64,000 nucleotides of DNA. Origin: Candidatus Heimdallarchaeum endolithica. GTDB lineage: Archaea; Asgardarchaeota; Heimdallarchaeia; Heimdallarchaeales; Heimdallarchaeaceae. Every line of letters begins with the position of its first letter. Within the stretch, counting starts at the first letter, position 1. This document shows positions 1 to 64,000 of this stretch, piece by piece. Below the pieces are notes generated by a model. That model searched no databases. It was not told where the DNA came from and was given only the letters and a program-made list of their open reading frames with translations. Position numbers and translations under genes: made by a program. The stretch covers positions 128,001 to 192,000 of the forward strand of contig CP084167.1 in the NCBI GenBank assembly GCA_021513715.1. The letters run 5' to 3'.

Positions 1-9339: not shown

Positions 9340-10737
9340 CTATTTTTTTCTAAAGTCTATTTCTTTAATTATTGAAGTGTAAGCTTCTTTTCTAAATATA
9401 TACAGAAACAGCTCTTCGTCAATTAACAACAATACTGTCAGAAACACTAAGAAAACATAGAATTGATGTAACCACTTAATTTTAATTACTATCCACAGAT
9501 TTAGGAAGAAAATCCAAGTACTAAAAGAACTTAGATAAATGATTTTCAACCAATCTCTATTTATTGATAATGCTTTTCCTCCTAAAGCTAAAATTACAAA
9601 AGGAATAAAAAATGAGTCATAATACTTGTAACATCCTCTGGACAGGAAAATGTGCATTCCTAAAGCAAAAAGAGCTTGAGATGTTAATAAATTACTTTTA
9701 TTTTCGTTAAGTTTTTTTCCTGTTAAAATTATCCAGAAATAGCTTAAAATATTGAACAACATAAAAGGAATATATTTCTGATTTAGTTTAAAATAAAACA
9801 AAGCAGCTTTATCCCATCCCCAGTAAAGAAATGCATGGAAAGGAGTTGTTGACCACAGAATCCATCTATATTCTATAGAAAAAGAAGTGAGTTCTGGAGT
9901 ACCTTGAAGAAACATTCTTACTAAGAAGCTTTCAGGGAAAAGAACTATCCAAGGAAGAGACAGGATTGCTCCAATTAAAAAAGTAAACATACCATACTTT
10001 ATTGCCTTTTTCTTGTTTATTCTAAAAATGTACAAAAACCACAGTGGAAGAAGAAAAAGAGAAAGTTGTTTTGTCATAATCGAAATAGCTAACCAAAATG
10101 CAGAGAGATCAAACTTTTCCTTTATCAAAAATAAGAAAGCAAGTAATGCATAAAAAGTATACATGTAAGAATTTAGATAAAGAAAATTATTATAAAATAA
10201 AACTACTGGCATAAAAATGAAAATAATAGAATTAGAAATAGCTACTATTTCAATTTTCATTTTACTAATTATTCTATCTTCTAATTTCTCTTTTGATATT
10301 GTTCTAATAATATAGTAAATAACGACAGTTGACAAAGAATCAAACAACTGAGGAGCAAAAACTACTGTTTTCCAAGCTATTTCTAGTTTTGTTGAGTTGG
10401 GAAAAAATATACCTACAAAGTAAGATAGGATAGTCAAAAAGTATATAAACAATGGTCCATAAACATATCCTGAGAGCGGGTATGGACTAGAAGGATTATA
10501 TAATAACCAATTCTCATGCTTAAAAGCATAAAGGTAGTATTGATAATAAGTTTCAGCATCCAAATATGTTTCCCAGTAATATCCTTCTTCAGAAATATAG
10601 TGTGTCACGTCATAATTTGCATAAAACCATTTTCTGAGGAGTAGACGAATAGTAATTGAAATGATGAATAGTACTAAAGGAATAATCATTTTCAATAAAT
10701 TTTCTTTAATAGAAATTTTTCTAATATTCAAGATCAT
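9340..10737 (-). CDS. Polytopic GT-C-fold glycosyltransferase (GT87/PIG-M-like)
   Basis: YVYGPLF, LFDSL, AISIMTKQLSLFLLP motifs; many TM helices. Confidence 0.7.
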   Translation of the reverse strand: MILNIRKISIKENLLKMIIPLVLFIISITIRLLLRKWFYANYDVTHYISEEGYYWETYLDAETYYQYYLYAFKHENWLLYNPSSPYPLSGYVYGPLFIYFLTILSYFVGIFFPNSTKLEIAWKTVVFAPQLFDSLSTVVIYYIIRTISKEKLEDRIISKMKIEIVAISNSIIFIFMPVVLFYNNFLYLNSYMYTFYALLAFLFLIKEKFDLSAFWLAISIMTKQLSLFLLPLWFLYIFRINKKKAIKYGMFTFLIGAILSLPWIVLFPESFLVRMFLQGTPELTSFSIEYRWILWSTTPFHAFLYWGWDKAALFYFKLNQKYIPFMLFNILSYFWIILTGKKLNENKSNLLTSQALFALGMHIFLSRGCYKYYDSFFIPFVILALGGKALSINRDWLKIIYLSSFSTWIFFLNLWIVIKIKWLHQFYVFLVFLTVLLLIDEELFLYIFRKEAYTSIIKEIDFRKK

Positions 10738-10809
10738 CTACTCTTCGTAGGTATTTGTCTTTTGCTTATTTAGAAATAACTTCTATTTAAAATATTGTAA
10801 AAGCTAATA

Positions 10810-11100
10810 GGTAGTGTCTAGTTTTCATATCCTCCTAAGTAAAAAGGAGCTAAGGGGAGGATGTTCTAAGCTCTGATGAGAACGAACGAAAGTATAATGG
10901 ATCATAAAGAGAGTAAGGAAACCAGAAAGATGAGTAGAACCATAGACGGCACTGATAGGACAAGTACAGTGCAGAATATAATGAAACCAACGATAACCTT
11001 AAGGGTGGCATTAAAACTTTCAATATAGGCACGTAAACCACTTTTGATAGTGGAGAATTTGATACCTGGACGAAGTAAGACAGGATACCATTCTTCCATG
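10810..11100 (-). mobile_element. IS6-family relic: right end plus 3' fragment of the transposase
   Basis: IR GGTAGTGTCTAGTTTT at 10810; WYPVLLR..IESFNATLK..HQSLEHPPLSSFLLRRI*; closely similar to 13980-14210. Confidence 0.85.
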
Positions 11101-11283
11101 AATCTTTTTACGAATAAAACGGATAGAGGAGTTCTGTGGTTCACGATCTTTATTTTTTGCTTTTTTTCTTAATTTCGAGTGTACTCCTTTGGGGTAACCA
11201 ATAACAACGACTAAATTATAATCCTGTGTAAGTTCAACAATATCTTTCCACAACTCGTTAATAAAAGCATATAAAAAAGCATG
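11097..11283 (-). pseudogene. tnpB: Internal fragment of a second tnpB, bounded by CATG at both ends
   Basis: HAFLYAFINELWKDIVELTQDYNLVVVIGYPKG..RFIRKKIH aligns with RSYIHQFINDVVRTIVTYAQMYDLFVVVGYPKN..YFRRKLH of the 5.6-7.1 kb TnpB. Confidence 0.8.
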
Positions 11284-11362
11284 GAAAAATTATTTATTGC
11301 CTTATACTTGACGACTTGATGTCAAATGATTGTTAATGAACATGTTGTAATGAATTTTTTTC

Positions 11363-12161
11363 TTGAACAGATGTTTCAAAATAAATACCTTTTTAGTTGA
11401 TCGTCTAGAGCAAAAAGAAAAAATCCGTAAAGAAATAATTTATTTGACCAGGTGTGATAATCTTCACGATAAAATACTAGCTGCAAAAAGTCTATGTAAA
11501 CTGCTTTTTGAAAACGTAATGAGTTTTATTGATGAAAATAAGAGAGGTTATGATGATCTTTTCTCTTACTTTGATGCTTTTGTCAATTTTGAGGAGTTCA
11601 TTTTTGCTTGTTAAATTATTAAGCACCTTTGCAAACACATATATTCGCTACTCAGACCGTGTTGATATTCCTATAATAACTATGAATTTGCCTTCTATTT
11701 TTGCAAAGTTAGAGATATTAAAAACAGTAGCCAATCACACTAGTAGTTATCGTATTCAAAACTTTAACGACTTTTCATCCTTACTTATACTAATCGATGA
11801 AATAGAAGAATTTTCAAGAATATCTCGTGCTAATCAATTTAGGCAATATGTAAACGAATTTTGTAGTTCATCAATTTTTTTCTCTGATAACTGTCTTACA
11901 ATCAATTTTATTTTTGATAATCCAAATATTCCAGATCTGAATCCAGAACTTGCATTTAAAGGTAAAGCGAATCGTTTTCTTGATCTGTTTGATATTTCAG
12001 AATTTCAAGAAGATTTATCTATCAATTTCATTGTAACTGATAAAATAAACACTCTAGGAAGAAATTATGAATTGATAATTGCTAAAAACAATTTTGAGAT
12101 TCTAATTGATAATGAAAAAAAAGAACCTTCAACATACCTAAAAACCTATGAAATAGTTTAA
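11363..12161 (+). pseudogene. Probable HD-domain protein pseudogene with internal deletion and frameshift
   Basis: Two overlapping ORFs; LLILIDEIEEFSR resembles the distal Asp motif of HD proteins; the HD core is absent. Confidence 0.4.
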
Positions 12162-12186
12162 TAAAAAAACTCAAACACAGAAGTTA

Positions 12187-13296
12187 TTATATAAGAGGAA
12201 TAAATTTTGCTAAATTCAAAGTTGTTCTGATAACAATAACACTTATCTTCTTTATTTTCTTACCTTTACTGTTAACTTTTATGCTCAACTCTTTATCTCC
12301 TATAAATAATCCATCAGCTGTTTTTAGTTCTAAAATCATATAGTGCTTATCACTATTAGGGTGCCCTAACTTAAACTCTTTTTTAAAAATTTGTCCGTTA
12401 GGAGGAATAGAATAAATTGTGTTTTCATCTCTTTGAATACCAATATCAGTTTTTATGTTAATTATTATTGGAAGTGTATCATCACTTAAGTTCTTTAATG
12501 AAATTGTTGCTGATATTCCTTCTTTTTTAGAATATTTAGTTTCAATATCTCCAATTTGAAGGATTTTTTCTATTCTTTCTTTTTCCATAACCTTTTCTTG
12601 ATATTTTTTGAAGTATTCGTAAGATCTGCTTATTTCTTCACTGTAATCTTTTAGCGGTATTGGTAACTCTTCTAATTTAAGGTAGTTGCACTTCCATAAA
12701 ATTTTTCCTTTAAAATCATCTAGTTTTAGATCTTCTAGTTTTTTACATTTTCTTAAATCGCTTAAATCAATAGACAAAAATTTATTTCTGCTTAAAATTA
12801 GATTTTTTAAGGTTAGAGTAGCTAAAGGCTTTAGGTTAATTTCCTTCAATAGATTATCAGAAATATTGAAAGAGGATAAATTTTGGAAAACATCATCTAT
12901 TTTTAATTCAACAATTTTATTTGATTCAATGTTAATTTTTGACAGATTTTTCAGTTCTGTTAGTAAACTTAAATCAATTTTCTTAATCTTGTTGTAGGAA
13001 AGATCTATCTCTTCTAAATTTTTTAAATATTGTATTCCTACAAAATTGACCTCACTCATTTTATTATAAGATAAATCTAGTACTTTTAGGTTAGTACAAC
13101 CACTTAGTTCTCTAAATTTGATTTGTGACAAATTATTATGAGATAAATCGATCTGTTCTAACTCAGTGAATTCTGCCATTTGTGTAAATTTTATTGATGT
13201 GATATCTTTATTTGATAAGTTGATTATCTTTTGTTGCCTATTATACTCTGCTGTTTTTGTTTCTTCATTACTGTTTTTCCATTTCAGAGTTACCAT
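12187..13296 (-). CDS. Leucine-rich repeat protein
   Basis: Repeated LxxLDLSxNxLxxI units of about 22-24 aa. Confidence 0.92.
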   Translation of the reverse strand: MVTLKWKNSNEETKTAEYNRQQKIINLSNKDITSIKFTQMAEFTELEQIDLSHNNLSQIKFRELSGCTNLKVLDLSYNKMSEVNFVGIQYLKNLEEIDLSYNKIKKIDLSLLTELKNLSKINIESNKIVELKIDDVFQNLSSFNISDNLLKEINLKPLATLTLKNLILSRNKFLSIDLSDLRKCKKLEDLKLDDFKGKILWKCNYLKLEELPIPLKDYSEEISRSYEYFKKYQEKVMEKERIEKILQIGDIETKYSKKEGISATISLKNLSDDTLPIIINIKTDIGIQRDENTIYSIPPNGQIFKKEFKLGHPNSDKHYMILELKTADGLFIGDKELSIKVNSKGKKIKKISVIVIRTTLNLAKFIPLI

Positions 13297-13791
13297 TTCG
13301 TTTATTTCTCTTTTTATATCTTATATATTTTCTCGTTGAAATTATCAAAAAATGCAAATATTTGGCTTATTATAATTTTTATTTAGTAAAGTAATTATTT
13401 AGAATCTTCTTTTCATTAAAGGATTATAATATAATGTATCTTCTGCTAGATTTTTAATTATTTTTCCATCCTCATCTTTTAGTATTAATGTTGTAGGTTT
13501 TGGCACATTTTAGCTGTGTAATCTTATCAAAAAGCACATATTGTTCTTTCTTCAGTTCAATCTATTATGAATAACGAAGATATTTGACATCTGAAAGACT
13601 TTTTTATATTCTTTTCTCCTATATCTGATGAAGCTTTCCTTTTGGTAGTTTAACAGATGTAACTATATTGTATTCTTCTTCAAGATTATCCTCTCTTATT
13701 GCTTCAATAGCTTTTTCTCAATAAAGATAAAAATTAACCAAATTTATTGATTATATTTCCACCCTGTTAGATTTATAAATAATTTTTTTCA

Positions 13792-14575
13792 GTAGTGTCT
13801 AGTTTTCTTCCGACAAAAATATTTGTGGGGAATCTACTAGTAAGACTCTACTAGTAAGAGATAAATATTCAAAAACTATCTGCTCTTTTTAAGAGATCCA
13901 GTGTTCCCAAAAAGATAACAATAAAAGCTATTTTGGAATATATTGATTCAAAGAATGGTTTGAGGACAGTAGCATATCCCAAGCTCTGATGAGAACGAAC
14001 GAAATTATAATGGAGCTTAAAGAGCGTAAGGAAACCAGAAAGATGAGTAGAACCATATACCGCACTGATAGGATAAGTACAGCGCAGAATATAATGAAAC
14101 CAACGATAACTCTTAAGGGTAGCATTAAAACGTTCAATATTGGAGCTTAAACCACTTTTGACAACTAAGATTTTTTTACCTAGACGAAGTAAGACAGGAT
14201 ACCATACCCCTGCATCTGTAACGACAATACGAGGCTTAGAATCCCATACCAGCACTTGAACCAATAACGGAAACTTAGTAAACATTCAAGATTACTTTGT
14301 CCTTTAGTAATACTAAAACCCAGTAAAGTCTTGTTGTAAGGATGAATCTAACGCTAACCACAAATACATTGAGCCCTGAGAGGTTTTAATCTCTGTTTCA
14401 TCTACTACTATAATTTCTGGTATTCTCTCTCTCTCTGTTACAACTCTATGTAAACTTTTCCTAAAGAGCCTGAACTTCTTTACCCAATACCATAATGTTT
14501 GGTTCGTTAAACCATTCTTCCATCATCCACTTAGCTCCTTTTTACCTAGGAGGTGGTATCAAAACTAGACACTAC
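13792..14575. mobile_element. IS6-family element with an internally inverted, frameshifted transposase
   Basis: Perfect 15-bp IRs GTAGTGTCTAGTTTT (13792-13806) / AAAACTAGACACTAC (14561-14575). DDE motifs VVDET, TDAGVWY, NIERFNATLK on the minus strand; N-terminus FKRSSVPKK..GLRTVA on the plus strand. Confidence 0.9.
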
Positions 14576-14621
14576 AAAGATAATATACAGAAATTCTTAT
14601 TAGCTAACTTTTCAGTTTTCA

Positions 14622-15437
14622 ATGATGAATAGCAACAAAGAATTTATGGAAACAAATAAAAAGCGATGGAATGAACTTGTTGAGATACATTCAAAATCAA
14701 AAAGCTATGATTTGGAGGGTTTTCTAAAAGGAAAAAACTCTTTACACTCTGTTGAGCATGAATTACTGGGGGACATTAAAGGAAAAAAGATTCTTCATTT
14801 ACAATGTCATTTTGGAATGGACACTCTTTCTTTAGCTAGAATGGGAGCAGAAGTGACAGGAGTGGATTTTTCTGAAAAAGCTATTGATTTTGCTAAAAAG
14901 TTAAGCGAACAAATAAATGTTCGTGCTAAATTTGTGTGTGCGAATATTTATGATCCTGACAAACTTCTAAATGAAAAGTTTGATTTTGTTTTCACTACTT
15001 ATGGAGTTCTACCTTGGTTACCAGACATAAAAAAATGGGCTGAAGTAATTTCCAAATTCCTAAGAAAAGGTGGACAATTCCTAATTGTAGAATCACATCC
15101 TCTGTCTCATGTCTTTGATGATGAAAATGAAAAAGAACTAAAAATTAGATATAGTTACTTTTCAAAAGAAGCTATGGAATTTGATTCTGAATATACTTAT
15201 ACTGATTCTGATAAAAAAATAGAACATTTAAAAACATATGAATGGATGCACACAATTAGTGAAATCCTTAACTCTTTAATAGCTGAAGGGTTAAAAATTA
15301 AACTTTTTAATGAATATCCATTTAGTGAATTTAAACAATTTCCTTTTTTAGAACAGTATGAAGATGGATATTGGCACTTCAAAGATAAAAAAATTGATTT
15401 TCCTCTTTTATTTGCCTTAAAAGCAGTTAAAGAGTAA
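14622..15437 (+). CDS. Class I SAM-dependent methyltransferase
   Basis: LHLQCHFGMDTLSLAR, GVDFS, FDFVFTTYG, LRKGG. Confidence 0.92.
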   Translation: MMNSNKEFMETNKKRWNELVEIHSKSKSYDLEGFLKGKNSLHSVEHELLGDIKGKKILHLQCHFGMDTLSLARMGAEVTGVDFSEKAIDFAKKLSEQINVRAKFVCANIYDPDKLLNEKFDFVFTTYGVLPWLPDIKKWAEVISKFLRKGGQFLIVESHPLSHVFDDENEKELKIRYSYFSKEAMEFDSEYTYTDSDKKIEHLKTYEWMHTISEILNSLIAEGLKIKLFNEYPFSEFKQFPFLEQYEDGYWHFKDKKIDFPLLFALKAVKE

Positions 15438-15510
15438 TCTTTTTCTCATTTTTTTAAAAGAAAAAAAGAATTAGGATCTGGAAAGTTCTTTATAATTTAA
15501 CCATTCCACA

Positions 15511-16175
15511 TTATTTTAGCATCTCTTTGAAGTTTAGTCTTGATATGAAAGGAGTAGCAACAAGAACAACTAAAGAAGCATAAATCATCAAGTTTCTTAC
15601 CGTTTTTTCTGCTCCTCCATTCTTGATCAAGAAAAATTGAATAATTGCATTAATAATCATACTCCATCCAATAATTTGAAGAGCTTCTACCATGAAGAAT
15701 CTGCGCCAGATAAAAGAGTAGGATTGTGGTTCTGTCCAAGTGTCTATTGAAAAAAGAGATTTTCCTGACCTAAAAACTCTTCCGAAATATCCATAATATC
15801 CAAAAGCTTCTGTCAATCTTCCAGCAATAAGAACGCCTATACCTGTAAGAACTTGCTTTGCTAAAACTTTTTCAGCATTACCACTTTTTCTAACTTTTTT
15901 TACAGAAGCTAAAGAATTAACTATTGAGGAAACTAAGAGGAAATATCCAGCCCAACCTCCAAAAAATCCGCAGAAAATAGCCCAAATTCCAAAAAGAAAG
16001 TTTGCTTCTTGAAATATTGTTCCAAATCTATCCAACTAAAGTCATAAATATGATTCCAGACATGTAAAAAAACCATCATCCAAATTGCAAGTCCTCTTTG
16101 AAAATCAAGAGAAGCTATTCTTCTAATTTTACTTTTTCCTTTATTTTCTATTCCTTCATTTTCTCTCATATTCAA
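15511..16175 (-). pseudogene. DUF1624/HGSNAT-like membrane acyltransferase, frameshifted and truncated
   Basis: RIASLDFQRGLAIWMMVFLH, FLLVS and EALQIIG; frameshift near 16025; abrupt end. Confidence 0.7.
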
Positions 16176-16305
16176 AAAAATTTGCCTTTAAGAGTTATAG
16201 CTTAAAAAAAATTGACTATTATAAAAATATTTACGAGATTTGTCTAAAAATAAAGTGAATCATTTCCTAAACACTATTATGATTATTTAGTGCAAATTTC
16301 TTTTT

Positions 16306-17196
16306 TCACTTTTTCCTTAATTTGTTTAATTCCTCAAAAACTATCTCAGCGAAGACTTCATTGTGTGTATCAGCTTTTTCTTCAACTTTTATGAACTTGC
16401 TCCCAGGAATAAGATTTATTAGTTTTTGTACTTCTTCTTCATCGTGTTCAGGATCTTCTTTTGCACCAATTATTATCACTGGGGAATTAATCTTTTTTAG
16501 AGCTTCTTTATCTACTTCATATGGAGCTGCAAATGTTTTAGTTTTTCTCATCCATCTTTGTTGAGAAGGTTGTAGCAATCTTGCTAATGTATGCTTTCTT
16601 CTTCTTGCAGAATCTCTATCTTTTCTAAATTTCAAACCATAAAAGAAGAAAATCAGTGGTTTAATAAGAAGTACAATAAAATAGGGTATTCTTCCTATTA
16701 TATGCATATTTTTTCTTCTGTCAGCTGCTGTATATTTCATTTGAGGAGAAGCATGAAAAGATATCAGAGGATTAATGTTATGTTTTCCCATTGCTTCAAG
16801 CATTGCCACAGAAGCAATAGAAGAGCCTATGAAAACTGTATTTTCCATGTCATGTCCTATTATTTTACATTCTTCTAGAGCTAAAACAAAATCTTCAGCT
16901 AAAGTTTCTGTGTTATATATTACTTCATCTTTAGGAAAGCGTGAAAACTCTTTTTCTCTTGTTTCTATAAAATATATATCATGCTTTTCCCTGAGTTTTT
17001 CTATAGCTTTTTCCCAGATATATACATAAGAAATAAAACCAGAATAGAACACTAAGTTTAATGTATCTTTATCTTTCTTTTTTGCTTTAAAATAAAGAAT
17101 TCTTAACTTTGCTCCATTTTCTAGTTCTAAAGTCATTTTTTCTGCTTCTTCTTCAAGCCAGTACTCGCTTTTTGGCCGTCTTACCATATTATTCAA
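16306..17196 (-). CDS. Alpha/beta hydrolase
   Basis: GSSIA nucleophile elbow, GAKED acid and distal His. Confidence 0.75.
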   Translation of the reverse strand: MNNMVRRPKSEYWLEEEAEKMTLELENGAKLRILYFKAKKKDKDTLNLVFYSGFISYVYIWEKAIEKLREKHDIYFIETREKEFSRFPKDEVIYNTETLAEDFVLALEECKIIGHDMENTVFIGSSIASVAMLEAMGKHNINPLISFHASPQMKYTAADRRKNMHIIGRIPYFIVLLIKPLIFFFYGLKFRKDRDSARRRKHTLARLLQPSQQRWMRKTKTFAAPYEVDKEALKKINSPVIIIGAKEDPEHDEEEVQKLINLIPGSKFIKVEEKADTHNEVFAEIVFEELNKLRKK

Positions 17197-17421
17197 ATTT
17201 GAGAAAACGCATAATATTAATTAGTTTTTCTTTTTTCCAAAATTAGTTTAACAAATTTTTGTTTGAAACTTACACTTATATACGATTATTCAGTAATTTT
17301 TTTTTGTGAAAGTGACTAATTGTTTTCTTTATTCTCCTTTACTTTATTATTCAATTTTCAAACAACATTCCCTTTTCAAGTTAGTCACTCAATTAAATTA
17401 ATAACACTAAAGATGTGTAAA

Positions 17422-17962
17422 ATGAAAATAAAAGAATTTAATGCAGTTATTGTTGGGGGAGGAATAAGTGGATTGCGAGCAGCTTTAGAGCTTTCTTCTC
17501 AATGGAATGTTGCTCTTATTAGCAAAGTTTTTCCTGTTCGTAGCCACTCTGATGCAGCGCAAGGAGGAATTAATGCTGCTTTGAAGAATACTCTGGAAGG
17601 AAAAGATGATACTCCTGAGAGACATGCTTACGATACAGTTAAAGGTTCAGATTATCTTGCAGATTAAGATGCTGTCTTATTTATGTGTGAAGAAGCTCCT
17701 ATGATAGTTTTAGAATTCGAAAGTATGGGAGCACCTTGTTCTAGATTGGATTCTGGATTAATAGCTCAAAGACCTTTAGGCGGAGCAGGTTTTCCTCGTA
17801 CTTGTTATACTGGAGATAGAACAGGTAATGATCCTATCCCAGTTCAACCAAGTCAGCATTATAGTATGGGAGGAATAGCTTCTAAACAAGATGCTGACTT
17901 TTGTGAAACACCTTTACTTGGTTTGTGGGCTGTAGGAGAAACTTCTTGTATTTCTGTACATG
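17422..17962 (+). pseudogene. sdhA: Succinate dehydrogenase/fumarate reductase flavoprotein remnant
   Basis: [59 protein letters not shown]. In-frame stop at 17665, large deletion at ~17828, truncation at 17962. Confidence 0.9.
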
Positions 17963-18215
17963 AGAAGTATTCAAAGATAACTTTCAAAGCTCTAGAAAAG
18001 GAAAAACTATTGAAAAGTAATAAGAGAAATGTATCCAGAAACAGAAGCAGAAAGACTAATTCGAATATTAAAAAAAGATTAGTATGGACAAAACTAGTTA
18101 GTACCTTATACTATTTTTGTGTATTAAAAAAGTTTGAACAATGTTTGAATAGAAACGGTATCGTTTTATATATAAACGAGAATTTAGTTACAAAAACTTA
18201 CTAGGGATTCTTTGA

Positions 18216-18623
18216 ATGATACTAATTGATGATTTAGAAAGACTAGAAATGGAAAAAATCTTTAAAGAAAAACAAGTTCTCTTAGCTTTAGTATTTGGTT
18301 CAGTGGCTAGAGGAGACAATAGTACTATAAGTGACATTGATATAGGTTTATTTTTTTCTCCTAATACAACCAAAAAAGAACGTTTTGACAATATTCTAAT
18401 TATCTCTAGTAAAATACAACGAATATTGAAGAAAAATGAAATAGATATAGTCGCAATAAACGATGCACCATCTAGACTAAAGTTTAAGATAATGACAGAG
18501 GGTAAAATTATTTATTGTGAGGATATGGAATTGTTTTACAACTTGAAAGAAAAAGCAATGCTTGAGTATTTCGATTTTCAATATGTAGAACAGCAAATAA
18601 TAAAAGATTATCTGGCAGAGTGA
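18216..18623 (+). CDS. mntA: MNT (MntA-like) antitoxin, minimal nucleotidyltransferase
   Basis: FGSVARG....SDIDIG motif; overlaps the HEPN gene (GTGA). Confidence 0.88.
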   Translation: MILIDDLERLEMEKIFKEKQVLLALVFGSVARGDNSTISDIDIGLFFSPNTTKKERFDNILIISSKIQRILKKNEIDIVAINDAPSRLKFKIMTEGKIIYCEDMELFYNLKEKAMLEYFDFQYVEQQIIKDYLAE

Positions 18624-19063
18624 AGAAGTTGAACGTTGATATAGAGGAAACTATCGACAAGTTAAAATTTATTGAACAATTAAGAAATGAACTATTTGAG
18701 GAATTACAACAAGAAAAAATTTCTAATTCATTAAGAAGTCAGCTAATTATTGAACGTGCTGTCCAACTCATTATCCAAACAATATTAGATATTGGAGCAC
18801 ATATTATCTCAAGAACAACAGACATTAGTCCAAAGTCTTATTCAGATATAATTCCTTTACTTGTAGAAAAAAAAATTATGTCTATTAAACTTGGGAATCA
18901 GCTCGAGAAAATAAGTGGGCTTCGTAATATTCTTGTTCACGACTATACTAAAATAGATGCGGAATTACTGAAAGATCATGCTTATTCAATTTTAACCGAT
19001 AGTAAACTGTTTATTGAAGAGATAAAACAGTTTATTAGAGAAAAGGAACAAACTAAAACATAA
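18620..19063 (+). CDS. hepT: HEPN (HepT-like, DUF86) RNase toxin
   Basis: ERAVQ..DIGAHII; RNILVHDY (RX4HXY). Confidence 0.88.
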   Translation: MKKLNVDIEETIDKLKFIEQLRNELFEELQQEKISNSLRSQLIIERAVQLIIQTILDIGAHIISRTTDISPKSYSDIIPLLVEKKIMSIKLGNQLEKISGLRNILVHDYTKIDAELLKDHAYSILTDSKLFIEEIKQFIREKEQTKT

Positions 19064-19114
19064 TTCATTTTTTTGTTTGAAAATAATTAAATACAAGATA
19101 GAAAACCATTACTT

Positions 19115-19753
19115 ATGTTCTACAATAAACAAGAGGCCTTTAACGCTATTAGTCATGCATTAGGAGCTGTTTTAGCTATAATCGGCTCAGTTTTTCTTCT
19201 TATATATAGTTTTAATGATTTAAGAGTATTCTTTATTGCTCTTCTTTATTCTATTTGTATGTTAGCTATGTTTAGTGCTAGTGCCATATATCACTCCCAA
19301 AAGGGTGATAATTACGAGAAATTGTTGGCAAGAAAAATAGATCATGCTGCTATTTACCTAATGATTGCAGGTTCTTATACCATTATTTCTTATCTTTTCC
19401 TTCCTATGTTATACTATATCCCATTAATTGTTATTGAATGGATTGTAGCTATAGTAGGCATTTATCTCAAGTTGTCTAAAAAAATAAAGAAAAAAAGTAT
19501 ATGGGATACAACTATGTACATAATAATGGGTTGGTTAGCAGTCCTTGCTCTACCCTACCTGTTAAATAATCTAGGATTTGCTAGAAATATGCTTTTGTTT
19601 TTCGGAGGAATTGCTTACACTGTCGGTGCGATAATGAGCTATTACAAAAAACCTATTCTCATTCCTGGAGTAATTGAAGGACATGAATTTTTCCATATTT
19701 TCATTATAATAGGAGCAGCTTTGCATTATATCTTAATAGCTAGCGGAATTTAA
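19115..19753 (+). CDS. Hemolysin III/PAQR-family membrane protein
   Basis: NAISH, SAIYH, DHAAIYLMIAGSYT, YIIMGW, HEFFHIF. Confidence 0.93.
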   Translation: MFYNKQEAFNAISHALGAVLAIIGSVFLLIYSFNDLRVFFIALLYSICMLAMFSASAIYHSQKGDNYEKLLARKIDHAAIYLMIAGSYTIISYLFLPMLYYIPLIVIEWIVAIVGIYLKLSKKIKKKSIWDTTMYIIMGWLAVLALPYLLNNLGFARNMLLFFGGIAYTVGAIMSYYKKPILIPGVIEGHEFFHIFIIIGAALHYILIASGI

Positions 19754-20230
19754 TTTCTACTTTTTCTTCTTTAATACTCATCGCTAGGAAGTAAAGAAAT
19801 TAAATTTCAAAATATTACAACGTCCTACTTTAATTATTCAATCTTTTAATTTTCATTTTTCCACTTGAAGTGAAGGTCTTTCCACTCGAAACAAAGGGGG
19901 TAATAAATAAGAAAGAGGTTGTTACAAAAAGATATCTTATTAGATGAAAGATGGTAAATTGTAATAGAAAAAGTAAGTCTTAACATGTCGTTGAAAAGTT
20001 TTTTTTGTTATTTAATAAATCTTTTAGAAGTCTTGTAGCATTTATCAATGGATAATAGATCATCATTTTATATCCATTCTTTTCTTTATTGATTTTATTC
20101 ACAAAACAAAAAAAACAATTATAAAATAGTGTAATAATATTTTGAAAAAAAAACAAATTTGTATGTTTAAAAGCTTCTAAGTGCTGTTTTAATAAGTTAG
20201 TTTTTATACAAGTAACTCAAAAACTATTTT

Positions 20231-20573
20231 ATGCCAAAAAAAGACTTTGAATCAAAATACAAGTTTGAATGGAAGTTCATTAAAGAAGCAAAGAAAGAAT
20301 ATATTACTGTTTCTGATAATCAAGATATTTACAGTATATATTCTAAAAAGCATAACAACCCAAACAAAGCCACTTTTATTTTCATTCAAGGTTTTGGTTC
20401 TGAAAAAGAAACATGATAAATATCACAATTATCAAAATTCCAAGAAATTAGAAGAGATTATTCCAAACTGTAAAACATTAACTGTTCCAACATATGATTA
20501 CTTTCATATCAAACCTAGTGTATACGAATTTACACAAACAATGAAAAAAATTGTAGATGAATTCTCTATTTGA
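20231..20573 (+). pseudogene. Alpha/beta hydrolase remnant with central deletion (paralog of 16306-17196)
   Basis: N-terminal FIFIQGFGSEKET joined out of frame to C-terminal HDKYH..LEEIIPNCK at CATG 20412-20415. Confidence 0.75.
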
Positions 20574-20599
20574 TTTTAAACACTTATTTTAGAATGAAA

Positions 20600-20920
20600 T
20601 TAATGTAGTTTATAATTACCACAAACCTTTTTTCTTATTTCTTTACATAAGACTTGTTTTTTTGTTTCATTGAGTGAAAATAATTTTTTTATAATTTTAT
20701 TTAACCCTAAAGTAAAGATATAAGATGTTTTTATTATGCTATCTTTAATCGCACCTTCCTCTCTTGTGACTAAAATCCCTTCTCGTTTAAGATTGCTAGT
20801 CATTCCAACCACAACAACATTTAATGATTCTTGAAAAAGAACCACTGCAGGCCTTTTTTTTGTCTCACTTCTATCTGTAAATTGAATTTCTGCTAAAATA
20901 ATATCTCCAAACTCTAACAC
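20600..20920 (-). CDS. PemK/MazF-family endoribonuclease toxin
   Basis: GDIILAEIQFTD..KKRPAVVL..MTS..G..KDSII; RBS AGGAGG upstream of GTG. Confidence 0.88.
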   Translation of the reverse strand: MLEFGDIILAEIQFTDRSETKKRPAVVLFQESLNVVVVGMTSNLKREGILVTREEGAIKDSIIKTSYIFTLGLNKIIKKLFSLNETKKQVLCKEIRKKVCGNYKLH

Positions 20921-20959
20921 ACTTCTGTTCCTCCTAACATGTGTTACCTTGTATATTTT

Positions 20960-21253
20960 TTAAGCAAGAGTTTCCCATTCTTCATCATATTCATTGTCCC
21001 AAAGTTCTCTCATTTTATCTTTTTGAGCTTCTTCTAAACATTTTATATCATCATCTTCTTCATATATTTGATATTGCTGTTCTTTGAGATTTGGAGCTGA
21101 ATAAATAAATACTTTATGTGTTCTTGAAGTTGTTTCGTTGTGAGTAAAAAGTTCATTAGCTGTAATATCAACTAATTGCGTAATTGCTGTTAAACCACTA
21201 GTTGTGTTTATTTCTTCACCATTAGTATTGTTATTATTATTGGGTTCATCCAT
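20960..21253 (-). CDS. Putative antitoxin (acidic C-terminal WDNEYDEEW motif, DUF2281-like)
   Basis: ATG at 21253 with RBS AGGTGA; directly upstream of the PemK gene; W..E.DE.W..L tail typical of archaeal/bacterial PemK partners. Confidence 0.65.
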   Translation of the reverse strand: MDEPNNNNNTNGEEINTTSGLTAITQLVDITANELFTHNETTSRTHKVFIYSAPNLKEQQYQIYEEDDDIKCLEEAQKDKMRELWDNEYDEEWETLA

Positions 21254-21266
21254 AAAAGTCTCACCT

Positions 21267-22283
21267 TTAAATTTCTGTTTCTTCAAACCATCCTTCTTCA
21301 ACAATTTTTTCTTGGTAACCAATTATTGGGATAAAAGTATTGGGGTGATTACTAATAACTCTTCTCACTTCTTTTTTTGTTTTATACACGTGAAGTAAGG
21401 AATTCGTCTCAATGATTCCTCTATAAAAAGTAAATATATTCTTATCACTATTTCCAAGTAGGGCTTCAGGGTTATATACTGTATCTAACTTCAGTATATT
21501 ACTATATTGATTGAAAAGATTAATAATTTTATCTGTAAATTCTTTTTCTGGCTTAATAATGTTTAACCCCAGTTCTTCTTCTGCTTCTCTTCTACTAATT
21601 ATATAGTTATGAGAAAATCTTTCTCGAACCAAAGTTTGAACTACTTTATCGACTTTTTCTTGGTGACTCCAATGATATTTTAAAAGTTTTTCTGCTAAAA
21701 AAGATATCTCCATTCTAGACCTTTGAACTGCGCCTAATGTTAAAGGGTGTATCTTTTCCACAAGTTTTTCAAAAACAGTTTTTAATGAATCTTCTTTTTT
21801 TAACCCAAATTCACTTTTTGCTAAATCAATAAACGAATTAACATCCTCTACATTTACTGGTGTAATCTGCTGAATTGGTGAACCAGGAGGATGAAATGTG
21901 GGACCTAATGGATGTTGAATAGAAGGATCAACAGGACTTAGTTGACCCATAGGGGTCATAACAATTTCATTTGCACCTAAAGCTATCAATGTCGCACAAC
22001 TTAAAGCCTTAAAAGGAACAATTACATTAAACTCATCGCAAAATTCTCTTATTAAATTTACCAATGCATAACCTGCGATTGTAATTCCTCCTGTGCTGTA
22101 AAGAAATAAGTCTATTTTATTTTGATGTCCAATTTCCATTAAATGTTTATGAAATATAGGGAAAATGTCTGTGGCAATTTTTGTTTCCAATCCTCTTCTA
22201 TCACCTGTAATATAAACTAAAAGCTTAGAATCTCTCTCACTTTCAATGTCGTTGATTAATTTTAATCTCTCTGCTTTTGTCAT
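21267..22283 (-). CDS. ClpP-like serine protease (SDH/peptidase S49-like)
   Basis: DLFLYSTGG, VPFKALSCATLIALGA, LSPVDP, SHNYIISRREA. Confidence 0.88.
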   Translation of the reverse strand: MTKAERLKLINDIESERDSKLLVYITGDRRGLETKIATDIFPIFHKHLMEIGHQNKIDLFLYSTGGITIAGYALVNLIREFCDEFNVIVPFKALSCATLIALGANEIVMTPMGQLSPVDPSIQHPLGPTFHPPGSPIQQITPVNVEDVNSFIDLAKSEFGLKKEDSLKTVFEKLVEKIHPLTLGAVQRSRMEISFLAEKLLKYHWSHQEKVDKVVQTLVRERFSHNYIISRREAEEELGLNIIKPEKEFTDKIINLFNQYSNILKLDTVYNPEALLGNSDKNIFTFYRGIIETNSLLHVYKTKKEVRRVISNHPNTFIPIIGYQEKIVEEGWFEETEI

Positions 22284-22437
22284 TTAAATCAGCTTTAAGC
22301 ATATATACACAAAAAAACCCCTTTTTAAAATATAAAAACTTTGCCTACTAACATATTTTCCTTTAAAAAGAAAAACCAAAATATTAATTAATTCCTTCAT
22401 GAATAAAATAAACATATAATTTAATGGTAGAGTTTGA

Positions 22438-23301
22438 ATGAAGAAGATAGAATATCAATGTAATGTCTGCTTAAAACAAAGAATAATGGCTCTTCCTGAA
22501 AATATAGATTTTAATGTAGATACTAGGGGTTTAATGGATATTATCGATGTTCACAAATGCAAAGGTAATAAGGAAAATGCTATTCTTCTTCATGTTGATT
22601 CTGATTTAAATGTAAGGACACAGATTCCAGTAAAAAAGGAAAATGATGTATCTAGTATTCCTGAACTTCCTCTTCCTTCTCCTCAAAAAGTAGAAAGATC
22701 GAAAATTGAAATTATTACTGATCATCTTATTAGAATCAGAAACATTGATTTCTTTCAAATAAACGATAAAATTAGAAATAAGATCTTTGTTTTTGATCAA
22801 ACTAATAAAAATGATTTAGATAAAATAATTATTGATGACCAATTCCTTGAAATTCAAATATTAACAGAAAAAGAAGTTCAGGAAAATCAAATTAAAAAAT
22901 GGTTAAATGAAATTAAAGAAGCTTACTCTAAAGCGATCTATATTGATATTAAAGCTTTAGAACTTTTACTAAAATTTTTAGATAATAAGATTATTAACGA
23001 AATGAGCTTGAACGATCAAATTGCTTTGGAATTAATATTAAATAGCATTTGTTCAATTCCTCAAACTATTAAAGAAGACATTGAATTTGAAGAGATCTTT
23101 AATGGCATTGATACTGTTGAAAGTCGAAATCTAGATTCTATTCTTGAAAAATGCAAAAACAATGAAAAAAACAATATTCTACAAGTATATAATGAATTAA
23201 AGAATAATTTTTCTTTTAGTGAATATATTTCTATTTTGGCCAATTTAGTAGAGAAAGAAATAATTAAGATATTTACCCTAATGTTTGTAGATAAAAAATA
23301 A
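22438..23301 (+). CDS. Hypothetical protein with N-terminal CxxC...HxC zinc-binding domain (paralog of 45851-46801)
   Basis: CNVC..R..DVHKC..LHVD..VR; C-terminal F..Y...L..LV...I. Confidence 0.75.
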   Translation: MKKIEYQCNVCLKQRIMALPENIDFNVDTRGLMDIIDVHKCKGNKENAILLHVDSDLNVRTQIPVKKENDVSSIPELPLPSPQKVERSKIEIITDHLIRIRNIDFFQINDKIRNKIFVFDQTNKNDLDKIIIDDQFLEIQILTEKEVQENQIKKWLNEIKEAYSKAIYIDIKALELLLKFLDNKIINEMSLNDQIALELILNSICSIPQTIKEDIEFEEIFNGIDTVESRNLDSILEKCKNNEKNNILQVYNELKNNFSFSEYISILANLVEKEIIKIFTLMFVDKK

Positions 23302-23329
23302 TTTTTCTTTTCTCTATTCATATGTATAT

Positions 23330-23890
23330 CTCTTAATAAATAACTTTATACTTCATCTTGATAAGCATGTCCTAAAATCAATTTTTATCAATGGAGGGAT
23401 TTATATTGGAAGTTTGTCTTCTTTCCTAATATTAAAAACCTCACAATGAAAGAGAATTCTTAAAGTTATGAATCTTTCCTTAAAGCTGTGGTAAAAAACC
23501 TCCAAGAACTGGCAAGAGGGGTAGAAAAAATATAGCAGAGAGATGGATAATAGTAGCTCTGGTGGGATTGCAAGAATAGAGAGGATAGCTTTGATGGAGG
23601 AAGTTGGGAGAGAAAATAGCCTATTCTTATTCATGTCATCCCTCCTAAAAGTAATTCTCTTCTCGATTCCCCTCTGCTCGGACTTATAATCCTTATCCAT
23701 CTTTCTATCTTAGTCTCTATAGACATAACTTCCATCTTGAGTATCTTAGTAGCGTTGAACACGTTTTCGGTCTCCTTGAACTCTCTCTTCCACCAATACT
23801 TGATCTTTTACCCTTTACTATCCTCAATACCCTTTACAACCCTTTCATCTGTTATAAGTATCGATGTTCCTATAAAACTCCTAAAAAGAG
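23330..23890. pseudogene. Scrambled, higher-GC gene remnant with a probable CATG-bounded inversion
   Basis: Purine-rich, coding-like strand switches at CATG 23632; second CATG at 23366. Confidence 0.4.
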
Positions 23891-25039
23891 AAAAAAATTT
23901 TTGGATATCTTTTCTTGTTTTATAAACTATTTATTTTATTATTAATTTTATACGTAATAGATAATCGTTTTATTACTGACTATAATAGAAATAATAAAGC
24001 AAAATTTCCTATTTTCTTCTAGGTTTTACTGTCTGAATGTTTTAAAGAGAATAATAATTCACTCCTTATTCTTCAATAAAATTTCATGTAATCTCTCCAA
24101 AAGCAGAAAATGTTGTTTCGTGTATTGATTCAAAGAACTAACAGTAAAGGTATTATCACCCGTAGGTCTAGTGAAGAAAAATAATCTATAAATGGAATAA
24201 GAGAAAAAAGGACAAATAATTGGAGAAATGCTTTCTGATAAACAAGTAAAAGAAGCACTTTGTTCAATCAACAACAGTTTTTTAATAAAAAGATGATGCA
24301 AATGATTAGTCAAAGAACCAAAGCTCTTATGACATTAAATAGATTTTTTGAAAAAAGCAAGAATCAAAAAATAGATTTAAAAAAAAGAGAGTTAAAAGAT
24401 CATATCCTTGAAAGTGAAGAAGCTGATTTGTCTCTTATTCGGTTTCTTTCAGTGTCTTCTAAAGAAGAAGCTAAGTTATTAAGCTAAATAATTAATTTCT
24501 CACAAATAAATAGTCTGGAGAAAATAACTGTAAATAATTTAATTCCTTATTTCTCTTAAAATAGGTCCAAAGAGATTGTTACAAAAATTAGGAATAGATC
24601 AAAGCTAATTACAAAAATGTATTTTTTTACTTACTTGAATTTCTCGCTTAGATAATTCTTTAATCTCATTTACTTTATAAAACTCAATAGAAGTAGATAA
24701 GCATAGTAATATCCTGAAGGAAGTGTAAGTTCAACATAACAATACAAACAGTTAGAATAATAGAGAGTCAAAAGAAATCTAAATGGAGAAAAATATTGTT
24801 TTTCAATTCCTTAATTTCTAAATAAGCATAATAAGCAGTTAATATGTAGGTTTAATGAATGTTATTTTTGGAAGAGTAACCCTCAGTACAAGATGAAGCA
24901 CTAGTTCCAACTAAAGAAAGAGCAACAGCTAAAAGAATAAAAATACAATTTTTTTAGACGATTCACTGATGCAATAGTTCTTTTATTATTTGTATATTTT
25001 TCATTTCTTTGTACATTATATTTTAAAAAAGTAAAAAAA

Positions 25040-26257
25040 TTAAAAAAAGAAAAAGTTTACAAAAAAAGTAGGAAACAGTCTCAGATAATAAAATGTGAAA
25101 AGAAAAAAATTACAAAAATAGGAAAATGGAACTATCTCCGTCGAATAAATAGAAAAACTAGTCCCCCCATAGTAACAAGACCAAAAACTGAAGCAAGAGC
25201 AATAAGAATAAATAATAGCTTCGGACGGTGTAGAAACAACTATAATGTTTGAATATTCATTCTTATCATAATTCCAAGGATAAATTACTTTTAGATCGTT
25301 AATTCTTGATATTTCTTGTTGAAATTGGAAATCGTCTATACTTGGGTTGTAATTATAAATTTTTATTCTACCAAATACATATAATACTGCTACATTCGGA
25401 TTACCATCATTATCTAAATCACTTACAAAAATAGATCTACCTCCATTATAAAAAGAATAATCTGTGGAAGAAAAAAACCCATTCTCTAACTCTAATCTAG
25501 TCCATACACCTGAATAATAACCCCAATTACAAACTAAATCTACATTTCCATCTAAGTCAAAATCATAACTATCACAATCATATAATCCATCATTCTTAAT
25601 GTAAGTATCTGAAGAAACATTGACAAGTCCAGTCCCATTCCACTTTTTCCAGATAAAAATGTTATCAAGATAATTATCAGAATATGTTTTTTCTAGCAGA
25701 TAAGCTTCATTATCTGTATATGCTTCAACAGGATAGTAAAGAGTTGGTCCTGTTGTGCTAATACTCAAAAGATCATTAGAAAAAGTCCTTGTAGTTTTAT
25801 TATATTCTAAAAATTTGGTATAACCTGGTTCATCTCTATCTTGAACTTGTCCATTAACATCTGAAAGTGTAATAATTTCTGGGATTTTATCTTTGTCCAA
25901 ATCACATACATGATATAAAACTCTTCCAGTAAAAGATTCATTTTTTTCAACCCATTTAGAGCTTTATAGTAAAGATGATAAAAGAATTCTATCTTTCACA
26001 CTAGATCCTGTATCGTTTTTTAGACTATTACCATTATCTTTTTTATTTGAAATGTCAACTATATCCCCAATAATGTTGTTTAAAGAATAAATCTCATTCT
26101 TACTATTTTCATCATTTTGTAGGTTAAAAAACATCTTATTTTCATTATTGTTTATCATTACTACTGTTGGAAAAATAACTAAAAATAACAATAACGAATT
26201 TCTAACTGTTGTTATCAAGGAAATTAATATTTGTTTACATTTAAAAATTTTGCTCAA
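25040..26257 (-). pseudogene. Secreted FG-GAP/VCBS-repeat surface protein pseudogene
   Basis: DLDKDKIPEI, DFDLDGNVDL, DLDNDGNPNV repeats; N-terminal TM; in-frame TAA at 25964; out-of-frame C-terminal anchor FILIALASVFGLVTMGGLVFLFIRRR. Confidence 0.7.
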
Positions 26258-26641
26258 TTTTTAATGTATTAGAGTTTAGTTTTTAACCACCTTCAATTTA
26301 AAAGAAACAGAAAGGAGGAAGATGCTAACTCTGAAGCATTAAAATGAATTAATGTGGAATATAAAAGGAATAAGGAAAACCAACAGATGTTCAGAACAAA
26401 AAATACTCTGATTGAGCAATTGCAACAAAAGATTGAATAGAGCTATGTATAGGTTTTTCGAGTGACAATAAAAATTCAAAGAAAAAGATATAACCACAAA
26501 AAATCAATTATAAAAAAACAAATACGATATAAAGAGTATTCTAAATTTTTCCATCAGTGATAATTCTGTTTGATTAAGTTTCTCGCTATTTGAAATAGAA
26601 AAGAAAAGTTAAGGAAAACAAAAAAGAGGAAGAAGATTGTT

Positions 26642-29600
26642 TTAAATTTTACCCTTTCCTTCCTTTTCAAATTCTTCAAACTGTCGTAAAAGTTCAGAAA
26701 TTGCTTGTTCAACATCACTGTTGTCTTTGTTTAAAAGTTGATCTCTTTGAATTATAACATCATCTTTATCAATAAGAATGTGTTTAGAATTTAGACCTAT
26801 TAACCATTCTTCTAGCTTTGTTGTATCTGTAAAAGAGAGAAAACTAGCAAGTTTTTCTAGTGAAATTCTAGTGTAAGAATTGATTATTTTAGCAAATTTC
26901 ATTAAACGATTATATTTATCGTTAAGAGATATTTTTATTCTCTCTGTTTCTTTTAGTAATTCATTTATCTCTTGTATAATATCTTGTGTATTATTTATTC
27001 CGATTTCTTGATAAAGATCAATTGGAATTTTCTCTATGTTTGATTTAGCGTTTTCTAGTTTGTTTTGAATTTGATTTAGGAGATTAGTTGCTTTGTCTAT
27101 TTCTGAAATTTCATATTCGTTAACATTTTCGAGTGAAATTAGTTTCTCTTTTAGTTCTTCTATAATAGCTTTTATTTTAGTTATGTTATTTGTAATTGAT
27201 TGTTTAAAGGATGAAAAGTCTTGGAAACCAAGTTTTTCAATAAAAGATTTCGTCTTTGCATCTTTAAAACCTAGTGAAATAGCTTGTTCCCATTCTATTT
27301 TTGAACTAAATCCTAAACTCTCTGCTTTTAACCATTGATTCTTTGTTTCAAAGCCAAGTTCTTTAGCTTTTTCCCATTCTTTTTTATCAGCAAAACCAAG
27401 AGAAATTGCTTGTTTCATCTCATCCTTTGTTGTAAAACCTAGTTCATTTGCTTTCTTCTGCTCTTCAAATGTGTTAAATCCTAAACTTTTAGCTTTTCGT
27501 TGTTCATCAAGTGTTAAGAACCCTACACGTTTAAGTTCAGACCATTCATTGACACTTTGTGCTCCAGAATTTAAGAACTGCGTATAATCTTGTTTTGAAG
27601 AAAAACCTTGTTTGATAAGATTCTTCATTTCTTTTATTGATTGGAATCCTAGTTTATTCTTTTTCCTATTTGATAAACTTCTTCTAATAATAAGGATGAA
27701 AATTATAAATGTAAGAGTAACAGAAACCATTATAAGTATCTTTTTAGTTAGAGTAATAATTTGCTTAATGTGCTCATTTGATCTTGAATCCAATGGATTA
27801 AATCCTTCTTCAACTTCCTCATAATCCGTAAATCCATCATTATCAGTATCTGAATCATTTGGATCTGTTTTATATTGTTTTATTTCGTCTCCATCTGTTA
27901 ATCCATCATTATCAGTATCTGAATCATTTGGATCTGTTTTATATTGTTTTATTTCGTCTCCATCTGTTAATCCATCATTATCAGTATCTGAATCATTTGG
28001 ATCTGTTTTATATTGTTTTATTTCGTCTCCATCTGTTAATCCATCATTATCAGTATCTGAATCATTTGGATCTGTTTTACTATTATATTCTTGAAGATTA
28101 GTTAATTCATCAGTGTCAGGGTCTAAACTAGCATCATCTGTTAATGGGTCGAGAGAATTATTCACTTCCCAACCATCAGGCATACCATCAGAATCAGAAT
28201 CATTATCCAAGGGGTCAGTAGAGTATAAGTTAATTTCGTCTCCATCTGTTAATCCATCATTATCAGTATCTGAATCATTGGGGTCAGTATTGCTATTGTA
28301 TTCCTGAAGATTTGTTAATCCATCAGTGTCAGAGTCTAAACTAGCGTCATCTATTGATGGGTCAAGAGAATTGTTCACTTCCCAACCATCAGGCATACCA
28401 TCAGAATCAGAATCAGAGTTATTAGGGTCTGTAGAGTAAATGTTAACCTCATCACCATCATTTAAACCATCACTGTCGGTGTCAGAATCATTAGGGTCTG
28501 TATCAGCAGCTTGATATTCTTCTAAGTTAGTTAACCCGTCAGTGTCAGGGTCTAAACTAGCGTCATCTGTTAATGGGTCAAGAGAATTGTTCACTTCCCA
28601 ACCATCAGGCATACCATCAGAATCAGAATCAGAGTTATTAGGGTCTGTATAGTAAGTGTTAACTTCTTCTCCATCTGTTAGACCATCATTATCTGTATCT
28701 GCATCATTTGGGTCAGTATTACTATTATACTCTTGAAGATTAGTCAATTCATCTTCATCAGCATCTGAAGAACTATCATCTGTTAATGGGTCGAGATAAT
28801 TGTTCACTTCCCAACCATCAGGAATACCATCAGAATCAGAATCATCATTTTGTGGGTCAGTACCACTATTATATTCTTGAAGATTAGTCAGTTCATCTGA
28901 ATCAGGATCTAAACTAACATCGTCTGTTAATGGGTCAAGGGAATTATTCACTTCCCAATCATCTGTTAATCCATCGTTGTCAGAATCACTATCCAAAGGG
29001 TCAGTGGAGTATGAGTTAACTTCTTCTCCATCTGTTAGACCATCACTGTCAGTGTCAGAATCTAAAGGATCAGTATCGTAAGTGTTAACTTCTTCTCCAT
29101 CAGTTAGACCATCACTGTCAGTGTCAGAATCTAAAGGATCAGTACCAGCTTGATATTCTTCTAAATTATTTAAACCATCACCATCCGGGTCTTCAACATT
29201 GTCATCAGTTAAAGGATCTAAACTGTTTTCTACTTCCCAACCATCAGGCATACCATCAGAGTCAGTGTCAGAATCTAAAGGATCAGTACCAGCTTGATAT
29301 TCTTCTAAATTAGTTAATTCATCAATGTCAAGATCGTCGTCGGCATCATTAACAGTGGCATTAAGACCATAGTTCACTTCCCAACCATCAGGCATACCGT
29401 CACTATCAGTGTCAGAATCTAAAGGGTCAGTACCGTAAGTATTAACCTCTTCTTCATCATCAATTCCGTCACCATCAGTATCAGGTTTAAGAGGGTCAGT
29501 ACTGTAAGTGTTAATCTCGTCTCCATCAGTTAGACCATCAGAGTCAGTGTCAGAGTTATTAGGATCTGTAACAGCTTGATATTCTTCTAAATTAATTAAA

Positions 29601-32600
29601 CCATCACCATCCGGGTCTTCAGAAGAATCATCAGTTAAGGGGTCCAAACTGTTATCTACTTCCCAACCATCCGACATACCATCAGAGTCAGTGTCAGAAT
29701 CTAAAGGGTCAGTACCGTAAGTATTAACCTCTTCTTCATCAGTTAGACCATCAGAGTCAGTGTCAGAATCTAAAGGGTCAGTACCGTAAGTATTAACCTC
29801 TTCTTCATCAGTAAGACCATCAGAGTCAGTGTCAGAATCTAAAGGGTCAGTACCGTAAGTGTTAACCTCTTCTTCATCAGTAAGACCATCAGAGTCAGTG
29901 TCAGAATCTAAAGGGTCAGTACCGTAAGTATTAACCTCTTCTTCATCAGTAAGACCATCAGAGTCAGTGTCAGAATCTAAAGGGTCAGTACCGTAAGTAT
30001 TAACCTCTTCTTCATCAGTAAGACCATCAGAGTCAGTGTCAGAATCTAAAGGGTCAGTACCAGCTTGATACTCCTCTAAATTAGTTAAACCATCACTATC
30101 CGGGTCTTCAGAAGAATCATCAGTTAAGGGGTCCAAACTGTTATCTACTTCCCAACCATCAGGCATACTATCACTGTCAGTGTCAGAATCTAAAGGGTCA
30201 GTACCGTAAGTATTAACCTCTTCTTCATCAGTAAGACCATCAGAGTCAGTGTCAGAATCTAAAGGATCTGTACCAGCTTGATACTCCTCTAAATTAGTTA
30301 AACCATCACTATCCGGGTCTTCAGAAGAATCATCAGTTAAGGGATCTAAACTGTTCTCTACTTCCCAACCATCAGGCATACTATCACTGTCAGTGTCAGA
30401 ATCTAAAGGATCTGTATTGTAAGTGTTAACCTCTTGGCTGTCAGTTAATCCGTCATCATCAGTATCGTTTTTTAGGGGGTCAGTACCGTAAGTGTTAACC
30501 TCTTGGCTGTCAGTTAATCCGTCACCATCAGTATCATTAACAGGATAAAGGTCAACAGAGCTGCTAGAACCATCAATATTATAGGAACCTATTCCATTCC
30601 AATCAGACCAATAGTTACCTATTTGTATTGTATTGTTATACCATATGTTTTCTTGACCAGAATCATAAGCTTGAGAGGATACTTGAAAATTGTTATCTAT
30701 AAAAATATTAGAGTAAATAGTAGCATAATCAGAAGAAGACAAGTATATTCCATATTCCGTATTGTTCATAATTAAGTTCATTACAATAGTAGCAGAATCA
30801 GAATAACACAAATATATTCCATTACGGTTATTTGTTATAGTATTACCAGTAATATTTAGGTAGTTACAATACCGTCCATATAGACCAGTATCAGTATAAC
30901 TCAAGTTCTGGTTAGCAATGGTAAGATGAGAACAGTTAATTAGAATAAGCTGACCATAGTAATCCGATTGGTCAATAACCATATTAGAAGCATTAACAAA
31001 ATAGCCTAAAGGTTTTCCATTTACCAAGTTGTCCTCTACAGTTAAAGAGAAATAATCACTAATGTAATAACTATAAATGTGCAGCCCATTATTCATAAAG
31101 ATATTACCAGTAATAGTAGCATTAGAAGAATACAATAAGTATATTCCATCATCGTTATTTGTTATATTATTACCAGTAAGAGTAACAGAATCAGAATGAT
31201 CCAAGTATATTCCATCATTTTTATTGCTTGTTATAGAATTATTAGTTATAGTAGCAGAATCAGAATAATACAATTTTATTCCATAGTCGTTATTTGTTAT
31301 ACTATTACCAGTAATAGTAACATTAGAAGAATAATACAAATATATTCCATCATTTTTATTGCTTGTTATAGAATTATTAGTTATAGTAGCAGAATCAGAA
31401 TGATACAAGTTTATTCCATAATCTTTATTGTTTGTTATATTATTACCAGTAATAGTAGCATTAGAAGAATACAATAAGTATATTCCATCATCGTTATTGC
31501 TTGTTATAGTATTACCAGTAATATTTAGATAGCTACAATACCATCCATATAGACCAATATCAGTATAACTCAAGTTCTGGTTAGCAATGGTAAGATGAGA
31601 ACAGTTAATTAGAATAAGCTGACCATAGTAATCCGATTGGTCAATAACCATATTAGAAGCATTAACAAAATAGCCTAAAGGTTTTCCATTTACCAGGTTG
31701 TCCTCTACAGTTAAAGAGGAATAAACACTAAGTTCACTAGTACTAATGTACAGTCCATCATTAATAAAAACATTACCAGTAAGAGTAGCATTAGAAGAAG
31801 ACCCCATGATTATTCCATCCCCGTTATTGTCTATTATAATATTACCAGTAAGAGTAGCATTAGAAGAAGAATACAATTTTATTCCATAGTCGTTATTGCT
31901 TGTTATTGTATTACCAGAAATAGTAATATTAGAAGAATCAACCAAGTATATTCCCCCCCCGTAGTTATTGTCTGTTATAATATTACCAGTAATAGTAGCA
32001 TTAGAAGAATACAATAAGTATATTCCATCATCGTTATTATTTGTTATATTATTACCAGTAATAGTAGCATTAGAAGAAGAATACAAATATAGTCCATAAT
32101 CGTTATTATTTGTTATATTATTACCAGTAATAGTAGCATTAGAAGAAGACCGCAAGTATATTCCATAATATTTATTGTTTGTTATAGTATTACCAGTAAT
32201 AGTAGCAGAATCAGAATATTCCAAGAATATTCCAAACACGTTATTTGTTATAGTATTACCAGTAAGAGTAACAGAAGAAGAATCAACCAAGTATATTCCA
32301 TAATCTTTATTGTTTGTTATAGTATTATCAGTAATAGTAGCAGAATCAGAATAAACCAAATATATTCCATAATCTTCATTGCTTGTTATAGTATTACCAG
32401 TAATATTTAGATAGCTACAATACCATCCATATAGACCAATATCAGTATAACTCAAGTTCTGGTTAGCAATGGTAAGATGAGAACAGTTAATTAGAATAAG
32501 CTGACCATAGTAATCCGATTGGTCAATAACCATATTAGAAGCATTAACAAAATAGCCTAAAGGTTTTCCATTTACCAGGTTGTCCTCTACAGTTAAAGAG

Positions 32601-41223: not shown

Positions 41224-42654
41224 ATGAAGACTATTGACGAGGATATTTTTGATTTACTGCATAAAGCAGTTAATAAAGGATTAGAATTAGGAGCTAATTT
41301 TGTTGAAGCTAGATATGATGACATGAGTTTAATGACAGTTAATCTTCTTAATGAGAGAATAAGAGAGGCTTCCACTAAACTTAGAAAAGGTTTTGGTATA
41401 ATGGCTTATTTTGATGGCTCTCCAGGTTTTTCATTCACTCCAGAAAGAAACTGGGAAAGTATCCATACAACAGTTGAAAATGCTGTTAAAATAGCCAAAG
41501 CAACAGCTCCAAGAAACAAAGTAAAAATGGAATTTGAGCGTCAAAAACCAATAGTTGATAAACAATTTACAGAAGTAAAGAAACACCCCAAAAATATGGA
41601 GTTTAATGAAAAATTATCAATGCTAAAAAGAGGAGTAAAAGCTATAGAAGAAAAAATTCAACCTAGCAGCACAACAGGCCTTTATGGAGAACTATTTGGA
41701 GATAAATATTTTGTTAATTCAGAAGAAAGTGAAATTTTTTGGCAACCTTTGATAGTTGATCTTCGAATACAAGCTATATCTATGGCAGAAGGTAAAAGAG
41801 CTAATGGTATTGATGGTGTTGGTTCATCTCTTGGTTTAGAATTATTCGATAAAGAAGAATATCTTCCAGAAACTATAGGAAGCAATGCTGGAAAATATTG
41901 TAAAGAACAATCAGAAGCAAAAGCAATTAAAGCAGGAAAACAAAAAGCTCTCATTGGATGGAGATTAGGTGGAGTATTAGCCCATGAATCCTTTGGTCAT
42001 TTATCTGAAAGCGATTTTGTTGTAACTGGAATGTCTCCATTATCAGATAAAATAGGGGAGGTTTTGGGAACAGAAATGACAACAATAATTGATGAAGGAA
42101 CAATACCTAGAGAAACAAATGGTTTATGGCTTCCTTATGATGATCAAGGAATCAAGACTGATAAAACTGTTCTATTAGAAAAAGGAATACTAAAAGGGTA
42201 TCTACACAACAGGGGTACAGCTAAAAAGATGAATGCAGAACCAACTGGAAATTCACGAGCTATTACTTTTATGTATCCACCTATTCCTAGAATGAAAAAC
42301 ACCTATTTTGCTCCTGGTGATTTGAGTCTTGAAGAAGCACTAGAACAGCTTAAAGATGGTTTTTATGCTGTTTCTTCTTCAGGTGGGCAAGTAGGTTTAG
42401 ATGGAAACTTCTTGTTTAATTGTAACAGAGGTTATTGGGTTGAAAATGGGGAAATAAAATATGCAGTAAGAGATTCTTCTCTATCTGGAAATATCTTGGA
42501 ATTAATCAAACATGTTCAAGGAGTAACTAAAGATTTCAACATTATGACAGGCTATTTTGGTGGATGCGGAAAAAGTGGACAATTTCCATTACCAGTTGGT
42601 CTAGGAGGAGCAGAATTACTTGTAGATGAAGTTTTAGTCGGAGGTGCAAAATAA
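41224..42654 (+). CDS. tldD: TldD metalloprotease subunit
   Basis: LAHESFGHLSESD, YDDQG, PIPRMKNTY, GCGKSGQ. Confidence 0.93.
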   Translation: MKTIDEDIFDLLHKAVNKGLELGANFVEARYDDMSLMTVNLLNERIREASTKLRKGFGIMAYFDGSPGFSFTPERNWESIHTTVENAVKIAKATAPRNKVKMEFERQKPIVDKQFTEVKKHPKNMEFNEKLSMLKRGVKAIEEKIQPSSTTGLYGELFGDKYFVNSEESEIFWQPLIVDLRIQAISMAEGKRANGIDGVGSSLGLELFDKEEYLPETIGSNAGKYCKEQSEAKAIKAGKQKALIGWRLGGVLAHESFGHLSESDFVVTGMSPLSDKIGEVLGTEMTTIIDEGTIPRETNGLWLPYDDQGIKTDKTVLLEKGILKGYLHNRGTAKKMNAEPTGNSRAITFMYPPIPRMKNTYFAPGDLSLEEALEQLKDGFYAVSSSGGQVGLDGNFLFNCNRGYWVENGEIKYAVRDSSLSGNILELIKHVQGVTKDFNIMTGYFGGCGKSGQFPLPVGLGGAELLVDEVLVGGAK

Positions 42655-44030
42655 TGGAATTAGAAGATATTAGAGAAAAAATATTGAACATTGCTGATAC
42701 GGCAATTAAATATGCCAGAGATCTAAACATCCCTACAGCAGAAGCTTTTGTATACAATTCATTTGAAACTAGTTTAGAAGAGAATAAAGGTAAAGTTGAC
42801 AGTAGAGATGGTATAGTTCAAGGTGTGGGTATTAGAGTAGCAGTAGGAAAAAGAGTAGGTTTTTCTTCTTGTACTGGCTTTTCTGAAAAATCAATTAAAG
42901 AAGCTTTAGAAAAAGCGCATGCAATTGCTAAAGCTAGTCCTGAAAATCCGCTTTTTGAAAGTTTTGTAAGTGAAAGTAAACAATCCAAAGACGGTATTCT
43001 TGACTCTGAAATTCTTTATCTAACTCCTGAAAAACTAGCTGACAAAGTGTCAGAACTACTTTATCAGGTTGACAAGAATGATCAAAGAATCACAGGTCTA
43101 GCTGTAAATGCAGATAAGGTTGTAAGAGGATATGCTATAGGAACAACAGAAGGATGTCTAGTTTCTACTTTAACAACTGTTTTTGGAGGTTCTGCATATG
43201 CAGTTGTAATGAAAGAAGGAGATAGAAAAACTGCTTCAGAATTTGTTATTAGCAGAAAAAATGAAGATATTAGCGAACTTGGTAAAAAAGCAGTAGCAAA
43301 AGGATTTCAACATTTAGGTTCAAAGCCATTTAATGCTACTGAAGAACTTCCAATTATACTTCATCCCTATACTTCTTCTGCTTTTCTCTCTGTACCTTTT
43401 ATACAATCACTTTCTGGAGCTGCATATGTAGAAAAGAGAAATCCTTTAGGAAACAAGCTAGATAAAAAAATAGCAGATGAGAGGTTTAATTTGATAGACA
43501 GTGGACAAATTCCAGAGAGTCAAAGTACAGTCGCTATTGATGGAGAAGGAAGCCCAGTAGGAGAAACTCAAATAATTGAAAAAGGAATATTGAAAACGTT
43601 TCTCTACGATCGAATGTATGCTAAAGCTGCTAATACTGAGACTACAGCAAATGCAAGCAGAGGGGGAATGATGGGAGGAATTCCTTTCGAAAGTATCCCT
43701 AGTGTTTCACCTAGAAAACTCATTGTTGAACCTGTTCAGAAAAACCTAGAAGAACAGATTGCAGAAATAGATAAGGGTATCTATATTGAAGAAACACCTA
43801 TTGGACTATTTACTGCAAATGTAATTACTGGAGACTTTAGTATAACTTCAAATAACGCTTTCCTAATTGAGAAAGGAGAACTTGCATTTCCTTTGAGATC
43901 AGTGAGCATTGCCGGAAACTATTTCAAAGTTTTTGAAAGCTTCATTTCAATAGGTAACGACTTAATTCAATCTCCTTGGCCCTTAAATGCTCCTTCTATT
44001 TCATTAGAAGATCTTACTATTTCTGGATAA
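42654..44030 (+). CDS. pmbA: PmbA/TldE subunit
   Basis: GIRV..GKRVGF, DGEG, T.NASRG, N.ITGDFS; lacks HExxH. Confidence 0.9.
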   Translation: MELEDIREKILNIADTAIKYARDLNIPTAEAFVYNSFETSLEENKGKVDSRDGIVQGVGIRVAVGKRVGFSSCTGFSEKSIKEALEKAHAIAKASPENPLFESFVSESKQSKDGILDSEILYLTPEKLADKVSELLYQVDKNDQRITGLAVNADKVVRGYAIGTTEGCLVSTLTTVFGGSAYAVVMKEGDRKTASEFVISRKNEDISELGKKAVAKGFQHLGSKPFNATEELPIILHPYTSSAFLSVPFIQSLSGAAYVEKRNPLGNKLDKKIADERFNLIDSGQIPESQSTVAIDGEGSPVGETQIIEKGILKTFLYDRMYAKAANTETTANASRGGMMGGIPFESIPSVSPRKLIVEPVQKNLEEQIAEIDKGIYIEETPIGLFTANVITGDFSITSNNAFLIEKGELAFPLRSVSIAGNYFKVFESFISIGNDLIQSPWPLNAPSISLEDLTISG

Positions 44031-44115
44031 AGATTCTTTTTTTTTTCTTTATTTTTTTTAATCAAACTAATAAAAATAGATATAAATAATAAAAAGTAGA
44101 CAATAGTGAAGATTA

Positions 44116-44886
44116 TTGAATAGCTATATAGTTTTCTTTATTGCTGTAGTTTCTATATTCTCATTAGTCCTTATTCTAATAATAGCCCTATTTTTATGGA
44201 ACAATCAATTAAGTAAAAATCTTAGAATTAAAACTAGAGAAATTGAGACTCAACATCAAAGAACAACAAAAATCATTAAAATACTAACTCATGACATGGG
44301 AAACCTTCTTCACACAGTATATAACTTAAGTATTTTATCAGCAATGAAAGAAGGGAGTTTTGAAAATAATGAATCATTAGTCCTTCTTGAAGAAAGTATA
44401 TTCAAAATAAAGTTCACAAGACAATTAATCACGCAATTATCAAAAAGATTGTTCAAGAAAACATTTACTAATTTACATGAATTTATAAAAGAACTAACTT
44501 CCCAATACCTTATCACCCATTATACTAAACAATCTCCAGACATTATTTTTCCTGAAGGTTTTTCTAATTTATGTATTGTTAAAGATGAAAATTTAGATAT
44601 CCTTTTTGAATATCTTATGTTTCAATCCCTTCTACAACAACAAAAAAATTCAGAGATAATAATTAAATACAGTCGAGAACAAAATATGTTAGATTTTATA
44701 TTCAATATTGATCTTTATAATAAATTTAAACTGGTTGAAACGATGGGAAAAAAAGAAAAAGTCAAATCAATTGAACAAGACTTTATTGAACACAGTGTTA
44801 AAGGATTGGGTGGATTAATTGTTTATTCAAAAGAACAATTTGTAATCAAATTACCCTTCATAAGGTTGCCAAACTTGAGAAAGTAG
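44116..44886 (+). CDS. Membrane-anchored degenerate histidine-kinase-like protein
   Basis: TM, coiled coil, H-box-like LTHDMGNLL; C-terminus LGG..F.IKLP but no N/G boxes. Confidence 0.55.
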   Translation: MNSYIVFFIAVVSIFSLVLILIIALFLWNNQLSKNLRIKTREIETQHQRTTKIIKILTHDMGNLLHTVYNLSILSAMKEGSFENNESLVLLEESIFKIKFTRQLITQLSKRLFKKTFTNLHEFIKELTSQYLITHYTKQSPDIIFPEGFSNLCIVKDENLDILFEYLMFQSLLQQQKNSEIIIKYSREQNMLDFIFNIDLYNKFKLVETMGKKEKVKSIEQDFIEHSVKGLGGLIVYSKEQFVIKLPFIRLPNLRK

Positions 44887-44892
44887 TTTTTT

Positions 44893-45477
44893 TTACATTC
44901 CTAGTTCTACTTTCAGTTTTTCTAAATTGCGTACAAGTTGAAGTGCAAGCTCACTAAAAGCTTTTTCTACATTATCACCAGTTTTTGCACTTGTTTCTAT
45001 ATAAGATACATGGTATCCAGACCATAAGGTTAGCTTTTCAGCATAATCTTCAGCATAATTAATAGGAACTGTTTGAGAATTTTTATCTCTCAAATCAGAC
45101 TTATTACCAATTAAAATTATTGGCACTTTTTTCCCGCCATTATTTTTAATTAATTCGTTTGACCATTTAGGTAAAATTTCATATGTTTCAGGCCTGGAGA
45201 CATCAAAGACTAGTAAAGCACCTTTTGCTCCTCTATAATATGCTTCTCTTACAGCATCAAATCTTAATTGTCCAGCTAGATCCCATATCTGTAAGGTTAT
45301 TTTATAGTAATCTACTTCTAGCTTTTTTACTGCAAAATCAGCACCTACTGTCATCTTATATCCTTCAACGAATTCTTCACCCATATAAGTTCTTTTTAAA
45401 GATGTTTTTCCTACAGCTCCTTCTCCTAGGAGAACAATTTTAAAGATTTTTTGATTTAATGAGTTCATTTGTACCAC
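44893..45477 (-). CDS. Rab-like small GTPase (Ras superfamily)
   Basis: GEGAVGKTS, TVGADF, WDLAGQ, YYRGA, NKSD, ETSAK; no C-terminal Cys prenylation motif. Confidence 0.95.
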   Translation of the reverse strand: MVQMNSLNQKIFKIVLLGEGAVGKTSLKRTYMGEEFVEGYKMTVGADFAVKKLEVDYYKITLQIWDLAGQLRFDAVREAYYRGAKGALLVFDVSRPETYEILPKWSNELIKNNGGKKVPIILIGNKSDLRDKNSQTVPINYAEDYAEKLTLWSGYHVSYIETSAKTGDNVEKAFSELALQLVRNLEKLKVELGM

Positions 45478-45850
45478 TGGTTTACTTAATATAATTCACA
45501 TCTATTCTATTAAAACTTATCTACTCGTGCAAAAGTAAATTAAAAGAATAAATAGTTTTCCTTTGAAAATAAATTTTTAAAGAGAAATTTAAATTAGAAA
45601 AGTAAAAAACTATTTTTTTGTAATAGAATTTGTATAAATTATCAGATATTTCACAGAGCAAAAAATAATCAAAAATTCATATTATTGTCTCTATTTTATA
45701 AAAACTAATTTTCTCGTAAATCTTTTCTTTATTTGCCTTGTATTCATAAATAGGATTTAAAACATCTTTAAAATTTCAACTTTATATTTGTTTCACATAG
45801 AAAAGGAATAACCAGATGTAAAATATATAAATAATTAAGTAAATATTTAA

Positions 45851-46801
45851 TTGAAGAAATTGACAATAAGAGCTGATTCTCGAGTTTCAGTTGAATATTT
45901 ATGTGCATCATGTCATAAACAAAGAATAATCTTTATCCCAAAGACGATACTACCCTTTTTAAAAAAAGGTGCAGATATTTTTGAACTTGTTGATATACAT
46001 GAATGCAAGAATAACTCTTTAAGAGCTACAAAACTTTTTATTGATGCAAATAATGTTGTCAGATCGCATGTTCTTTTGAGAACAGAGATTGACAAAACAC
46101 CGTCCATTATTGGAGAACAAGATTTAGAATTCGGGATTCCTATTCCTTCAATTTCAAAATACAACCAGCGAACTCTTACTCCTACTATCGATTATGGAGG
46201 GGTATATCTATACTCTTTAAGAATAATTGATAAACTTAGAGAAGAGATATATGTTCTTAATACTTATCCCAATTCTAAAGGAAAAAAATTTAACGAAATT
46301 GATGAATATTCTACTCTTAACTTCATTGAAACAAAAGCTAACATAAACTTATCAATAAACACAAAAATAACACAATTGTGGATTAAAAAAATTAATGATT
46401 TAATAGAAAATCTTGTTTATTTAGATGACTTCTCACTATCTTTTATTCCTGCTTACTTTGATAGAATAATCGAAAATCCTCCAGAAGATTTAACGATGTT
46501 AGAATTGGATCTTTTATTTCAGTCTAGAATTGCTATTCCACACAGTTACAAAACAAACATTGATATTTTTGAAAAAAACTTTGATGAAATATTTCCTATG
46601 ACACCTATTAAGATTTACAAAATTTTTACAAAAATGTTAAGAGAATGCTGTGGAAATATAAAGAATACAATCTATGACATTTATGAGATATTTAAGAAAG
46701 AAGAGTTAATTATTTCTTTTCCTTATTTTCTTTCTCTGTTCTCCAAATTAGTAAGCTTTGGATTTATAACAATAGAGAAATTAGAGTTTTTGACAAAATA
46801 A
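45851..46801 (+). CDS. Hypothetical protein with N-terminal CxxC...HxC zinc-binding domain (paralog of 22438-23301)
   Basis: CASC..R..DIHEC..LFID..VR. Confidence 0.75.
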   Translation: MKKLTIRADSRVSVEYLCASCHKQRIIFIPKTILPFLKKGADIFELVDIHECKNNSLRATKLFIDANNVVRSHVLLRTEIDKTPSIIGEQDLEFGIPIPSISKYNQRTLTPTIDYGGVYLYSLRIIDKLREEIYVLNTYPNSKGKKFNEIDEYSTLNFIETKANINLSINTKITQLWIKKINDLIENLVYLDDFSLSFIPAYFDRIIENPPEDLTMLELDLLFQSRIAIPHSYKTNIDIFEKNFDEIFPMTPIKIYKIFTKMLRECCGNIKNTIYDIYEIFKKEELIISFPYFLSLFSKLVSFGFITIEKLEFLTK

Positions 46802-46863
46802 AAAAAGAATCTTCTATTTTCTTTTTTAAAAAAAGTAAAATGAAAAATATTAAGAAAAAAGGA

Positions 46864-48573
46864 TTATTTTACAACTTTTTCAATAGTTTCTTTTGGTAAC
46901 GATTGAGCAGATGTTATAGTTGATAAAGCTCTTAGTTCTTTTCTTAGAACTTTACCAAGTGCAGTGCGTGGAAGTTCTTCTAAGTATTCTATTTTTCTTG
47001 GAACCTTGTAAGGGGCTAAATGTTTCTTACAATATTCTCTAACTTCTTCAAGTGTTAATTCATCATGTCCTGGTTCTTTTACTAAATAGGCTTTTACTAT
47101 TTCTTTTGTTTCTTCTTTTTCTCCTATTACTGCAGCCATATTTATTGCTGGATGACTATAAAGAACATCTTCAACTTCATTAGGCCACACCTTATATCCT
47201 GAAACAATAATCATATCCTTTATTCTATCGACTATTGTAAAGAATCCTTTTTCATCCATAACTGCAACATCCCCAGTTCTTAACCAACCGTTTACTAGAG
47301 AATTATCAGTTGCTTCTTTATTATTCCAATAGCCTTTCATGACTGAAGGTCCACGAATCCACAGTTCTCCTGGTTTTCCAAATTCAGTTATTTCTTCCAA
47401 AGTATCAGTATCTACTATCATAGCTGTAACATTTGGAATTGGAATACCAATTGTTCCAATCTTTCTATATTTCCTATTAGCTGGGTTGACATGAGTAACA
47501 GGTGACGATTCAGTTAACCCATATCCTTCAACTAACACATTCCCTGTTTTTGACTCAAATTTTTCTATTGTTACTTTTGGTAAAGATTCTCCTCCAGAGA
47601 TACACATCAATAAAGAAGATAGATCATATTTATCTACATTAGGATGCTCTGATATTTTCAAAAACATAACTGGAATACCCATGAAAAATTGAATTTTGAA
47701 TTTATCAATTGATTTTATTATCACTTCCAACTTTCTTGGATCTGGAAATAAGAATATTGTTGCTCCAGAAATTGCTGGCCATAAAAACGATGTTGATAAA
47801 CCAAAAATATGTGAAAAAGGTAAAGCTCCAACTATTCTATATGGTTTTTCAGGAACATTAGCTACCCAGTTTTTCCAATAATCTAAAGTAATAGCTTGAG
47901 CAACTAAGTTTCTATGAGTAAGCATTGCACCTTTCATTACACCCGTTGTACCTCCTGTATATTGCAAAATAGCAATATCTTCTTTTGGGTTCACTTTAGT
48001 AATAATAGGTTCATTTGAACTTTGTTTTATTAGCTCTTTGTATTTAATTTCATTTTTAACTTTTGGATTCTTTCTTCCTATTATTAATTTATATAAAAAT
48101 GCTTTAATTGAAGATAACTCATCTGCTGCAGATGTAACTATAATATGTTCAAGTGAGGTTTCTTTTTTCACTTTTCTAACTTTGTCTAAGAATACATCAA
48201 ATGTTATAATCGCTTTTGCTCCACTATCTTCTAGTTGATATTGAAGTTCTTTTTGAGAACAGAGTGAACTTATACCAGTAAAAATAGCTCCTAATGAATC
48301 TACAGCTAAAAAGGTTACAATGAATTGAGGACTATTGGGTAGAAAAGCTGCTACTCTATCACCCTTTTTTATACCTAAATCTCTTAAACCATTTGCTAAT
48401 CGATTAATATCCTCAGTTACTTCTTTGTAAGTCTTGTATTTGCCTTCAAAATAAGTTAGTGGTAAATCTTGAAATTTACTTGCTGTTTCTCTAAATAATT
48501 CAATAATACTTTTATCAGGTAATTCAATTTCATCAGGAATTGAAGGTATATATTTCCATAATTTCTGAGGCAT
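46864..48573 (-). CDS. fadD: Long-chain fatty acid-CoA ligase
   Basis: QYTGGTTGVMKG, EGYGLTESSP, TGD, DRIKD, LPRTALGK. Confidence 0.93.
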   Translation of the reverse strand: MPQKLWKYIPSIPDEIELPDKSIIELFRETASKFQDLPLTYFEGKYKTYKEVTEDINRLANGLRDLGIKKGDRVAAFLPNSPQFIVTFLAVDSLGAIFTGISSLCSQKELQYQLEDSGAKAIITFDVFLDKVRKVKKETSLEHIIVTSAADELSSIKAFLYKLIIGRKNPKVKNEIKYKELIKQSSNEPIITKVNPKEDIAILQYTGGTTGVMKGAMLTHRNLVAQAITLDYWKNWVANVPEKPYRIVGALPFSHIFGLSTSFLWPAISGATIFLFPDPRKLEVIIKSIDKFKIQFFMGIPVMFLKISEHPNVDKYDLSSLLMCISGGESLPKVTIEKFESKTGNVLVEGYGLTESSPVTHVNPANRKYRKIGTIGIPIPNVTAMIVDTDTLEEITEFGKPGELWIRGPSVMKGYWNNKEATDNSLVNGWLRTGDVAVMDEKGFFTIVDRIKDMIIVSGYKVWPNEVEDVLYSHPAINMAAVIGEKEETKEIVKAYLVKEPGHDELTLEEVREYCKKHLAPYKVPRKIEYLEELPRTALGKVLRKELRALSTITSAQSLPKETIEKVVK

Positions 48574-48758
48574 TTTTAACTCCTTATTTTATCAAAAGAT
48601 AGAGGTTATTTATAAAATTATCTTAAAAACAATTATTTCTCAAATAAAGACACATTACAAATATTTACTTTTATGAAGTCTAAGTCTATTTTTTTTAGTC
48701 TCAAAATAACCTTATTTCTATTCAAAAAATATAATAACAAAGAAACTATGTTTATTTT

Positions 48759-48953
48759 ATGCAAATTATTGTCAATTCTAAAAAAGAAAAAGAATTACTA
48801 GTTAAACTTCTTGATTTCTTGAATAAGAAGGATTTAGAGCTCTTTCTCTATTTTAAGGACCCTGAATCTTTTAATATTGAAGAAATTTTCGACTCTCTTT
48901 GTGACTGTGATATCCGAATCGATCCAAAAGAAGAGCCAGTCATAATAGAATAA
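48759..48953 (+). CDS. Small hypothetical protein
   Basis: Intergenic ORF co-oriented with the next gene; an AGGAG RBS follows its stop. Confidence 0.55.
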   Translation: MQIIVNSKKEKELLVKLLDFLNKKDLELFLYFKDPESFNIEEIFDSLCDCDIRIDPKEEPVIIE

Positions 48954-48964
48954 GGAGCTAAAAA

Positions 48965-50311
48965 ATGTGGAAGAAAAAACCTTATTGTACTAAATGCAAC
49001 AAAGACACATTATCTATTAACTTTGATCTTTTTTGTCCTTATTGTGGTTCAATTCAAAATATAGACCCTATAGAAGGACCTTCAAAAAATGAGATAAAGA
49101 TAACAAATATGTGGTCATTTAATTCTTTTTTACCTTCTTTAAAGAAAGTTTATTCTCTTTCTGAAGGAAACACACCAGTTCTACATGTTAATAATCTTTC
49201 ATCTTTAAAAGGATTAAAACTTAAACTTGAATTTAGAAACCCAACTGGATCATTCAGAGACCGTGCATCGTCTCTTATTGCTTCTTATCTTTACTCCTCT
49301 TCTATTCTTAAATTAGTTTGTTCTAGTTCTGGTTCTCTAAGCATAAGTTTATCAGCTTACTCTGCATTAGCAGGTTTGGAACTAACCAATATTGTTCCTT
49401 CAAATCTAGAGTTATCAAAGATTGAACAGATGAAAGTATATGGAAGCAAAGTAGTAGAACATGGTTCTACAGTTGAAGAGGCAATAGAGAGAGGAAGAAA
49501 ACTGCAAGAGAGAGGAGTTTTTTTTGCTTCTTCTGACAACATTTTAACTGTAGAAGGACAAAAAACAATAGGTTTAGAAATTGCTCATTCATTTGAAACA
49601 ATAGAAAATATTATCATCCCAAAAGGTTCTGGATCTCTTTTCTATTCCATATATAGAGGCTTTAAAGATGCATTAGCTTCAGGTTGGATTGAACAAATTC
49701 CATCTTTTTTTGCTGTATCATTAAAACACGAAGATTTAGACTTTTATGTGGAATCGCTAAAGATTCCTACACCTCTTACTCTTTCTCAAAAAATAAATGA
49801 AATTCTTTTAGAAAGTAAAGGAAAGGAAATTGAAATTGAAGGAGAAAAAATGATTGACCAAGCTCTTCTTTTAGCAAAAAAAGAAGGACTGTTTATTGAA
49901 CCTGCTTCAGCCTCTGTAGTTGTTGCTGCTAAACAATTACTAGAAAAAGAAGGAATTAATATCGATTCTACAATTGCTCTTCTTTCTGGCTCTGGACTAA
50001 ATGCTTTAAACATATTTGCATCAAAATTAAGAGGAATTAGAAAAGCAGTATGGGGTCTTTCTGAGAAATCAACAACAAAGTTTGAAATATTGGATCTTAT
50101 TTCTCAAAAGAAAGCAAATCATGGTTATGCCATTTGGAAAGCTCTAGGAAAAAGAAAGTCTCTTCAATCAATCTACCAGCATTTAAATGAACTTGAAGAG
50201 AAAAATTTAGTATCTTCAAAAGTCAGAGGAAAAAACAAGAAATACTATTCAATCACAAGAAAAGGAATAGATGCTTACTCAAAAATGAGAGAACTTATTG
50301 ATTTTCTTTAG
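48965..50311 (+). CDS. Threonine synthase-like fold-type II domain (PLP Lys to Arg) fused to a C-terminal PadR wHTH
   Basis: Zn ribbon, SLSEGNTP, NPTGSFRDR, EGQKTIGLEI, EGLFIEPASA; C-terminal FEILDLI..HGYAIWK..SIYQHLNELEEK..KKYYSITRKG. Confidence 0.85.
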   Translation: MWKKKPYCTKCNKDTLSINFDLFCPYCGSIQNIDPIEGPSKNEIKITNMWSFNSFLPSLKKVYSLSEGNTPVLHVNNLSSLKGLKLKLEFRNPTGSFRDRASSLIASYLYSSSILKLVCSSSGSLSISLSAYSALAGLELTNIVPSNLELSKIEQMKVYGSKVVEHGSTVEEAIERGRKLQERGVFFASSDNILTVEGQKTIGLEIAHSFETIENIIIPKGSGSLFYSIYRGFKDALASGWIEQIPSFFAVSLKHEDLDFYVESLKIPTPLTLSQKINEILLESKGKEIEIEGEKMIDQALLLAKKEGLFIEPASASVVVAAKQLLEKEGINIDSTIALLSGSGLNALNIFASKLRGIRKAVWGLSEKSTTKFEILDLISQKKANHGYAIWKALGKRKSLQSIYQHLNELEEKNLVSSKVRGKNKKYYSITRKGIDAYSKMRELIDFL

Positions 50312-50795
50312 TAAACCAGGATAGAATTTTCTTTTTGGCGTTCATTACCTCATCACTTATTTTTCCCATGAATTCCACATTGGAAACTTGAATGCCAATA
50401 AAAACAAATTCTTTACCTTCGTTTTGGATTAATTCCACTAATTGTTTTATTGGAATAGTATGGGTGCTCAAACGTGTTTCTGCAACATTAATACTAGAAG
50501 ATACAATTAAACTTCCTATTTTAGTTTTAATATCACATGCATCAATTATAGTTACGCATTCAATTTTTTCATCTTCTAGAATTGTTAGAAGTTCATTAAT
50601 AGGATCTTCGAATTCTTCACTATAAACATGTGAAAAAAATCTTTTTAATTCTCTAGCTATAAGAAGACCTATAGCATCATCACTTCTATCTAGATTTCCA
50701 AAACAAAGAAAAGCAGTGTGTCCTGGTTTTAGAAAACAAGAAAAAGAAAAAAAGTTCGAATTTTCTTCAGTCAATTCCCCCACTTTATTTTTCAA
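50295..50795 (-). CDS. Hydrogenase maturation protease (HycI-like)
   Basis: GNLDRSDDAIG, IIDA, STHTIP, GIQ. Confidence 0.9.
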   Translation of the reverse strand: MKNKVGELTEENSNFFSFSCFLKPGHTAFLCFGNLDRSDDAIGLLIARELKRFFSHVYSEEFEDPINELLTILEDEKIECVTIIDACDIKTKIGSLIVSSSINVAETRLSTHTIPIKQLVELIQNEGKEFVFIGIQVSNVEFMGKISDEVMNAKKKILSWFTKENQ

Positions 50796-52068
50796 TGAGT
50801 TTTACCATATGACAACTGCAAGAAATACAAGGGTCATAGGCTCTAGCAATCATTTCAAGGTGTAATTCTGTTTCTTCATTTTTCTCTGCGATAAGTTTTT
50901 CTGCTGCTACTCTAATATACTCTTCAACATCATCAAGGAATTGAGCAGTGGGTGTAATAATATCTACGTTGACCATTTTTCCATCTTTAATTTCATAAGA
51001 GTGATAGAGTATTCCTCTAGGAGCTTCAACAGCTGCAGTAGCTTTTCCATTTAAGTTTTTCACTTCCACTATTTCAGAATCAGGAAGAGCTTTTATTTTC
51101 TCTACTAGTTCTGGAATTTGTTCAAAAGACCAGAGAGCTTCAATTGCTTGAGCTAAATTATTGTACAAGGGGTTAACTTTCCATTTTTCAGTATAATATT
51201 TTTCAAATTTTTCTTTAGCTAGTCCTGTCAGTCTATCACCGATTAAAATGAGTCTTGCAAGTGCACCTACAGTAAATGGTTTATCATTGTACCTTGATCT
51301 TTTTGCATAAGAATGAGGAACAACTCTCTCGTTTGTTAGCTTCTTATATTCTTCAACTGGATATTCCTCTCCTGTGGAAATAAGAATAGAATCTCCTTCA
51401 AATCCAAACTCATTATTTGGAGGATTGCAACACATAAATGTTGTTTCTCTCTCACAATAGTCTGGTATTTCAAGCGAAGCTAGAACATCAATAAATGCTG
51501 CCAGTTGTGGAATATATTCTTTTGCTTTTTCTGCAAATTCGTCTAGTTCTTTATTAGTGGGAAGTCTTCCAAACCCTCCTACTTGAGGATTTTCTCCATG
51601 AATCTTTCTCCCCATTAATAGTTTCATCAATTCTGTTCCATACTTCTTCAAAGTTATTGCTTCTACTACAGTCTCTTTGTGTGTAGGAAGTAAAGCAATA
51701 GCACTAGGTTTTCTGAAGAAATCAGGAAGAGCTAAGAAATAAACGTGTAAAATATGTGATTCTATATATTCTGCCAAGTGCAGGAGCTTTCTCAGTAATT
51801 GTATTTTTTCAGGAACTTCAACTTTTAGAGCTTTCTCTATTGCTTTGATTGAAGCATAGCGGTGAGAAACTGTACAAATAGCACAAATCCTTGACACAAG
51901 AGAAACATTCTCTTGAAAAGTCTTTCCTCTTACTAAAGCTTCGATCATTCTTGGTCCTTCAAAAATATCTACTAATACTTGCTCTACTTTATTATTTTTC
52001 ACATATACCTTTATTCCTCCGTCACCCTCAACACGAGAGAGAACTTTTACATTAATACCTTTACTCAT
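50785..52068 (-). CDS. hydA: Group 3b [NiFe] hydrogenase (sulfhydrogenase) large subunit
   Basis: RVEG, SRICAICTVSH (L1), EAPRG, RAYDPCISCSCH (L2) plus cleavable tail. Confidence 0.95.
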   Translation of the reverse strand: MSKGINVKVLSRVEGDGGIKVYVKNNKVEQVLVDIFEGPRMIEALVRGKTFQENVSLVSRICAICTVSHRYASIKAIEKALKVEVPEKIQLLRKLLHLAEYIESHILHVYFLALPDFFRKPSAIALLPTHKETVVEAITLKKYGTELMKLLMGRKIHGENPQVGGFGRLPTNKELDEFAEKAKEYIPQLAAFIDVLASLEIPDYCERETTFMCCNPPNNEFGFEGDSILISTGEEYPVEEYKKLTNERVVPHSYAKRSRYNDKPFTVGALARLILIGDRLTGLAKEKFEKYYTEKWKVNPLYNNLAQAIEALWSFEQIPELVEKIKALPDSEIVEVKNLNGKATAAVEAPRGILYHSYEIKDGKMVNVDIITPTAQFLDDVEEYIRVAAEKLIAEKNEETELHLEMIARAYDPCISCSCHMVKLIEK

Positions 52069-52856
52069 TTTATCACCTTCTCCAATTCCTCTTCTGCTTT
52101 ACTTCCGCCAAATAATTTGAGCTTTCGTAACGCTGTTTCTTTATCTACTCCTATTTCTTCTAGTTTATCAAGCATAGATTTATAGTTCGCTGCTTCATAA
52201 GGACCCCAACAGCCAACACAAGGAAGATTGTGACTAGGACAAATGGCTCCGCAACCAGCTGATACTACAGGTCCTATACAAGGAATTCCATGTAGTAAAA
52301 GACAATCATTACCTTCTAGTTTACACTCAACACAAACAGGTGCAGGATATTTTTGAGGCTTAATTCCTTTTATTAATTTAGTGTAAATTGGCAAAAGATT
52401 ATCTTTTTCTATAGGACATCCTGGAACCATGGCATCGACTTTTACAAAGTTGCACAAAGGTTGAGGAGGAATGGCTTCTCCAACAGTGAAATCTTCCTTC
52501 TTGATATTTGAGCCATATACATGTTTAAATCTCTCCTCAAAAGCTTTATCTTTTTCATTCAAATATTGAATCCCTCCAAAACATGCACAAGTTCCTAATG
52601 CAACGAGAAAAGTAGATTTTTCACGTATTTCTTTTAACTCTTCGAGCTGTTTCTTAGTATTTATACTACCTTCAACTAGTGCAATATCTACATGGTCAAC
52701 TTCTTGATGAGATTGGGCCATATGGAAGAATTTGATCTCTGCAGTAGTAAACAATGTAACTAATTCATCTTCCATATGAACTAAACGCAACTGATCACCA
52801 GCACAACCACTGAAACCAAAAACACCAACAACAGGTTTATGTTCACTTGTCCACAT
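52065..52856 (-). CDS. hydD: Sulfhydrogenase small (delta) subunit
   Basis: GCAGD, GTCACFGG, PGCP, VCVECK, CIGPV..GC..CP..C.GCWGP. Confidence 0.92.
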   Translation of the reverse strand: MWTSEHKPVVGVFGFSGCAGDQLRLVHMEDELVTLFTTAEIKFFHMAQSHQEVDHVDIALVEGSINTKKQLEELKEIREKSTFLVALGTCACFGGIQYLNEKDKAFEERFKHVYGSNIKKEDFTVGEAIPPQPLCNFVKVDAMVPGCPIEKDNLLPIYTKLIKGIKPQKYPAPVCVECKLEGNDCLLLHGIPCIGPVVSAGCGAICPSHNLPCVGCWGPYEAANYKSMLDKLEEIGVDKETALRKLKLFGGSKAEEELEKVIK

Positions 52857-52857
52857 C

Positions 52858-53718
52858 TTAAATCAACTCTACCATTCGTTCATAATCCCAGAAGTTAAAA
52901 ACTGGTCCGTCCAAGCAAGTATAAACACCATGGATTGCACAATGTCCACAATGTCCTTGACCACATTTCATTCTTCTTTCTAGCGTCATCAGTATATTTT
53001 TCTTTGAAAAATCCATTTCTAGTAATTCTTTAATAACGAATTTATACATAACTGGAGGTCCACAGATTAAAGCGTAAGCATTGTCGTTATCCACTCTTCC
53101 ATTTATTTTCTCAAATAATGTCGTTACTACTCCAACATTATGGTTCCATTCTCCAGTAGGATCTTTATCAACTGTCAAATGAGTTTCGATTATCTCTCTT
53201 GCGTGCATTGCTAAAAAGTCTTCTTTAAAAAGCATATCATCTGGCGTTCTAGCTCCATTTAGGAAGAATACATTATTATATAATTCTCTTTTATCTTCAA
53301 GATAAAGTAAAACAGATCTTAAAGGTACAGCTCCTAGTCCTCCACTCACTATAACAATGTCTTTTCCTTCCATACGTTCCATGTCAAAACCGTTTCCATA
53401 AGGTCCTCTAATGTAGACAGTATCTCCTTCTTTTTTCTTAAAAAGAGCATCAGTAAATGAACCTACTTTTCTAATTCCAAATTCTAGAAAAGCTGGTCTT
53501 GTTGGAGTCGATGATATAGAGAATGGAGCTTCTCCAACCCCTGGAATAGAGAACATAGCAAACTGTCCTGGTCTGTAATCACCAGTATGCTTTTGTATCT
53601 CAGGATCAACAAATTTCAACTTATAATACCTTGTATCGCTTGTCAAATCGCGATAATCAATTATTGTAGCTAAATGATCCTCATATGGATTTTCTAATTT
53701 TGATCTATCTGATATCAT
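52858..53718 (-). CDS. hydG: Sulfhydrogenase gamma subunit (FAD/NAD(P), 2Fe-2S)
   Basis: PGQF, GEAPFSISS, RGPYGNGF, GGLG, CGPPVM, ERRMKCGQGHCGHC. Confidence 0.92.
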   Translation of the reverse strand: MISDRSKLENPYEDHLATIIDYRDLTSDTRYYKLKFVDPEIQKHTGDYRPGQFAMFSIPGVGEAPFSISSTPTRPAFLEFGIRKVGSFTDALFKKKEGDTVYIRGPYGNGFDMERMEGKDIVIVSGGLGAVPLRSVLLYLEDKRELYNNVFFLNGARTPDDMLFKEDFLAMHAREIIETHLTVDKDPTGEWNHNVGVVTTLFEKINGRVDNDNAYALICGPPVMYKFVIKELLEMDFSKKNILMTLERRMKCGQGHCGHCAIHGVYTCLDGPVFNFWDYERMVELI

Positions 53719-54761
53719 ATTTTCTTAACCTCCCGAACACATTGAATCGCTTCGTAAAAAGCATTTGATACTGTTTTAACATTTATTCCAACTGGACAAT
53801 AAGTTACACATCTTCCGCAACCAACACAAGCTGGTTGACCCCATTTTCCAATATACTCTTTTAATTTATGAGTGTAATAGAGCTTTAGTCTCTTTGTCCT
53901 ATCAGGCCTAAAATCATGATCCCCTGCTACTACTGAATAGTAAGGTAGAGTACAACTATCTAACATTCTTTCTCTTACTACTTCATCAGCATTAATAAGT
54001 ATCTTATCTTCAACATTAAAACAGTTACATGTTGGGCATACAAGACTGCAAGTTCCGCAACTTAGACATTTTTCTCCAAATTGATTCCAAAGTTCATCTT
54101 TTTCATAAATTAAGTGAATTATATCAGGCATTAGATGGAAAGGTATAGTTGTTTTGAAAGAATTTTGTCTGTTTTCTTGCCAAGTTGTGTATTCTGCTAT
54201 ATCACACATATCTATTTTTTCACTAAACAAATCTTCTGAAGACATAATAATAAATAATCCTTTACTAGATCCTACCCATACTAAGTAGAAATCTTGTAAT
54301 TCTGTCAAAAACAAGTCAAATCCATCTGATACCATATCAGTTCCTGTTGAAGTACATAGACAATTCTCATCTGGCATACAGGAGTGTCCTACAATTACTA
54401 AGTTTTCTCTACGTTTTTTATAGTATGGATCCTTGATCTGTCCTAGGAATAATTTATCAAGAATTTTCATTGCATGAATATCACAAGGATGAGCACCAAT
54501 TACAATATTTGTCTCATTTTCTGGGATTATATCCTCTGAACCAGATTTGTCAAAATGCTTTACTTTATATCTGGGAGGAGTAACAAATTTCTTTAACCCC
54601 ATCAAGGTCCTTGTGTAGTTGAAAGTCAACTTAGACAAATCATCAATCTTTTCAAAAGAATAATGATTTTTTGACTTTACTGGACCATATAGATTCCCCT
54701 TCTCCTGCAGAAGACTTAGAAATTGAGGAAAATCTTCTTTCATTAATTTATAGGTCTTCAT
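53715..54761 (-). CDS. hydB: Sulfhydrogenase beta subunit (4Fe-4S dicluster)
   Basis: HPCD, CLSCGTCSLVCPTCNCF, CVGCGRCVTYCP. Confidence 0.92.
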   Translation of the reverse strand: MKTYKLMKEDFPQFLSLLQEKGNLYGPVKSKNHYSFEKIDDLSKLTFNYTRTLMGLKKFVTPPRYKVKHFDKSGSEDIIPENETNIVIGAHPCDIHAMKILDKLFLGQIKDPYYKKRRENLVIVGHSCMPDENCLCTSTGTDMVSDGFDLFLTELQDFYLVWVGSSKGLFIIMSSEDLFSEKIDMCDIAEYTTWQENRQNSFKTTIPFHLMPDIIHLIYEKDELWNQFGEKCLSCGTCSLVCPTCNCFNVEDKILINADEVVRERMLDSCTLPYYSVVAGDHDFRPDRTKRLKLYYTHKLKEYIGKWGQPACVGCGRCVTYCPVGINVKTVSNAFYEAIQCVREVKKI

Positions 54762-54765
54762 TTTA

Positions 54766-54798
54766 ATGTGTGAGATTCAACACATATAAAAACTTTCG
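54766..54798 (-). promoter_or_regulatory. BRE/TATA promoter of the hydrogenase operon with an imperfect palindrome
   Basis: Minus strand CGAAAG-TTTTTATA about 25 nt upstream of the ATG; ATGTGT..ACACAT arms at 54766-54785. Confidence 0.55.
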
Positions 54799-55017
54799 CC
54801 CTAGGTTTTGTAGTGCAAGAATATTACACATATAGTTTTGAATTATCATTCAAATTAGTAAATAATTTTAAAAGAAAAATTTTTAGCTTTTTGCAATAAA
54901 TCGGCCTATAAGATCATTCTAATTATTTAATCTTAATACAGTGAAAAAAAGAAAATGAATTTATTTTTTTTATACTGAGCAATAGTTATAAAAATATGTT
55001 AATAAACAAAAGATTGA

Positions 55018-56013
55018 ATGATTAAAGTATTAGTTACTGGAGCCTCAGGGTGTATAGGACAAGGAGTATTAGGATATCTTAGCAAAAATACAGACTATGA
55101 ACTATTTGGACTGGTTAGAAGACCAATAAAGAATTTGATTAAAGGAGTTACATATCTAATCTGTGATTTAACAGACTATGAAAGTTTAGATGTTTTAATT
55201 AAAGAAACAGGAATTACAGATATTTATCACTTTGCTGCTGCAGTTAATAATGAACATAAAGAACTCTATGAAAAGGTAAATGTTCAAGGAACAATAAATT
55301 TGATTGAAGCTGCCAAAAAAAATAATGTAAAAAGATTCTTCTATACTAGCAGTGCTGCAGTTTATGGAATATTTAAGGAGTGTCCTGTTACAGAGAAACA
55401 TCCTGTTAATCCCATTGGATACTATGCTAAATCGAAAGCAAAAGCTGAAGAATATATTAAGCAATTATGTGAAGAAGCAAAGATCAAAGGAGCAATTATT
55501 AGAATTCCTTTAGTTCTTGGCAAAGGCAGTAGGCATTTTTATACCTTTGCTCGCAAATTAATCAAAAGAAATCTTTTTCCAATTATGGGAAAGAGAAATC
55601 ATAAAATTGGAACAATTCATGCTTACGACGTTGCCAGAGCAATACTTGTCGCTACTGAAAATAGTAATAATAAAATAGAAATATATAATGTTTCAAGTTA
55701 TGATGCTGAATTTGAGGAACTTATTAGAAAAATAGAACTAATAGCTTTTAATAAACAAAGATTTAAACTGAGATTACCTTATACTATACTATTATTCAGT
55801 GCAATAATTTTTGAGAAAATTTCTAGAATAATTAACCCCCATAGAGAACCTCTCTTTAATAGAGAATACGCTCAAATGATAGGAAAATGCTGGACACTTT
55901 CAAATGAAAAAATAATGAAAATTGGTTATAAACCGATGATGTCATTAGAAGATATGATAAAAGACTCAGAAAGAGATTATATTAACATAAAAAAAGGAAA
56001 AAGAAAAAAATGA
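55018..56013 (+). CDS. NAD-dependent epimerase/dehydratase (extended SDR)
   Basis: TGASGCIG, HFAA, SSAAVYG, YAKSK. Confidence 0.92.
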   Translation: MIKVLVTGASGCIGQGVLGYLSKNTDYELFGLVRRPIKNLIKGVTYLICDLTDYESLDVLIKETGITDIYHFAAAVNNEHKELYEKVNVQGTINLIEAAKKNNVKRFFYTSSAAVYGIFKECPVTEKHPVNPIGYYAKSKAKAEEYIKQLCEEAKIKGAIIRIPLVLGKGSRHFYTFARKLIKRNLFPIMGKRNHKIGTIHAYDVARAILVATENSNNKIEIYNVSSYDAEFEELIRKIELIAFNKQRFKLRLPYTILLFSAIIFEKISRIINPHREPLFNREYAQMIGKCWTLSNEKIMKIGYKPMMSLEDMIKDSERDYINIKKGKRKK

Positions 56014-56039
56014 AATAGAGCAAATATACAAAAGTATAG

Positions 56040-56984
56040 TTATTTTTTTCTATTTTTTATAAAATCTATCAGATTTAGAATGATCGTAGGGTCTGATAGT
56101 GTAAATATCTCACTTAGTTCTCTTTCACCATCTAACCTTGCTACATTAAGTTCTATAGAGTCATCTTCTGTAAGAACATAACTGGCTAGAGAAGTGAGAG
56201 GGCGTGCATAAACGTCTTTTCCTGGAATTTTGATAAAAAATCTTTCAGGAGAGAGCCATATTGTGCCATATTGTCCAAAAACATAGCCAGAAGAAGTCAA
56301 AACAGAATCAATATATAAAATAGGTTCACCCATACTAATTTCATACATCTCTTCTGTTATATGCCGATTTGAGGGAGATAAAGCTAGTAACGTGTCAATC
56401 ATTCTAGAAAAAATTTGGTCTTCAATTTTAATGTATTGTACTCCATGATCCTTTTCTATTAATAAAATTGTATATTTATCGCCTACTGCTATTAACGAAT
56501 TTGAAGGACCCCCTACCTTGAAGTAATTATGTATTTTTCTCTCGAAAAACTTTTTGAATAAATTGTCACTCATATCAAAAATGTACAAATAATCTGTTGC
56601 TTGTAGTTTTCCTGAAAAGTTACCTTTAGTTACAAAACCGTACTTACTCTCTGCTCCTGCACTGTTATAAATCTCATTCAAGTAATCTGCTAATTCAGCA
56701 AAATTTTCTAGAAACTTTAAAAACTGCTCCTTTGGTTTTTCTACTATAAAAGATGCAGGTGTAACATCCTCTATTTTAGTTATAAAACCTCGTTCATAAA
56801 GGTCATCTAAAACACCATATATTTTGGCTTGAGGTATCTCTGCTTTTTTAGCTATTTCTGAGGCAGTTCCTTTTCCTAGTCTTACCAGAGCTAAGTAAGC
56901 TTTAGCGCTATACTGTGAAAATCCTAGTTGTTGTAATCTTCTTATATTTTTTTCCAACTGCTCTCTCTTTGACAATTGTCTCAC
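56040..56984 (-). CDS. TrmB-family regulator with an atypical C-terminal domain
   Basis: LGFSQYSAKAYLAL..TASEIAKKAEIPQAKIYGVLDDLYERGFI. Confidence 0.85.
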   Translation of the reverse strand: MRQLSKREQLEKNIRRLQQLGFSQYSAKAYLALVRLGKGTASEIAKKAEIPQAKIYGVLDDLYERGFITKIEDVTPASFIVEKPKEQFLKFLENFAELADYLNEIYNSAGAESKYGFVTKGNFSGKLQATDYLYIFDMSDNLFKKFFERKIHNYFKVGGPSNSLIAVGDKYTILLIEKDHGVQYIKIEDQIFSRMIDTLLALSPSNRHITEEMYEISMGEPILYIDSVLTSSGYVFGQYGTIWLSPERFFIKIPGKDVYARPLTSLASYVLTEDDSIELNVARLDGERELSEIFTLSDPTIILNLIDFIKNRKK

Positions 56985-57101
56985 TTACATGTCTTTTCAC
57001 ACTTGATTGTATATAAATATTACTACTTGAGTAGTAAAAAATCGTAATTAAATGGATAAGTTTATAAATAGGCCAATACTACTACTATAGTAGTAAAAGA
57101 A

Positions 57102-58520
57102 GTGATAGAAATGGGAAATCATGCGAAATATTTGAACGGACTAGCAGTAACATCAATTGTGTTCATTGCAATTGCAACAATTCCTCTAGGAATTGTAGCT
57201 ACAGTAGGAGGATTAAATTCAAATTATAATGAAAGTACAATAACTCTTGATCCTGGAAATTACACTATTCTTAAGTTAGATAGGTCATATTACCATTTTA
57301 TTCAATACTATGTAAATGCTGGCGAAGATGTAAAGGTAACAACGTATCATATAGAAAATTATGTAGAAGACGTATACAACGAAATAGATTTGTATAATAT
57401 GTCTAAAAATGATAAACATAACGAAATAATTTTTGGTAATGATGAAAATAATGCAGCTATATATTTAATAAATAACAATAATTTCTCAATCTCTGTTTAC
57501 TATATAATCGTGAGCATACCAAGAGCTTTTGTTATTTCAGCTTTTGTTTTTGGTGTAATAGATGGATTTTTCTTATTGTTGCTAACTCTTCATACACTTG
57601 GATATATTATTAAAAATTTATTAATAGTCCCTATTACTGGAGGATATTCAAAATATGATGAACGAAAGAGCTATGATAAAAAAGTTAGATATGAAAGTTA
57701 TTATTATCCAAAGGCGAGTAAGCAAAGCCCAAAAGAGAAAGGAAAACCATCTAGCACATCAATTTCTATGACTGAAAGCAATTATGATAACGACAGAATA
57801 AAAACTTCAACAGGAACTACTGTAACTGCTTCAGTTGAAACTAAAAGAAGATACATTCCTGCAATAGCAAATATCTCAGAGAATTTTGTTGTAGCAAGAT
57901 CACCTAAAACTTATAATAACAAACACAGATTTGTAAACACTTTTCGTTATTATTATGATCAAACAGACATAAACGAACGAGTTCTTATACTATTTGCAAC
58001 TTTCTTCTTCTTGATTGGTTGTTTCACAGGTACTTTTTGGAATATCTTTGCTATGCCCATTATAATAGGTATAATTACAGCAATTGTATTTTATAATTCA
58101 AGAAACAGAAGAGAAAAAATAGTTCAACTAGTACAAGCTTATGGAGCAATATATGTTCGAGATCTTGCAAAAATGGTTAATGCCCCATATAAGATAGTTC
58201 AACGTGATGTCTGGAAGATTATCAACTTGGGACTTGCAAATATAGCATATGATATAAAAAACGATATTATTTTTATTCCTGGAATACAAAATTCAGAGCA
58301 AGCTAAAAAAGCAAAGCATGAATACTCTACAAGAAGAGCGACTTTTCCAACACATCAACCTTTATCAACCAGCAAGCAATCAACTGAATTTGACAAAATT
58401 CTTTCTGTATCTTCCTCTGTTGATGATAAAGAAATAATTTGCCCCTTCTGTGAGGCAAAAAACCCTGGAGACAGTTCATTTTGTATAAAATGTGGTGCTT
58501 CACTAAAACCTGCTAAATAA
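57102..58520 (+). CDS. Membrane protein with cytoplasmic wHTH/PCI-like segment and C-terminal zinc ribbon
   Basis: Several TM helices; YGAIYVRDLAK; CPFC..N....FCIKCG. Confidence 0.7.
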   Translation: MIEMGNHAKYLNGLAVTSIVFIAIATIPLGIVATVGGLNSNYNESTITLDPGNYTILKLDRSYYHFIQYYVNAGEDVKVTTYHIENYVEDVYNEIDLYNMSKNDKHNEIIFGNDENNAAIYLINNNNFSISVYYIIVSIPRAFVISAFVFGVIDGFFLLLLTLHTLGYIIKNLLIVPITGGYSKYDERKSYDKKVRYESYYYPKASKQSPKEKGKPSSTSISMTESNYDNDRIKTSTGTTVTASVETKRRYIPAIANISENFVVARSPKTYNNKHRFVNTFRYYYDQTDINERVLILFATFFFLIGCFTGTFWNIFAMPIIIGIITAIVFYNSRNRREKIVQLVQAYGAIYVRDLAKMVNAPYKIVQRDVWKIINLGLANIAYDIKNDIIFIPGIQNSEQAKKAKHEYSTRRATFPTHQPLSTSKQSTEFDKILSVSSSVDDKEIICPFCEAKNPGDSSFCIKCGASLKPAK

Positions 58521-58591
58521 TATTTACAATCTTTCCTCTTTTTCCTCTTTTTTTCTTTTTTTATCTTTCTTCTTCTTTAGAAGGAATCTAG

Positions 58592-60439
58592 TTATCTTAT
58601 ATGTTCTCCTGGGCATTCTACTTTATCAATTTCATCATAGTTTCCTATAGTTTTTTGAATAAAACAACTATCTACTAGTTCTCCTTTTAAGTTATAAAAT
58701 CTCCACCACATATGATCTTTTAATTTAGAAATAATTTTTTCATTAACAAAAGATCTTAATTTATCTTGATCTGTAAATATTTCTTTATTTTTTCTTTTTT
58801 CTTTTTTAGTAAAATAATAATAAAGTTTGATATTTTTTACTGCTCTTTTTCGAACCTCCTCAATTAACATATCAAACTCTCTTCTCTGTTCTTCATTTTT
58901 CTTATTTTCTTTTGGTGGAATATAAATAACTGCATATCCTCTTGCCTTTTCTCCTTCTTCATCTCTATCTATTTTATAATCTACAATGTTTCTTAAGAAA
59001 TCAAAATAGTTTATTGGAGTCTTTCCAGATAGTCCTATACAACAATAATGAGTTTTGTCCACTTCTGATCTTTGATACATGTGATCATGCCCAAATACTG
59101 CTAGATTAATATCATATGAGCTAAATAGAGGAATTAAGCTTCTATTTGCTAGAGCATCAGAGGATTTTCCTTGTGTTCTCCCAAAGTAACCTATTGTTAG
59201 AATTGCTGAATGTAGAAAAACCATACAAAATTCTGGTTCTTCATCATTTTTCTTCTGATTTTTTCTCCACTCTCTAAGTTGATATTTTATCCATTCATAT
59301 TGTCTACTTCCACAATATATTGATTCATTTCCCCAATTCAATCCCATTGAGTCTAGGTGAATAATTTTTACATTCCCATTCATATGGGTATAAAAGGCTC
59401 CATGAGGATTAGTTCTTGGAATGTGAAAGAGTGAATGGAAGCTTTTTTGAGTTTTTTTCCAACAAGAAAGATAAGTTCCTCTAAATATCCCTCCAAATAG
59501 ATAATCATGGTTTCCTATAGTGGGATAAATAGGAATTCTAGATAGAACTTTTGAGCTACAATCAAAGAAATCTTCCCAATATTCATGATAAGAACCATTA
59601 TCTATATTGTCTCCAGAAGTCAAAAAAGCGTTGTAACCATGATTAAAACTATATATATTCTCATTTTCTGTAATATCATTCATTAATTCTTTCAGATGTT
59701 TATTGTTTCGTGGAAATAAGCCCCATACTCTTCCTCTTTTAAATTTAGCTCCTGCACCTGCATGTAAATCTGATGCTGCAACAAAGAAAAAAGGTTCATA
59801 GGGACTATTTTTATAGGTTTTAAACGACAATAAATCTGTTCCACAGATAATCCTATTAATATCAGAATAACAGACTATTTGATAAAAATATACTTGATTT
59901 TCTTTTAATTTTGGAAGGAAACACAAAAAAATTTGAGGAGCTAAAGAAACAGGATGCCCTTGAAAGCTTGAAGAATGTAAAAAAGGTACTTCTGCGATCT
60001 TTACTTTTTTTTCATTATAAAGAGAAAAAATTACTTTTCCTTTAGGCTTACTCTGTGAAGGATATTTTTTGTTTATTAAAACTACTTTTTTAGCAAGATT
60101 TTTTCCTAGATATCCATAATCAACTGCTAAAACAAACAAATGGTCAGTTGGCTCAAGAGTTGGTTTTTGGATCATTACTTTGTTTAACAAATAAGGAATA
60201 TCTTTTTCACTTATTGGTTCTCCTTCCATTTCTTCATAAGAAACAGCTGGAAAAAGAGAGAGATCCAATAAGGGAATATTTTCTTCTTGTGTAATTCTTC
60301 TTGCTGATTCTTTTAAACTAGAATATTCTGTTATTTTTTGACGATAGACCCACGAGTCAATCTTATCTTCAGGAGGAATAATTTCTTGCTTAACCATTTT
60401 CAGTCTTAGAGAACATTCATTAATTAAAAATTTTGTCAA
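58592..60439 (-). CDS. Purple acid phosphatase-like metallophosphoesterase
   Basis: SDLH, GDNIDNG, GNHDY, GHDHMYQR. Confidence 0.88.
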   Translation of the reverse strand: MTKFLINECSLRLKMVKQEIIPPEDKIDSWVYRQKITEYSSLKESARRITQEENIPLLDLSLFPAVSYEEMEGEPISEKDIPYLLNKVMIQKPTLEPTDHLFVLAVDYGYLGKNLAKKVVLINKKYPSQSKPKGKVIFSLYNEKKVKIAEVPFLHSSSFQGHPVSLAPQIFLCFLPKLKENQVYFYQIVCYSDINRIICGTDLLSFKTYKNSPYEPFFFVAASDLHAGAGAKFKRGRVWGLFPRNNKHLKELMNDITENENIYSFNHGYNAFLTSGDNIDNGSYHEYWEDFFDCSSKVLSRIPIYPTIGNHDYLFGGIFRGTYLSCWKKTQKSFHSLFHIPRTNPHGAFYTHMNGNVKIIHLDSMGLNWGNESIYCGSRQYEWIKYQLREWRKNQKKNDEEPEFCMVFLHSAILTIGYFGRTQGKSSDALANRSLIPLFSSYDINLAVFGHDHMYQRSEVDKTHYCCIGLSGKTPINYFDFLRNIVDYKIDRDEEGEKARGYAVIYIPPKENKKNEEQRREFDMLIEEVRKRAVKNIKLYYYFTKKEKRKNKEIFTDQDKLRSFVNEKIISKLKDHMWWRFYNLKGELVDSCFIQKTIGNYDEIDKVECPGEHIR

Positions 60440-60471
60440 TTAAAAACTCAAATTAAAAAAAATAAAGGATG

Positions 60472-61473
60472 TTAATGAACAACTCTTGTAAGTTTAGTTC
60501 CACAACGAGGACAAGAATAGGTGTTTGGAGGTATTTCCAATCCACAACTTGGACAGAACTTTATTTTTGGCCCCTCTCTTCTTTCTGGGGATTTAATAGG
60601 TTTAAGTAAAAGACCTTGTTCTGTAACTTGCCAAGAAAAAAGAAAGACCCCACCTAACTGTCTCATTGCTTCTTCAGGAATACTTAATCTTCCTTGATTA
60701 TCAGGAACAAGTAATCTAGTTTGGTCTAGATTTTCTAAATCGAATCCCATTCCATGTTCTCCAATAATTATCCCATCCCTAATTTCTAGTGACCTATTTG
60801 AGAAATCAGCTACAATAGGGTCATGAGAGCAGATAAGATAACTTGTTCCAAATTCATTAGAGAGTTCTGTAAACAATTCTAAAATTTGTACTGAGGTTTC
60901 AGCATCTACAGCGCCTGTTGGTTCATCTGCAAGTATTATCTCTGGGTTGTTAGCTAAAGCTCTAGCAATAGCTACTCTTTGCCTTTCTCCTCCAGAAAGT
61001 TTTGTAGGAATATGATGTCTTCTATGATAAATACCCAATCTTTGCATAAGTTCTTTTGATTTTCTTTTTATTTCTAAATAAGGAGTATTTAAGAGTTTCA
61101 TTGGCATTTCAATATTTTTCTCTGCACTTAGATGTGGTAAAAGGTTTTGTTCTTGAAAAACATAACCTATCTTCTTTCTTCTAAACTCAAAAAGAAACTT
61201 TTCTGGTAATTTAGTTATATCTGTTCCATCGCTAAATATTATTTGACCTGCTGATGGTTTTAACATTCCACCTAAGCTTAGAAGCAATGTTGATTTTCCT
61301 GCTCCTGAAGGTCCAATGATCGAAAGTATCTCTCCTTTTTTAATGTCAAAACTTACTCCTCTTAGAGCCACTACTTTATTTTCTAGTTCAGTCCCATATA
61401 CATGATAAAGGTCTAAACACTGTAAAGCAAGATCCTCAGGTAGTTCTTTTTTTTCTGTAATTCCTGTATACAT
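60472..61473 (-). CDS. LolD/MacB-type ABC ATPase with C-terminal AbrB-like segment and zinc ribbon
   Basis: GPSGAGKST, LSGGERQR, ADEPTG; DNQGRLSIP; CPSCG..CPRCG. Confidence 0.92.
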   Translation of the reverse strand: MYTGITEKKELPEDLALQCLDLYHVYGTELENKVVALRGVSFDIKKGEILSIIGPSGAGKSTLLLSLGGMLKPSAGQIIFSDGTDITKLPEKFLFEFRRKKIGYVFQEQNLLPHLSAEKNIEMPMKLLNTPYLEIKRKSKELMQRLGIYHRRHHIPTKLSGGERQRVAIARALANNPEIILADEPTGAVDAETSVQILELFTELSNEFGTSYLICSHDPIVADFSNRSLEIRDGIIIGEHGMGFDLENLDQTRLLVPDNQGRLSIPEEAMRQLGGVFLFSWQVTEQGLLLKPIKSPERREGPKIKFCPSCGLEIPPNTYSCPRCGTKLTRVVH

Positions 61474-61484
61474 TTTTTAATCAC

Positions 61485-64000
61485 CTAGACTACTCTCATT
61501 TCCTCTACTACGTTCACTTCTGACGCACTAATAGCAGGAATTAACGTAGCTATTATTATTGAAGCAAAGGATACCAATATTGTAATCGTCAATGAAACTA
61601 TCGGTATGTACAATGTCCGTTTAAAGGTTACTTGAGCAAATCCTAACACTGAATCAAAGAATGAAATAAAAATGTTGAATTGATAAGCAAATAAATAACC
61701 TATCAACGAACCAAACAGAGTAGCAAATATAGCTATTGAAAATATTTCACTTATTACTAAAAGAATTAATTGTTTCTTCGAGGCACCTTCAGCAATCAAA
61801 ATTGCAAATTCTTTTCTTCTTTTGTTAATAATTAACATCATAAAAATAAATACTCCAATAATTGAAATTGTAATAGCAATAATATAGTTAATTGAAAGGA
61901 GACCTGGTATTCCAAAGCTACGGCCTTCTGCTTTCTGTAAATCATCTAGCACCTCATTGTACGTATAAATATCACTTATCCAATCAAAATTCTTCTTGAA
62001 CTCAAAAGCCAATTTTTCTTTTTCTACATTTACCCCAGATTTGAAGTTCACGATTACTCTTACAATTCTTGTTGTATCTGGAAAATGAGCAATAAGGAAT
62101 CTTTTATCAACTAGTGCATGAAATCCCCACCCATTTTCTACATCCAACAATGCCGGCGCATGTTCATAGACGATTTTAGCTTCTGCGTTAATTGTTTTGT
62201 TGTTTGTAGTTAATGAAATAGTTGAATTTGTATCTATTTCAAGATAATTTGCAGTCAATTTGTCTACAGCAATATTAGTAAGTGGATCTGCAAGTAGAAC
62301 TGCTAAACCATCTTTTGGATTTGTATAATCTTCTATTGCATTTTTATGCCAGAAGCATTTATCAGAGTATAGTTCGAGGTCTACCCCGAAGATAAATATC
62401 TTACCACCCCAATACAGTTCTGTAGATTTGTAGTAAATAGGAACAATACTCTCTATTTTGTCTTCAAAACCAGTGAAATTGGATACACTTAAAGAGTTGA
62501 TATCTCCAACTAATTCTATTCTCATATCTCCCCCCACATTGGTTTCTGCTTGTTGAATTATAAATTCATTTCCTGTGGCTCCTTGAATAGCTGTGAAAAC
62601 AGAAAGAGAAACAGATAAGCAGAGAAGTAAAGTTATTCTTGGGAAATACTGGTGTCTTCGACCTAAACTTCCTTTTATTAAAAGTCCAATCTTCTTAAAT
62701 ACCTTAACAATGTATTTATCCAAAACTTGAGGGATTTTAGGAGCTATTCTTGAAGCTACCAATCCAGAAGCATACCAGAGGAGAATAGGGGAAGTAACCT
62801 GAAGAAAGATTGCCCAACCTTGGAACTTAACATTTTCATTTATTTCTCTCAAGAATGATAAAAACACGCCTATTATTCCTGCAGAAAAAGCAAAAACATC
62901 AGCATATATACGTTTAAGGAAACCTATTTTAGGTTTATCAATAGTTTTCACTATTGCTACTTCTTGTTGTAAGAATGTTTTTGTTTTTTTGTTTGTTGTA
63001 ATAAGTAAAATACCAAGAGTGACAATTACTGTACTAATTATTTCCCCAGCCCCAATACTTAGAAAACTAAAAGCTTCATTAAATTGTGAGATGTTCACAT
63101 TCATAAAGCTATAAGATGAAACTACAACTGATGCCCCAATTGTTCCTAAACCTATTCCAATGGTTTCTCCTATAATACCAATAATAATAATCTCAGTAAA
63201 TATCATCCTTTTAATCTGTTTAGGGCTTGCACCTTGTGCTTTCAGTACGCCTACTTCGTATTTTCGCTCTTGTAAAGCGAGATCAGCTCCAAAGTTAATT
63301 AATATTATAGAAAGAATTAAGGCTGGAATATAGAGAACAAAGTCAATTACTTGCATTATTAATGTTAAAATAGAGTTAGATTGCAACACTATCCCAACAA
63401 GATTTAATCCTTCTACTTGATTCGGGTGACGTCTGACTATTCTATCAATAAAGATATCAATTTCTTCACTCATTTTTTTGATATCATCAGTTGACAAGTT
63501 GCTATAGTCTAATTTCACTCCTATTAAATAATATCCATGTTTTACAAGTGTCTCAACCATTTTGTCATTTAAATTTGATGACGAAAAAATTACATCGTCA
63601 GAATTGAAGAAACTTATTCCAGTTCTAATTCTTTCAATATTAAAGAAACCTGAAATAGTAAGATTAGAAACAATAATGATTGAATCAGTAACAGTAAAAT
63701 TCTGCGTAAGCTCGTTATATACAAGTGTCACTGCACTAATATTAACAGATAACACATCTCCTACTTCTAAACCATATAATAAAGACAGAGTTTCAGGAAC
63801 TATACATTCTCCTTCATTTAAAGATAAGTTACCATTAACTAAATCAATTGAGTGAACAAAATCATTATTTACATCATGTTCATCTATAACAATAGGATTC
63901 AAAGATTCAGGTTGATTTTTAGTATCACTAACGTTTTCTGTAAGTTCAAAATCAAATTGAAATAATTCGTTTCCAGTAATATAACCGAAACTTTCAGTAT
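61485..64000 (-). CDS. FtsX/MacB-like ABC permease (5' end lies beyond the window)
   Basis: ERKYEVGVLKAQGAS and RRKEFAILIAEGAS repeats; frame open to the window edge. Confidence 0.9.
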   Translation of the reverse strand, partial: TESFGYITGNELFQFDFELTENVSDTKNQPESLNPIVIDEHDVNNDFVHSIDLVNGNLSLNEGECIVPETLSLLYGLEVGDVLSVNISAVTLVYNELTQNFTVTDSIIIVSNLTISGFFNIERIRTGISFFNSDDVIFSSSNLNDKMVETLVKHGYYLIGVKLDYSNLSTDDIKKMSEEIDIFIDRIVRRHPNQVEGLNLVGIVLQSNSILTLIMQVIDFVLYIPALILSIILINFGADLALQERKYEVGVLKAQGASPKQIKRMIFTEIIIIGIIGETIGIGLGTIGASVVVSSYSFMNVNISQFNEAFSFLSIGAGEIISTVIVTLGILLITTNKKTKTFLQQEVAIVKTIDKPKIGFLKRIYADVFAFSAGIIGVFLSFLREINENVKFQGWAIFLQVTSPILLWYASGLVASRIAPKIPQVLDKYIVKVFKKIGLLIKGSLGRRHQYFPRITLLLCLSVSLSVFTAIQGATGNEFIIQQAETNVGGDMRIELVGDINSLSVSNFTGFEDKIESIVPIYYKSTELYWGGKIFIFGVDLELYSDKCFWHKNAIEDYTNPKDGLAVLLADPLTNIAVDKLTANYLEIDTNSTISLTTNNKTINAEAKIVYEHAPALLDVENGWGFHALVDKRFLIAHFPDTTRIVRVIVNFKSGVNVEKEKLAFEFKKNFDWISDIYTYNEVLDDLQKAEGRSFGIPGLLSINYIIAITISIIGVFIFMMLIINKRRKEFAILIAEGASKKQLILLVISEIFSIAIFATLFGSLIGYLFAYQFNIFISFFDSVLGFAQVTFKRTLYIPIVSLTITILVSFASIIIATLIPAISASEVNVVEEMRVV

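What the first reader, a model, noticed from the sequence alone, without database searches (positions are those of the whole stretch)
48965..50311. Threonine-synthase pseudoenzyme fused to PadR: an enzyme repurposed as a transcription factor
Seen: the Schiff-base motif NPTGSFKDR reads NPTGSFRDR (codon AGA), SSGN reads SSGS, and the phosphate loop reads PKGSGS. A complete PadR-like wHTH is fused at the C-terminus. Established: that Lys is required for PLP catalysis. Inference: a sensor for PLP or an amino acid (for example phosphohomoserine, threonine or cysteate) coupled to DNA binding. The Lys in PKG might alternatively be a migrated catalytic residue.
Basis: partly seen in the sequence, partly recalled or inferred. 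Interest (0 to 1): 0.7.

Follow-up and report, generated by a model that had tools for sequence, protein, structure and literature searches.

The report
Dead enzyme turned vitamin B6 repressor
This archaeal gene, whose family databases label 'threonine synthase', is an enzyme copy that lost its catalytic lysine and gained a DNA-binding domain; it most likely switches off vitamin B6 uptake and synthesis genes through a palindromic DNA site, and I found no paper describing a B6 regulator in Archaea.

Summary
Observation confirmed. The 448-aa ORF is a Zn-ribbon + threonine-synthase fold + PadR wHTH with Arg98 (AGA) at the Schiff-base lysine. Arg is fixed in 120/121 close homologs, so it is no error; the 'migrated Lys220' is not conserved. 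The family spans Asgard, Bathyarchaeia, Thermoprotei and Thermococcales (NCBI PRK05638). Its gene lies near a PdxU2/HmpT-type ECF S-component gene in 47/69 loci and beside pdxST in four. A 22-bp palindrome (core CAAG-N6-CTTG) sits just behind the TATA box of that importer gene and of pdxS. In this genome the two best sites genome-wide lie in tandem before the importer, 260 kb away; pdxS and homoserine dehydrogenase were not found. The site tracks the regulator: Asgard 20/22 versus 1/23; Thermococcales 17/20 versus 1/10 (importer) and 16/21 versus 2/9 (pdxS). The clearest exception carries a frameshifted copy. Best reading: a dimeric, B6-sensing repressor working like bacterial PdxR but built from another fold (about 0.78). 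DNA and ligand binding are inferred, not shown. One Loki-type clade regained Lys. The scan found this family before on other DNA; its B6 lead was retested here. Testable in Pyrococcus furiosus (Q8U123).

The parts
48965..50311 (+). Gene for the 448-aa ThrC-fold pseudoenzyme / PadR-type wHTH fusion (candidate B6-sensing repressor)
48986..49045 (+). N-terminal Zn ribbon, C8/C11/C24/C27; inherited from archaeal ThrC-like proteins
   Evidence: 87-93% Cys in the large groups with and without wHTH
49154..49984 (+). Fold-type II PLP (PALP) domain, residues 64-340; putative B6 sensor and dimer interface
   Evidence: (best PDB folds are threonine synthases)
49256..49258 (+). Arg98 (AGA) in place of the Schiff-base lysine
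49325..49336 (+). Altered substrate/PLP-O3' loop SSGS (ThrC: TGN); G123 invariant, Ser124 for Asn
49619..49636 (+). Gly-rich PLP-phosphate loop PKGSGS; G221 and G223 conserved, Lys220 not conserved
49985..49987 (+). Ser341, equivalent of the pyridine-N1-binding Thr of ThrC; T or S in about 99% of the family
   Evidence: role from known ThrC structures (own knowledge)
50063..50308 (+). PadR-like winged helix-turn-helix, residues 367-448, recognition helix 400-412
48759..48953 (+). 64-aa ORF of unknown function 11 bp upstream, probably co-transcribed; role in the system not shown
   Evidence: (present in all 11 flank loci of the window's family and in L011)

Best explanation
The protein is a one-component, B6-responsive transcriptional repressor. 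SHOWN: a ThrC fold lacking the catalytic Lys but keeping the PLP phosphate loop and pyridine-N contact; a fused, conserved wHTH; a palindromic site (TATwCAAG-N6-CTTGwATA and lineage variants) directly behind the TATA box of an HmpT/PdxU2-type ECF importer gene and of pdxS; co-occurrence of site and gene. INFERRED: the ThrC-type dimer presents two wHTHs to the two half-sites about one helical turn apart; a B6 vitamer (PLP, PMP or PNP) binds non-covalently in the retained pocket and, most plausibly, promotes DNA binding, so that uptake and synthesis are shut off when B6 is plentiful. In this genome, where pdxS was not found, the regulon appears to be just the ECF importer operon at G000 C1:436214-439409, with two tandem sites at 439410-439451.
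For: Arg in 120/121 rows. Among wHTH-bearing rows 164 Arg, 95 other non-Lys, 19 Lys; rows without wHTH 93% Lys. No homoserine dehydrogenase found in the genome, so no threonine pathway to serve (93% complete, one contig). S-component gene (PF07155) within about 6 kb in 47/69 loci, pdxST adjacent or nearly so in 4, and within 1.5 kb in 16/29 Thermoprotei-type loci. The only PDB sequence match of the genome's S component is 4HZU_S, E 4.8e-9, with Glu41 kept; that this chain is HmpT is my own knowledge; HmpT binds pyridoxamine (PMC4860826), and PdxU and PdxU2/HmpT are PF07155 (PMC9997740). A matrix trained without this genus ranks the two importer-promoter sites first and second in 3.3 Mb (26.9 and 21.8 bits; shuffles reach at most 17.6). 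The same site precedes pdxS in three Asgard genomes (27-32 bits). Site versus regulator presence with an untrained core pattern: Asgard 20/22 vs 1/23, Thermococcales importer 17/20 vs 1/10, pdxS 16/21 vs 2/9. The one 'regulator-less' genome with the site at both promoters has a frameshifted copy. Homodimer model ipSAE 0.88 against best control 0.00 (mark reached by 20/30 true homodimers and 1/23 monomers; runs agree in at least 92% of contacts, pLDDT at least 84); this probably reflects likeness to solved ThrC dimers.
Against: No binding or expression data: protein-DNA and protein-B6 contacts are inferred. Genomes are related, so the co-occurrence tables overstate significance. Several regulator-less Asgard S genes lie inside operons and are weak controls. 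The Asgard counts partly reuse the genomes from which the motif was read. One regulator-bearing genome (G041) lacks the site before its S gene, and pdxS in L158 lacks it. The importer residue matching HmpT His84 is Lys. panB lies directly upstream of the importer in this genus. No PdxK/ThiD-family kinase was found in the genome, so the route from imported vitamer to PLP is unexplained. Whether ligand strengthens or weakens DNA binding is not determined by these data.
Confidence: 0.78

Rival explanations
1. It is the regulator that reads this operator, but it senses something other than B6 (a thiamine pyrimidine precursor, pantothenate, or an O-phospho-amino acid), or it needs no ligand.
For: HmpT was first proposed as a hydroxymethylpyrimidine transporter (PMC4860826). 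panB adjoins the importer here. Lys152, a substrate-phosphate ligand in ThrC by my own knowledge, is conserved. Asn of the PLP-O3' loop is Ser in the Asgard clade.
Against: The same operator sits on pdxS, the PLP synthase, in Asgard and Thermococcales. panB is next to the S gene only in this genus, 2 of about 130 loci. The PLP phosphate loop and Thr/Ser341 are kept, while the Asn and Arg of the substrate-phosphate site (Ser189, Thr195 here) are lost.
Confidence: 0.11
2. The palindrome is read by another factor; the fusion protein is a B6 store, chaperone or co-regulator that only travels with B6 genes.
For: No direct binding shown. In this genome the gene is 260 kb from the importer and has no site in its own promoter. 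The dimer model lists no confident contacts in the wHTH region.
Against: The site is lost where the gene is lost, even between closely related Thermococcales with orthologous promoters. The recognition helix is highly conserved. No other regulator recurs directly beside the importer across lineages.
Confidence: 0.07
3. It is still an enzyme (threonine or cysteate synthase, or another PLP reaction) using a relocated lysine, or a bifunctional enzyme-regulator like RbkR.
For: Database label 'threonine synthase' (PRK05638). Fold intact. D99, R100, K152 and K200 are conserved, and one clade has Lys at the canonical site.
Against: The canonical position tolerates R, I, L, V, M, T, F and others. Lys220 is not conserved. 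The genome lacks homoserine dehydrogenase and has a separate Lys-bearing ThrC-like gene. Many Thermococcales carry an ordinary ThrC as well.
Confidence: 0.04

Closest known systems
Bacterial PdxR and other MocR/GabR-subfamily regulators (PMC5320631)
   Same: A PLP-enzyme fold reused as a sensor and fused to a wHTH; regulon core pdxST plus a pdxU-type transporter.
   Different: MocR uses an N-terminal GntR wHTH and a fold-type I aminotransferase domain, usually with the PLP lysine kept (own knowledge). This protein uses fold-type II, a C-terminal PadR wHTH and mostly no lysine. The paper states that MocR factors are not present in Archaea.
Threonine synthase ThrC (Thermus 1UIN, Aquifex 2ZSJ, Bacillus 6NMX) and NCBIfam PRK05638
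   Same: Same fold (TM 0.80 by target, 24-28% identity) and a predicted homodimer. The P. furiosus ortholog passes the PRK05638 cut-off at 822.9 bits.
   Different: Schiff-base Lys replaced, substrate-site Asn and Arg lost, wHTH added. PRK05638 appears to model this regulator family and to be misnamed. The window protein scores 261 bits, under the cut-off of 421.
Archaeal enzyme-derived vitamin regulators ThiR and RbkR (named in PMC10746257, PMC8305020)
   Same: An HTH fused to a cofactor-pathway enzyme fold, controlling vitamin synthesis or uptake in Archaea.
   Different: Different vitamins and unrelated domains. RbkR stays an active kinase; the sensor here comes from a PLP-using enzyme, not from the vitamin's own pathway.
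PadR-family repressors (PadR, LmrR, AphA)
   Same: wHTH matches PF03551 above the cut-off; palindromic operator.
   Different: Classical PadR proteins are small and dimerise through C-terminal helices (own knowledge); here the modelled interface is formed by the PALP domain and linker helix.

Membership tests
Threonine synthase (ThrC, EC 4.2.3.1) | Fold-type II PALP domain | tested here: met
Threonine synthase (ThrC, EC 4.2.3.1) | Schiff-base lysine in the SFKDR motif | tested here: not met
   Arg98
Threonine synthase (ThrC, EC 4.2.3.1) | Substrate-site residues (TGN loop; Asn and Arg that bind substrate phosphate) | tested here: not met
   SSGS, Ser189 and Thr195 against the Aquifex and Bacillus enzymes. 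Roles from own knowledge.
Threonine synthase (ThrC, EC 4.2.3.1) | Upstream pathway (homoserine dehydrogenase) in the genome | tested here: not met
   PF00742 not found; genome 93% complete
Threonine synthase (ThrC, EC 4.2.3.1) | Catalytic turnover | not testable with these tools
   needs an assay
MocR/PdxR regulators | N-terminal GntR wHTH plus fold-type I aminotransferase domain | tested here: not met
   PALP + C-terminal PadR
MocR/PdxR regulators | Regulon of pdxST and pdxU-type transporter (works-like criterion) | tested here: met
   PMC5320631 section 11
MocR/PdxR regulators | PLP binding modulates DNA binding | not testable with these tools
   pocket residues conserved; no binding data
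PadR-like wHTH domain (PF03551) | Profile match above the curated cut-off and wHTH topology | tested here: met
   40.5 bits vs 27; helices and wing in the model
PadR-like wHTH domain (PF03551) | Binds a palindromic operator | tested here: inconclusive
   candidate operator found and co-occurring; binding itself not measured
NCBIfam PRK05638 (NF004170) | Score above 421 bits | tested here: not met
   261 bits, best family, full length; the Thermococcales ortholog passes

The most novel reading that the evidence does not exclude
This is the archaeal vitamin B6 transcription factor: an ancient family spanning several archaeal phyla, built independently of PdxR from a fold-type II pseudoenzyme. 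It senses B6 without a Schiff base in most lineages, while one Loki-type clade regained the lysine, giving a natural comparison of covalent and non-covalent sensing. A bolder extension (about 0.2) is that genomes like this one, with neither pdxS nor a PdxK-family kinase found, import a phosphorylated vitamer or use an unknown kinase.
Probability: 0.75. Interest if true: 0.8.

Novelty: new variant of a known kind. Interest (0 to 1): 0.72.

Why it matters
It would fill a gap in archaeal cofactor regulation: regulators are known for thiamine and riboflavin, but I found none for B6, and MocR/PdxR is reported absent from Archaea. It would correct a widespread annotation (PRK05638 'threonine synthase') that inflates predicted threonine synthesis in Thermococcales, Bathyarchaeia and Asgard genomes. 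It gives a case of convergent recruitment of a second PLP fold as a sensor. Regulator, operator and targets are all defined, so it is directly testable in a cultured, genetically tractable archaeon (P. furiosus, AAL81530.1 / Q8U123). The operator also supports B6 as the substrate of archaeal PF07155 importers.

Tried and rejected
Sequencing error or private mutation: rejected. Migrated Lys220: rejected. Autoregulation: no site upstream of this gene (best -5.4 bits); sites upstream of orthologs occur only where the promoter is shared with divergent pdxS. Local neighbours as targets (acyl-CoA ligase, hydrogenase operon): conserved only within the family and carrying no site. Third-ranked site under the general matrix at G000 996064 borders a transposase-like ORF and scores within the shuffle range under the first matrix; not counted. 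Pantothenate reading of the importer: panB adjacency is genus-specific. My first tally from 50%-identity representatives (2 Lys among about 96 wHTH rows) overstated the link between fusion and Lys loss; a Lys-bearing clade appeared. The search for related loci on genome contigs was swamped by ordinary ThrC. Literature searches found no description of this family (one search timed out). Aravind and Koonin 1999, which from memory surveys archaeal HTH fusions, was not available, and RegPrecise could not be checked, so earlier mention of the fusion or regulon is not excluded. The complex model does not score PLP placement.

Full report
Observation. The ORF at 48965-50311 encodes 448 aa. It has an N-terminal four-cysteine Zn ribbon, a PALP domain at 64-340 and a PadR match at 375-437 above the curated cut-off. 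The AlphaFold model is confident (pLDDT 92.3) and its best structural matches are bacterial threonine synthases. Alignment to the Aquifex and Bacillus enzymes puts Arg98 on the PLP lysine, Ser124 on the loop Asn, Lys220 on a Val and Thr195 on the Arg before EGQKT. The codon is AGA at 49256.

Organism. The closest homologs are named Ca. Heimdallarchaeaceae, so the window is from an Asgard archaeon. The genome is one 3.33-Mb contig, 93% complete.

Family. Arg stands in 120 of 121 aligned rows and is encoded by AGA, AGG, CGA, CGT and CGC, which shows selection on the residue. In a wider, partly redundant set, wHTH-bearing rows have Arg (164), other non-Lys residues (95, mostly I, L, V) or Lys (19), while rows without the wHTH are 93% Lys. 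On trees built from the PALP domain alone the fusions fall on one branch (FastTree 0.97, with one row just outside; SH-aLRT 88). That branch splits into a hydrophobic clade (98) and an Arg clade (100), and the main Lys-bearing group (99) is nested inside the Arg clade. Regain of Lys is the simplest reading; these were quick trees and no AU test was run. The family was found in at least 89 of 251 Asgard genomes with a single query, in Thermoprotei-type genomes and full-length in 43 of 61 Thermococcales. The P. furiosus, P. horikoshii and P. abyssi orthologs carry the same Arg motif and are annotated threonine synthase; the P. furiosus protein passes the PRK05638 cut-off.

What is kept and lost. 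The phosphate-loop glycines (221, 223), Phe97, Asp99, Arg100, Glu312 and Thr/Ser341 are conserved; Lys220 is not (R 52%, M, T in the Arg group). By my knowledge of ThrC structures, this keeps the PLP phosphate and pyridine contacts and removes the covalent anchor and part of the substrate site. In the wHTH, Y404, H406, L407, L410 and G434 are 90-98% conserved. The genome has no detectable homoserine dehydrogenase, so a threonine synthase would have no pathway, and it holds a separate Lys-bearing ThrC-like gene.

Targets. Earlier scan notes suggested a B6 link; I treated that as a lead and tested it. In 69 loci, an ECF S-component gene (PF07155) lies within about 6 kb in 47, often adjacent, and pdxST lies beside the gene in four. 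In Thermoprotei-type genomes the S gene is within 1.5 kb in 16 of 29 loci. This genome keeps its single PF07155 gene with ECF A and T partners at C1:436214-439409, about 260 kb from the window, and pdxS was not found. The S component's only PDB match is 4HZU_S, the HmpT structure by my knowledge; HmpT binds pyridoxamine (PMC4860826), and PdxU and PdxU2/HmpT belong to PF07155 (PMC9997740).

Operator. Upstream of the S gene in the window's family lies a 22-bp palindrome, TATwCAAG-N6-CTTGwATA, a few bases behind the BRE/TATA element. A matrix trained without this genus ranks two tandem copies at C1:439410 and 439430 first and second in the genome (21.8 and 26.9 bits; three shuffles reach at most 17.6). 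The same site precedes pdxS in three Asgard genomes, and a variant with TATATAAG arms occurs in other Asgard lineages. With a general matrix, sites of 12 bits or more occur in 9 of 16 held-out regulator-bearing loci, 0 of 23 S genes from genomes without a full-length regulator, and 4 of 518 unrelated genes. Thermococcales were not used for training: pdxS promoters score a median of 10.9 bits with the regulator and -8.0 without, and S promoters 8.3 and -12.1. An untrained core pattern gives 16/21 vs 2/9, 17/20 vs 1/10 and, in Asgard, 20/22 vs 1/23. The one genome classed as regulator-less that has the site at both promoters carries a frameshifted copy, 92-97% identical to a neighbour's. Kin are not independent, some negative S genes lie inside operons, and G041 and L158 are exceptions.

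Mechanism. A homodimer is supported (ipSAE 0.88, best control 0.00; mark reached by 20/30 true homodimers and 1/23 monomers; at least 92% contact agreement; pLDDT at least 84), through the PALP domain, probably by likeness to solved ThrC dimers. A dimer fits a palindrome with half-sites about one turn apart. A site immediately downstream of TATA is where archaeal repressors block polymerase recruitment (established knowledge). Since the targets make and import B6 and the PLP pocket is kept, the likeliest logic is co-repression by a non-covalently bound vitamer. DNA binding, ligand identity and the direction of the effect are inferred.

Comparison and novelty. It works like bacterial PdxR, whose core regulon is pdxST and pdxU (PMC5320631), but it is not a MocR member, and that paper reports MocR factors absent from Archaea. 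It parallels ThiR and RbkR as an enzyme-derived archaeal vitamin regulator. The domain pair is already visible in databases, but I found no paper assigning it this role; my library lacks most subscription journals. I class it as a new variant of a known kind. This scan reported the same family and the B6 idea on other Asgard DNA. The tests run here are the genome-wide ranking of the operator in a genome where regulator and importer are unlinked, the loss of the site in regulator-less relatives, the extension to cultured Thermococcales, and the Lys-regain clade.

Verdict. Real, conserved and probably mis-annotated across Archaea. B6-sensing repressor 0.78; interest 0.72.

Noticed in passing
window 48759-48953 (+): 64-aa acidic ORF directly upstream of the regulator in every flank locus of this family, absent from other Asgard lineages examined; no Pfam or Atlas match.
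   Followed up: partly
G000 whole genome: Neither pdxS (PF01680) nor a PdxK/ThiD-family kinase (PF08543) was found, although a B6-type importer is present; two PfkB-family genes are candidates for the missing vitamer kinase.
   Followed up: partly
L146-L177 (Loki-type family f13): Regulator orthologs with Lys back at the Schiff-base site, still adjacent to the S gene and with multiple overlapping operator copies.
   Followed up: partly
L377 (G458 C1:1996288-1997570): Regulator split by a frameshift while operators at pdxS and the S gene persist: recent pseudogene or sequencing error.
   Followed up: no
window 50295-54761 (-): Sulfhydrogenase-like NiFe hydrogenase operon (four subunits) with a HycI maturation protease overlapping the regulator's 3' end by 17 bp.
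   Followed up: no
window 44893-45477 (-): Rab/Ras-like small GTPase, an Asgard eukaryotic-signature protein; upstream of it a TldD/PmbA pair at 41224-44030.
   Followed up: no
L005/L003 (G000 C1:3168456-3184881): Cluster resembling a purine or xanthine catabolism locus (Mo-hydroxylase-like subunits, carbamoyltransferase, amidohydrolases) with two PALP enzymes, one a Lys-bearing ThrC-like protein; assignments from N-terminal sequence only.
   Followed up: no
L182:9494-11387: panB and a DNA methyltransferase lie just upstream of the ECF importer; panB adjacency is limited to this genus.
   Followed up: partly
L302-L316 (Thermococcales): The regulator gene lies directly downstream of a metallo-beta-lactamase/beta-CASP (aCPSF1-like) gene in all 15 loci.
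   Followed up: no
L271:2684-3829: Fragmented transposase-like ORFs next to a weak operator-like sequence at G000 996064.
   Followed up: partly
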